A stretch of DNA of 64,000 bases from assembly GCA_025594325.1 (NCBI GenBank), contig JANHCV010000001.1:2604001-2668000 (forward strand), read 5' to 3'. The stretch is from Blastocladiella emersonii ATCC 22665 (lineage: Eukaryota > Fungi > Blastocladiomycota). Positions 1 through 64,000 of the stretch are shown here, piece after piece. The first letter of the stretch is position 1; every line of letters begins with the position of its first letter. A model generated the notes under the pieces. It saw only the letters and a list, made by a program, of their open reading frames with translations, did no database searches and had not been told where the DNA came from. A program made the position numbers and the translations under genes.

Positions 1-3000
1 TGGAAGTGCGAACCACATGAGCGCTGCGGCCATGACCTGGCTGCGGAGCAGGTCGCGGATCTCGTCGGGGCACGCCGGGTGGCTGGCCGCGCGCAGGGCG
101 AGCGTCAGCAGCGCGAACCGGACGGCGCGCGACTCGGGGTGCTTGGTGAGCTGGTCGTGCGCGCGGGTGCTGGCGAGGAGCAGGCGGAGCAGCGGCGCGG
201 GGACTGTGGCGAGGTTGGTAGTGAGGCGGTCCGTCAAAAAGTCGATGACCATGAGGCACGCGTCAAACTCGAGCTCGACGGGGGTCTCGGCGACGTCAAA
301 CTTGTCGCCCGTGTAGTGGATCTTGTCGGCGAGCGGGTTGTGCACGGGCGCGCGCGCCGCGAACAGGCCGCGGCGGCGGCCGACGACGTCGAGCAGCCAC
401 GCGCGCTCGAGGACGAGCAGCAGGCTGGCCTCGAGGTCCGAGAAGTGCAGCAGGACCGTGTGCCACGCGGCCACGGCGGCGCGCACCGCGCTGCGCGTGA
501 AGGCGGCCGTCGCGAGGTGCACCATGGCGCTGAGCAGGAGCATGTCCGGGTCGCCGCCGCCGGGCCGGCACAGGAACGCGGCCGCCTCGAACAGGAGCTC
601 GGTGATGTGGTCGTCCTCGGGGACACCAACCGACGACACGGGCTCGCCGTGGGCGGTGGTCTCGGCCGCGGTCTTCTTGACGTCACTAGCCGCATGCTCT
701 GCGGCAATCGCCTCGTGGCACCGCTTGAGTACGTCGTCGAGGGTGGCCGACTTGGCCTTGGCCGTCGCGGCGGCCCAGTGCGCAACGTTCCACGTGAACG
801 CGTCGACCCAGGTCGCGGGGAGGCGGCCGAGGACGGCGGCGAGCGAGCGGGTCGGGCACCCGACGACCGAGTCGGCGAGGAGGGCAACGACGAGCGCCTG
901 GCGGGACCCGGCGGTCCCTGCGGCCGTGAACTGGGTGCGGACGAGGTCACGGGCCGCGGTGCCGTCACGGGCAGCGAGCGCCGCAAGGGCGACCTCGCGC
1001 GCGAACATGAGTGGCTCGTACGCGTCGACGAGGCGGGCGAGGAACGACTGACACGTGGACGCGATCTGGGCGTGTGCGTGGGTCGCGCCGCGGAGGAGCT
1101 GCAGCGTCAGGGCGATGAGAGCGGGAACGTCGCGGACGGGTTTCGTGCCGCTGCTCGCGGTGCCGTTCGCCGAAGACGCGGGCTTCTTCTTGAAGAAGAA
1201 CTGGACCATGACCGTGTCGAGCAGCTGGAGGAAGACGGGGAGCAGGATGGGCTTCGGGTCGTCAACCATGCGCTGCAGGAGTCCGAGGACATTGAGCCGC
1301 GACTCGCTGGCGCAGCAGCACATGATGTGGTACAGGGTGAGGAGGTACAGCGCCTGCTCCGGGGTGAGCGCCGACGCAAGCGACGGCGTGGCGATGAGTT
1401 GCGACACGCGCGTCACGTACGCCGGCGACAGGAAGTAGCTCTCGATGACGGGCGCGTACGTGACTGGCGGCGTCGTGCACGCAATCTCGACGACCGAGTC
1501 CTGCGTCGCCTCGTTGGACACGAGGTCGAGCACCACGATGCAGTACCACGCGGTCCGGAACAGCGCCGTGATGGACGCGTCCGTGATCCCGTCGGCCGAC
1601 GGCGCAGCGGCGTTGGCAGCGGCAGCCGGGGTCGGGACAGACCCGTCGGCGTTGAGCGCGAGCCCGAGCTCGGCGTGCGTGGCGCGGCACATCTTGGCGA
1701 CGAGCGAGAGCAGGCGGCCAAACTCGGCGCGGGCGCGCTCGCGGTCTGTGGTGCCCATGCTCGACCACGCCTTGGCCGAGGTGGGCGCGGACGTGATGAG
1801 CCAGACGGCCTTGTTGGTGAAGTAGGTGAGCAGCGTGTGCAGAACGATGCGGCGCTGCTCGGGCGACGCCTCCTCGGCCATGGCGTCGACGCTGGCCATG
1901 ACGGCGCGCGTGACGCGGTCGTCCGAGATGTTGTCGCGCGCGTACTGCGAGAGGTACCGCGCGACCTCGGCGAACGTGTCGAGCGGGGCCACGAGAGCGA
2001 GCCGCGCGAGGTGGCGCAGGCACCCGCGCGTGTCGAGCGGCGTCGACTCGGCCGTGATCCGGCCCGCGCTGCTGACGGACCCGTGGCGGCTGCCGCCGTT
2101 CCCATTGCTGTTCCCGTTACGGTGCGCCTCCTGGGCGTGGTGCTCGTCGCCCATGGCGAGCAGGCGGATGAGGAACGGGATGACCGTGTCAAACACGTCG
2201 ACGCGGCGCACGGCCTCGGCGATGGCCGTGAGCCCGGCAATGCAATTGTCGAGCTTGGCCTGGGCCACGTCGCCCGAAGCGTTGCGCACGAGCGTGTACA
2301 GGACGGCCGCGGTGCGGTCCTTGGGCAGCGCGCGCGCCGTGTGGGCGAGGGCGCGCGTGACGCTGGCGCGGAACGACGTCAGGGCGTCGACCGACGCCGA
2401 CTGCTGGAACGCCGGGTGCGGGCCCGTCAGCAGGTCCTGCAGGAAGCTCTGGATCTGCGCGAGCGCGGGCGCGTTCTCGGTCGGGTTGGCGCTGAGCGCG
2501 GCCGAGAGGACCGACAGGCAGTCGGCGGCGGCAATCAGGACGACAATGTCGGACGTGGCCGAGCCCGCTGGCGGCGACGCGGCGCCCTTGTTCCCGCTGC
2601 CACCGGTCCCAGGCAGGTCAATCGAGCCGAGGACGGGCGAGCTGACGGACTCGGGCGGGCGGAACACGGAGAAGAGGATCGGGACCATGGCGTCGAGCGG
2701 GAGCGGCGACTGGATCCACGCGAGCGTGCACGTCTGCAGGTCCATGGCGAGGGCCTCGGGGCTAGCCGTGTTGGCGTTGCTGCCCGGGCCCGCAGACGAC
2801 GCTGCGCCGCTGGCGCGCAGCTCGCGCTGGTAGTTGAAGTGCTGCAGGCACAGCGTGGTGAGCTTCTCCATGGCGGCCGCAGGCACCGTCGACTCGGCGA
2901 GGCGGTGCAAGCCGGGCGCGGTGCAGATGATCTCCCACGCGGCCTTGAACGAGCGCAGCGTCGCGATGTCGACGGACTCGGACTTTTTGACTGCAGCTGC

Positions 3001-3984
3001 CGCGGCTGAACCGGTGCCGTTGGCGGTCGGAGCAGCAGCAGTCTCGTTGAGGACGTGGGTCGAGGTGTTGGCCGACGGCGGGACCGAGTTGGCGAGGAAC
3101 TTGGACTTGGGGCGGCCGCCGGGCGCGACGTGGTCGGCGCAAAGCTGCAAGGCGAGTGCGTTGCGGAGGAGGGCGAGGGCCTGCGAGTGGATGGCGTCGG
3201 CGGAGAAGGGCGTGCGGGTCCAGTACCCAGCGAGCCGCTTGCGCAGGCGGGCGTGGTTTGGGTCGGCCTCGAGGCGGGCGAGGGCCTCGGACACGGCATT
3301 GAGGAGCGGGACGGCGCGCGGGCCGCTGATCTCGTGCAGGAAGGCGACCGAAGAGTCGAACGTGGCGGGCGACGGGATCGGAACCACGGCGTCGTCCATG
3401 GCGCGCAGCAGGCCGATGAGCGCGGGCAGCTGCGACGACGTCAGGCGGAAGAAGTCGGACGCGTTGGCCACGTCGCGGACGAGCGCGACGAGCGTCGTCC
3501 ACACGCCGTCGAGGACGCGCTCGAGCGGCGCCCACGCAAAGTCGGCAGCGGCGCCGCGGCGCGTTGCGCTGTGCCCGTGCGACGCCGCGTTGCGCAGGCA
3601 CGTCACGGCGACATCGTGCGCGAGGCGGTCGGGCTGCTGCGCGGGCGTGTGCGCGGCGGTCGCGATCAGGGCGGCGACGTTGTCCCAGTCGCCGAGGAGC
3701 GACGCGCTGGCACGCTTCGGGCTCGCGCCGGTGCCGCCCGTCGTGGGCGGGGTGACGGGGCGGCCGTCCGGGTCGCTAGAGACAGCGGCACCATCCTTGA
3801 ACGAGATGGCGGAGCCGTTGGCGAGGAGGGCGGCGGCGAGGGCCTTGGGCGAGACCGAGTCGGCGTCGCCGTTCTCGGCCGACGTGGTCGTGGCGGTCAC
3901 GTCGCCGACATCGTCCTCGGCGGCAATCTGGCTCGAGAGCAGCGCGATCTCGTTCCACAGGCGCGCGTGGAGCCGAGGTCGCAT
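1..3984 (-). CDS. STT4: Phosphatidylinositol 4-kinase type III alpha (Stt4/PI4KA), N-terminal ~1,300 aa; continues past the window start
   Basis: Manually translated minus-strand frame, open from ATG 3984 to base 1. It is absent from the ORF track, probably because it has no in-window stop. Motifs LFRTAWYCIVV, FTRSAVRAAVAAWHTV, RRRGLF, HPESRAVRFALLTLAL and ALMWFALP match the PI4KA N-terminal/middle region. A further upstream exon (4100-4370) is possible. Confidence 0.8.
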   Translation of the reverse strand, partial: MRPRLHARLWNEIALLSSQIAAEDDVGDVTATTTSAENGDADSVSPKALAAALLANGSAISFKDGAAVSSDPDGRPVTPPTTGGTGASPKRASASLLGDWDNVAALIATAAHTPAQQPDRLAHDVAVTCLRNAASHGHSATRRGAAADFAWAPLERVLDGVWTTLVALVRDVANASDFFRLTSSQLPALIGLLRAMDDAVVPIPSPATFDSSVAFLHEISGPRAVPLLNAVSEALARLEADPNHARLRKRLAGYWTRTPFSADAIHSQALALLRNALALQLCADHVAPGGRPKSKFLANSVPPSANTSTHVLNETAAAPTANGTGSAAAAAVKKSESVDIATLRSFKAAWEIICTAPGLHRLAESTVPAAAMEKLTTLCLQHFNYQRELRASGAASSAGPGSNANTASPEALAMDLQTCTLAWIQSPLPLDAMVPILFSVFRPPESVSSPVLGSIDLPGTGGSGNKGAASPPAGSATSDIVVLIAAADCLSVLSAALSANPTENAPALAQIQSFLQDLLTGPHPAFQQSASVDALTSFRASVTRALAHTARALPKDRTAAVLYTLVRNASGDVAQAKLDNCIAGLTAIAEAVRRVDVFDTVIPFLIRLLAMGDEHHAQEAHRNGNSNGNGGSRHGSVSSAGRITAESTPLDTRGCLRHLARLALVAPLDTFAEVARYLSQYARDNISDDRVTRAVMASVDAMAEEASPEQRRIVLHTLLTYFTNKAVWLITSAPTSAKAWSSMGTTDRERARAEFGRLLSLVAKMCRATHAELGLALNADGSVPTPAAAANAAAPSADGITDASITALFRTAWYCIVVLDLVSNEATQDSVVEIACTTPPVTYAPVIESYFLSPAYVTRVSQLIATPSLASALTPEQALYLLTLYHIMCCCASESRLNVLGLLQRMVDDPKPILLPVFLQLLDTVMVQFFFKKKPASSANGTASSGTKPVRDVPALIALTLQLLRGATHAHAQIASTCQSFLARLVDAYEPLMFAREVALAALAARDGTAARDLVRTQFTAAGTAGSRQALVVALLADSVVGCPTRSLAAVLGRLPATWVDAFTWNVAHWAAATAKAKSATLDDVLKRCHEAIAAEHAASDVKKTAAETTAHGEPVSSVGVPEDDHITELLFEAAAFLCRPGGGDPDMLLLSAMVHLATAAFTRSAVRAAVAAWHTVLLHFSDLEASLLLVLERAWLLDVVGRRRGLFAARAPVHNPLADKIHYTGDKFDVAETPVELEFDACLMVIDFLTDRLTTNLATVPAPLLRLLLASTRAHDQLTKHPESRAVRFALLTLALRAASHPACPDEIRDLLRSQVMAAALMWFALP

Positions 3985-4781
3985 GGCCGGCTATCGAGGC
4001 GTCGAATCCGGTGTCGTGAAGGGCGCAGTGAAGCGGGTGCACTAGCAACACGCGGCTCAAGGTCAGATCCGCAACTCGCTCAGCGTCTTGGGGACACTCC
4101 AACACATACGTTGGCAGTCTCAATCAATCAACAGGGAAGGTTGCTGAAAGGGTGTCGTCGAGGGGACGCGTGTTCGCGGCCGTGCGCGGTCGTAGGAGCA
4201 GCGGGACAGCGCGAGGCGGCGGCGTGCACGCAGCAGGCGCAACTGCGAGCAGTAGCTTGATTCGTAGCGTCGTCGCCCGTGGCGGGATCCGTGGTCCTTG
4301 GCGGAGCGGGAGGGTTCCCGAGCAGAAGTCTCCACGTTTCACGCACGCGGCGAGCCGCTTCGCCACACTTAACCGTGATCACGCGCCATCCACGCGATTG
4401 TCCGACGCGTCTCGCACCCACGTGTGTCTCGCGTGTCGCGTCGTCGTGAGGAAGAAGGAGAGCGGTTGCTGATGCCACCCGGAACGCGAAATTTACTGAC
4501 GGCCTGTCAGCGAGACCCGGACGCGGATCCCTCCCGTGTCGACAAGCGAGCAAGCGAGCCCATCTCCCACCTCATCCCCGCGTCTCCTCCTCCGGACTGG
4601 CCCCTGGCACCGTCCCCTCGCGCCAACCCCGCGTCGTCTTTGTGATGGTGGCCCCAGGGACTTCCAAAGTACAAGTCGAATGCATGTACGCATATCGGTG
4701 CGGCTGGGACCCGGTGCCCGTATAAATGCTCCCCCACCGCTTCTGCTCTCTGCCCTTCGAGTCGTCACTAAGTACGAATAC

Positions 4782-5302
4782 ATGCCCAACCTGTTCAAGA
4801 ACACCAAGATGAATGCCGCTTCGAGCCCGGACCTGTCGTCCTGCACGCTGCACACCTTCCACTCGTCCACGTCGACCGCGGCCATCCCGCAACCGCTCGC
4901 CCGTCCACCGACTCTGCTCGCGCGCGCTTTCCGCTGGGCCAAGTCGCGCCGCTCGCTGCCGTCCACGCCACTCGACGTGAGCCTGGACAGCTCCGCCAAC
5001 TCGAACACGACCGTGTCCACGTCGCAGCCCTCGTCGACGTTGCAGCAGCCGGGTCTCCTCCGCGTCGACGCCACGAGCGCCGACATGAGCTCGGGCCAGA
5101 CGCTCGCGAGCAGTGCGCCAAGTCTCGATGGCAGCGGCGGCGCGAACAAGCTGCGCGGGTGGAAGTCGATGCGGCTCCGGGCCAGCGCGCAGTCGGGGCT
5201 TTCGCTCTCGCAGTCGTTCCCGTCGCGCGCGCTCGCGACCAAGCGCAAGGTGACGGACGAGGAGAAGCAGCAGCAGAGCGTGGATCTGGGGGAGCGCAGT
5301 AA
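4782..5302 (+). CDS. Hypothetical Ser-rich, low-complexity protein; 3' end ambiguous
   Basis: TATAAAT at 4721, ATGs at 4782/4809 and host-like GC3 codons up to ~5290. AATAAA at 5301 and TAATAA out of frame by one base after a G5 run. Confidence 0.35.
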
Positions 5303-5347
5303 TAAATGTAGTGCAGTGCATAGATCCATCACGCCCAGACAATGGTA

Positions 5348-7299
5348 TCAATCATCTGCCGCCTCGTCGCCCGTCACTGTCCGCATCCCGCGGCGGTGCA
5401 CCGCCGTGCTCGGGTGGTGGTGCTGCTGGAGCGCCGTGTCTGGACGCCGGTCGGGTGACGGCGCGCGCGACATCGCAGCCGTCGACGGCTCGGACCACGC
5501 TTCTTCCTCTTGGGCCACCCGCGGTGCCGTGACTCGTTGGTCGAGCAACCGCCCGCTGACACGATCCCACGCGACGAGCGCGACGGCAAACACGGCCGAC
5601 GACGTTGCAATCGCGAGGAACAGGTACCCAACCGTGTCGAACGAGTCGCTCCGCGCGCGCAGCGTAGCCACGAGCATCGGGAACCCAGCGAGCGCGAGGT
5701 TGAGCGCGACCGTGACGGCGCCGTACGCCGTGCCCAGCAGGCGGTCAGGGACCAGCAGCGGAACGCACGCCCACACGATGGCGGCGAAAAGGGCGGACCC
5801 GACGCCGAGCAATAGGAGCGCGAGGAGGGGCGGGAACGAGGTCAGGAACAGCAGCGCGTGGCCAGCCACGAGCAGCAGCGACGACAGCGGGAGGAAGCGG
5901 CCGGGTCGGCCGGCCTTGTCGACGAAAAGTCCCATGAGCGGGGTACCGAACGCGCACACGAGGTCCGGGATGCCCATCAGGATGCCGGCGCGCTGCACGT
6001 CGCCCGGGTACCACTTGGATTGCAGGACTACGCATCGAGTGGTTTGTGAGCACAGATGACATGGTGAGCGGAAGCAGACGTACAGTCGGACGAGATGTGG
6101 ATGAACGGCGACACGGATCCGTAGAGCGCGACAGTGAGCGCGCACAGCAGCCAGAAACTGGGCGGAAGACTTCGGATCCCACCGGCCGCCGTGTCGTTGG
6201 AGTCGACGACAGACTCGGCCGACGACGCGTTCTGCCGCTGGCTCGAGCGGATGCTGCTCGAGTCGGACTTGGCGCGGCGCGTCGAGAGGCGGTCCGAGGA
6301 CGCGGGGGCGAGCGTGGACCCGTCCTCCTCGTCGACAGTGTCCTTGGAGAGTTGGCTCGAGGCGGAAGGCGATGCGACGAGGTTAGCCGAGCTCGGGTGC
6401 GCGACGGGGAGAAGCGGCTCGTTCTCGTTGCCCAGCTCATCGTCGTCGTCGAGGTTCGGGATCGGGAAGGGCGAGTCGGGCCGCAAGCCGGCGCGCGCAC
6501 GCGCAGACGGGGTATCCACGCGGATGAGGATGAAGCCGGTGCCGAGCGAGAGGAAGCAGATGACGACGGACAGCAGCGCGGCTGCGGCGGGTCCTGTGGT
6601 CCAGGCCTGCCACCAGGACAGGTTGTCGACGCGCGTCAGGTTGGCGATCCAGGGCGAGACCGAGTCCTGAACTGCAGCGGCGATGCGCGAGATCGAGAGG
6701 TTAATGCCGAGCGCGAGGGCAAGGTAGCCTGACTCGTTGAACCACTCGGACGTGATGGTCGTCCCGGCGACCTCGAGCGACTCGCCGCCGAGTCCGCACA
6801 GCACGCGGCCGAGGACGAGGAGCGCAAACGAACGGGTCGCAACGCCGACCCAGAAACACGCAGCGCCGAGACAGATGAGGGAGCCGAACGCGACGACGGT
6901 GAAGCGCGGACCGAGTCGGTCGAACAGCGCTCCACCGAGGACGGGCGTGACGAGGTTGGGCAGCGAGTAGGCCGAGTAGAGCAGGTTGAGCTGGTACGTG
7001 AACTCCTCGTAGGGCGTGCCGAGCAGCTCGCGTAGGGGCGTCTGCAGCGCGCCGGGGCAGTCGTAGAAGTAGTAGGTGCCGAACACAATGAAGCAGCCGA
7101 GGACAAGCACGACGAGGTGGGTGCGCGTCACGGGCAGCGTGGCCGAGCGCGGGCCGTCGTCGGCGTCGGCGCCAGAGACGCGATCCGGGTCAATGTCGGC
7201 GGGGATCGACGCGGCCGGCGAGCTGATCCGTTCGTCCGCGACGAGGAGCGGCGTGTAGAGCGTGGCCCCCGTTGGCGACGCTGGTCGTAAATGCTCCAT
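5348..7299 (-). CDS. MFS transporter, MFSD1-like; 2 exons (intron 6028-6083)
   Basis: GTYYFYDCPGALQ, LYSAYSLPNLV..GGALFDRLG, GRVLCGLGGESL and GLFVDKAGR motifs. Splicing GTACGT...TAG joins HISSD-FLQSKWY in frame. Confidence 0.85.
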
Positions 7300-7688
7300 G
7301 GTTTGAGGTTGGCATGCGTGCGTGGGCAGCGGGGAGAGAGAGGGCGGGTCGCGACCGCGAAGGGGAGCTGGAGACGTGCGTGTGCCCCACGAGCGCGTGA
7401 TCTTGAGGGACGCGTCTCACCGCGTGCACGCGACCGTGACCGTGGCCGTTTCAGCTTCGCCCGCCCCTCTTCCTTCCCCCGCTTCTTCAGCCGCTGTCGA
7501 TCAAGCTTTCGGTCGTCTTTCATTAGCGACGTCCTCTCTCTCCCACGCCGACCTCTCCTTCGCTCATCGCACAGCACCCGCAACGCACAACGTAACTGCC
7601 CGCCACTGCTTGCATTGCAGTCTGATATACCCCCCGTCGAGCCCTCCACCAAGTGGATCACCGCCTCGATCGTCATCATCCGCCAGCC

Positions 7689-10685
7689 ATGTCGTCGACC
7701 CCGCCCTCGCCAACATCACCCACGTCACCGCAGCAGCCCGACGCCGCTGCCGCCGCGCTGCTGGCCACGTCGGTGCACGCGCGGACGCCGTCCAACCCGC
7801 GGCCCGTCCCGCAGCCGTCCACGTCCATCGCCGGCGGCGGCGCCAGCGCGCTCCCGCCGCTCCCGGCGTCCAACCCGTGGGACCCGGCGTCGCTGCCGCG
7901 CTCGCACATCAGCCAGGTCCTCGACAACTTCCTCGTGTCGTCGTCGCCGCGCCAGCGCACCTCGATCCACTCCACGTCGTCGTCCGTCGCCGGCGCCGGT
8001 GGCGACGCCGCTTCGAGCCCGCTGGTGACCCCGCGCCCGCGCGACCTGCGCGAGCCGACCGTCACCACCGGGTTCGCCGCTCCCGCACCCGCTGTGGCAG
8101 CCTCGGGCCGCGCATCCCCAACCGTCGCCGAGCGCCGCCGTCTCTCGTCGCTGCGCGGATCGCCGTCGGGCCCGCCGCTGCGCGTCCTAACCCCCGCGAG
8201 TCCCGCGCGCACCCAGGCGGTGCAGGCCGCCGCTGCCGCGGCCGCTGCCGCTGGCCCAATCGTGCCGAGCTCGGCGCTGCCGTCGAGCACGTCGTCGGCC
8301 GCAACACCCGTACCGCCGCCGTCCTCGGCTGTCCGCGCGCCTCAGCCGCCCGCTGTCGCCGGCTCCGTCGCAGCGCGCCGCGGGCCGATCCCGGACCAGG
8401 TCGTCGCTGACTACGTGCTCGACCCGTCGGTCGGGTCGCCGAGCCACGGCCTACTCGGCGGGTTCGCCGTGCGCGACATGTACAAGTACCGTGAGCGGCC
8501 CGTCGTCAACCGCCTCGTGCACCGCGTGCGGTCGCGCTCGGTCCCCGCCGACCTGCACAGCCGCCGCAACCAGACCGGCCGGCGATCCGGTGGTGATGCG
8601 CGCGTCGTACGGTTCGACCCGTCGGCCTCGGGTCCCAGACCCGCCGCTGCCGAAGATGACGAAGACGACGCGGCGAGCCCGAACCCGGCCGCCCCGCTGC
8701 ACCTGATCCGCGCCCGCGACCTCAAGGTGCCCGGCGGGTTCCGCCGCTTCTACCTGCTGCACATGGACCCGTTCCGCCACAAGCGCTCTCTGCGCCAGAA
8801 AGCGCGCCGCCGCGCGCTCCTGCGCCAGCAGCGCGACGACGAGGCCCGCCGTGGGCGGGACCGCGATCGCAACCCCGCCAACGGCAACGCGCTCGCGTCC
8901 TCGCCCGCCGACTCGGGTGTCAGCGCGACCGCCGCTCTCTCTCGCCGTCGTATCGGCGGAGGCGGTAGCAGCCGCGGCACGACGCGGCGCTCGAACGGGC
9001 ACGAGTACCATTACATCATGCCCGACACGGACGACGACGAGGCCGGCGGGTCCGGGATCGCGTCGCCGCCCGCGACGCCGCACATCCCGACCCGCTCCTT
9101 CTTTGACTTCCTCGGCATGTACGGCAACTTTGGCGGTGCGTCGCTGTGGGACGAGGACGAGCTCGCCGACTGGGGCCTGCCGCCGCCCGTCGCCGGGGTC
9201 CCACCTGGCAGCGCCGCCGCATTTGGCGCTGCGTGGGAGGACGAGGAGGTGACGCTCGGCGGCGAGCCCGACGACTACGCGACGGCAACGCCGCTGGCCG
9301 CCGACGAACGCACGGCGCTGCTCGCGTCCGCCGTCGGCGGGTCCACGTCGTACCTCCAGGCCTCGTCGCTCCCGTCGTCCCCGCTCCTGTCGCCGCGCTC
9401 GGCGCACAGCGTGGTGGCGACGGCTGGGCCCGCTGCGATGCCCCAGGGGACCGCGAATGCCCGTAAGGTGTTCCTGCTCCTCATCAAGTCGTTTATCGGC
9501 ACCGGCGTGCTCTTCCTGCCCTCGGTACGGTTCTCAACCTCGCGCCTTACGCCGCCAAGACATTGACTCACGCACGCGCGCGCGCACGTGTAGGCGTTCC
9601 GAGACGGCGGACTGGCCTTCTCCTTCATCTTCCTGATCCTGATTGCGTACCTGAGCGCCAAGGGGATGCTGCTGCTGGCCAAGGTTAACACGCGCGTGCC
9701 TGGATCGTTTGGCGACATTGCGTCGACGCTGTACGGCCCGTTCATGCGGTACCTGGTGCTCGGCAGTATCGCGCTGTCGCAGACGGGCTTCTGCACGGCG
9801 TATATGGTGTTCATCGCGCAGAACACGACGTCGCTCCTCGCGCAGGTGACGGGCGGCGCGTGGTCGCTCAGCATCCCGGCCATCATCGCGATCCAGGTCG
9901 TGCTGTACATCCCGCTCGCGCTCGTCCGCAAGCTCAAGAATTTCGCGGTGCTGTCGCTCATCGGCGACGCCTTCATCCTGCTCGGGCTCGGCGTGGTGGC
10001 GGCCACGGCGCTGCAGACGATCGCGGACCGCGGCGGCGTCGCGCCCGGCATCAAGCAGTTCAACTCCGAGTCGTTTGCGCTGTACATTGGCACATCCGTG
10101 TACACGTTCGAGGGCGTCGGACTCGTGATCCCGATTGCACAGTCGATGAAGCGGCCGTCGCAGTTTGGGTGGGTGCTCAGCTTCACCATGGTCCTGACCA
10201 CGGCCGTGTACCTGTTCATCGCCAGCGTCGGGTACCTCGCGTGGGGCGACGACGTGCAGACCATCGTGCTCCTCAACCTCCCCGCGACGTCGTGGTCGTC
10301 GGCCATCTTCGTGCTCTACATCCTGGCCATCGTCTTCACCTGGCCGCTCGTCCTGTTCCCCGTGATGCGCATCATCGAGCAGGCCGTCCTCCCGCACGCC
10401 GACGGCAAGGCGTCGACGCTGCACAAGTGGCAGAAGAACGCGCTGCGCACCGCCCTCGTCGTGTGCATCGGCGTGTTCGCTGTGGTCGGGTCCGCCGCGC
10501 TCAACAAGCTCGTCGCGCTGATCGGCTCGTTCGCGTGCATCCCGCTCTCCTTCCTGTACCCGAGCATGTTCCACCTCCGCGCCTTCCCCGACCAGGGCCG
10601 CATTGGCCGTGCCGCCGATATCGGCATGTTCGTGTTTGGCATGGTCGCCATGATCTACGTCACGTACACGACGATCTTGATATGA
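7689..10685 (+). CDS. Vacuolar amino acid transporter Avt3/Avt4 family (Aa_trans); intron 9525-9593
   Basis: Long disordered N-terminus with PGGFRRFYL, then KSFIGTGVLFLP-AFRDGGL, YTFEGVGLVIPI, ALIGSFACIPLSFLYP. Confidence 0.9.
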
Positions 10686-10956
10686 TCTCGCCCTCGCCCC
10701 TTCCCATCAAATGCAACGGTAACATACAAAATCTTTTGCACATCGAGTCGAGCATCGAAGACATCGAGGAGGGACGCGGTGGTCATGCTGGCTGACTCGA
10801 TAGCCGTGACGGCCGCCCGGTGTGACGCTGCCGCTCCCTTCCTCCGCTCCCGTCGCTCGAACGCTTCTCTCGCTGCTTTCTGCTGCACATTCACCTGCCA
10901 GGACCAGACCGGCACTCCCTGCAATGCTCGCCGGATCATCGGCCAACCCACCACCC

Positions 10957-13900
10957 ATGGATCCGTCGACCCCGTTCGGCGCCTCGGGCATGTCGCTCCG
11001 CGCGTCCGTGTCGCGCAGCGCGGCCTTCCGCAGCAGCGTCATGAGCAATGCGAGCACCGTCGTGACCGCTGCGGCCAAGGCCGCCGCCGCCGAGTCCGCG
11101 CCTACCGCGAAGCGCTCCGACGGACTCAACGACTACCTCCGCCGCGTGCGCCGCATGCCCGAGGAGATCAAGCAAGCCATGAAGAGTGCGTTACCCCGCT
11201 CCTCGCAACCACTTCGTACCCGTGCTCACCGTTTGGGCGAATGTAGACACACGCTCGATCCGCACCGCGCTGTGCGCCGTGACCGACACGGCGGCGCTGG
11301 CGACCCCGACCGGGTGCTACCTGTGGCGGTGCTCGGCCGACGTTGACGGCGCCGAGGTGTACCTGCTGCAGTACCCGCCCGAGTTCGCCAAGGCGTGCGA
11401 ACTAGATGCCTACCGCAGCGAGGACGGCATGGACGTGGACGGCGACGGGCAGCAGCCGAGCTACGATCTCGGTCTCGGCGACGACGCCGACCTGTACCGC
11501 GGCGCGCCGCACGTCGCGCTCGTCCCGATCGACCACCGGTTCGCCCTGACGGTCCTCGTGTCGCCGCGTGGCGGCCGCGTGCTCGTGTTCCCCGACCCGC
11601 TCGCGCGCCCCGTGATGGCGACGCTGCCGCTGTTCGACCACGCGGACGGCAACGAGGAGCTCGCCGATGACACGCTCGTCAGCGTCACGACGGCCCGCGA
11701 CGTGGTCCTCGTCGCCACCACGTACCGCCTCATCGCCATGCGCGTCGACGACATTGGCAAGTGGACCGTGCTGCAGCCCAAGCCCGAGTTCTCGCTCACG
11801 TCGCTGTTCAGCGCCAGCGTCGCGTACTTTGGCCCTGCCGCCGGCCTCCTCCCGCCCGCGCAGCCCGCCAAGATCATTGCCGTCGCCACGCGCGGCCGCG
11901 ACTTCCTCGTCCTGACCGACCAGCGCCTCGAGCTGTGGTCGCCGCCCGCGTCGGGCGACTCGTCTACCGCGATCCTCGTGCACACCGCGCAGTCCGGGCG
12001 CAACGTCGCCGAGCTCGTCCTATCGGACCCCGAGCCCGGCCTCCCGCTGCTCCCCGTCGGCACCGGCATCGTGCACCTCGCCGCGAGCGAGGACGACGCG
12101 GGCTCGGTGCTCGTGACGGTGCGCAACCCGTACCGTGCGCGCGAGTACCTCGTGCACGCGATCGCCGACGCATTCGCCAAAAACGCGTTTGTCGAGGCGC
12201 ACCGGATCCCCAAGACGACCGACCCGCTGCGCACCGTGGTCCGGCTGACCCCACACACGTCGCTGCTCGTGTTCGCGTCGGGCGTCGAGGCCGTCGAGGC
12301 CGCGATGCAGACCGAGTTCACGTGGAAGCGCGGGCACCGCAACCTCGCGGGCGCGGCCGTCGCCCTCGACGACCACCGCGCGCGCCTGCTCGACCCCGTC
12401 CACGGGCTGTACGAGTTCAACCTCCACCAGTTCGGCCAGCGCGCGCTCCCGCCGCCCATCGACAACTCGCACGGCGCCTTCAAGTACGACCGCGACGCCG
12501 GGTCGCCGCGCCGCGGGACCAGCGTCCACGACATGCCCGCCGCCCACGCCCTGCGGACTACCGTCTACAGCCTGTTCCGGCCGCGCGCCGGCGCGCGCGT
12601 GCCCTCGGACACGGACGTCCAGGCGGTCCTCGCCGACCTCGTCGCGCACATCGCGCACTCCGCCGACGCGGCGGCCGCGGTCGATAACGCCAAGACGCAG
12701 GCCGAGTACCTGCACCACCTCGTGTACGTGCTGCGCGAGTGGCCGCACGCGGCGGGCGGGATCGAGGCGCGCGTCGGCGCCGACACCCGCGCGCGCATCT
12801 GGGACGCGGTCACGGGTGCGCACGCGCTCATCGAGCTGCACGTGTCCAACTTCCTCGCGCCCGTCGTCGCTGAGCATGGGACCGAGTTTTTCGGGGCCGG
12901 GTTCCGCCACCAGGTCGCGGCGCTCGCCGAGTCGGCCCGCGCACGGATCCAGGCTGCGGCTGACGCAGACCGCGACCACCTCCCCGCGGCGCAGGACGCG
13001 TGCACCGCGGCGATCCGGACTCTGGGCATCCTCGTGGCGCACGCGACGCGCGACGGCACGGCTGAGCTCGCGGCGGACCTCGAGGTGCGCGGGATCCTCG
13101 CCGAGGGCGTGTTCGACCCGGCGGTCGAGGTCGCCAACGCGGTGCTCGACGGGCTCACGAGCCACCAGCTGCCCGGCCTCGCCAGCGCCAAGGCGGACGG
13201 CGAGCCGAGCCCCATGGCGTCGCCGTCGTTCCTGCGCGTGGTCTCGATGCTGCTGACCGAGGCGCACAAGCTGCTCGACATTGACGTGGACGCGGCGCGC
13301 GTGGTGACGTGGGAGTCAGTTGTGACGGCGATCCTGGCGCTCGCGCCGACGCTCGCGGCCGAGGTGGTGACGAGCGTCGGGTGGGAGTCGCACGCGGCGC
13401 TGTTCGGTCGGATCCTCGCGCACGAGCACCTGCCCGAGGCGCGCGACACCGCGGCGCGCATCCTCGACATGTACCCGGCGGCCTCGTTCCCGTTCGCCAC
13501 GGCGTACCTGGCCGCGCTCGTCGCCACGGGGCAGCACTCGGCCGCGCTCGAGGTCGGCACCGCGCACCGCGACGCGTTCGAGGCGTACCTCGCCTCGGCC
13601 GCAGACGTCCCGCCGCTCCTCCGCGCCATGTACCTCGTCACGACGGACCAGGCGGGCCGCGCGCTCGACGATCTCGTGGCGGTCGTCACCACGACGCGGT
13701 CGGTCGAGACGGGGCGCGTCGCGCTCGGGATGCTCGCCGTCGCGGCCGCCGAGTCGCGCGTCGGCGACCGGTACGCGGCGTTCATCCGCGTGCACGACGC
13801 CGTGTTTGCGGCCGAGGCCCGGTTCCAGGACGCGTACCTCGCGCCGAAACAGTCGGACGCGGGCGCGGCCGAGGTCCCCGAGCACGTGCAGCGCGTCGCG

Positions 13901-14362
13901 CGCAACCGGTTCCGCCTCCCCGTGCCGTGGCTGATCGACGGCGCGCCGCTCGATGCAATCCCCGTGTTGGCCGAAATCCTCGCGGACGCGACGGCGAACG
14001 GGATCGACAGTGTCACGGGCCCCGACGCGCGCGAGACGTGGCACCGGCTCGTCCGCCGCGCGCTGCTCGTGGCCAGTTTTGTGGGCGCCGACGGCGACGT
14101 GGTGGTGCCCGCCGACGACGCGCGCGTCGTGATCGACGCCCTGCGCGGGCATGTTGCAGAGCTCGGGCTCAGCAAGCACGCGGTCATCGCGCCCGACGCG
14201 GCGGCGGTCGCGCACAGCGAGGCGGGCGTCTGGCCCGAGGGCGTTGCCGGCGACGCGGCGTTTGCGGCTGCCGACGTGGTGCGCCGCGCGATCGCCGAGC
14301 GGGTCCGCGGCGCGCATTTCTGCAAGCTCCTCACGGACCTGTTCCCGCACGACCGCGAGTGA
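10957..14362 (+). CDS. NUP133: Probable nucleoporin Nup133; intron 11186-11246
   Basis: About 1,100 aa with a beta-propeller-like N-terminal half and an all-helical C-terminal half. The segment FPFATAYLAALVATGQHSAALE..FEAYL..LRAMYLV resembles the Nup133 C-terminal pattern; divergent. Confidence 0.6.
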
Positions 14363-14424
14363 GCGAGGCGAGATGGTTGTTTGGTGATTTGAATACACGT
14401 GTTTATTGCTATTCTCGGACATGA

Positions 14425-14958
14425 TTACACGGCCGTGGACTTGGTGACGGTGCCCTGGTTGAGCAGGGCCATCTCGACGGCGGCCGCGGCCCAGTCGACG
14501 CCGTGGTTGTGTCCCTCGGGCGCCAAGCCGGCGCGCAGCTCGGCCTGCTCCTCGGTGAGGCACGTCAGGACGCCGAACACGACGGGGGTGCCGGACTCGA
14601 GGCCGAGGTTCATGAGGCCCGTCGAGACCGCGTCGCAGATGTACTCGAAGTGCATGGTGCTGCCCTTGACGAGGACGCCGACGGGGATCGCCGCCGCGTA
14701 CGGCGTCCCCTTGGCCTTGGCCTGCGCGAGCAGCGACTTGGTCGCGAACGGCAGCTCGTACGCGCCGGGCACGGTGACCACGTCGATGTTCGCGCGCGGC
14801 ACGCCGTAGGTCTCGACCAGCGTCGACACGACGCCGCCCGCCAGCGCGTGCACGATCGAGGCGTTCCACCGCGTGTGCAGGACGAGGAAGCGCAGCGAGG
14901 ACACGGCGGTCGCGTCGAAATCGGACAGCAGCGCAACGGACTTGGCCTTCTCGAGCAT
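14425..14958 (-). CDS. RIB4: 6,7-dimethyl-8-ribityllumazine synthase
   Basis: LHTRWNASIV, VPGAYELP, GVLVKGSTMHFEYICDAV, PVVFGVLTC, QAELRAG, HNHGVDWAAAAVEM. Start codon uncertain. Confidence 0.95.
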   Translation of the reverse strand: MLEKAKSVALLSDFDATAVSSLRFLVLHTRWNASIVHALAGGVVSTLVETYGVPRANIDVVTVPGAYELPFATKSLLAQAKAKGTPYAAAIPVGVLVKGSTMHFEYICDAVSTGLMNLGLESGTPVVFGVLTCLTEEQAELRAGLAPEGHNHGVDWAAAAVEMALLNQGTVTKSTAV

Positions 14959-15192
14959 CTTGATTACGTTGCAATGGTGGGTTGCTTGCGGGAGCGGGGA
15001 CAGCCGGCGCGATGCTGCTGACCAAAGAGGCGGCGGCCGAGACACTAGTCAAAACACGGTGGCGTGGGCGCGGCGTGACCACTCGCAGACACGCGTCTCC
15101 GCTTTTCACGCGCCGCGCCAATCGCTCCGTTTTGCGGGGGGCGTTTCCTCGCCGGAGTCCCCGCTCCCTCACATCCCATGCATGCAGCGACC

Positions 15193-16461
15193 ATGACGAC
15201 CAAGCAGCGCCGCCAGCCCGCAACGACCGCCCGCAGCGACACCGGCAACGCGGGCCGCGCCGTCGTGGCCATGATCACGGGCGCCAACTCGTACGCCGCC
15301 GCCCCGGCCCCCGCACTCCAGGTGGAGCTAACCGCACCCTAACCACGCGTAGCGGCGTCGGGTTCGGCATCGCGCGCCGGCTGCTGCTCGCGCACGCGCG
15401 CGGCGAGTCGATTGACCGGCGCGGCCGCACCACCACCACCACCTCTGGCGGATCCGACCCCGCGATCGGGTCGCTGACCGTGGTGCTCGCGTGCCGCAAC
15501 AAGTCGCGCGCCGAGTCCGCGCGGTCGTCGCTGCTGTCCGAGTTCCCGGGCGCGGACGTGCAGGTGCTGCTGGTGGACGTGAGCGACCGCGGGTCCGTGT
15601 TCCGCGCGGCGGCCGAGGCGCGGGCGCGGTTCGCGGGCGGGATCACGCACCTGTTCTGCAACGCCGGTATCATGCCGACGTCCGGGCTCAACTGGACCGG
15701 GATCGCGCGGTCGGTGGTCACCAACCCGTACGAGCTGCTGACGTCCGGGTCGGGCGCCTTCTACCAGCCCGTCGGCACGCGCGACGCGCACGGCCGGGGC
15801 GCCGTGTTCATGGCCAACGTCGCGGGACACTACATGCTGGTGCGCGAGCTCGAGCCCGTGCTCCGTGCGGCGGGGAACGCGCGCGTCGTGTTTGCTAGCT
15901 CGTGGACGGCTTCCCCCAAGTATTTCTGCCCCGACGACGTCCAGGGCGTCTACTCGGCGTTCCCATACCAGTCGTCCAAGTACGCCGTCGACCTCATCAC
16001 GCTCGCCCTCGAGAAGCGGTACGCCGGGTCCGGGATTCGCTTCTTCTCCACGTGCCCCGGCACCGTCTACACCAGCGTCATCCAGATCCCGCTGCCGTCC
16101 GCGTTCATGCTCGCCTTCTACACCTTCGTACGCCCTTCCTTGTGCCCTGTTCCCGCTCCATGCACTAACACTCGCTCACGACCAGTTCCGCTTCTTCTTC
16201 ATCTCGGCCCTGACCATCAACGCGTACAACGGCGCCGCCTCGGCCCTGTACACCGCGCTGCGCCCGGACCGCGACCTCGACGGGGGCAAGTTCAAGTACG
16301 TGTCGCGCGCGTCGCCGCTCGGCACCGCCTACGTCGAGCGCCACCCGCTCGCCCCCGCCGACTCGACCACAACCGACGAGATGCGCGACCCGCGCATCAT
16401 GGCGGGGCTCGTCGAGGCCACGTGTATCCGGCTCATGACCGAGGAGGAGCGGAGAGTTTAA
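15193..16461 (+). CDS. ERG27: 3-keto-sterol reductase (Erg27/HSD17B7, SDR family); 3 exons
   Basis: Spliced ITGANS-GVGFGIARRL, LACRNKSRAE, LFCNAGIM, FMANVAGHYML, PYQSSKY. Confidence 0.85.
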
Positions 16462-16498
16462 AGGGGGGATGTTGTATTATACACGTAGACGTTTGAGA

Positions 16499-18134
16499 TT
16501 ACAGCGGGCCCATCTCGACCTCGCACCGCGCCCCCGCCGCCGCCTCGTACTGCGGCGGCCGCTCGCGCGGCGTCTCTTCATCCTCGTCGTCCTCGAAGAA
16601 GCCCTCGTCGCTGCCGAGCACCTCCGTGTACGGGTTGGCGACGCACGGGCGGAACTTGTACCCGAGCACCGTGTAGAACCACGCCGAGACGCCCTCGGCG
16701 AACACCTCGGCGACCCACGTGTGTGTGTAGGGCAGTAGGGCGACCATGAACGTGGCGAGAATGCGCGTCGCGTAGAGGTAGACGACCACGCTAACGTACA
16801 GCCAGCCCCACAACTTGAGCTTGGCCATGGTCGCCGCCGCTTTCGCGGTTTCCTCGTCGGCCGCGTCCTGCGCCGCCGCCTCCAGCAGGTGCCGCCGCGT
16901 CGACAGGATCGTCCACAGGATGAGCAGGAACGAGAGCAGGTCGAAGAGAGGGAAGAAACCCGCCATCACGCTCCACCCCATCGAGCCCATGGCCAGCGTC
17001 TCGAGCAGCACGCGCGCCACGTTCGCGGCGAGCTGCAGCGGGATGATCCACAGGATCAGCTTGCGCTCCTTGGCCGGCAGGATCGGCCGCACAAACGACC
17101 AGCCCGCGCCGATCAGCGCGACGATGGAGACCGCGAGGGACGACTTGATGCTACACGCGGCGATGTCTTGGGTCAGTGGAGGGAGTAGAGGCCGATGTGG
17201 GCGGTGACGGCGTACAAGGTGAAGATGTAGGCGGCCCAGTCCCAGCCCTTGGCGTCGACGCCCTGGCTGAGCGAGTAGTACTGGACCTGCGGGAGGTCGG
17301 GAGGGTCAGCGTCGCAACAGTCAAGGTCAGCGCAGATGTCGTACCGAAACGAAGACCTTGTCGACCACGAGCAGCGCGACAAAGGCCAGCATCATCCAGT
17401 GAATGCGCAGGACTTGCGCGCTATCGATGAACACGCCAGTTAGTCCAGATAACTCGCGCAGCACGGCGCAAGACGTACTCGGGGACCCGCAGGAGATGGA
17501 CAAACTTGCCAAGAATCACGGTGTAGTAGACAGCGGCGATAAAGTAGACGCGGGGCATGGGCGCCAAGCCGATGTCGAGCAGCGAGTTGGGCGGGTTGAC
17601 GGCCGTGTAGTGCAAGTCGAGATCCACGACGACGGGCCGCAGCTCGCCCATATCCATATCGTCCTCGGCGCGCTCCACATCGTCCATGGTGAGCAGCTGG
17701 TTGCAGTTGACGAGGTAACCCGTCCAGTACCCGGCCTCGCCGTCCTTGACGCGGTGCACGTAGTTGAACGGCACGCTCGCGTTGCGCAGGTCGAGCACCA
17801 CATCGCTCCGCCGCACCACGCGCGCGTCCACGGGGCACAGGCCGTACTGCTCGACCATCTCCATCGTGTCGTCCTCAATCGCCGAGGTGCTCCGCAGCAG
17901 CAGGCCGACGAAGTTGTTGGTGTTGGCCGTGCGCCGCGTGTGCACCGCGAACCGCGACACGGTCAGGTTGAACTGCCCGCCCTCGGCGAACCCGAACGCC
18001 GAGACCGCGATGACAGCGCGCGGGTCGTCGCGCAGCTGCAGCTCGGCCGCGTGCGCTGGGGCCGCGGCGAGGGCGAGGAGGAGGACGGCGAGCAGGGCGC
18101 CGCCGGCGAGCGCGCGGAGCGCAGAGAGATGCAT
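16499..18134 (-). CDS. GPR107/GPR108-like (GOST / lung 7-TM) membrane protein; multi-exon
   Basis: Signal peptide, SAFGFAEGG lumenal domain, RIHWMMLAFV, IGAGWSFVRPILPAKERK, LQLAANVA, GYKFRP..NPY. Confidence 0.85.
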
Positions 18135-18398
18135 GGTAGTGTGCGGTTGCTGGGAGTCGGAGTCGCGGGCTCGACCCAGCTTCGATGGTGTGTTGAAGAG
18201 AGAGAGGGAGCGGAAGGGAGCCGCGTTGCCATGTCAGCGAGCCGCGGCGGCCGGTGTGGCGGCGCGGAGTGACGGAAGGCGCATCGCGTGCAGTGGCTGT
18301 GGCTGGGCGCGTCCCTCCCTCAACGCAATCCTGCGCGCCCTGACTGATGGCGAGTCGTGCATATAGTGAGACGGGGGTAAAAATTGGGTTGTGTATCG

Positions 18399-19265
18399 TC
18401 AATTCAGCGGCGAGGTTCCGGGCTCGGCGAGGAACTGCTGGAGAAAGTCGACGATCATGGGTTCCTTCATGGCCTGCAGCTTGTACTCGGTCAAGGACTA
18501 CGTGAGCGGGACGGGGCACGTCGTGAATGGGGTATCGTGCTGAGCGAGGAGGAGCGGGGAGCGTACCAGCTGACCGTCGCCGTTGACGTCCAGGTCCTCG
18601 AACAGGCGGCCGACGAGCTCGTTGATGCGCGCCGACTGGTCCTCGTTGTAGAAGGCTGAGTACTAGACGGGTGCGGAGCGGTGTCAGAGCGCGAAGTGTG
18701 CGCGCGGGGGAGGGGGGGCGTACGAGCTGCGAGGTGATCTTGAAGAGCTCCTTGCGTGTAATATATCCGTCTCGGTTAATGTCGTAGAGCTTGAACGACA
18801 CTACACAGCGGGTGCGAGAGCGGGGTGTCAGCGAGCCAGCCAGTCCAGCCCTCGAAAGAGCGAGGCGGGAAAACATGCACTCGAGCTTCTCTTCGGGCGT
18901 TCCGCGGGCAAAGACGGAGAGGCCCTCGACAAACTCCCGAAAATCAATGGTCTTGTCACCGTTGGCGTCAAAGGCGTCGAAGAGGCGCTCGAGGAAGATG
19001 TTGCCGGCGGTCCACGTCGACACGTAGGGGTGGATGGTGGTCATAAACTGCTCGCGCGTGATGGTCGACGACTCGTCCTTGGCCGCCGCCTTCTCAAAGT
19101 CGGACCGCAGTTTCCGCATCTCGCTCGACGTGACTAGAGATGGGGCAGGGGATGAGCGCTCGCCCACTGCCTGCAGAGAGCACGCAGGAGCAGCATACAG
19201 TGCGACTTGTTCTGCAACGCGGCCTCGTCGACGTGCGGCCGTTCTCTCGATAGTCCATGTCCCAT
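18399..19265 (-). CDS. Neuronal calcium sensor/frequenin-like EF-hand protein; multi-exon
   Basis: Spliced start MGHGLS (N-myristoylation pattern), SHF-TSSEMRKL, EF hands DANGDKTIDFREF, DINRDGYITRKE, DVNGDG. Confidence 0.85.
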
Positions 19266-19866
19266 TGCAGATAGTGTATGCGGTATATATCGTTGATACG
19301 TTGCAAGGCGGTGGACGGTAAGGAGAGCAGAGGAGGCGGCCCCTCGCTCGCTCCGGCTGCATTAATCCTCGCGTGACCGCGAGGCGTTACGCGTCTCCTC
19401 GCCGATGGCGCCCGCCGTCGCACACGCGGACAAGGGCACGCAGGACCAAGCTGCTCACGGGAAATGTCCCACGCTGGGCTGGCGGGAGACCAGTCAGTCC
19501 CCAGCTCGGGAACGTGGCAGATCGGCGTGGGCGAGCCCGAGCCCATCCGGCCAGTCTCGCGGGTTACATATGGGCACACGCACGCGCTGCGAGCGAAACG
19601 CGTCAATCGATTGCCCACGGCACGGTCACGGGCGGGAGTGCGAGACAGGTGTGGAGACAGGGCGACGCGACGACGCGACTCGGCGCGATGGGAGTGGCAG
19701 CTGCGCCGTTCCGAAAAGTTTTCGCGCGTTCGGCCGGCCGGTGTCGTCACCGGGCGCGGCGTGTTGATCGGCCTCAGCTTCGCCATAAACAGCGCGCCGC
19801 CCCCGCCAGCCGCCCTCGCTCTCCTCGTCGGACCCGCTTGCAGTACCCCACCACCCAGCCGCCACC

Positions 19867-21307
19867 ATGTTCGCCTCCAAGATCTTCGCCCGCGGCTTCT
19901 CGTCGTCGTCCCTGGCTGTACGCTGCTGCCCGCCGTCCTCGACACGATCCTCGGTCAGATCGCTGACTCGCGCCCCACTTTGCCATCTCGTAGCAGGCCA
20001 AGAAGGTTGCCGTCCTCGGCGCCGCTGTACGTGTCACGCTCTCGACCTGATCGCGCTGGTGCGCGCGCGTGTGTGTGCTCCCTCGGCGGCGATGTGCGCG
20101 CGGCCCTCGGCCCGGCCGCCGTGCTCGACGCGGTCGGTCGCCTCAAGCAGTATCCGATCGACACTCGGTCGCGCGTGCCCCGAGGTGATGTCGATGCAGG
20201 ATGATGGATGGGGTAGCAGTGGCCCGCATGAATCTCTATGCATCAACAACCGAACGCGCTGCCGGCCTCGCACGATCGACGCCGACCAACCGACCCCCGC
20301 GAGCGGGCACACACACGCGCGACGCGAGCACGACTGCACCCGCCGTAATGCCATGCTAATCCGCCTTCTCCTTTGGCACTCCCCAGGGCGGTATCGGCCA
20401 GCCCCTGTCGATGCTCCTCAAGCTGGAGTCGAAGCTCGTGTCCAAGCTCGCCCTCTTCGACATCGTCAACACCCCCGGCGTCGCCGCTGACCTGTCGCAC
20501 ATCGCCACCCCCGTCGAGGTCGAGGGCTACAAGGGCAACGACCAGCTCGAGGCCGCGCTCGAGGGCGCCGAGGTGGTGGTGATCCCCGCCGGTGTCCCCC
20601 GCAAGCCCGGCATGACCCGCGACGACCTGTTCAAGACCAACGCCGGCATCGTCAAGAACCTCGCCGAGGCGTGCGCCAAGGCCTGCCCCAACGCCCACTA
20701 CCTCATCATCTCCAACCCCGTGAACTCGACCGTCCCCATCTTCGCCGAGGTCCTCAAGCAGCACGGCGTCTACAACCCCCGCCACCTCTTCGGTGTCACC
20801 ACCCTCGACGTCGTCCGCGCCTCGACCTTCGTCGGCAAGGTCCAGGGCTCCAACCCCGAGGAGGTTGCCGTCCACGTTGTCGGCGGCCACTCCGGCCCCA
20901 CCATCGTCCCCCTGCTCTCGCAGACCGGCCTCACCTTCACCGACGAGGAGCGTGCCGCCCTGACCAAGCGCATCCAGTACGGCGGCGACGAGGTCGTCCA
21001 GGCCAAGGACGGCACCGGCTCGGCCACCCTCTCCATGGCGTACGCCGGCGCCCGCTTCGCCGTCTCCCTCCTCAAGGCCCTCCACGGCGAGAAGGGCATC
21101 GTCGAGCCCACCTTTGTCGAGTCGCCCATCTACAAGTCGGAGGGCGTCGACTTCTTCGCCACCAAGGTCACGCTCGGCGAGGACGGCGTCGAGCAGATCC
21201 ACCCCATCGGGGAGGTCACCCCCTACGAGGAGGAGCTCCTCGCCGCCTGCGTCCCCGAGCTCAAGAAGAACATTGCCAAGGGCCTCGACTTTGTCGCCTC
21301 GGCCTAA
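19867..21307 (+). CDS. MDH1: Mitochondrial malate dehydrogenase; introns 19918-~19993 and 20027-20386
   Basis: Presequence [13 protein letters not shown], spliced [52 protein letters not shown]. Confidence 0.97.
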
Positions 21308-21530
21308 GTTCTTTCCCATACGCTCGCGGCCCCCCTCGCTCGCGTGAGTGTGCGCAGTGTGTCCAAATGCAATAAGAATGTGTATAGCCATCAACCATCT
21401 CTCCTGTGATTGAGCGCAAGGTCGGAGAGCTCGAGTGTGGAGGAGTCGAAGGAAATCTCGTGCGCATAACCACCGCGTGGTCCCGCGACCGGTCCTCGCT
21501 CCCGCAGCTCGCGCCCTCTTGATCAGTTTG

Positions 21531-22368
21531 ATGATCAGCCTTCTCCGCCGTGTCTATCCGCTGTCCAACTTGTTCGCCATGGCCACTCCCGCTGCCTCCG
21601 CTGCCGCCGCCGCCGCGCGCCCCCTCGAGAAGCCGCTCGTGTGGATCGACTGCGAGGTCCGGCTGCTTCGCCCGCCGTCCATCGCGGCGTCAACTGGTCA
21701 ACTCACGAGATGGACGATACGTGTAGATGACGGGCCTCGACCTGTCCAAGGACCACATCATCGAGATCGCGTGTATCATCACCGACAAGGACCTGAACGT
21801 CGTCGCCGAGGTACTCTCCGCCTCGCTCCCTCCCTTCAACCTCCGCTCACCTCCCGAACCGGCCCATAGAGCGACGAGATCATCATCAACCAGCCGCAGC
21901 ACGTCATGGACGGCATGAACGCGTGGTGCGTCGAACACCACGGCAAGTCGGGTCTGACGGCGGCGGTCCTGGCGTCGACCGTGTCCATGGCCGACGCCGA
22001 GCAGCGCGTGCTCGACTTCATCCGCGCCCACGTCCCGGACCGCGGCGCCGGCCTGCTCGCGGGCAACTCGGTCCACGCCGACAAGCAGTTCCTCCAGATC
22101 GACATGCCGCGCGTCGTCGAGCACTTGAGTTACCGTATTCTTGACGTGTCCACGGTCAAGGAGATTGTGAATCGGTGGTACCCCAAGGTCGCCGAGGGCC
22201 GCCCCGCGAAGAATTTCTCGCACCGGTACGCTTGCGTGCTTCGTTTCTCTCTGCGTGGTCGCTGACCAGCATCGCATCGTGTTATGTAGCGCGCTCGACG
22301 ATATCCGCGAGAGCATCGCCGAGCTCAAGTACTACCGCGAGCGCGCCTTCATCCCGCGCGACGAGTAG
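21531..22368 (+). CDS. REX2: Oligoribonuclease (Rex2/Orn); multi-exon; two in-frame ATGs (21531, 21579)
   Basis: [64 protein letters not shown]. Confidence 0.95.
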
Positions 22369-22448
22369 AAGGAGCCTCACCCTCACCAACAACCAAGATT
22401 CAAACGCGCAAGTCGCCAATATATAACCCTCCTCATCTCATAACCATC

Positions 22449-25400
22449 CTACTCGGACAAGTCCACATCATCCTCATGCGCAACCGCATGCCCCGCGCCG
22501 CCCGTCGCCGTCGCCGACGCGCCAGCCGCCGCTGCCGCGGCCGCGGCCGCCGCGCGCTGCTGCTGCTGGTACACGAGCGAGTGGCCGGGAAACCCGGCGA
22601 TCTTGGGCGGCGACCCGACGACGGGCGGGCCGTCGGCCGCGAGCGCGGGCAGCGAGCTGAGGATCGCGGCCATGGACGGGAACCCGGGCTCGTGGTGGCC
22701 GTGCGCCGCCGGGTGGTGGTGGTGCCCGTGCGCGTGCGCGTGCGAGCCGTGGTGGTGGTGGTGGTGCGCGTGCGCGCCCTGGCTGCCGCGGCGCGGCGAC
22801 GCGGGCGTCATGGGCTGCTGCAGGTCCGACAGCGTGGCCGGGACCGCGACGGCGGCGACCGCGGGGAGCTGCGGCGGCGAGGTCGCCGTCGAGTTGAAAC
22901 CCGAGCCCAAGCCCGTAGCGTCGTCGGCGAACACGGACGTGCCCTTGGCGGCCTTGACGGGCGACTTGGGCGGGAGCTCGAGCGCGGCCGACGGCAGGTT
23001 GAGCGACGGCACGCGCGCGGTGTCGACGGGCGGCGGCTGCTGGAACATGTACTTTGCGGGCGACAGCGTGAGGAGCAGGTTGACGCCCTGGCCTGCGGCG
23101 GCCGCGACGCCGAGCCCGCCAGGGGACATGGGGCCCGCGGCAGCGGTGGTGCCGGCGCCGGCGGACATGGAGGGCGTGCGCGGGACCTTGGCGGCGGCGC
23201 TGCCCGACAGCACGAGCTGGAGCTCCTCGACGAGCGTGAGGTAGCGGTAGGTCATGCGGATCGAGGGCACGTTGGTCTTGTGGATGTCGTTGCCCTCGGG
23301 ACCGGGAACGTAGTACCGGCTGCCGAGCCAGCGCTGCTTGAGCTCGGCCTCCCACCCGCTCTGCAGCACCGAGTTGCGCGCGAGCTCGCACATGTCGACG
23401 GGCGACAGCTTGTAGATCTGCGCCGCGACCGAGTACTCCTCGATGAGCGGCTCCTTGGTGAAGTGGAACTGGAGCGGGTCGTCCGTCGACAGGCTGACGT
23501 TGAGCCCGCGCTGGAAAAAGTACGGGAACGGGTTGCGCTCGTACGTGAGGAACAGGGCGTTGTTGGACAGCGGCGACATGGCGATGCCGATCTGCATCAG
23601 GTAGTAGAGGTACTGCAGCGCGGGCACCTTGCGCAGCAGGATCCCGTGCGAGATGCTGTGCGAGGTGAGGAACGAGGACGTGAGGTGGTCCGTGTCGCCG
23701 GCCTCGCCGGCGTGCGGGCGCAGGACAAAGGTGTTGAACCCGCGCTCGCGGCGCCACTGGTTGAGCGACGTGATCTGCGCGTACATGTAGTACAGGTAGT
23801 ACGAGTAGGGCGGGTTGAGCGACATGGACCAGTACTTGGGGAACGGGTACTTTTTGTGGATGCGGCGCTCGGCCTTGGACTCGTCGTCGACGCTGTCGAA
23901 GCCGATGACGCGCTGGAGGAAGACGTGCAGCTCCGGGTGCGAGCTCGGGTCCTGCGTCACCTCGAACAGCGGCTCGAACACGTTGCGCAGCACCTCCTCA
24001 AAGTTCTGCACCGCGCCCGAGTGCTTGTACACCGTGTACAGGCGCGGCACCTGGATGAGCCAGCGCACGTTGTTGGAGAAGAGCTTGTTCTCGATGACCC
24101 ACTTGGCCAGCTTGTCCCACTCGTTCTTGGACCGGCCGTAGATGGAGATGCGGTACTCGGCGTGCTGGTACTTGGACGCCTCGAGGTCGGCAATCACCTC
24201 GGACGTGATCTCGGCGAGGTAACGGCCCTCGATGAGGTTGTCGTTCTTCATGAAGATCTCGCGCAGGCGCGACTCGCCGATCGGGTTGTACTTGAGGTTG
24301 AACTTGTCGAACCGGTGGAACGTGTCCTTGTGCGCGTGCATGTCGAGCGTGTCGATGGACAGGTCGTAGGCCGTCAGGTTGAGCGACGCAAACACCTGGG
24401 CCAGCGTCAGGTACTGGTTGTCGCGGTAGATGACCACGTCGTTGGGCGCCTTCTTCATCTTGGACTTGATGAAGCGCAGCAGGTGCTTCTGGTTCATGCA
24501 CGCCGAGTGGTGGACGTGCGTGTCGACCTTGCGCACGTTGTAGAAGTCGCGGTGCGGCACGCCCTTGGTCTCGGCCACCTCGCGCGACTCGTTGAGCAGC
24601 GCGTACATGTTGAACTTGGACTCGAGGTACCGCAGGCGCCGGTACGCAAACGACTTGGCGGGGCCCTCGGAGATGACCGAGATGATGAAGTCGAGGTCCG
24701 TGAAGTACTTTTTGATCGACGGCACGCGCGACCACGGCTTGCCCGCGGCCATGTCCTCGGCGGACCGGTACACGTGCATGACGCCGTCCTCGGTGGTCCC
24801 GTACACGAACGAGTGCTTGCCGGGGATCTCGACGTCGGCCATGGAGAACTCCTTGGGGCTCGGCGGCGGGTCGGCGGGCGCTGCAGCGGCAGCAGCCGTG
24901 GTGCCGGGCGCGGCCGCGTCGGCGGGGACCCAGGCGGGCGGCGGCGGCGGCGGGTAGATGTCCCACGAGGACGGGTGGTTCTTGGGGTTGTCGAACTCGC
25001 GCTGCAGCGAGATCTCCATGTACTCGTTGCGCAGGTCCATGCACCGCTTGAACTGGATCATGATGGCGCGGCACTCCTCGCCCACGTCGTACTGCAGCCG
25101 CGCCGACTTGTCGAACCAGTTGAACTCGGTGTAGTTGTGCATGCCGCGCGGCGGCGCCGTGCCGCTGGCGGGAGCACCACCGGGCGCGGACGAGGGCGAC
25201 GCGGCGGCAGCAGCAGCGGCCGCAGCCGCAATGGCGGCGGCGATGTTGGTGGGCCCACCGGCGCGACCGCCGACGTGGTCGTCGTCGTGGTCGTCGTGGT
25301 CGTCGGCCTCGGACTCGGACGAGTCGACGGCCGTGGCCGAGGCGATGGCGGTGCTGCGGCGCGAGCCGCGCGACTCGACGCGCGGGCGGCGGCCACGCGT

Positions 25401-25811
25401 GCTACCGGCCGCCTCGCTCTCGGCATCGGCGTCGCCGCCAGCGACCGAGTGCTCGTCGTCGGTGAACTGCTGCTGGGTCCAGAAGTGGCTGTCCTCCTAC
25501 GAGTCGGGGAGCGGGCGAGCCGGGTGAGCACTCGCGCGTTGGAGCAGACCACGCGCCGACGGGAAGCGTACCTGCTGCAGCTCCTTCTCGACCTTGTAGG
25601 TGAAGAAGGGGTCGGCGCTGCCGTTGAGCGGGGTGCCGATGACCACGCCGTGCGCGTCGTCCATCTGGAACGAGCCGTTCTGCGAGCCGCTGCGGTACAG
25701 GCCGGGCAGGGCCTCGGTCGAGCCGCCGGCCGAGGCGCTGAGCGTCACGCCGGGCACGCTGCTGTTGAGGCTGTCGCCGAGGCCGGGCGGGGTCGGGTCC
25801 GGCGAGGACAT
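22449..25811 (-). CDS. AMD1: AMP deaminase; intron near 25500-25571
   Basis: [58 protein letters not shown]. Confidence 0.97.
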
Positions 25812-26722
25812 GGTCGATTCGTCGGGCGTGAGGCTGACAGAGCGAGGAGAAAGAGAGGGTGTCAATCAAAAGCGGATACTCGTATGTATCATATCTTACA
25901 TGGACGGGTGCGGGTTGAGGGAGAGGAGAGGAGCAAGGGTGAGCGGGGAGCGAAGAACGACGGACGGGAGCGCGCGGGCACGCGAACGTGCGGCCGGGGA
26001 ACAAGAAAGAGGGACGGGTCGAGTCGGCGTGGGAACGAGGCAGGGACCACGGTGAAGCGGAGACGGGCACAGCGAGGCAGAAGCACGGCCGGGGGAGAGG
26101 GGACCGCCCGCTTTTATAGCGAGGGGATCGGGGAACGGACAGAGGCCCCACGCTGGCCAGGGTCCAGGGACGTGGCTGACGCTGCAACTGCCGCGGGCAA
26201 GCCACCGACGGGCGGACGCGAGCACAGGCTTCGAGATGCTCGGATCCCTCACCGCTCCGGTCGCGTTCCTACGTTCCCGCGACCACGACGGCTTCTCTGA
26301 CAACGCCGGCGGTCTCCATCCTCGTCCTCGAGGCCGTTGCAGCAAGTCAGGTCGCTGGCAACACCAGACGCGACTGAGCCTACGCGCCAAGGCTTGACGC
26401 GGCTGACGTGAGGTGCGGGTGACTCAGCCTCACATGATGCGTTGCTACGGGCTCACTGTGGCGCAGCGCGTCCCCGCCGCTCCCGCGCCTTGATCGTTGT
26501 TCGCGTAAGTGGTAAGGAGGTAACTGTAAATGCGCCTTCGCCAGGGAAACAGCAACCGAAGGTCTCTGCTGATCGAAGAGATGTTAAAACGCGCATTGAA
26601 ATGGCGTGATGGAACATGATGGCAAGTCGCGTCCCGTTTCTGGCGTTCGGCGCGTCGTCGTTGCTCGAGGCCGCTCCGCCTCGTCTCCTCCTCTCACGAC
26701 CCTAAATTGCATGTAACTTGCC

Positions 26723-28529
26723 ATGTTATCGAGCAACTCACCGCCGTCGCAGCCGTTGCAAAAACTGCGCGGAACCCCACTCGCCACTGGGCGTCCGCGT
26801 CCCCGCGTCCTGGGCGCGACTGCGGCGTTCCCCGAAGCGTTGCTCGTCGACGACCATCCACTTCTTGCTGTACCATCTGGCCAAGAGGACACATACTATG
26901 ATCGCCACAACATCCGGTCCGTGTCCAAGGGCGCGACCACGTTCCGGTCGCGTGCCCTCCGTATGGAGATGCTTGCTCTCATCACGGACGGTCTGAAGCT
27001 CCTCGTGTGCCGGCCTACCGCAACCTTTGACTCGCTAGACTATCTGGGTTCGCTCGTGTCCAATGCAATCGTTACATCGCCGAATAACGAGCTCCTCGAC
27101 CGTCGCCGCGAGTTCACCGATACCAATTACTCTGATCGGCACTCCATCCGCTCAGCACTTACTGCCGATGCACTCTCGAGTGGTCGCACGCTTGCTCAGC
27201 TGCTCGACGACTTGATTGCTTGGTATCTTCGCCAATGCTGCTCCGGGGCCCGAGGTTTCGGCGTTGACATTCCAATCCACCACGCGTCTCGCGGCACGGC
27301 CCGCTACTTCTTTCCCGTGGGGCTCATGATCACTTACAACGGTCGCAGCGATAAGTTCCATGTCGAGTTCAAACCGCTCGAACTCGAACGTGCTCGTCGC
27401 GCCCCGATATCCGCTGCATTACCGCCGGCTTTGCTGCAGCAGCTTGTCCAGCAATCAAGCATTCCGACACAGTCGACAGTTCACCCACCGGGTTCCTCGA
27501 CTGCTTCCTCTCGGACCGTGCCGACGACTCGATCTGCAACGTCCGCGCCATCGGCTACAGCTCTCGTCCAAGACCAGCGCCCGTCAGGTACGTGCTCCTC
27601 TCCTCGACCTACTGCTTCTACACGCGCTGACGACCTCCTGCTCAGTCACTCCACCGACGCCAGCTCGGACCGCGGATACAAAGAGACCCAAGATTACTCT
27701 CGTCGAGTGGAGCGACCCGCCGCCACGCCTTTCGCCAACGAAACGCACCGAACCGTCGACCAAGCGCCGCAAGGTGGAAATCGTCATGGTCGACGCGGAG
27801 GACGCTTCCCCTCTCATCGCTCCTTGTGCGCCTCGCGATCTCCTGCCAGCTGCTCTCATGCCTACTTCTTCGAACTCGGCCGCTACGACGGTGCAGGCCG
27901 CAGCGAACGTTGCACCACTGACGGATCTTGCCGCCGTTCCCGCTCTGCCTCAACCCAGTGCTTCGACCAGCAACGTCGAACCGCAGGACTCTCTCGCTGG
28001 CGCGTGCAATGCCCTGGCTGGTAGTTCCAGTGCCTCGAATGTTTTGCTTCCCGACAAGTCGCCCAGCAAGATCAAGATCAAGCTCGAGCCGATGGTGGCC
28101 GCTTCGCCGACGGTGTCCTCTCGCCCGGCGGTCATCGCGCCTTCTGCTTCACATGCTTCGAGCTCGGATCCGACTGCGACTCGCCTCCCGCTTCCCTTCA
28201 CAGCGCTTACCTGCATCGCCTCCGCGTACGCTGCAAACGACCGCCAGAAGCAGATTGCGGCCGCAAAGCACATTGCTTCTGCCGTTCACGGCCGCGACTG
28301 GGAGCTGTCAAAGCTCAAAGACTTTATCCAGCTGTACGCGGCCATCGACCAGCGGACTCCGCTCGACCAGGCCATGGCCACGGAGCTCGCCGACGTGTAC
28401 GACCTGTCCGGATTCAGTGTCGAGCGCTGCAAGGTGGCGGTCGACGAGGTTCTCGGTCATCTCACCATGCAGGACGCTAGCTTCTGGAACGTCGTGGCAA
28501 TGTGCACGGCGATGCTGCCCTCACCGTGA
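26723..28529 (+). CDS. Hypothetical protein, island paralog A (~582 aa after removing intron 27588-27645)
   Basis: GTACGT donor, GCTGAC branch site and CTCAG acceptor join ORF 26723 to ORF 27360 in frame. Globular N-domain, Ser/Pro linker and helical C-domain; AT-richer codon usage than neighbours. Confidence 0.7.
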
Positions 28530-28807
28530 CCTAATGAGCCGTTCGAACCCTTGACTTTGACAAACTAGCGCACACACACGACTTGAAAATAACATATCTG
28601 ATTCTGCTGGATCCGGAATCGTTACTCTGGTTCATTGAGCTGTGAAACGCGCCTGGGGACGCGATGGTCATGGGCACGCGCTCGACACCTGACGGATGAT
28701 TTGAAGCTCGCGAAGCGACGCGAGGCGCGTTTCCCGCGGTCGTCCGCGCCGCCTCTGCTCCTCTCTAGTCTTTGCGCCAATGTCAAACGAATGAAAAACT
28801 TTATGCA

Positions 28808-30427
28808 ATGAGCTCTACCGGCCCTGATCCGCACAATGTCGCCGCGGCGAAACCCCTGCGGACACACCTTGTCCCCGCAGCCCTCCAGCTGGGTTTCGAG
28901 CAACTCATGGCCGTTCCACCCGGAGTCGACCCGGCCGAATACTTCAGAACCAACTCGATCGTCGACATGAGCAGCTGGGCGAGCAAGCTGGACCCTCATT
29001 CTCTCATGGACGTGGCACTTGCACTCAGCAAGCCAGAAATCAACGTTGGTCTTGCGAATGTACTCGCTCCGGACGAGGGCACTTTCTCGAACCCCGACCA
29101 CGCAAACACCATGTATGGCTCAACGTGCGTAGTTGGCGTTTAGAAGCCGCCTCACCACGTCTTCCGGTGTTCCCTTGCTGCGGCGGACCCGGTCCATGAT
29201 TGTTTACTTCTCGACGCACCAAGACCTGCGCAACGAAGACTGCGCTCCCAGCTTGTGCGCGACTTTTTCATGCGCTATCTCGCCGAAACGCTCGCTGGAG
29301 CTCAAGGGTTTGGTTCCCTTCAACCCGTCAATCACGTCACTTTTGGTACACGGTGCTACTTTGCAAGCGCCGCACTTAAGGTGGCGCGTTTCTCGACAGG
29401 CAAGTATCTGCTGTCACCGGTTCTCACTCCAGAGTCAATTTCGCTCTCACCTGCTCAAAAAGTATCTGGACCTGCAAGCGGGGACACTTCAAGCGTTCCG
29501 CCTTCCCTGGCCTCGCCTTCACCAGCGGACGTTCCTCCCAATGGTTTGCCTCGAGACGTTATGCAGCTTGGTTCACTGGCTACAGCACCTGCTCGCGACG
29601 CGGATTCGAACGGCTCTCTTTTGTCTCCCGCTCTTGCTCGAGCCGCCGAAAGCAGCTCTCATATCGAGCCGAATTTCACCTCACACGACAGCCCGTTGAT
29701 TGCTCCGGCTTCTCAGCACAAGTCAGCGGCTGCGGCTGCGACCGCGACAACAAAGGTTGTTCTCGATGCAGCCAAGGTTGGTATCCCGCCCGCTTTTCTG
29801 CAGCTTTCTCGAGTGATTTCGCCACCTGATTGCTCGCCTCCGGGTGACGACGAAGCCGTGGTTTCCGCTGCTCCTCCTCGCTCCAAACGGCCTCTCAACA
29901 ACGATGACGAGCTGTGCGAGAATCTGCCAAAACGACCCCGGCCTGTCGCAGTTCCGGGTGACGAGCAGCTTCCCGCTTTACTGCCAACCAAGCCTTCGCG
30001 CACCGCTGTCGCCTCGAGCAGGCCTCCAAGCTCGTCAGCGAGCTTCAATGATTAGCATCCGTGTCCGCACCCAATCATCTCAATTCCGACCCTGGTCACG
30101 ATCGCCAAGGTATACCAGTGGGCGGGTCGCGACTCTACGACACGTGTCGCGCCGCTCATCATTCAATCCGTTGCTGGCCGCGACTGGTCGACGGGAATCA
30201 TTGAGGGCTACATTGGCGCGTTTGCTTCTGTCGAGAAACGCATCCCAACCACCCGACTTGACCGTTCGGGTGCCGCAGGCCTCGCCGATCTCTTTGAGGC
30301 CGCTCACCACGACATTGAAGCGACCATCGCTGCCTTTTGCCAAGCTCAGGCTGGGATGTCCATGTCCGACCTGCACTTCTGGGAGGTGGCGGCAATGTGC
30401 CTCGTTGTTTCCCCCTCGCTGATCTGA
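28808..30427 (+). pseudogene. Island paralog B (~539 codons) with two in-frame TAG codons (29141-43, 30053-55)
   Basis: One continuous reading frame that aligns by eye to paralog A on both sides of each TAG (LMAVPPG, GAQGFG..PVNH..GT.CYF, GRDW, FWEVAAMC). Pseudogene status not certain: introns or readthrough are possible. Confidence 0.6.
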
Positions 30428-30666
30428 GCTGGTGTGCCAGCCGTCCCGCAATACACTATATCCTGCACAGATGATGACTGGCTTTGATCCAACCGAGCGG
30501 ATAGTGCCGAGCAACCAAGGGGTCGTCTCACCAGATCCCCTGCGTCTCACAAGCTCGAACTTGGATGCGAGACGGTCACGTGAGTGGCACAACGCGTCGG
30601 TGCCGACGCGCCTTGACGCCTTTCAGTCTTCCGCTCTCCTAAAGCGCTCTCACCAACGCGATCATC

Positions 30667-31956
30667 ATGTCAGCTCATGCATCATCCCGCTCAGCCACGC
30701 CCGCAAGCGGTCTGAAGCTCAACGACGCCATCAACGGGGCGCTCGGCATCAGCGCTGACGAGGTCGAGCGTGCTCTCTCGCCCGCGCATGGAAGTCACGG
30801 CCATGCCGCTGACCTGTCCGGAGCTGCGACGCCGCCGCGCAAGCACCCGCCTCGGCAACGCGTCGGGTCCACCGCGTCGACCAACGGGACTGGCGGCGGC
30901 GGTGCCGGTGGGCACCACGCCATGTTCCAACTTCCCGGCGAGGACGCGACGACGCCCGGATCTGACTCGATCCTCGACGACGATTCACGCTTTCCGCCGC
31001 CGCTCGAGGAGGAGGATGTCGCTGAGGCGGCACCAGTCCCACGCCCGCCCGCAGGACCACCGACTCGAGCGGCGACGGGGCACGCTGTCGGTGGTGGTGT
31101 CGCGGTGGGAGTGGCGGCGGGTCGGACGGGTGCACGACTCGCTCGTGGCAAGAGCCCTGGTCCGGGGTCCCTGTCGACGCGGCACAACGCGCCGGAATCG
31201 AGTGCATGGACCGCGGCGGTGGTCGCCGCTGCAACGACGGGCCACCGCGACGGCTCAACCGTCTCGTCCAGCGAGTCGGTGGCGGCGAGCGACGCACACG
31301 CTGCGCAGCGGCCGATGGGTACCACCGCTGCCGTCCTGTTTCCCGGTGCTCCGCTGCTCGGCTCAAAGTCCCGCTCGCGCCAGCCGACGACGACCAGTAT
31401 CGCGAGCGCGGTCCTGACCTCGAGCATCCTCGCTGGTGACGGCGACACGGCCTCGATCGCGTCGTCCGACTCGCTGTCGCACGATCCGCTGTCGCACTCG
31501 GGCAACGGGTCCGTCGCCGCTGCTCCCGTGCACCATTCGCGCATCGCGACAGTCGCGCCGACGCTCGCCGACCGCGCGCACGCGGCGCGGACCGAGCTGC
31601 ACTCGCTCCAGGCCGCGGCGCAGGCGGCGCTGACCGAGCTCGAGCACACCGAGTCGGCACGGCGTGATGCAGAGGCGACGCGGCAGCGGGCCGAGCGCGA
31701 GGTCGAGACGGTCAACAAGAAGATTGAGGCGACGCAGCGCAAGCGCGGCGAGCTCGAGGCGCTGCTCGAGGCGCTGCGCGCGGAGAACGACGAGCTTGAG
31801 GAGCAGCTCAACGAGACGGCGCAGTTCCTCATCAAGCACCAACCTGACGACGGCGGCAGCGGTTCGCCCGCGGCGGTGCCGGGTCTGTTCAGTGGGGCGA
31901 GTGGTGGTGGTGGGACGGGAGCGAGGAGCCGGCAGGCGTCGCAGCTGGCTTCATAG
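30667..31956 (+). CDS. Hypothetical protein, disordered N-terminus with C-terminal coiled coil
   Basis: Host-like codon usage; heptad-rich segment ARTELHSLQAAAQAALTELE...LRAENDELEEQLNETAQFLIKH. Confidence 0.65.
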   Translation: MSAHASSRSATPASGLKLNDAINGALGISADEVERALSPAHGSHGHAADLSGAATPPRKHPPRQRVGSTASTNGTGGGGAGGHHAMFQLPGEDATTPGSDSILDDDSRFPPPLEEEDVAEAAPVPRPPAGPPTRAATGHAVGGGVAVGVAAGRTGARLARGKSPGPGSLSTRHNAPESSAWTAAVVAAATTGHRDGSTVSSSESVAASDAHAAQRPMGTTAAVLFPGAPLLGSKSRSRQPTTTSIASAVLTSSILAGDGDTASIASSDSLSHDPLSHSGNGSVAAAPVHHSRIATVAPTLADRAHAARTELHSLQAAAQAALTELEHTESARRDAEATRQRAEREVETVNKKIEATQRKRGELEALLEALRAENDELEEQLNETAQFLIKHQPDDGGSGSPAAVPGLFSGASGGGGTGARSRQASQLAS

Positions 31957-32079
31957 ATACATCTACATTACGTGCTTCATGGTTGCGTTGATTCTTTACA
32001 AAACAAAGTGGCATTGGCCATCAGCTCGCGAGCTCCGTTCGCTCTCAAGTGCCACGAACAATGAACATCCCACTTGTCT

Positions 32080-33087
32080 TCAGCTGTGAGCACCCCAACG
32101 ACCAACAAGTCGTGTTCCCATTTGCGCTGCTGCAAGCGGTGGGGGCTTTGATGGGTCTCGCCCGCGGAACGATCGAGGGAGCAAGCGGCGGTCCATGATC
32201 CTGCCAAACTTGGCCCTCATGATAAGGTTTGTCAAGGTCAAGGATTTGTGTACATAGTACAAGTGCAAGACCGTGTTCTTGTCAAAGTAGCCGTAGTTGC
32301 TGTTGATGCGGTTGATCCCGATGAGCTTGACGCCGACGGGGACGTGGCCGCAGTACTTGCACGGCAGCTTGAACTTGGCCTCGAGCTTCTTGCGGTCGGG
32401 CATGTACACGGGGATGTTGCGGGCGCGTGCGCCTTTGAGAAGGGCACGGAATCGATACCCGACCGGGTCGCGGAGAGTGTGCGCGCGGAACGACTTGCGC
32501 TTCATGTTGTGGTGGCGGATGCGCAGGCCACGGTCAGCGACGAGCGGGGCGCGCATGCGGTCGTTGGTGCAGTCAAGGCAGACGTCGCGCATGCGCGAGT
32601 GCTTGAAGGTGAACTTCTTGCCGTGGTCCTTCATCTTGTGGCACGACGCGCACGACTTGATGGGGCCGACGATTTGCCGGCGGACCGTGTCCGACGTTGA
32701 CGCCCCACCACCGGCCTTTTTGGCGCGCGCGTGGTTGCGGTTGCGCTCCGACGTGCAGCTGCAACATTTCGGGAGGAACGAGTTCTCGGCGGGGATGAAG
32801 TAGGCGCGCTTGAGCGGCGTGATCCAGCGCAGGAAGTAGCACGCCGGGGCGCCGTCGGGCGCGATCAGGTTGAACATGCGCTTGCGCTTTCCGTCCAGCT
32901 TGTTGCTTATGAACTTGTTGGTCTGCGCGAGCGTCGGCTGTGCGAACATGGTGTAGAGATCGAGCGAGTGGCGGGCCTCAGCGCCGGTGCGGAACCAGAA
33001 CACGGGCTCGGCCTTGCGGCACGCAAACGACCGGTTGGTGGCGAGCTTGGGCGAGCACGTGAAGAGGCCAATGAGCTTGTCGTGCAT
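32080..33087 (-). CDS. Phage/giant-virus-type HNH-like endonuclease with NUMOD1-like and CxxC domains; catalytic end degenerate
   Basis: ATG 33087 in CCGCCACCATG context, intronless. FRTGAEARHSL..ISNKLDGKRKR, CASC..CLDC, KGARARNI..LPCKYCG..GINRINSNYGYFDKNTV. Confidence 0.65.
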   Translation of the reverse strand: MHDKLIGLFTCSPKLATNRSFACRKAEPVFWFRTGAEARHSLDLYTMFAQPTLAQTNKFISNKLDGKRKRMFNLIAPDGAPACYFLRWITPLKRAYFIPAENSFLPKCCSCTSERNRNHARAKKAGGGASTSDTVRRQIVGPIKSCASCHKMKDHGKKFTFKHSRMRDVCLDCTNDRMRAPLVADRGLRIRHHNMKRKSFRAHTLRDPVGYRFRALLKGARARNIPVYMPDRKKLEAKFKLPCKYCGHVPVGVKLIGINRINSNYGYFDKNTVLHLYYVHKSLTLTNLIMRAKFGRIMDRRLLPRSFRGRDPSKPPPLAAAQMGTRLVGRWGAHS

Positions 33088-33851
33088 GGTGGCGGTGACG
33101 GTGGTCGCGGTGGCGGTGCGCGTGGGAGGTCGGCGGCGGCGCGCGCGGAGAAGGGCGTGGGGGGTAGGCCAGGTGCGCGCGAGCGGGGCGGCGAAGAGAG
33201 GCGAAGCTGCAGATGACGACCGAGTAGTGATGAGCTGCGCGCTGCTGGCAGGGGAAGCGGCTGAGAGCGCATCGGGCCAGCGGCAAGCGAGCAGCGGTGC
33301 TGTGGCGCTCGAACGCGTGTCACCTGCGCCCGGCTGCGCCACCACGCCTTTAACAGTCGGCCGGTTGCCGGTGCTCCGACCTGCAGACGGCACACCTAGA
33401 ACTGTCGCTGGTCGCAGTCCGTCCAGCAGTCCGTCCGACCATCCGCATCGGCAACGCGCCCGCGTCCCGCTTCGTTGGGCTGGCGCGATCTTCGATGCGT
33501 CCCTGTAGTCTCGCACTGCCGCCATCACTACGCTTCACACTGCTCGAAGGTGATGCTGTGGACTCGCTCGCGAGACGCGCGTATCCAGAACCGTGAATCC
33601 AGGCCTCCGACTCGACTGGGCCACCGTTGGCTGAGCCAAGGGGTACCGGTGCCCCCGCAACGCGCCATGTGATCTCAGGACGCGTGAAGTCGCGAGTGGC
33701 TTATGGCGACTCCTCCCGAGGAAGGGATATACCAATGAGCCAAGTGAGAGAGAGAGGTGTAGATGAAGAATTGATGGATGCATTCGAGTCCGAGACAAAA
33801 TCATCATGTCGCGCGACCCAAACATTCGACATGCCGACAGCCGGGATCTGC

Positions 33852-34436
33852 TTAGGCGGACTTGGTCTCGCCGTACAGCGCGGCCTTCTTCTCGGCGGCG
33901 CGCTGGGCCTTGCGCTCGCGGGCAGCCTTGGCCTTGAGGCGGTGGGCGGCGGCCTGGTCGGCGAGGGCCTTGGTGCGGGCCTTCTCGGCCTTGACCTTGA
34001 AGATGTACTCCATGAGGACGCGCTTGTTCTTGAACACGTTACCCTTGGACTTGAGGTACAGCTCGTGGTACAGGTGGCGGTCGATCTTGCCGGCCTCGCG
34101 GTACTTGCGGAGGAGGCGGCGCAGGACACGCTGGCGGCGCATCCACAGCGTGGCCGTGGGCATGCGGGCCTCGCGGGTACCGTGGCGCTTACCGGTGCCG
34201 GTGTGGCGGCCCTTGCGCTTGGCGGCGAGGCGCTCGCGGACGCGGAAGCGGGAGACGGCAGCCTCGGGCTTGCGGACAATGTAGCCCGACTTGATCAGCT
34301 TGCGGATCGAGGCGCGCGACGAGGCCTTGTTGATGTCGGTCGTCTCGTTGGGGTCAAGCCAGATCTTGCGCTTGCCGCAGTCGAGGACGGAGGCGGCGAG
34401 CCGCTTCTGGAGCTTGAGGGAGACCCTGGTGGTCAT
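33852..34436 (-). CDS. RPL19: 60S ribosomal protein eL19
   Basis: [70 protein letters not shown]. Confidence 0.99.
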
Positions 34437-34614
34437 GGCGAGAGTGGGGTGGTTAGTGGGTGGGTGGGATGGGGTGGATGGATGTGCGTGGCGCAAGGGT
34501 GAGAGGGAGTGGAGGTGGATGCGACGTCGTCTTCGTCGTCAGGGAGCAGCCGCCGTCGAGAATCCAAGGCCGAGGTTGCCGGGGAGCGGCCCACATTTGA
34601 GGGGGAAGCGAGTT

Positions 34615-34698
34615 GGGTTGAGTCGACCGGGCCGGCGAGGCTTTGCCGCGGCTGCGCACCTCCCCTCGCCACCCACCGCTCCGCCGGGTTGAGTCGAC
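34615..34698. promoter_or_regulatory. Two copies of GGGTTGAGTCGAC upstream of RPL19
   Basis: Exact 13-mer at 34615 and 34686. Confidence 0.4.
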
Positions 34699-35582
34699 TC
34701 GGCGGCGGGAGACGCGGGAGGGGCACGCAGGCCCGTGGGACATGCACGCTCCTCAAAGGCGAGCAGCATCGCACGTCGAGGGATGCGGGCGCGCGCGAGG
34801 TGCGTCACGATGCAGATCACCCTGCATCGATCTGCGCGAGGTGCCGAGGTTCGCGATGGCCGAGGCGGGCCCAGCGGCGGACCGCGAGCGAGGTGGGGGT
34901 AGGCAGGCGAGCGCGAAGGCTGAGGCGCAGCGAGGGACCGGGTAGGTCGAGTTGGCGGGCGATGGCGACGAGCGACGGCTGCTATGACGACGAAGACGGC
35001 GAGCGTGTATGCGCGCGCGCGGCGAGCCGGCGGCGTCGAGGGAGAGGGCGGGGCGGAGCGCGGGCGCGCGGCACGGGCGGGCGGGACCCGTACATGTTGA
35101 ATATTCCACACACGAAGGATCCGCGGATAGGAGAGGGAAGAGGGAGCTCAACCGTTAGCGAGCGGCCGCAAAACAAGGCGGCCCGCGCGAGCACGGCGGC
35201 CCACGCCGCCCGTTGCCTGGGACCCCCGCCCGCCGCCGAGCCGCCCCTGGATACCGCCAACGTGACCATCACTCGGCGCTCAGCTGCCGCGCCGCTCGGC
35301 CGGGCCGGTCAGGTGGGGGCGTCGGTCAGGTGATGGGAGTGGCAGCTGACCGGTTTCCCCGCACTCCCCGCACGAGTGACGTCACGGCAGCGCCACCTCG
35401 GCCCCAGACGCGTTCGCTTCCCGGCGCGTGTGCGTGGCACGGCCAGCCCTTTGGCGGAAAAGAGAGGGGCATGCCGGCCGCCGTGGTCCCTTGCCGCTGC
35501 GTCTCCCCCAACGCGGACCAGTAGAAGATAAATCTGCCACGTACCAACCACCACGGATCGAGCACCGACCGAACCACACACC

Positions 35583-36980
35583 ATGGATCCCGTCATTGTA
35601 TCGACCTCGCCGGGCCTCGACCCGCTGGCCTCCACGGCCGCCTCGGCCGCCGCCGCGACCATGGCCGGGCTCGGCGCCAACGCCGCCACCGCCGGGTGGT
35701 CCGACAGCGTGCGGCACGCCCTGTCGCTGCTGTGCCTGCTCTACTACGTGGCCATCACCGCGACGTTGCTCCCGCTCAGCGTGGTCCCGCCGCTGCGCCG
35801 CCTGCTGATGCACGGCAAGCTGCTGGTCCGCGAGTCGGCCACCCAGTACGCCGCCCGCCGCACCGTGGCGCGGTCCGCCTCGCTCATGGGCGCGTCGCCG
35901 CACTCGGACGGGCCCGACACGGACTCGGACATTGACGGGCCCGGCGCTGCGGGCGCTGCCGCCGCCGCTGCCGCCGCCGTCGAGCCCGACTGGCTCACGA
36001 TCCTGCTGTCACTGCGCGTGCCCAAGTCGTGGTTCTCGCACTTCTACGTCGTCGCCATCGCCATGGCCGCGGGGCTCGCCGTGACGACGGGCGCGTCGTG
36101 GCCGCTGTTCCTGTTCGCGTGCCACGCCGCGCGCCGCCACTGGGAGCAGCGCCGCTTCTTTGCCGGGTCCGCGTCCAAGATGCACACGGGCCACTACCTG
36201 CTCGGCCTGTCCTTCTACGTCGCCACCCCGCTCACCATCGCGCTGGGCGTCGCCGACGCGCGCATCGACGGCACCTACGCCGCGCCGGGCTTCCTGCTCA
36301 CTTGGGCGTTCGTCTCGAGCAACCTCGCCCAGTGTATGCACCACTACTTCCTCTCCGTCACCCCGAAGCCGATCCCGCGCATGCCGAGCGTGCGCAGCGT
36401 ACGCGGCGGCGGCGGCGCGGGCGGGGCCACGCTCGTGCGCCGCGCCACCACCTCGCGCAGTATCTCGCGGCCGCGCCAGCCGGGGACGGGATCGCCCGGC
36501 ACCAGCACGCCGCCGCGCCCGATCGCGACGGGCAGCGGGAGCGCCATGGACTCGGGCGACTGGAGCGACGCGTCGACCTCGTCCAACGCGCCGCCACCCG
36601 TGCCGCTCGCGCGGACCACGGCCGCCTCGACGCCCGCCGCCGCGACGGGAACGGGGCCCGGCCCGCTGACCCCGCGCCGTGTGCGCGCAACGCGGTCCAT
36701 GTCCACCATGTCGACCACGTCCACACAGGGCACCGGCTCACACCCGGTCGTGTACAAGCTGCCGCAGCGCGGGCTGTTCAAGAAGGTAACGTGCCCGCAC
36801 TACCTGTTCGAGATCTCCATCTACGCGATCCTGTTCCTCATGTGCCCGACCCGCACCATGCTCGCGTGCCTGGTCTGGGTCACGGCCAACCTCACCGTCT
36901 CGGCCCACCAGTCGCACGAGTACTACCGCCAGATGAGCGGCAAGACGCGCCGGTATCGCATCTTCCCGGGTGTTTACTGA
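35583..36980 (+). CDS. DFG10: Polyprenol reductase (Dfg10/SRD5A3, steroid 5-alpha-reductase family)
   Basis: LMHGKL, VPKSWFSHFY, HAARRHWE, SKMHTGHYLLGLSFY, Y.LP..GLF..VTCPHYLFEI, YRIFPGVY. Confidence 0.9.
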   Translation: MDPVIVSTSPGLDPLASTAASAAAATMAGLGANAATAGWSDSVRHALSLLCLLYYVAITATLLPLSVVPPLRRLLMHGKLLVRESATQYAARRTVARSASLMGASPHSDGPDTDSDIDGPGAAGAAAAAAAAVEPDWLTILLSLRVPKSWFSHFYVVAIAMAAGLAVTTGASWPLFLFACHAARRHWEQRRFFAGSASKMHTGHYLLGLSFYVATPLTIALGVADARIDGTYAAPGFLLTWAFVSSNLAQCMHHYFLSVTPKPIPRMPSVRSVRGGGGAGGATLVRRATTSRSISRPRQPGTGSPGTSTPPRPIATGSGSAMDSGDWSDASTSSNAPPPVPLARTTAASTPAAATGTGPGPLTPRRVRATRSMSTMSTTSTQGTGSHPVVYKLPQRGLFKKVTCPHYLFEISIYAILFLMCPTRTMLACLVWVTANLTVSAHQSHEYYRQMSGKTRRYRIFPGVY

Positions 36981-37071
36981 ACAAAACGTGGAGACTTGAG
37001 CGCGCTCGAATGCTGAACAACAAAAGGTAATTGTACAACGGTTATATGTGTGCTATCCGCTCGCTCGCTCG

Positions 37072-39196
37072 TTAGAAAAAGTCGTGCAACGTGCGCTTCT
37101 GCTTCTTGGCTGGCCGTCGCGCTACGGCCGCGGCTGGCGACTCACGCTTGGCGACCACAGCCGTGGCCACGGGCCGCGGTAATGGCGGCGGCGACGGCTC
37201 GGCCGCGAGGTGTGCGCGCGTCAGGCACTCGTCGACGTGCCGGTTCACCTCGTCGTTGGGCGCGCCCGGCGCGAACACCTTGGTGTCACACACGGGACAC
37301 CGCGTCCCAGGTTCCTCGTCCTTGGGCGCGACCGGGACCGCGACCGCTGGTTCCGCGTCGGACGGCGGCGACGCGTCGCCCTTGACCTCCGCCGCCGCGG
37401 CAACAGCGCTCGATGGCCCAAAGAACCGGTGCAGTCCCTGCTTCGCGCGCGCGTCGAGGTCGAGCAGGTCCGCGACGCGTACACCAATGAGCCGGAGCTC
37501 GACGCCCGCGCCGCCGCCGCCGCCGCCGACAGCCGCGACCGCGTCCTCGAACGCGGCCATGGCGGGCCCGATCAGGTCGTCCTCGCCGCTGACGCACCGA
37601 CCGCCGGGGATCGCGCGGCCAACCTGGCGCACGACGAACCCGGAAGTTTTGACCTTGACGGCGAGGTGGCGCGCGCCGTAGTGCTTCTCCTTGAGCTCGG
37701 CGGCGACCTCGGCCACGACGCGCGTCACCACGTCCGTCCACTGCGCCGCGCTGGTCGTCGCGCGGAAGGTGCGTTCGGCCGAGATGGATTTGGGCATGCC
37801 GCGCTCGCTACAATCACGGCCTCAGCGAACCCATCACAAAGTGAGTGAACAGAAAACGTACCCAGAGACCCGCGTCGACCCGATCCCCATGGCGGCGCGC
37901 AGGATGAACGCAAACGCCTTCTCGGACAGGACGAGCGACAGGAGGCCGGCGTTGGCGAGGACCTCGCTGCCGGTGCGCACGCCGAGCGCGTCGAGCGTGT
38001 GCTCGGTGACCTTGCCGACGCCCGAGATCTTGCGCATGCGCAGGTCGCGCATGAAGGCCACGACGCGGTCGCGGTCGCCCGGGAGGTAGTGCTGGCCGTT
38101 GGGCTTGTTCAGGTCCGAGCCGATCTTGGCGAGCATCCTACACGACGAGAGTCAGTCGAGTCGGTAGGATGTCAGGATATAGAGTACGGACTTGTTGGGC
38201 GCGATGCCCGCGGACGCCGTGAGCTGCGTAGCCTCGGTGATCTTCTGCCGAATCTCCTCGACCACGGGCTGCGGGTCCGTCAACCCGCGCGCGGCGAGGT
38301 ATTCGGTAAGGTCAATGTACGACTCGTCGAGGCCGACGGGCTGCATGTTGGGGTCGTAGCGGGCGAGGACGCCGCGGACGAGCTTGCTGAGGGCGCGGTA
38401 CCGGTCGAACCGGAGCGGCGTGATGACGAGGTGCGGGCACAGCTTCATGGCAATGTACCCGGGCATGGCGGCGCGCACGCCGAACTTGCGCGCGGCGTAG
38501 TTGGCCGTGCACAGCATCGACATGCCGCCGACGGCCATGGGCACGTCGCGCAGGGACGGGTTGTCGAGCTCCTCGACGCTCGCGTAGAAGGCGTCCATGT
38601 CAAAGTGTACGATGGTCCGCGACACGTCCCGCGCAGCCTCGAGGTCACGCATCGTGCGCTCCGCGGCGGACTGCGCGTGCTGGATGGCCGACGCCGGCAG
38701 TTTTGCGAGCTGCGCGCGCAGCCGCGCGATCTTGGCGTCGGTCGCGGCCGACTTGCGCTCCTCGTTCTGGTAGTAGGCCGAGCCGCGCGACATTTGCACA
38801 ATCGTCTCATGTACCTTGGCGAGCGGCGCGGAACCTAGTCCCAACCGGGTTAGGTTCCGAGTGTGTGCTCCGACGGCGACGGCAACGGCGTAGCGTACCC
38901 ATGCCGGCCTTTTGTGCGCAATAGGCGAAGCGGTACGTGACGTTCTCGCCATCGGCGGGCGGCGGCGCACTCGACGAAGACGCGGCCTGGTCCGACGTTT
39001 CTTCAAACTCGAATCTATCCCCATTCTCATGCTCAGCATCTTCGTCGTCATCGTCGGCCTGCTGCGAGAGCCACGCAAAATCGGCGGCGAGCTCTTCCTC
39101 GTTTGCCTCTTCCTCGCCGCCGCCCTCGTCCACCTCGGTAGCTTCTCTCAATTCATCAATTGCATGTGGTGGCTCTAGTGTGCCAGTTTGCTCCAT
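37072..39196 (-). CDS. POLK: DNA polymerase kappa (Y-family, DinB-like); multi-exon
   Basis: CAQKAGM, SRGSAYYQNE, VHFDMDAFYASVE, CTANYAARKFGVRAAMPG, VGLDESYID, ASAGIAPNK-MLAKIGSDLNKPNGQ, C-terminal UBZ CPVC..HVDEC. Confidence 0.93.
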
Positions 39197-39400
39197 GGTT
39201 GTGCAATCGCGCGGTTCAAGGCGAGGGAGAGAGCGGGCTGTCCCGCAAGGAGTCACCGGCGGCCGCGCCGCGCCGAAGCCGAGAGACGCGCCGCGATCAC
39301 CTGAGCGCGGCCGGCGCGTCGTCGTCAGCGCTTCTCGGCCGCGCCGATCCCCGCTCTCTCTTCCCTTCAAGCAACGCCATCACCGCAACGCATCAACACC

Positions 39401-40992
39401 ATGGTCCATGCAATCCAGGCGCAAGAGGTCGCGCGCGCCGGGTACCCGGTGCTGTGCGACCTGCTGGTGCAGTTCACGCGCGCGTTCCCCGTCGACGACG
39501 AGTCGGGCGACCCGCTGACGTCGGTCGTGGCGCTCGCCCTCGAGACCCTGCAGTACCACCTGCGCGGGCCCGACGCTGAAGCGGTCCGCGACTACATCCG
39601 CGACTCGGTCTCGCTCGACACGCTGTTCGGGTTCCTCGCCGCCGACGACGATGAGGTCGTGCGCGCCGCGTGCTTGCTCATCGAGACGTTTGCTTCGCCC
39701 ATGGATGCTACCTCACTCCTTGAGTCGGAGGAGATGATGCGCGTTGGCCTCGCTCACCCGAACGGCGCCGTGCGCGCCCTCGTCGTGCGGATGCTCAAGC
39801 GGCTCGCGCCGGCGGACTGGGTGCGTGACGGTTGCTACTCCATGTAAGACTGTTCCCTCACCCCATACCGGTTATCTAGTCGGCCGATCTCGCTGCCGCC
39901 GTCCTCGCCGCCGTCCAGCACGCGAGCGTGCCCGTGTACGACGCGTACCTGTCGCTCCTGCTCGACGCGCCGCTCGCGACAGCCCTCCTCGCGCCTGCCG
40001 CGGCGCACTCGGTCCTGACCGAGAAGCTGCTCAAGGACCGCGTGCACCAGTTCCGCGGCCTTGAGATCCTGGCCCGCGCGCTGCGCCTGTCGGCCACGCT
40101 CTCCACCACCCTGCGCGCGCCCGAGACCCTCGCCGCCCTGTTCACGCGCGTCCAGTCGAACCCGCTCGACTACGCCGTGTACTGCGAGACGCTCGCGGCG
40201 CAGCTCGCGCCCGAGTCGCCGCTGCCGGGCACGCCCGCCCCGCTGGTCGCTGCGCTCGACGCCGCTGAGGTCCCCGCCGCGATCCTCAAGCGGACCCGCG
40301 CCGAGCAGGACGCCGAGGCCGGGACCTCTGTCCTCCTCGCCTACGCGTCGGCCGCGCCCACTGGCCCGTGCACCACGGCGATCCTCGACCTCGCTGCTGA
40401 ATCCGTCGAGGGCGCCGCGTCGGACCAGGTCCTCGCCCTGACCACGCTGCGCGGCCTCGCGCGCCCGCCGCTCGCCGACGCGATCGCCGCGCACCCGCGC
40501 CTGGGCGGGGTCCTCGCCGACACGGTTCGCCGGCTCGGGACCATCGCCACGCCCGTCCGCAGCGGCGTGCTGCAGCTCGTGGCGGCGCTGGCCCCGCACT
40601 CGCGCGCGTTCCTCGCCGCCGTGTGGCCGGGGGAGCCCGACGCCGACGGCGCGGCGCAGGCGTGGCTCGCGGCCGCGGTCGCGGCGGCGTCGCACGTCGA
40701 CGACGGGGTCAAGGAGGCGGGCATGGCGGGGATGCTCGCGCTCGCGAGCACCGAGTGGGGCCGGCGCGCGCTGCTGCGCGACGACCGCGTCGCGTACCTG
40801 CTGGACCGCGATCGCGCCGCGTCCGTCGACGTCAAGCGCGCCAAGTACGCGGTCGTCGAGCGGCTCGCGCAGCACGCGGCGGGCGAGGGCGTCGACCCCG
40901 CCCTGGTGCGCCAGCTCACGCAGTTTGTGCGGCAGGGCCCGTACTACATGCCGCGGACCGCGGGCGTGCAGATCTTTGACGAGTCCGTGTGA
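39401..40992 (+). CDS. 26S proteasome base assembly chaperone PSMD5/Hsm3-like (ARM/HEAT); one intron near 39820-39880
   Basis: All-helical repeat character; C-terminal KRAKYAVV..LTQFVRQGPYY resembles the PSMD5 C-terminus. Confidence 0.65.
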
Positions 40993-41047
40993 AGTGCGGA
41001 AACCTTCTTGTGTATATCAACCAATCAAACAGCAGCCAGCCGATTTT

Positions 41048-41947
41048 TTACAGCATCTTGTGGATCGTGTCGGGCTCGACGCACTGGTCGAGGGTGCCGG
41101 CGTCGAGGTGGTCCCACCACTGGAACAGGAACGACTCGCAGATGAGGCGGAACCACGGCGTGAGCTTGATGTCGCCGACCTCGGCGGCCTTGAACATGGC
41201 GCGCAGCTCGTCGCGCGTCACGTAGCGCGTGGCCTTGACCTCGTTGGGCGACGGGACCATGGCGACGGGCGCCGTCTTCTTGGCGACGAAGATGTAGTCG
41301 ACCTCGTGCTCGCCCCAGGTGCCGTCGGAGGGGGCAAGGTAGTGGATGCGCGTGAGGAACTGGAGGTCGTCGATGCCGACAGCCGTGATGCCGAGCTCGT
41401 GGTCGAGCTTGCGCACGGCCGCGGTACGCGCGCCGAGGTGCTTCTCGGCAACGAGCTCGTCCTGCTTGGCGAGCGGGTGCGAGCAGCACGTGTTGGTCCA
41501 GTACCCGGGGAACGTGATCTTCTCGTCGGCGCGCTGCTGCAGGAGCAGGCGGTGGTCGGCGTCGAACAGGAAGACCGAGAAGGCGCGGTGCAGCATGCCC
41601 GCGTTGATGTTGGTCATGAGGTGCGTGTTCTTCTTGGACTCGAAGCCCGTGACGCGGTCCGCGCCGTCGACCAGGATGCACATCTCCTCCATGAGCCGCA
41701 CCTGCTCGGCGTCGTAGCCGGCAAGCGACACCTCAACGGCGGGCGCCGCCGCGTGCGTCGTGGCCGCAGCCGTGGTCGTGTTGGTGGTCTGGTGGGGCGA
41801 CATGACGGTCATGGTGGGAGCAAAGGCGCGGGAGGAGAGGAGGGCGCGGTGCGCGGTCGAGCACCAGGGGGTTCCGATCGGGACGCGTGTCGCTCCCGCA
41901 GTGGTGTTCAAGGATCGGATCAGGGTCCGTGGCAAGAAGCGATGCAT
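41048..41947 (-). CDS. IDI1: Isopentenyl-diphosphate delta-isomerase; in-frame ATGs at 41947 and 41812
   Basis: EQVRLMEEMCILVD, LHRAFSVFLF, LQQRADEKITFPGYWTNTCCSHP, RKLDHELG, WGEHEVDY, TPWFRLI. Confidence 0.97.
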   Translation of the reverse strand: MHRFLPRTLIRSLNTTAGATRVPIGTPWCSTAHRALLSSRAFAPTMTVMSPHQTTNTTTAAATTHAAAPAVEVSLAGYDAEQVRLMEEMCILVDGADRVTGFESKKNTHLMTNINAGMLHRAFSVFLFDADHRLLLQQRADEKITFPGYWTNTCCSHPLAKQDELVAEKHLGARTAAVRKLDHELGITAVGIDDLQFLTRIHYLAPSDGTWGEHEVDYIFVAKKTAPVAMVPSPNEVKATRYVTRDELRAMFKAAEVGDIKLTPWFRLICESFLFQWWDHLDAGTLDQCVEPDTIHKML

Positions 41948-42141
41948 TGCAAAGAGAGCGGCGAGTCTCCTGAGGGCCTTTGATGGGGAACGCTGGCTGC
42001 CGCTCGCTGCAGCTGGCGGGCGGCGCCGCCGCACACGCGCGCGCGACGAGCTCGAAGCCACTCCTCGCGCCGGTCACGCCGCCATCCAGCCCATCTCGAT
42101 CACACCAAAAACGCACCCAGCCACCGCCGCCGGACCACGGC

Positions 42142-42253
42142 CGGATTCCGCTGAACCCCGCCACCCCTCAGCGAGGCAAGCCGGATCCCGCTGTCCGCCC
42201 ACCCCAGCCGGATCCTCCTGCCGTCCGCCATCCCCCGCTCGCAGGAATCCGCC
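42142..42253. repeat. Left subterminal repeat cluster (CGGATTCCGCTG and variants)
   Basis: CGGATTCCGCTGA at 42142, CGGATCCCGCT at 42182, CCGGATCC at 42208, GGAATCCGCC at 42244. Confidence 0.7.
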
Positions 42254-43855
42254 TCCCCTCCGCCACGGCTGGCCCAACTCACCTCCCTTCGCTCATGCGC
42301 ACCCCCTGCCGCCACCTCGCGACTCCCCATGAATATACAGCTCTTGTCTGAACTTATCGCAACGTGGATTTAAAGTCCTTGTGAGCCTGCCGCCGTCGCG
42401 GGGTTGCTGCCCGCTCCCACCCGACGCAGGGCCGTGCTTGCCCACTCCCCCCTCGTTCCCCGCGCTTGGAGCGGTCCCCTCGCGCGTATCACATCCCCTT
42501 GTGCGCGTCACGGCAGCAGCCAACCACCTCTCCTTGAGCTCGTCCAACGCCGCGACGCGCTTCACGCAGCCGCCTAGTCCGCCCACGCCCGCGCACGCCC
42601 ACCTCGGCCCTCGTGCCCGTCGCCGCCTGTCGTGACGCACGCGCTCGTCCTCCTCCGCACGTTGACGCCGGGACTTGTGCTCGCGACGGCTCGGCGCGCA
42701 AGGGCCTCTGCCTCGCGCGATGCAAGCGACGTGCAGTCCGCGTGCAGCCACGTGAGCGATGGCGATCGAAGGTTGGGGCGACCCGGCCCCTAAAGGCCGG
42801 CGCACCGCCGCCCGCCTCCCGCTCCCTCCGCGCCGCGCTCTGCTGCTGTCCCTCACCCTCACAACCCGCGGTGCCGCCAGCACGCCCCCGACCCTCTGCT
42901 CGACGACAGCACCACGTAACCCGCCACGTCCTTCGATACCGCAGCGCTCGCTGGCCGGCCGCGCGAGGACCATCTCGCCGTCCGTCACCTTGTTCGCCCG
43001 CGCCATGCGTCGACGCACGTTGACGGCGGCCAGTGTGACCATGGCGCGCTCGGATCCTCCCACGGTGCACGTTGCTCGTGCTCACTCGAACCGCCGCCGT
43101 GTAGTGACGCTCGCCCACATCCCATCGCGCAGTACACAAGATCCACACAAGATCCACACGGCCACATCCCGCCAGGTATGTATGCCGCTCCAACTCGATC
43201 GCGACCGTCCTCGCTCCGCGCCGACTGCCTCGACAGCATCGCGACAGCACGGTTCGCCGACCTCGATCAGCTCGCCGCCCCGCTCACTGTTCGACTCTTG
43301 CCAACTCTTCACGCCTCTTTGCCCCATCTCATCGTCGTTAGCCGCACGCCCTCACTCCTTCGCTTTCTCTCGCACAGCTAGCGCCAAGTTCGACGAACCC
43401 GCGCTCGACCTAACGGTGATCGTGTCCGCGTACGTGTGTGCTCCGTCGGTCTCGGCCGCTCAGCACAAGTCCCTGGGCCACCTCTCCGCGCGACTCACTC
43501 GGTTTCCTCCTCGTCTCGATCTCGACCAAGGCCGTCGTCCCGCCCGACCAAGGTGTCGTATCCGCCGCAACAAGCTCCAGGTCGCTCCGCGCATGCTCCC
43601 GCCCAACTCGTCACCAAGGCCTCGTTCTAACGGCCCGTTCACTTACTGCTCCACCTGTCGACTGGACGCGGCCTGCCGCTCGTCGCGATCCCGTCGGTCT
43701 CCTGTGCCAGTAGCAACTGGCGGACTCGTATATCATTAATAAACTCGCCCGCAGCGGCTCTTCATGTCTATCTCATCCGCCTAATATTGAGGGAGCGCGC
43801 TGACTGAAGGGAGCGAACCCGCTTTTATCACGCTGTTAAAGTCAGAGGATTTATG

Positions 43856-44013
43856 GCGGAGTCCGTTGACGTGAGAAGCCGGATGCAGGGCAGTTTCCGC
43901 CTTCCAGCGGACGGGCGGCGGATTCCGCTGAGGCGCGCTCAGCCCGGATCCGCCTGAGTTTCAGCGGATCCCGGCGGCGGTCCGGTGACCCCTCCGGAAG
44001 GCGGATTCCGCTG
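43856..44013. repeat. Right subterminal repeat cluster (GCGGATTCCGCTG and variants)
   Basis: GCGGATTCCGCTGA at 43918, CGGATCCGCC at ~43945, TCAGCGGATCCCGG at 43961, GGCGGATTCCGCTG at 44000. Confidence 0.75.
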
Positions 44014-44525
44014 GCCATCCTGCTGGGTGCGCTTTTGGTGTGGATGCAAAAGCGCTTGCCGCTGATGAATCACATGAACAAGGTTTTCCGGCGCTTCGAA
44101 GAAGGTTGTGACGTCACCGCGGCCTGCGCCTCATCGCCACCGCGACGCCTGTCAGCGCGGCAACGCCGACGGCCGCCCAACACGGCGATGACGACGGCAG
44201 CGCAGCGCGATGCACGCGGGTTGATGGATCGTCTCGCGATGGACGCGTTGCACGAGGAGGCCAGCTCGGCAGGGAGAATGTAGTGTTGCTGGGATCCCTC
44301 CCGAGTTGCCGTCGGATGCCGCTGCAGCGACGCGCGTGTGTCCGACGGCGCCGACCACCTCCACCACCGTGGCAGCGTCTGGTTGGCTGCTGTACGCTCG
44401 GGTGGCTGAGCAACAGCGGCGGGGAAGCGGCGTCGGGGTCGGGGTCGGCGGAAACCCCAACGGAATGTGATGTCTCAGCTCGATCACGGCGCCGAGCCAG
44501 GCGCCCAGGGACTCGACGCCGCCCC

Positions 44526-44531
44526 TATAAA
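44526..44531 (+). promoter_or_regulatory. Candidate TATA box of INO1
   Basis: TATAAA followed by a pyrimidine-rich leader, ~390 nt upstream of the ATG. Confidence 0.4.
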
Positions 44532-44915
44532 GCAGCACAGCGCCCCCCGCCGCCCACGCTCTCTCCTGCTCTCCCCCACCCCGATCGTCTGACCTCATCC
44601 TCACCGATCTGCCCCCCGGCCTCTCGACAGCACCAGCGCCCATCCCGACGCTCCAGTGCTGCACGGCCGACCGACTCTAACGTCGCCAAACTGTTCTCGA
44701 ACGGTCTCTTTTCCAAGCACAACGCTCATGTACGCCGCACTCCGCCTCCCTCGCCGAGCTTACCTCCATGAGCGCTGTGCTTACGATCGCCCCCTCGCCA
44801 CCGATGTAGCGCGGAAAGAAGCGGGTCGCCGGTGACATACGAAGTGCTTGAACACTCTTCCTCTCCCCCGCTTCCACTACCTCCCCCTTCCTCTGCACCC
44901 CCGACTCGACCAACC

Positions 44916-46604
44916 ATGTCGCCGCCCGCCAACGCTGAGCTCTCGGCCACCGCCGCCGCCGCCGCCGCCCACGCGGCCGCCGCGCCCAAGTTCTCGGTCG
45001 CCGCCCCGAACGTGGCGTACGAGGACGGCAAGATCGTCGCCGACTACGCCTACACGTCGACCAAGGTGCACAAGACGGCCGACGGCCGCCTCCGCGTCGA
45101 GCCCGTCACCACCAACTACAAGTTCACGACCGACGCCAAGGTCCCGCGCCTCGGGTACGTTTTTTCACGCGAGGTGTGTGCGCCCGTGCTGCGCGACTGG
45201 AGCTAACCGCCGCCACCGACCCACTCCCACGCACACAGTGTCATGCTCGTCGGCTGGGGCGGCAACAACGGCTCGACCCTGACGGCGTCCATCATCGCCA
45301 ACCGCAACCAGCTGTCGTGGGAGACGCGCGAGGGCACGCAGAAGGCCAACTACTACGGCTCGCTCGTCATGGCGTCGACGGTCAAGCTCGGCGTCGACGC
45401 CGAGGACCCGACCAAGGAGATCTACGTGCCCCTGCACGACATGCTGCCCATGGTGCACCCCAACGACGTGGTGATCGGCGGCTGGGACATTTCGGGCCTC
45501 AACCTCGCCGACGCCATGGACCGCGCCAAGGTGCTCGAGCCCGACCTCCGCCGCCAGGTCCGCGACGAGATGCGCGCCATGGTCCCGCTTCCGTCGGTCT
45601 ACTACCCCGACTTCATCGCGTCCAACCAGGAGGAGCGCGCCGACAACGTGCTGCCCGGCAACGACAAGCAGGCCCACCTCGACCGCCTGCGCCAGGACAT
45701 GCGCGACTTCAAGGCCGCGCACGACCTCGACAAGCTCGTGGTCCTGTGGACCGCCAACACGGAGCGCTTCGCCGACCTCGTCGACGGCGTCAACGACTCG
45801 GCCGACAACCTGCTGGCCGCGATCGCCCGCTCCGAGGACGAGGTGTCGCCGTCGACCGTGTTTGCCGTGGCGTCGATCCTCGAGGGCCACACGTTCATCA
45901 ACGGGTCGCCGCAGAACACGTTCGTGCCCGGCGTGATCGAGCTCGCCGAGCGCCACCGCGTGCAGATTGGCGGCGACGACTTCAAGTCGGGCCAGACCAA
46001 GGTCAAGTCGGTGATCGTCGACTTCCTCGTCAACGCCGGCATCAAGCCGCTGTCGATTGCGTCGTACAACCACCTCGGCAACAACGACGGGCGCAACCTG
46101 TCGGAGCACAAGCAGTTCCGGTCCAAGGAGATCTCCAAGTCGTCGGTCGTCGACGACATGGTGGCGGCCAACCCGATCCTGTACGCGGACGGCGAGCACC
46201 CGGACCACATTGTGGTGATCAAGTACGTGCCGTCGGTCGGCGACTCGAAGCGCGCGCTCGACGAGTACAACTCGGAGATCTTCATGGGCGGCCGCAACAC
46301 GCTGTCCATGTTCAACACGTGCGAGGACTCGCTGCTCGCGTCGCCGCTCATCATCGACCTGTTTGTCCTCGGCGAGCTCTTCTCGCGCGTCCAGTACCAG
46401 GCCGGCGCCATGGCCAAGCCCGACTTCCTCCACTCGGTCCTCTCGCCCCTCTCGTACATGCTCAAGGCCCCGCTCGTCCCCGCCGGCACCCCGATCATCA
46501 ACTCGCTCCCGCGCCAGCGCAACGGCCTCGAGGCCTTCCTCCGCGCCCTCGTCGGCCTCCCCGTCAACAACGAGGCCAACCTCGAGTACAAGTGCTTCCA
46601 CTAA
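44916..46604 (+). CDS. INO1: Myo-inositol-1-phosphate synthase; one intron near 45156-45238
   Basis: [82 protein letters not shown]. Confidence 0.98.
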
Positions 46605-46731
46605 GCACTCGCTCTCTCCCCTTGATGTTCTTTTCTCATACAACGATCTGAGGCAGCCTCGCTCTGCTCTCTCCATTCTTTCTTTCCTACCACCCTCGTT
46701 CGTGTGCCACACAAGACTCGGTTGAATGTAT

Positions 46732-49405
46732 TCACGACAGCCCGAGCGCATCGAGCGCCTGATCCACGTCCGTCGGCGGCGGCGCGAGCAGCCCGAACCC
46801 GCGCGGCGCGGGCAGGTCGTTGACGCTGCGCGTCGTGCCCCACCGCGGCGGTGCCACGGGCCGCCGCAGCCGCGCGACGCTTGCCTCGCTGTTCCCAAAC
46901 GACGCGGGCCGGTGGAACCCGGGCTGCTGCTGCTGCTGCGGGGGACCGCCCCACGGCGACGGTTTCGACGGCGACCCGCGCACCTCGTCTTCGTCGTCGT
47001 CGTCATCGTCCGACGATAGCCCGGCCACACCCCCGCCGCTGCGGGGCGCCGCCGCCGAGACCCCGTTCCACCACTGCGACGCGAGCGAGGCCGCCGACTG
47101 CGTGAGCGACGCGACGCCCAGCGGCCCCGATGGCGGTTTCGGCGACCGCGAGTCGACGTCCATGGGCTCGGCCGCGGGCGGCGAGTACGCAGCTGCCGCG
47201 CCCGCGGGGTACGCGCCGCGGGGCGGCGACGCGAACGCGGTCGGAAACTTCTCCTCCTCCTCGTCGTCGTCGAGGATTCGGACGGGTCGGACGAACACGG
47301 GCGGGGCGCTCGGCTTCAACGCTTCGTCGCGTGCCGCGTGCGCCGCCGCGGCCGCCGCGTGCCGCTTGGCCTCGCGGTCGTCCCACGCGGCGCGCGCGAG
47401 GTTGCGCAGGAGCGGGGCCGCCGCGGCCGTCGCGGTGCGCGGGTCGGACCCGGGCACGCCGAGGGCGAGCGGCGCCGCGTGGATCTGCGTCGGGAGGTTG
47501 CCGAACCGCGGGTCCGCGTCCATGCGCGCGCGGAACGAGCTCAGCGTGCCGAAACCTTGGGGCCGCTTGACGAGCGACGGGTTCAGTGCGGAGGCTGGCG
47601 GGGCGAAGACGGGGTTCACGCCGCCGGTACGCGCGCGGGAGGGTGCGGCGGGAGCGGGGGCAGGGGCGGAGGGCGAGGCGCCGAGCGACCATGACGAGAT
47701 GCGGTCCATGAGGTTCTGCGTCGCGGTGCGCGGCGAGGTCGGGGAGACGGGCAGGCGGCGGCGCGGATGCTGCTGTCCTCGGTGGTCGGGCGAGTGTGGC
47801 GACGCGGAACGGGACGGGGAGTGCGACGGGTCCGAGACGTCGGCGGGCGTCAGGTTGAGCCGCGCGAGCATCTCGGCCGGCGTCAGGTGCCCGCCCGCGG
47901 GTGGGCCGCGCAGGTACGCGCCCGCGTAGCTGATCAGCGCGTTGTACTCGACGGACCACGTCCGGTGCTACGGTCGTGGCGTGAGCGGGGGGGGGGGGGG
48001 GGGGGGGTTTGCGGGGGTGTGAAGGGTGGTGTAGCGTACCACTAGCGCGAGGAGGGCTGAGGCAGCGACCGCGCCCCAGAGCCACGCCGCGCGCGACGCG
48101 CCGAGCGGGCTCTCGCTGTCGCTGAGCGTCAGGGCAAACACCTGGAGACCGAGAACGAACAGCCGCGGGATCATGCACAGAATCTACACCGCACTCGGGC
48201 GTGAGCTGCCGTCCAACCGCAAACCAGTACCGCGATGCGAACCCGATACCGCGCGAGCGCGCGCCCAAAGATCCGGTAGTAGAAGGCGCGCGACGGGTGG
48301 TCGCGGTAGTGCCAGCGCGCCGCGTACATGGGGTTGCGCGCGAGCTCGACGAACGCGTACCCGGCGACGAGCCACGTCGACCAGCTGGTCCATTCAAACT
48401 GCGGCGGCGCGACCACGCCGGCAGCCACGGCGGCCACCCAAGCGCCAATGATCCACGGCGCGATCGCCGCAAAAAGCATGAGGCCGAGGTGCCACGCGCG
48501 AATGGGCACGGGCACGCTCGTGACGACGGCGAGGCTCAGGTGCGGGAGCCCGGGGAGCGCGGCGCCGTTGCGGCCGGCGGCGGTGCGCTGGTGGTCAACA
48601 AACCACTCGTAGTGCGACGCCCAGTACCGCGCCAGGTTGCGCTCGCAGTCGCCGCACAGCCAGTCGAACGTGGACTTGTCCTACGCGTGCACAGCGGTTA
48701 GCGGCGAAGTGCGGTGGTGTGAACGACGCGGAAGAGAACCTTCTCGTCCTCGCGCACGAGCGTCGTGCGGATATAAATCTCCTGGTTCTGGAGGCAGTTG
48801 CGGCACAGGACCGCATCCGCACGGGTCGCGGCGGGCGGCTTGGTCGGCCGCGCCGCCCGGAGCGGGTCGGGCACCGAGTAGTACAGCGGCGGCGGGTTCT
48901 GCGCGGGATCGGAGAAGGCCGAGAGGTCGGCAAACTCGCCCGACTAGAAGCATATGGTCAGCGATGGCGCAAGGTCGCCCCAAGGAAGCACGCGCACCTC
49001 GTCAAATGCATTGGTCGCGCCGCAGTGCGGACAGCACCACGGTCCAGCGGCCAAGTGTTCAGGCTCGAGGTACGACCGCGTCGAGCAGTAGAAGCAGTCA
49101 ACGGGGACGAACGCCGGCCCGTCGGGGCTCGATGGACGCGAGTGTGCGCCCCGGCTCCGCCACCACCGCCAGAGGTACAGGACGACGACGGCAGCGGCGA
49201 CAATCGGGACCAGGCTCGATGCAGGGATATCGTCGAGGGCTGCTGGCTGGTCCCCTGCTTCGGCGGAGTCGGTGGTGGTGGGGAATGCAGCGCTCAGCCA
49301 GTCGGCGGCTGCTCCCAGCGGGTCGTCGAGCGAAGCCCACTCCCCGGCGGCGTCCCATGCCCGCAGTACTGATGGGAAGAGCGGTAGTTGGTCCATGGAA
49401 TACAT
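46732..49405 (-). CDS. IMA1: Inner nuclear membrane protein Ima1/TMEM201-like; multi-exon
   Basis: N-terminal TM then VDCFYC..WCCPHCGATN, FCAXC..NQ, LCGDCE, followed by several TM helices and a disordered C-terminal tail. Confidence 0.75.
47987..48007 (+). repeat. G21 homopolymer (C21 on the coding strand) within an IMA1 intron
   Basis: Direct count of the G run. Confidence 0.9.
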
Positions 49406-49574
49406 TGCAGCGAGTCGCTGGCCGGAATAGCGGGCCGAGCGAGGTCGCGGGTGGAGGGAGGAACCGCTCACCTCCATCGCCCACTCGAGCACAAGTATGA
49501 AACAGCAATGTGATGTGTATGAGCATGCTAAACGACAACTACGATAGGATTCCCGTTCGGGATGAGACAGCAGC

Positions 49575-52562
49575 TCAGTGCGCTGGCGGCCGCGGGACGG
49601 GCGGGAGGTGCGACTGGCTGAGCGAGTGGGCGAGCCCGAGCGACGGCGGCGGCGTGACGCTGGCCATCCTTGGCGGCGGCGTGGACGACGATCCGGCCGC
49701 CTGCGCCGCTGCCGCTGCCGCCGCGGCCGAGGCCATGGCGAGCTTTGGCGGGGGTGTTGGGGGCGCCGCGACTCCGCCATCACCACCAGTCGCGCCAGTG
49801 GTGCCCGTGGTCGCGCCCGACAGGTACACGCCGGACTTGGACCCCTTGACAGCGTTGACGAGCTCGGCGAGCGCCGAGTGGACCTCGTCGGCCATGGCGG
49901 GCGGGTCGAGCCCGCGCACGCGCAGGGTGAGCCGCTCGAGCCGCTCGGCCGTCATGGCGTACCGCGACGACGACGGCGGCAGCTGCGCGAGGAGCTGAAG
50001 CAGGTTGATGCTGTTGCCGAGCAGCTGGTTGCGCGTGGCCGCCTCGAGGTCGCAGAGCGGCGACGGCGACGGCCCGCCGTTCGAGCTGCAGGCGTCGACG
50101 CTGGCGCGGCACCGCACGAGCAGATCCATGAGCTCCTGCGTCGCCACGTCGAGGCGCCGCTCCTGGCCCGCAGCGGAGCTCGAGGGCCCGCCGCCGCCAC
50201 CGACGGCACCGCCCGCGGGGGCCGACGTAGACCCGCCTGCGGCAGCCGCCGACGCTGCCGTGTCAATGGACATGAGCGCGGCCGAGCTGCCGGACCGCCG
50301 GCGGTACGCGCTGGGCGGTCCGGACGCCGTGACGGGCGAGCCGGGCGACCCTTCGCGGCCGGGCGCGCCGCCACTACCGGCGCCGACGACGTGCTGGAGC
50401 GCGCCGCGGAAGAGGTCGGGCGCGGGCGACGCGGGGCGGGGCTTCTTAGCGTGCCCGTCCTTGCTGCGGGAGATGTTGACGTAGCAGCTGGGGACCCATC
50501 CCTGTGTGCCGCCGCTCTCGACGAGGAGCCAGTGCTGGTACCCCTTGATGAGCTTGAGCGAGTCGCCCTTCTTGATGGACAGCTCGTTGGGCCCGATCTT
50601 GTCGTAGTCGAACAGCACGCGCCCGTGCATGCCCTCGATGCGGTCCTCGCCCTTGTTCTCCTCGACCAGGCACCCGGCGGGCACCCACCCGTGCTCGCCG
50701 CGCTTGTCGACGACGCACCACCCGGTGCTGCGCGACCGGATCACCACCGTGTCGCCGATGATCAGCGACAGCTCGTCGGGCCGCTGCGCCTTGTACTCGT
50801 ACACGGCCACCGCGCGCGACGACTCGGTCGGCGCGGGGAGCGCGGCGGCGTTGGCACCGGACGAGGATGACGAAGGCGCGGCAGGCGCGGGCTGCTGCTG
50901 CTGCTGCTGGCTGTTGTTGCTCGCGTGGCGGCTCTCGACGTCGTCGGCCACGCGGATCGGGTTCATGGAGCCCGAGCCGCCGCCGCCGACGTTGATCGGG
51001 AGCACGGGGCCCTGCGAGCTGTGGAGGGCGGCGACAACGCTGGCGGGTGGCGGGAGCGCGGCGGGGAGGGGCGCGTTGAGCTGGGGCGGTGTGCCGGGGG
51101 ACCCGTTCGCGCCGCCAGCGGAGCGGTACTGCATGGCGGCCGACTGCTGGGTCGCGTAGACGGCAGTGGGCGGCTCGGCGGGGGCCTCGCGCGACATGGG
51201 CGAGTGGACCTGCTTGATATGGCGCATGACAAAGTAGGGTTCGGGGCTGGCGGGGGCCGTGACAAAGTACTCGTTGTAGACGCGCAGCGGGTACTCGTCG
51301 TACCCGAGGCACCGCTCGTTGCCGCTGGCCGGGATGATGAACAGTGCGTACTGCGACCAGTCGTCGTGGATCTTGTACTTTCGCAGCGCCACGGGCAGGA
51401 ACATGCTGCACGTCTCGTCGCGGTGCACCTTGAACGACTTGTACCCCTCGTGCGTGCGGTTCTGCAGCCGGTCGCCAAACACCTTGATGGTCCCGAACGT
51501 TTCCGTGTCGCCCGACGGCAGCGAGCCGGCCGAGGCCAGCGCGATGCTGCCCGTCGGCGACCACGGCACGCCACCCGACCCGGCGCCCGTGGCCGACACG
51601 GCGCTCGGCAGACTCGGCACGCTGTTGGAGATGCCGCCCGTGGTCAGCGAGCGCGTGAGCAGGGTCGGCGACTTTTTGCGCGTCGGACCCGACGAGCCGC
51701 CCGACGACTGCTGCTGCTGCTGGAGGCGTTTCTCCTTTTCGAGGATGCTCTGGTACTCCTTGTTCATGGTGAGCACCGGGTTAAGGTCGTCCTTGAGGCG
51801 CTGCAGCTCGGTGTGGAGCGCGGCGATCTCGTTGTTGACGCGGTGGAGTTGCTCAGCTACGGCGATGGTGTGAGATGGTGCGGGTCGGGGGGGTTACGAG
51901 GCAGGAGAGCGTACATTGTTGCCGAAAGGCGTCGACGAGCTTCTTGGGGTCCACGTCGCTACCGTGGTGGTCGAGAAACGAGAAGAGCGACTTTTTCTTC
52001 TCCGAGGGAGCAGACTACAGGCAAACGATGGGTCAATGACATGCTCGCGTAGCAGTTCCCGGCCAGAGAAGTGGCGTACCTGACGGCCGTGGTCAAACGA
52101 CTCGGGGACTAGATGCGGCGGCACGAGTCAGTCATTGAGACGCCGAGAGTCTTACACGAACACGAACGCACCAATGGGGACAAAGTCGCCGACCTCGATA
52201 GGCACGCCGTGGGCGCGCTTGAGCGAGTAAATGGCCTTGAGCATAGCGATACGGACGCCGACCTTTTCGATCCCGAGCTCCTGCAGCAGGTCGTCGCTGA
52301 GGTGGACGAGCACGTCGCCCGAAATGTCGTTGTCGAGGAACCGGCGGTCGTACCCGGCGAACCCGGCCGACACGACCCACGCCGCGACGCGGCTAATGTC
52401 CCACGCCGTGACGTGGTTGCTGTCGACGATAGCCGCGCCCGCCGACGACGTGGACGCAGAGGCCGACGCGGATGCAGCGGCAGCGGCCGACGCCGAGGCG
52501 GTCCGCGGCGGGAGTGCGCTCGCCGGCAGCGACGAGGCGAAAAACGACAGCGGCGTCGCCAT
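49575..52562 (-). CDS. STE50: MAPK adaptor Ste50/Ubc2-type (SAM - coiled coil - RA - two SH3); multi-exon
   Basis: SAM: WDISRVAAWV..FLDNDISGDVL..LGIEKVGVRIAMLKAI. RA: IKVFG..YKSFKV..ALRKYKI..DWSQYALFI..ERCLGYDEYPL. Two SH3: AVAVYEYKA..GWVPAGCL and RVLFDYD..GWVPSCYV. Confidence 0.88.
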
Positions 52563-53340
52563 GGTCACGGGCACGCCCGGGGCAAAGTCCGAGTGGTTCA
52601 GGTGTCGCGAGAGCGCCAGCGTGGACGGTGCAGCGCGGGGATGCGCGGGCGGATAGGTGCAAAAGATGCGAGCGTGTAGGGCGCTCACGCGCGAGGTGTG
52701 GCGAAGTTGTGGCGGCGCAGACGAGACGCGCTGGAACGGCGGTGGCGACGGCGTTCCCGAAGCAGCCGAGAGCGAGCGTCAGCGGGGCCGTTGATCCGAG
52801 TCCCGCGCCGGGAGTCGAGTGTGGCGACGCGACGTGGGGACGCTGGAGGAGCACGCGCGCGATGGGGGGACGACACGCGCGCGACGGCGGAGGAGGGTGC
52901 AACGGGCTAGTGGTCGCAGGCCACGGCACGTTGCGGGTAGTAGTGGAGGTGTGCGCTTATGGAGAGCGACGGCGAGGCACGAAGAGGTTGGGCGAGGCCG
53001 AAGCCGGCGACGTGACCGCAGCCGCGCCACACGCTTCTTCTTCCATGTGTGGCGCGCCGCGACCATCACTCTTCTCGCTCAATCCGATGGTCATGGCCAT
53101 GGTCGTGGAGCCTCAACAAGCAACCCGACGGCCATGGCCACGGTAACAAGTATGCAAATTAATGGACGGTTACACACAAAACTAAACGTGTTGCTGAGCG
53201 CGATCTACGCTCGAGGATACAAAATGGGAGGGAGGAGGCCCCGCGAGCGACAACTCGTGTCGCCCGCAACACAAGGGCAGGCAATACAAAACACACAAGG
53301 AGCACTAGGTAGTAGCGTGCTCGGTAGTAGTAGTACTAGT

Positions 53341-54699
53341 CTAAGCGGCCGCCTTCTCGTCCTTGGCCGAGACGCTATCGGTCTCGCGGATAAAGAAGGC
53401 GAGGACGGACGCGACGCCGAAGCAGACACCGGCAAGGAGCAGGCCCCACGGGAGGCCCTGATCGCCGAGCCCACTGCGCATCGCCGAGATGACAAAGGTG
53501 ATGATGAGCTGCGGCGAGCAGATGAAGAGGTTGAGCTGGCCCATCTGCATGCCGACGTCCGACTGCGACTTGCCCGCGTTCTGCTTGCCGACGATGGCGA
53601 ACGGGAACGAGTTGACGGCCGAGATCGGGACGGCCATGACGAGCGCGACAATGTACCCGAACGTGTGGTTCTGCGGGCCGAACTTGGCAAGGACCAGGAA
53701 CACGGCGCCGACCGCGAGGCAGAAGGCGTACGGCACGCGCATGCGGCGGATCACGCCGTACTGGAGCGCGAGGGCGAGACCGAGCGAGAAGGCGGTCTGC
53801 AGGAGGTTGGCGAAGATGCCCGACTCGCCGTACACGGCGGTACCGTCCTTGTACAGCTGCTGCTGCGCCTCGGAGCACCCGGCGTCGGCCGCGAGGCACC
53901 CGCCGTACACGTTGCGCGCGAACCACGTCGACGACGTCGGCCACCACGAGAAGAGCGCCGCCCACGAGAAGAACTCGATGGCGCACACCAGCGCGACCGT
54001 CGGCTGCATCTTGGGCACCGACGCGAACACCTCGACGAAGACCGACCCAATCGACGACCCGCCGTTGCGCGCCTCGGTCTGCGGCTTCTCCTTGACGGCG
54101 AGGCACACGGACGAGATCAGGACGACGTTGAGGGCCATGACGATACCGAACAGGCGGGGCAGCTCGCTGGGCTCGCCCGTCCACAGCAGGCGCATCAGGC
54201 CGAAGCCGAGCATGCCGCCGACACCCTGGAACAGCGCCGACATGAGCTGGACGGTCGCCTGCTGGCTCTCGGGCACCTGGTCCGAGCAGAAGGCGCGGAG
54301 CGGCGTCTGCATCACGTTGATGGTGATGTCGAGGCAGATGAAGGCGAGGAACCCGACGACGGTCTTGGCGGAACCCATGAGGTACGAGAAGGCGAACACG
54401 GCCGAGGCGACCATGGTGAGGAGCAGGCCGGCGACGATGAAGGGCCGGCGACGGCCGTACTTGGAGGTCGAGCGGTCCGAGATGGCGCCGACGATCGGGG
54501 CCGTGAAGAAGCCCGTGATGGGGCCGAAGATCCAGATGAGCGACGCAAACGAGCCCTCGAGGCCGTACGACTCGAGCACGGGCGTGGTCACGCCAAACTC
54601 GGTCGACCAGATGGCCTGGATGGCGATCCACGGCGCGGCGAGGACCGCGAGCTTGAAGATGCTGAGCCGCTCGAGCTCCTGGGGCTTGGTGTCGGACAT
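53341..54699 (-). CDS. Sucrose/alpha-glucoside:H+ symporter (SUT/SLC45, GPH family), intronless
   Basis: IQAIWSTEFG, LIWIFGPITGFFTAPIVGAISDRSTSKYGRRRPFI, LDITINVMQTPLRAFCSD, FFSWAALF, GQLNLFICSPQ. Confidence 0.92.
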   Translation of the reverse strand: MSDTKPQELERLSIFKLAVLAAPWIAIQAIWSTEFGVTTPVLESYGLEGSFASLIWIFGPITGFFTAPIVGAISDRSTSKYGRRRPFIVAGLLLTMVASAVFAFSYLMGSAKTVVGFLAFICLDITINVMQTPLRAFCSDQVPESQQATVQLMSALFQGVGGMLGFGLMRLLWTGEPSELPRLFGIVMALNVVLISSVCLAVKEKPQTEARNGGSSIGSVFVEVFASVPKMQPTVALVCAIEFFSWAALFSWWPTSSTWFARNVYGGCLAADAGCSEAQQQLYKDGTAVYGESGIFANLLQTAFSLGLALALQYGVIRRMRVPYAFCLAVGAVFLVLAKFGPQNHTFGYIVALVMAVPISAVNSFPFAIVGKQNAGKSQSDVGMQMGQLNLFICSPQLIITFVISAMRSGLGDQGLPWGLLLAGVCFGVASVLAFFIRETDSVSAKDEKAAA

Positions 54700-55442
54700 G
54701 GCGGGCTGTGGCGGAGGCGGAGGCGGCGGCGACGTGGCGGTGGAGGTGGAGGTGGAGGTGGTGGAGGTGGTGGTACAGTAGTGGCGGCGGCGCAGCCACG
54801 GAGGAAAGGGAAGGGTCGACGATGAAAGATGAGAGAATCGAAGGGTCGATGGGTCTATCGTGAGAGCTGCAGCAGTACGGGCGTGCCCGCCTTTTGTAGG
54901 CCCCGCGAACATGCAAGGTCCGATGCGCCATCTTCCGCCGCGACGCGCCTCTACTCCTCGCCCTCGCGACCGCGCTCAAACTTTGAGTTCGCCCGGGTGT
55001 GGCGACGGCCGGTTTCGCAGTTTTCAGCACGGTGGCCAATGGGCGTCTTGCTTGCCCGTCGCGGTTTCGCCCCGGGCCCTTGTCTTCCTTGTTCCACCGC
55101 CGCAAACACCCGAAAGTCGCTGCCCTGGTGACTCTCCGTCTCGCCGCAATGGCCACCCTCGTCTCGTCGTCGCCGACCCTCGCTCCCACGAGTCTCACAA
55201 CATCACGACCAAGACCTGTACGCGTCCATTCCCATCATCTTCGAGTTGTCACGTCGCGTGGGCCTCCTCGGCGCGTGCGACTGCTCCCCGGACGACGATG
55301 TGGTGTGTGCTTGTGGCCACACGTCGCCCTCTTCCCGCGGGATCAGCCTTGCCATCACAGCGCATGGGGCCTCTCCTCCTCCCATCATGCAGACCCACAC
55401 TCACGCCCCGCAACCCTGTTCCGGCGCGTAGAATCCATCAAC

Positions 55443-56951
55443 ATGACCGCGCCCATCACGCCCGCCGCCGGCCTCGACCTGCCGGTGATCAAGCACAACG
55501 CCGCGCTGGCGCCGCTGCTCCGGCCGGCGTACTCGTCCGAGGCCGAGGTGCGGGCCATCTGGGACGTGCTCGCGGCCAAGGGCTCGCTGCGGATCCCGCG
55601 CATCACAGGCCGAGGCCTGTTCAAGGCGGCGCTGACGGGCGAGCTGACCGAGTCGGGCGAGGACTACACGGGCTACGGCAACTGCTGGGTGCGCGACTCG
55701 GTACACGTCGCGCATGCGCTGCTGGTGCAGGGCGACGCTGCGGCGGCTGTGGCCGCGGTCCAGGACCTCGCGCGCTTCTGGCTCGCGCACCGGAGCCGCT
55801 GGGCGCAGTGCATCGCGCACACGGTCGACTTTGCTCACGACCCGACGGTCCGCCCGCACATCCGCTTCAACGGCGCCGCGCTGCGCGAGAACCCCGAGAC
55901 GTGGGCGCACGCCCAGAACGACGCGCTCGGGTACGCCATGTGGCTCGCCGTCGCGCTCGCCGCGGACGGCCACCTCGACCTCGCCGCCCCGCTCACACAC
56001 CCCGAGTCGGGCGAGCCCATCGGGTCGATCGTCGACCTGCTCGCCCTCATGACGCTGTTCATGCACGCGGTCCAGTTCTGGTGCGACGCCGACTCGGGCC
56101 ACTGGGAGGAGGCCCGCAAGGTCGAGGCGTCGTCGATCGGGCCCGTCACGGCCGGGTTCCGCGACCTGCTCGCGCACCTCGACGCCAACGCGCCGCTCAA
56201 GGCGCAGTTCAACCAGGCGGTCGCTGCCGTGGCCGCCGAGCTCGACGTGCCCGCCGTCGCGCAGCGCGTCAACCACCCGATCCCCGTCACCGCCGCCACG
56301 GCCGGCCACGACCTCGTCCAGCAGCTGCACGCCAAGGGCGCTGCGACGCTCGCCGAGATTCTGCCGTACGAGAGCCGCACGCCGGGCGCCGAGCGCGCGA
56401 CGGACGCGGCGCTCCTGTTCCTCGTGTACCCGCTGAACGTGGTCCCGCACGGGATGGCGCGGCGCATCGTGCACGACGTGGTGCGCGACCTCGCGGGCGA
56501 CTACGGGATCCGGAGGTACGCGGGCGACAGCTACTGGTGCGCCGGGTACAAGACGCTGCTCGACGAGGCGCACCGGACGGCCGACTTCTCGGACGACATG
56601 TCGGCGCGCGACGCGCTGCTCAAGCCCGGCCAGGAGGCCCAGTGGTGCATCTTCGACAGCGTCGTGGCGTGCATCTACGGCGAGTGGGCGCGCGACACGG
56701 CCGCGGCGCCCGAGCAGCGCGCTGCCGACCGCGCGGCGCAGGCGCACTTCTTCAACCGCGCCGTCGGCCAGGTCACGGGCGACGACTGCGCGTTCGGCGC
56801 GTGGCACTGCCCCGAGTCGTACTACATCGAGGACGCCAAGGCGGGCAAGTACGTCGTCAACGACGTGTGCCCGCTGCTGTGGACCAGCGCCAACATGATC
56901 AAGGCGCTCGACGGTATGGTCAAGACGGTCCGCGACGCGTCGTCGGCGTAA
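55443..56951 (+). CDS. GH15-like (alpha/alpha)6 glycoside hydrolase, bacterial 'phosphorylase kinase alpha/beta-like' type; intronless, no signal peptide
   Basis: YGNCWVRD, WAHAQNDALG, DSGHWEE..ASSIG, TDAALL, GIRRY.GDSYW, EAQWCIFD, CPESYY, PLLWT. Confidence 0.8.
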   Translation: MTAPITPAAGLDLPVIKHNAALAPLLRPAYSSEAEVRAIWDVLAAKGSLRIPRITGRGLFKAALTGELTESGEDYTGYGNCWVRDSVHVAHALLVQGDAAAAVAAVQDLARFWLAHRSRWAQCIAHTVDFAHDPTVRPHIRFNGAALRENPETWAHAQNDALGYAMWLAVALAADGHLDLAAPLTHPESGEPIGSIVDLLALMTLFMHAVQFWCDADSGHWEEARKVEASSIGPVTAGFRDLLAHLDANAPLKAQFNQAVAAVAAELDVPAVAQRVNHPIPVTAATAGHDLVQQLHAKGAATLAEILPYESRTPGAERATDAALLFLVYPLNVVPHGMARRIVHDVVRDLAGDYGIRRYAGDSYWCAGYKTLLDEAHRTADFSDDMSARDALLKPGQEAQWCIFDSVVACIYGEWARDTAAAPEQRAADRAAQAHFFNRAVGQVTGDDCAFGAWHCPESYYIEDAKAGKYVVNDVCPLLWTSANMIKALDGMVKTVRDASSA

Positions 56952-57310
56952 GCGCGTTGAGAACACGTCAACCGAGGCGTTGCCTCAAGTTCTACATTCA
57001 TTCTGATACATTCATTTCGTCTCGTCTACGACACGCTCGGCATCACTCGAACCATCACCCGTGGATCGGCGAGACGCGGAAGCGCGGTCACCTGGTGGTG
57101 ATGCCACGCACGTCACACTTCGCGTCGTTGAGGCAGCGGGCGACCGCGTTCGTTTCAGCATGACCGGTGGTTGGCCCGGCCGGCCGACGTGACCTCCGCC
57201 GATCCTGCGAAGACCCCCCAACAAGCGAGGCGTATAAAGATCGCGAGCCCGCCCGCGCCCGGTTCCCGCTCCCGCGCACGTCGACCTCGATTCCACGAAG
57301 CATCTCCACC

Positions 57311-58949
57311 ATGACCACCACCGTCAAGTTCGGCCCCTTCCTCGCCGCCGAGGACGTCTCCGTCGTCGCCAAGGCCGTCGTCGGCCCCAAGGGCACCGTC
57401 AAGCTCGCCGAGCTCGCCCAGGTCGCCGCCGCCGCGCCCTTCTCGGCCCTCGACGCCTCGGTCACCGAGCCCCTCCAGCTCAAGGAGAACGGCGCCTCGT
57501 CCGTCTCGGTCTGGCACAAGACTGACGCTGGTGCGTTTCGTCCGCTCGGGCCTCGCTTTACTTGGACCGGTTGTTGACCCTCGCCCACGCACCCCGTCAT
57601 CTAGGCCTCCAGCAGATCACATTCGCCGAGTTCGACAACTCCAAGTCGCGCAACATGGCCGTGCTCCGCACCGACACCCTGCGCGACACCGTCGCCTCGG
57701 CCGTCCCCGCCAAGGGCGACGCCCAGCTGACGCTCATCGTGGCCTCGGCCGCCGAGGCGTACGCCGCCGGTCTCGCCGCCGCGCGCAACTGGCCCATCTT
57801 CACCAAGAAGACGGGCACCAAGGCCGCCGACCGCACCGTGTGCGTCGACTTTGTCGTGTCCAACGGCGAGGAGGTCAACTACGCCGAGCTCCAGGCCGTG
57901 GCCGAGGCGATCCGCAACACGCAGCGCCTGGTCGACTCGCCGTGCGACGTGATCAACACCGACACGTACATTGCCGAGGTGCACCGCGTCGTGGCCGAGC
58001 TCAAGGAGCACGCCGAGGTGACGGTCGAGATCATCCGCGGCGAGGAGCTGCGCGACCGCGGCTTCGGCGGCCTGTGGGGCGTCGGCAAGGCGGCCGAGTT
58101 CCCGCCCGCCCTCGTCATCCTCACCCGCAAGGCCGCGGCCGAGGACGCCAAGACCGTTGCCCTCGTCGGCAAGGGTATCGTGTACGACTGCGGCGGTCTC
58201 TCGCTCAAGCCCACGACCGGCATGTCGGGCATGAAGTCGGACATGGGCGGCTCCGCCGCCGTGCTCGGCGCCTTCCAGGCCATCGTCACCACGGGCGCCG
58301 CCAAGGACACCACCGTCCATGCCCTCCTGTGCCTCGCTGAGAACGCCATTGACGCGAAGAGCTACAAGAACGACGACATCCTCCATATGTACTCGGGGAA
58401 GACCGTCGAGATCAACAACACCGACGCCGAAGGTCGTATCACCCTTTTTTCGAGCATTATTGGCCAAGGAACGAAAACTGACCCAATTACCACTCCTCTC
58501 GTATAGGTCGCCTCGTGCTCGCCGACGGTGTCGCGTACGCGTCGCGCCACCTCGCGCCGACCGTCATCGCCGACATTGCCACGCTCACGGGCGCGCAGCT
58601 GATCGCCACGGGCAAGCTCCACGCCGGTGTCATGACCAACTCGGACGACGTCGAGTCGCGCATCATCACGGCCGGCAAGGCCACGGGCGACCTCGTGTTC
58701 CCGATGCTGTACGCGCCCGAGTACCTCAAGAAGCAGTTCGACAGCCCCGTCGCCGACATGAAGAACTCGGTCGCCGACCGCATGAACGCGCAGTCGTCGG
58801 CCGCCGGCCACTTCATCGAGGCCCACCTCGACGCCGAGTACAAGGGCGACTACCTCCACATCGACATTGCCGGCCCCTCCGAGGACGCCAAGACCCGCGG
58901 CACCGGCCACGGTGTCGCCCTCCTCTACCACTTTGTCAAGAACTTCTAA
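57311..58949 (+). CDS. M17 leucyl aminopeptidase, NPEPL1-like; 3 exons
   Basis: VGKGIVYDCGGLSLK, MKSDMGGSAA, CLAEN, KTVEINNTDAEG-RLVLADG, DIATLTGAQ, HIDIAGP. Confidence 0.92.
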
Positions 58950-59084
58950 GTTGCCCAGCTAGATGTGGTGGCCGGGCGGCGCGCGCGCTGTCTGGATCGG
59001 ACCTTGTATAATAAACGACACCTTCTCCACAAATATCCCATGTCTTCATTCGTGTGCAGTTTTATTCTGGTGAGAACAGCAAGG

Positions 59085-60496
59085 TCACTTGGCCTCGACG
59101 CGCTGTCGCTTCTCTGGCCGAGCTGCGTCGCCACCACCGCTCGCGGCAGCAGCAGCTGCTGCAAACAGCCCCGCGCTCGGGTTCGCGGGGGGCCCTCGGT
59201 CGCGCCGTGCCGCGGCCTCCTCGCGTTCCTCGTCGGCCTCTCGCCGCTCGCGCTCCTCCTGCAGCAGCCCGTACAGCTTCGAGTCCGGGTTGAAGGCCGG
59301 GTTGCGGCACGCCTTGGCCTTGATCCCGATGGCCTTGGCGGTCTCGGGGGCCACCTCGATGTAGCCGCGGATCGCGGCCATGGCGCCGTCCATGACGGGC
59401 CGCAGCGTCGCCGCGGCGTCGCCCGGCAGCTTGTCGCCGTGGTACAGGAAGGACGACTCGAACGGGAACCCGGTCTCGCGCGACGCCAGCACCCAGCACG
59501 CCATGGCGATCTGCGACGGGAGGTACATGACGACCGCGTCCGTCAGGATCGCCTGCCCGACGTACGTCGTCGCGGCGTTCCATGTCCGCTCCAGCAGCTT
59601 CTCGTCGAGGTTGGCGATCGAGCCCTACACATGGCACGCGTCAGTTCAGGTGTGCGACGCGATGAATGACATGGTCACGGACCTGGCAGTCGAGAAAGAT
59701 GCCGAAGCTCGCCTCGAACGGGTGCCGCACCCAGAACTCAAAGTTGAGCACCTCGCTGATCGTGAACTCGAGCTCCTGCACGCGCACCTTGTCGAGGCCC
59801 TTGATCCCGGCCACGAGCTTGCTGAGCTCGAGCATGTTGTTTTCGACCTTGCACGCGAGGAAGATGGACGTCGCCCTACCGATCCGTGCGTGAGTTGACG
59901 CTGATGGAGTGTGCGTTTGGGCGAGAGGGACGACGTGACGTACATGGTCAGGAGCGGATCGTACTCGATGATGCTCTTGTACAGGTAGAAGCGCTTCATG
60001 AACGCGATCGCCGTCGCCTAGCAGCACCGTCGAGCGTCAGTGGACGCGATCGAACCGAAGCCGACAGGGGAAACGTACGCGAACGAGCTCGTTGAGCTGG
60101 AACTTACGGCACACGCGGCTCATGTTCCCCAGGAACACTTGCACGTACTGGAACTCCTCGTCGGGCGTGACAAAGTCCATTTCCGCCGGCGGAGCGCTCC
60201 CTTCCTACGGTTTCCTCACGTCAGACGCGAGCTCAACGGATTCTCCAGCAGTGACAACGCACAAGCTCAGCCTCACGCAACATGGACTCGCGCGCGCGCT
60301 GCACGGCCTGCGCGTTCGCGTCGTGGCGCATCTGCGCGAGCTGTTCCTTCGAGAACCGCCAGTGGCGGAACTGCGACGAGGCCTCGTACGGCGGTGGCCG
60401 TCTTGTAGCAGCGGCAGGCGCGGCGGGCTCGGTTCCGGCGAACCCTCCTCCCGCGGACGACGATGACGCCTGGCGGCTGTGCGGAGCGCTGTTCAT
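59085..60496 (-). CDS. CCL1: Cyclin H (Ccl1/Mcs2), CAK/TFIIH cyclin; multi-exon
   Basis: YEASSQFRHWRFS, ATAIAFMKRFYLYKS, TSIFLACKVEN, QELEFTISEVLNFEFWVRHPF, YLPSQIAMAC. Confidence 0.9.
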
Positions 60497-60674
60497 GGTG
60501 CTGCTGGAGTCGTTGCAGCTAGATGCTCGCCTCAAAAGGCAGATTCATGGGGAGTGCACGTTCTGTGAGGGCGGACCAGAGGTCTGCTCGCGCTGTGACC
60601 CCGCTGCTGCCCGCCCGCGGCTTCTTCTCTCTCCTCCGCCCGTGAGTGATCAACCACAACGATTCCGGACTACC

Positions 60675-62577
60675 ATGGAACTCCCAAAGATCATCCTGCC
60701 CGCGGCGTATGCGCCGGCGAGCGGCCGCCACGATCCGAGCAAGGAGCAGGTTGTGGCCTACGCCGCGGCGCTCGCCGCCTTCATCGAGAAGAACCAGCAG
60801 TTCTACAACTTCCACGCCGTCGACTTCTTCGTGGACGGCACCTTCGAGGACGTGTGCCCCGAGGCGTGGCGCGGCGTCGTCGACAACGCGGCCGAGTCGG
60901 AAGAGACGTTCCTCGGGCACGTCATTGAGCTCGCGTCCAACGTCCAGAGTAAGCTCGACGAGCTGGAGGTCCGTCTTTACTCGCCGTACGCCGACTTGGA
61001 CCACCGCTCAAACCGCACGCTGTAGTCGGCCTGGCCTGCGTCGCTGCTCGACTTCATCCGGACGAGCCACAGCATCGGCCTGCCGCGCGACCCGCACCCG
61101 CTGTCGATCCCGCGGCACGAGATTGACAAGAACATTGGGCTCGGCATGACGCCCAAGAAGGTGCACGAGGTGTCGCACCTGGCCGCCTTCATCTCGCACG
61201 TCGCGCGGTCCGCCGGTGTCGCCAACCTCGTCGACCTCGGCGCCGGCCAGGGCTACCTGTCGTCGGTCCTCGCCCTCAAGTACGGCCACAACGTGCTCGG
61301 CGTCGACACGGACCCGATCCAGACCAACGGCGCAACGCGCCGTCGTGCGACGCTCTTCAAGCGGCTGCGGCACAAGCTCGAGGACCCCGGTCATTTGGTG
61401 TATCTGAACCGGCACATCACGGCGCAGGATACCTTTGACGGGCTCGTCCGGGCGCATGCCGAGGCCGAGGCGGCCGCGGTCGACGCCGACAACGCCGCCT
61501 TGAACCACGACGAGATCCCCGAGAACCTCCGCAACAACGAGCGGTACATGGCCCACCAGCGCAAGCGGTTGCGCCAGACCACGGACCTCGACTGGACCGA
61601 GGGCAAGTGGGGTCTGATCGGCCTCCGTACGTACTTCGGGCTGTTGCTCTCGTCTTCGCACCGCTAACCTCCGCCGCTGCGATACAGACACGTGCGGCGA
61701 CCTGAGCCCCATCACGCTGCGCATGTGGCGCGACTCGACGGCGGCGCTCGTCATCAACGTCGGGTGCTGCTACAACCACATCTCGGAGCCGTACGAGGAC
61801 AAGTTCGAGGAGGACATGCTGGCGCCGGGCACCCGCGACAAGTTCCTCAAGACGCGCATCATCAACGCGCCGCGCGGCGCGACCACCGAGACCGACCCGT
61901 CCTCCGCCGCCGCTGCGTCAGCCATGTGGACGACCGACGGCGCCGCCGCTGCTGCCGCACCTACGCCAATGCCCCTCGCGCCCGATGCGGCGTGCTCGGG
62001 CGCCGCCGGGTTCCCCATGTCCTCGGCGGTCGCGGCGCTCGACGTGCACCTCGGGTGGACGGCGCGCATGCTGGCGTGCCAGAGCACGTGCCGGTGGTCG
62101 ACGCAGGGCGACGCGGCCGCCGAGGCGTTCCGGCGCCACCTGTACCGCGCGCTGCTGCAGCAGTGGATCCACGCCGCCGCGGGCACCTCGCCCGTCGTCG
62201 CCGTGCACACGGCCAAGACGCGCCGCGGACATCTCCCGCCCTTCTCCGTGTACGCGCGGGGTGCGGTCGAGGCGCTGGCGCGCGATCACCCGGACGCCGA
62301 GTGGACCGCGGCGCTCGTGGAGAAGACGGGGATGGCGACGGATGCGGAGCTCGACGCGTTCCACGACGAGAGTGTGAAGCAGGGCGCGCTCAAGAAGATC
62401 GCCCTGGTGTGGACGCTGCGCGCGCTCATGGCCGAGGCAATTGAGAGCTTGATCCTCGTTGACCGGTACCTGTGGATCGTCGAGGACGGCCGCGGCGACG
62501 CGGTCCTGTTCCCGCTGTTTGACCACGTCGATAGCCCGCGGAACTGCGTGATTCTCGGGATCAAGCGCGAGGAGTAG
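60675..62577 (+). CDS. Methyltransferase-like 25 (METTL25/RRNAD1 family); 3 exons
   Basis: GMTPKKVHEV, LVDLGAGQGYLS, IGL(H)TCGDLS, INVGCCYN, GFPMS, RMLACQ, IESLILVDR, PLFD..DSPRN. Confidence 0.88.
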
Positions 62578-62653
62578 AGGAGTGTAGTGTAGTGTAGAGC
62601 AACTTTTAGCGTTTATTATGTATTTTTCTCTTGTACGATCAAACTCGGTACTA

Positions 62654-64000
62654 CTAGCCGCGAGGCGGGCGCGGCGACGCGGTCCCTGCACCTCCACCGA
62701 ACCGCGCGGGCGACGCCGTGGCCGAGCCGTGGCCCGCGGGCAGGTCCCAGCGCTGGAGACACGCGGTGAGAAGGGCCGCATGACCGACGCCCGCCGCGGA
62801 GGGACTGCCCGACCCCGCGTCAGTGTCGAGCGCAGCACCGAGCTTCTCGAGCGCGCGGGCCTGCTGGCGCGCGTGGTGCATGTTGGTCTCCTGGAGGTAC
62901 GTGCGGAACGCGGGGTCCTGGAAAAAGTCGAACATCGAGACGACCTCGGTGACGTTATCGCCTGCGCGCAGGCGGTCGTGGACCGCGGTGAGGTGGTCAA
63001 TGGCAGCGGCGGGGCGGCGCGCGAGGAGGCCGCGGGCGACGATGTACCGCTCCGAGTTGGCGGGCCGCGAGCTGAGCGGCTTGACGAGGGCCACCTCGCG
63101 GAACACGGTGTGCAGAATGTACACGAGGCCGGCCATAAACGGCGACAGCACGTCGTACACCTTGAGGACGAACTGGCCGCCCTCGGCGAGCAGGTGCAGC
63201 GCGGCGAGCACCTCGGCGAGCTTGAGGTGGCGCGTCAGGTGCTCCTGGCGGTCCTCGTTGCCCGCGACCGAGATCCCGCCGTCGGACGTGACGAGGGCGG
63301 CGCCGAGGCCCTCGGACCGCGCGTCGACAAACTCGCGCAGCGCGCGGATGTTGTCGAGGTTCAGCACGTCGCCGTCGCCCTCGCCCACCATGGTATCGTC
63401 GGGCGTGGTCCCGCTCGTGCGCGGCACGCCAAAGTGCGCCGTGAACCGGTCGCGCGCCTGCGCGTCGGGCGTAAAGTCGTCGGCCCAGAACCGCGTGTTG
63501 TGGTGCTGCAGGCCCGAGGCCTCGTCGGGGTTGTACGTGAACCCGACGCTGGTCACGTCGGTGCGGCCGCGCTGGTGCGTGCGCCACAGAATGTACTCGG
63601 AGAAGCCGCCGGGGCCCGAGCACATGTCGACGTGGACCGTCGGGCGGCCGGGGAAGCCGATGAGCTGGTCGACGATGCGGCACTCGGCATCGAGCTCGCC
63701 GAGTTTCACGGCGGCACGGTTGATGAAGATGGACTTGCCGATGCGCTCGTACGGGTTCGACAGGGCGCGCGCGCGCTTGAGGTGGTCCGTTTCGACCGAC
63801 TCGAGCTTGTGCTACACGGAATTGCGTCAGTGAAGGCCTTACGAGGTACGCGGATTCGAGGCAGGGTAGCGTACCTTGCCCTTGAGAACGCGCTCGACGA
63901 GATCGCCGTCCGAGAAGAGGCTGTGGTCGACCGTTTCCTTGCCCTGCAATCGGTCGAATCGTTAGCCTGCGAGCTGGATCAGAGACGCGAATCCTGCGCA
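62654..64000 (-). CDS. CMTR1: Cap-specific mRNA (nucleoside-2'-O-)-methyltransferase 1-like (FtsJ/RrmJ fold); 5' part beyond the window end
   Basis: LSNPYERIGKSIFINRAAVK, DMCSGPGGFSEYILWR, TSDGG, FVLKVYD, KPLSSRPANSERY; K-D-K-E tetrad recognisable. Confidence 0.85.

Follow-up and report, generated by a model that had tools for sequence, protein, structure and literature searches.

A small gene family encoding proteins of a three-part layout was identified from the window, which is the whole stretch of 64,000 nucleotides analyzed here from Blastocladiella emersonii ATCC 22665 (contig JANHCV010000001.1, positions 2,604,001 to 2,668,000 of the forward strand). Two of its members, paralog A and paralog B, are arranged in tandem in the window. 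We consider it reasonably probable that the family is lineage-restricted, that A most likely consists of two exons and is intact, that B is a dead mosaic, and that the cassette carrying them was duplicated in inverted orientation. The features of the locus are listed in Table 1.

Table 1. Features of the A/B locus, numbered from the first nucleotide of the window
Feature	Position	Strand	Remarks
Repeat inner edge, diverged	26589..26670		~79% like the twin arm; 17 substitutions and a 5-bp indel in 82 bp
Perfect inverted-repeat core, 5,280 bp	26671..31950		Exact reverse complement of C1:2596527-2601806
Paralog A	26723-28529	+	Intact if the 58-nt segment is spliced
A exon 1	26723..27587	+	Open frame from ATG; alignable to N-domains of intact family members
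A N-domain	about 26723-27340	+	In exon 1; the remainder of the exon encodes the start of the disordered linker
Putative A intron, 58 nt	27588..27645	+	GTACGT ... CTGAC ... CAG
A exon 2	27646..28529	+	Open frame; remaining linker, C-domain, TGA stop
A linker basic cluster, NLS-like	27741..27779	+	KRTEPSTKRRKVE; pattern scan; a short hydrophobic-acidic stretch comes next
A C-terminal helical domain	28176-28526	+	C-domain profile match, E 4e-54
Paralog B	28808..30427	+	Single frame with two internal TAG stops
B N-domain	28808-29443	+	Groups with F4 and F5, support 94/94
B first TAG	29141..29143	+	Intact F4 and F5 have Trp at the same alignment column
B recombination breakpoint interval	29396..29780	+	Proximal linker
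B linker bipartite-type basic cluster	29879..29941	+	RSKRPL ... KRPR; pattern scan; shared with F4, F5 and F6
B second TAG	30053..30055	+	Just upstream of the C-domain
B C-domain	30074-30424	+	Groups with F6, support 100/99
Coiled-coil gene, 429 aa	30667..31956	+	Third repeat passenger; perfect core ends 6 bp before the stop codon
Repeat outer edge, diverged	31951..32002		52 bp with 15 substitutions and 1 indel relative to the twin arm (~70% alike)

Architecture and census of the family

The original prediction held that A and B are paralogs along their full length, and that an alignment of the two should be significant. The C-domains of A and B matched in blastp with an E value of 4e-18 (31% identity over 109 aa), and the core of the N-domain, which contains the GA[RQ]GFG motif, matched with an E value of 1e-8 (37% over 49 aa). 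The far N-terminus alone gave a non-significant pairwise E value of 0.75, and it is through the family alignment that the far N-termini of A and B align. Thus, full-length paralogy was borne out, with its most distal part depending on the other members. The three-part layout was likewise supported by the family alignment and by the AlphaFold model of one intact paralog. Both A and B consist of an N-domain of ~185 aa, a disordered linker rich in Ser, Pro, Thr and Ala, and a C-terminal helical bundle of ~115 aa; the length of the linker in the family is 190 to 260 aa. In the model, pLDDT was ~30 for the linker and 75 to 89 for the C-domain. The N-domain showed a pLDDT of ~45 in the full model, which was based on a 7-row alignment, and 44.7 when modeled by itself, values too low for a meaningful fold comparison.

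The genome contains six distinct genes of this family at 8 loci, and no further, weaker match was found in it even at E<=10. The members other than A and B are referred to here as F3 to F6. Four members, three in tandem on contig 16 and one by itself on contig 1, are intact single ORFs of 483 to 591 aa. The A/B pair is therefore not unique in the genome, and the number of genes per locus is 1, 2 or 3. Protein identity among the members other than the twin copies ranged from 25 to 80%. The dN/dS ratios were 0.19 to 0.48 in both domains for every pair that was scored. Among these pairs is A versus F3, whose C-domains are 80% identical with a dN/dS of 0.19. These values show that both domains are under purifying selection. 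The dS between copies ranged from 0.6 to more than 2, as befits old, diverged copies. The family would have evolved by duplication, both tandem and segmental, and by exchange between paralogs.

The view that the family is undescribed and that neither of its domains can be recognized was upheld by searches of Pfam, PHROGs, PDB, two large protein collections, and metagenome and viral contigs, which yielded no relatives. Five family pieces gave no Pfam match at E<=1, and at E<=10 nothing was consistent across members. The PHROGs search gave no match, and the best E values in the PDB profile search were 0.016 and 1.4, for short stretches only. When the N-domain HMMER profile was run against 1.84 billion protein representatives, no relative was accepted; three matches at E<=0.001 proved to be long, internally repetitive proteins with 4 to 13 matching stretches each, and were rejected as summed noise. 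For the C-domain, the big protein collections were covered by a word index and a motif scan. The word-index search with the intact paralog F4 (whole protein, N-domain region and C-domain region) found nothing, the ESM Atlas feature search gave no usable match for either domain, and a C-domain pattern scan of metagenome and viral contigs resulted in no confirmed relative.

Fold searches were performed with the model of a full 499-aa protein as the query. Foldseek found no match at E<=0.001 in PDB and the viral models, and TM-scores in the Atlas fold search were at most 0.21 when normalized by the model and 0.33 by the matched structure. The best Z score for the C-domain fold (VIA wide) was 6.1, which lay among unrelated helical proteins, Z scores below ~13 being uninformative for helical bundles. 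In these searches the C-domain had no structural match clearly above background.

An exact look-up revealed that the source genome's own proteins are absent from the protein collection. Missing self-matches are therefore expected, and the absence of close kin weighs less. The family appears to be restricted to this lineage; given that the genome's own proteins are missing from the protein collections and that few Blastocladiomycota have been sampled, "orphan" could mean no more than restriction to the order.

Gene structures of paralogs A and B

The reading frame of A shifts near position 27640. Exon 1 ends in CAG, followed directly by GTACGT, and a 58-nt segment extends from there to a CAG that lies 11 nt beyond CTGAC. 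The length of this segment leaves a remainder of 1 on division by three, its removal joins the two frames of A, and the spliced frame is free of stops. The 5' splice site, the branch site and the 3' splice site are all kept at the homologous place in the closest paralog, F3, where the corresponding sequence measures 54 or 60 nt and is in frame. Outside these three signals, the A and F3 segments are only about half identical. The signals of A also match those of three local introns. Published introns of B. emersonii are 55 to 333 nt long, with GT-AG ends and a CTAAC-like branch (PMC2773782), and the putative intron of A has such ends, such a branch and a length within this range. The generic intron pattern was observed 13 times in the window, as against 11.7 +/- 3.6 expected from Markov-shuffled sequence. 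Because it is thus no commoner than in shuffled sequence, the case for the intron rests on the exact position, the frame arithmetic and the conservation of the signals in F3. Read in this way, the apparent frameshift of A is probably a 58-nt intron, and A would be an intact gene of 582 codons. The prediction that one copy is intact and the other interrupted was accordingly right about B, which is broken by two in-frame TAG codons, and holds for A only if the 58-nt segment is spliced.

It is unlikely that both A and B are pseudogenes, with a true 2-nt frameshift in the linker of A and the cassette a decaying duplicate of the contig-16 trio. Such decay is compatible with the frame change that A requires when set against F3, whose ORF is continuous, with the clearly dead neighbor B, with a rate of chance intron-like patterns of ~1 per 10 kb per strand, and with a low GC3, as expected under weak selection. 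However, the frame change falls exactly in a segment that has consensus 5', branch and 3' sites and belongs to the right length class, and F3 has kept each of the three signals, whereas about half of the remaining segment differs. In addition, dN/dS between A and F3 is 0.19 to 0.46, the branch of A is shorter than that of F3 in both domain trees, and there is no further lesion in the 1.75 kb of A. Three gene models are to be corrected: A probably has two exons, B must be listed as a pseudogene, and the single ORF of F3 is only apparent, as it contains a putative in-frame intron.

Both TAG stops of B are real, and B is a pseudogene. Its homology to the family resumes in the same frame straight after the first TAG, and the A/B stretch showed no differences from the short-read contigs (3 runs of the source sample). 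Removal of the stops by splicing was rejected, since B has no intron-like signals and the first TAG lies inside conserved coding sequence. An altered code with TAG as a sense codon was also rejected, since TAG ends the neighboring AMP deaminase and coiled-coil genes.

The two domains of B have different affinities (Table 1), and AU tests rejected congruent trees for them (p 0.038 and 0.005). The match to F5-like sequence runs to about 29396, and the F6-like match begins at 29693 at the DNA level or at 29780 at the protein level. Judging from these alignments and trees, B is a mosaic of the N-domain of one subfamily and the linker and C-domain of another. The dS between the N-domain of B and F5 was 1.3 to 1.8, approximately twice that of A versus F3 or of the C-domain of B versus F6 (0.6 to 0.75). 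A simple fusion, in which a deletion joined F5-like and F6-like genes of a trio, was set aside because of this mismatch in dS. In the order of events that we propose, recombination between two subfamilies would have come first, followed by the two nonsense mutations. B illustrates cleanly how domains can be re-assorted between paralogs.

The inverted repeat

A, B and the coiled-coil gene lie in one arm of a perfect inverted repeat, the two cores of which are separated by 28,864 bp (~28.9 kb) of ordinary housekeeping genes. Alignment of the arms revealed no differences within the core and an abrupt loss of similarity beyond the inner and outer edges, so that the repeat combines identical arms with diverged boundaries, as a palindrome under concerted evolution would. 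The short-read evidence for the repeat took the form of collapsed contigs: an Illumina unitig corresponded exactly to the core, at ~2x the depth of the flanks, and the second outer junction was found as a loose end in the short-read contigs that matched the flank of the twin. An assembly artefact was ruled out by the double short-read depth and the presence of both outer junctions. The coiled-coil gene has only two copies in the genome, one per arm, which differ in the last residue, and in Pfam it gave only sub-threshold coiled-coil matches.

The three-gene cassette (A, B and the coiled-coil gene) would have been copied in inverted orientation 28.9 kb away, and gene conversion probably maintains the identity of the two arms. 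Their perfect identity could instead reflect a very recent duplication. Known examples of large palindromes whose arms are homogenized by gene conversion are the human Y ampliconic palindromes and the plastid inverted repeats. The present repeat resembles them in its arms, which are 100% identical over 5,280 bp, in its short diverged edges and in its unique spacer; it differs in that the spacer consists of ordinary housekeeping genes and in that conversion and spacer inversion are presumed from the sequence. As the arms are identical, a flip of the spacer would leave an identical copy of A beside each flank, and no expression switch is expected from it. Inversion and gene conversion could take place at this perfect 5.3-kb repeat around 28.9 kb of core genes.

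Origin and role of the family

The GC content of the island is 59 to 62%, compared with 66 to 72% in its surroundings in the window, and all family loci sit within short islands of lower GC. The GC3 of the family genes is 0.52 to 0.70, compared with 0.97 for the adjoining AMP deaminase gene, a host core gene. These differences are what a foreign origin of the family (virus, transposon or horizontal transfer) would explain, and the original prediction had placed A and B in a foreign island. The lower GC is real. On the other hand, the low GC3 stems from a weak codon bias that is common to all members, including the intact ones on contig 16, and an equally weak bias is seen in unrelated neighboring ORFs; it is no evidence for foreign origin. 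Furthermore, neither the viral contigs and viral structure models nor PHROGs and the 1.84 billion protein representatives contained a relative, and no bacterial or transposon relatives or hallmarks were found. No transposase, integrase, reverse transcriptase or capsid domain was found, as would mark a transposable element or a provirus, and no terminal repeats were found around single genes. The sole near-identical copy of the cassette is its single inverted twin. The copies are, moreover, old (dS 0.6 to >2) and under purifying selection, and the A/F3 pair shares a putative host-type intron. We therefore regard a foreign origin as quite unlikely.

No membrane segment was found in the family proteins. 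The maximum 19-residue hydropathy was 1.65, in a short C-terminal helix packed into the modeled bundle; a C-terminal tail-anchor was rejected, as the hydrophobic run is only ~11 residues long and is modeled inside the bundle. The proteins would be soluble, with an N-terminal fold, a flexible disordered linker and a C-terminal helical bundle. An equivalent basic cluster is conserved in all six members, although the linker is otherwise poorly conserved, and it fits the mono- or bipartite classical NLS consensus. A short hydrophobic-acidic stretch adjoins this cluster in the linker. Classical NLSs are monopartite, as in SV40 T-antigen, or bipartite, as in nucleoplasmin, and the family likewise has a KRRKVE-type or a KR...KRAR-type cluster. 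This match to the classical motif suggests that the family proteins are nuclear; they differ from known NLS-bearing nuclear proteins in having no recognizable DNA-binding or chromatin domain. The family would most likely act in the nucleus, in regulation or as a scaffold, with the two folded domains possibly serving as binding modules on a flexible tether.

It is hardly probable that the domains are two unseen ones of a Blastocladiella-specific nuclear system in which N- and C-modules are re-assorted to pair two binding specificities, with B as a recorded example and the repeat as a copy-correction device. If so, the re-assorted modules would constitute a modular recognition system and not a plain orphan family.

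Fungal killer and incompatibility loci include het genes of the HET-domain and NLR types, Spok, which has kinase and nuclease domains, and wtf, which encodes a multi-pass membrane protein. The A/B family shares with them clustered, diverged, lineage-specific paralogs. The suggestion that A/B is an allorecognition, toxin-antidote or meiotic-drive locus, which the original prediction itself marked as speculation, is nevertheless highly improbable: diverged tandem paralogs, domains shuffled between paralogs and a fast-evolving family favor it, but the family has no HET, NACHT/NB-ARC or NLR domain (there was no Pfam match of any kind), neither the kinase and nuclease domains of Spok nor the membrane topology of wtf, and no toxin-like domain; B is dead, the variable gene number per locus leaves no conserved two-gene module, and dN/dS is below 0.5 throughout, with no sign of diversifying selection at the resolution used. 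To our knowledge, B. emersonii has no described sexual cycle, and meiotic drive is implausible for that reason.

On present evidence, no new kind of biological system is revealed. An unannotated two-domain family is added to the gene catalogue of this early-diverging model fungus. Its closest counterparts are orphan tandem families evolving by birth and death, which likewise have no outside relatives in the data searched, tandem and dispersed copies, intact genes alongside pseudogenes, weak codon bias, lower-GC islands, and purifying selection on the folded parts. The A/B family differs from them in that its two folded domains are re-assorted between paralogs and that one of its loci lies inside a perfect 5.3-kb inverted repeat.

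Membership, architecture and novelty of the family

A six-frame search of the fungus's own genome, performed with one protein and with a profile of each domain, recovered exactly eight family loci, and no weaker match was obtained even at E<=10. F3, F4, F5 and F6, the distinct members beside A and B, are ORFs without interruption.

Family loci and other features (A and B, tandem paralogs; C1 and C16, contigs 1 and 16)
Feature	Location	Strand	Remarks
Family loci A and B	window		
Identical inverted copy of A and B	upstream of the window		
Family loci F3 (591 aa), F5 (527 aa), F6 (483 aa)	contig 16		head-to-tail trio
Family locus F4 (499 aa)	contig 1		single gene
Paralog A	window, ATG 26723 to TGA 28529	+	N-domain and part of the Ser/Pro-rich linker in one frame, then +1 frame (three-frame translation)
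Putative intron of A	window 27588-27645	+	58 nt; encloses the 2-nt gap near 27639
Paralog B	window, ATG 28808 to TGA 30427	+	single frame; in-frame TAG at 29141 and 30053 (three-frame translation)
F3 segment with conserved intron signals	L003:2325-2384, C16 ~2487811-2487870	-	54 or 60 nt, in frame
Long ORF L014, 783 aa	C1:4892428-4894776	-	pair with L015; adjoins F4; GC3 0.61-0.66
Long ORF L015, 626 aa	C1:4894991-4896868	-	pair with L014; adjoins F4; GC3 0.61-0.66
Perfect repeat core	window 26671-31950	.	exact reverse complement of C1:2596527-2601806
Coiled-coil gene, 429 aa	window 30667-31956; twin C1:2596521-2597810		C-terminal coiled coil
482-aa ORF	window 32080-33528	-	just outside the repeat, not duplicated with it; no Pfam match at E<=0.01

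A and B had been proposed as three-part paralogs. BLASTP matches between their C-terminal domains (E 4e-18, 31% over 109 aa) and between their N-domain cores at the GA[RQ]GFG motif (E 1e-8) establish the paralogy, and every motif quoted for them in the original prediction was found by translation and alignment. The three-part architecture is common to all six distinct genes in the family alignment: an N-domain of ~185 aa, a linker spanning 187-264 aa in which Ser, Pro and Ala each make up 12-17%, and a C-domain of ~115 aa with 15 positions invariant in all members. An AlphaFold model of F4 built with this alignment gave a C-domain bundle of several helices (pLDDT 75-89), a disordered linker (pLDDT ~30) and an N-domain of low confidence. 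Pairwise dN/dS was 0.19-0.48 for the N- and C-domains in all pairs scored, indicating that the family proteins have been under purifying selection. Two alike short motifs, DRHNIRS... and DRHSIRS..., in the N-domain of A (window 26860-27170) hint at an internal duplication.

Neither domain had been recognised from the sequence, and the searches agreed: the family had no match in Pfam or PHROGs, none in word-index searches of 5.8 billion clusters, and no significant one when PDB sequences were searched by profile. With the N-domain profile, a full HMMER search across 1.84 billion representatives yielded no accepted relative; its only three matches were repetitive proteins with many weak stretches each and were rejected. 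The C-domain was covered by motif and word searches, and scanning metagenome and viral contigs for its motif gave nothing. Its model matched no known fold above the helical-protein background (Z at most 6.1; no Foldseek match at E<=0.001). Relative to the databases searched, this is a new family, with the limits that the protein collections lack this genome's own proteins and that the phylum is thinly sampled.

The suspected foreign island was upheld in composition only. The A/B stretch has a GC content of 0.59-0.62, compared with 0.66-0.72 around it, and GC3 is 0.52-0.70 in all family members versus 0.97 in the AMP deaminase gene. Similar lower-GC stretches surround the intact contig-16 members and the one near 4.89 Mb on contig 1, which adjoin further long ORFs of weak codon bias. 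Viral or mobile hallmarks were not found, and the island is better explained by weak codon bias, seen in all members and typical of young and probably weakly expressed genes, than by a foreign origin. L014 and L015 share a lower-GC stretch of ~7 kb with F4 and may represent another lineage-restricted family. The contig-16 trio (C16:2483450-2488768) lies ~25 kb from the contig end; the gene directly beside it has a GC3 of 0.97 and was assigned by eye, without a Pfam scan, as a carnitine/choline acyltransferase.

Reading frames of A and B

The A/B stretch was reproduced with zero differences by the contigs of three source-sample runs; therefore, the frame change in A and the stops in B are not assembly errors. 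One copy had been described as intact and the other as interrupted. The interruption of B by two TAG codons stood, whereas A would be intact only with a 58-nt intron spliced. A is very probably an intact two-exon gene of 582 codons.

A and F3 share 71.5% nucleotide identity, and their sole frame-shifting indel is the 2-nt gap within the putative intron. This segment begins with GTACGT after an exon end CAG, and carries CTGAC 11 nt before its terminal CAG with a pyrimidine-rich run between. Taking it out joined the two frames without a stop; the joined sequence was used for this check only, and the exons were searched separately. Three introns of neighbouring core genes carry the same signals (5' end GTGCGT, GTACGA or GTACGT; branch CTAAC, CTGAC or CTAAT; 3' end YAG) and resemble published B. 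emersonii introns, which have GT-AG ends, a CTAAC-like branch and lengths of 55-333 nt, in most cases 60-79 nt (PMC2773782). At the homologous positions, F3 has GTACGC, TACTGAC and then CAG or TAG. These splice signals are conserved between the two segments, the remainder being only about half identical. Since the F3 segment stays in frame, F3 appears as a single ORF, and the actual protein may lack 18-20 of the residues in that ORF. The consensus pattern GTRCGW ... CTRAY ... YAG occurred 13 times in the whole window versus 11.7 expected from Markov-shuffled sequence. In a genome this rich in GC, the pattern by itself is no evidence for an intron; the case for A thus builds on where the segment lies, how its length fits the two frames and how its signals are conserved. 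The branches of A were shorter than those of F3 in both domain trees, which also speaks against decay of A.

B is a dead mosaic gene. Its first TAG stands where the intact F4 and F5 have Trp, and homology runs on in frame beyond it. TAG also terminates the AMP deaminase and coiled-coil genes, indicating the standard genetic code, and intron signals looked for in B were not found. In the domain trees, the N-domain of B clustered with F4 and F5 (support 94/94) and its C-domain with F6 (100/99); AU tests of groups named only after the trees were seen rejected the congruent alternatives (p 0.038 and p 0.005). BLASTP matched its N-domain core to F5 (4e-20) and its distal linker, including a basic cluster, to F6 (1e-12). 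BLASTN showed colinearity between the window and the trio on contig 16, A corresponding to F3, the head of B to F5 and its tail (29693-30408) to F6. The breakpoint falls in the proximal linker, at ~29396-29780. The C-domain branch of B is 3x longer than that of F6, and dS of its N-part is about twice that of the other parts.

Predicted localisation and family history

Within the otherwise poorly conserved linker, all members keep a basic cluster and an adjoining short hydrophobic stretch, flanked by acidic residues in some members. The cluster reads RSKRPL...KRAR in F4 and F5 and KRT.P..KRRKVE in A and F3; its second half is KRAR after a longer basic run in F6 and KRPR in B. We take these clusters to match the consensus for classical nuclear localisation signals. 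The family proteins showed neither a signal peptide-like nor a membrane segment. Our favoured reading, at about even odds, would make them nuclear proteins whose flexible linker joins two binding domains. Nothing spoke in favour of the allorecognition, toxin-antidote or meiotic-drive role that had been speculated. The family is best classed with the other lineage-restricted, birth-and-death gene families of this fungus, and it stands out structurally by a hidden putative intron, a perfect inverted repeat and the mosaic pseudogene B.

The inverted repeat

The two repeat cores lie 28,864 bp apart, and the spacer between them is occupied by ordinary core genes, which encode PI4-kinase, two transporters, lumazine synthase, a GOST-type membrane protein, malate dehydrogenase and AMP deaminase. 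The ends of the Illumina unitigs coincide precisely with those of the core, their depth is about twice that of the flanks, and the loose end at 31950 equals the twin's flank letter for letter. It is therefore apparent that both copies exist. At the edges, the inner 82 bp are 79% and the outer 52 bp 70% identical, and similarity ends beyond. The divergence of the edges, set against the perfect core, suggests that an old duplication has been homogenised by gene conversion, the alternative being that the arms are a very recent duplication. Because the arms are identical, a flip of the spacer would leave the sequence adjoining A unchanged, and no switch is therefore expected. The core holds A, B and the coiled-coil gene, whose product had no Pfam family above threshold. 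It ends 6 bp before the stop codon of this gene, and the coiled-coil protein occurs just twice, once in each repeat arm, with a difference in the last residue.
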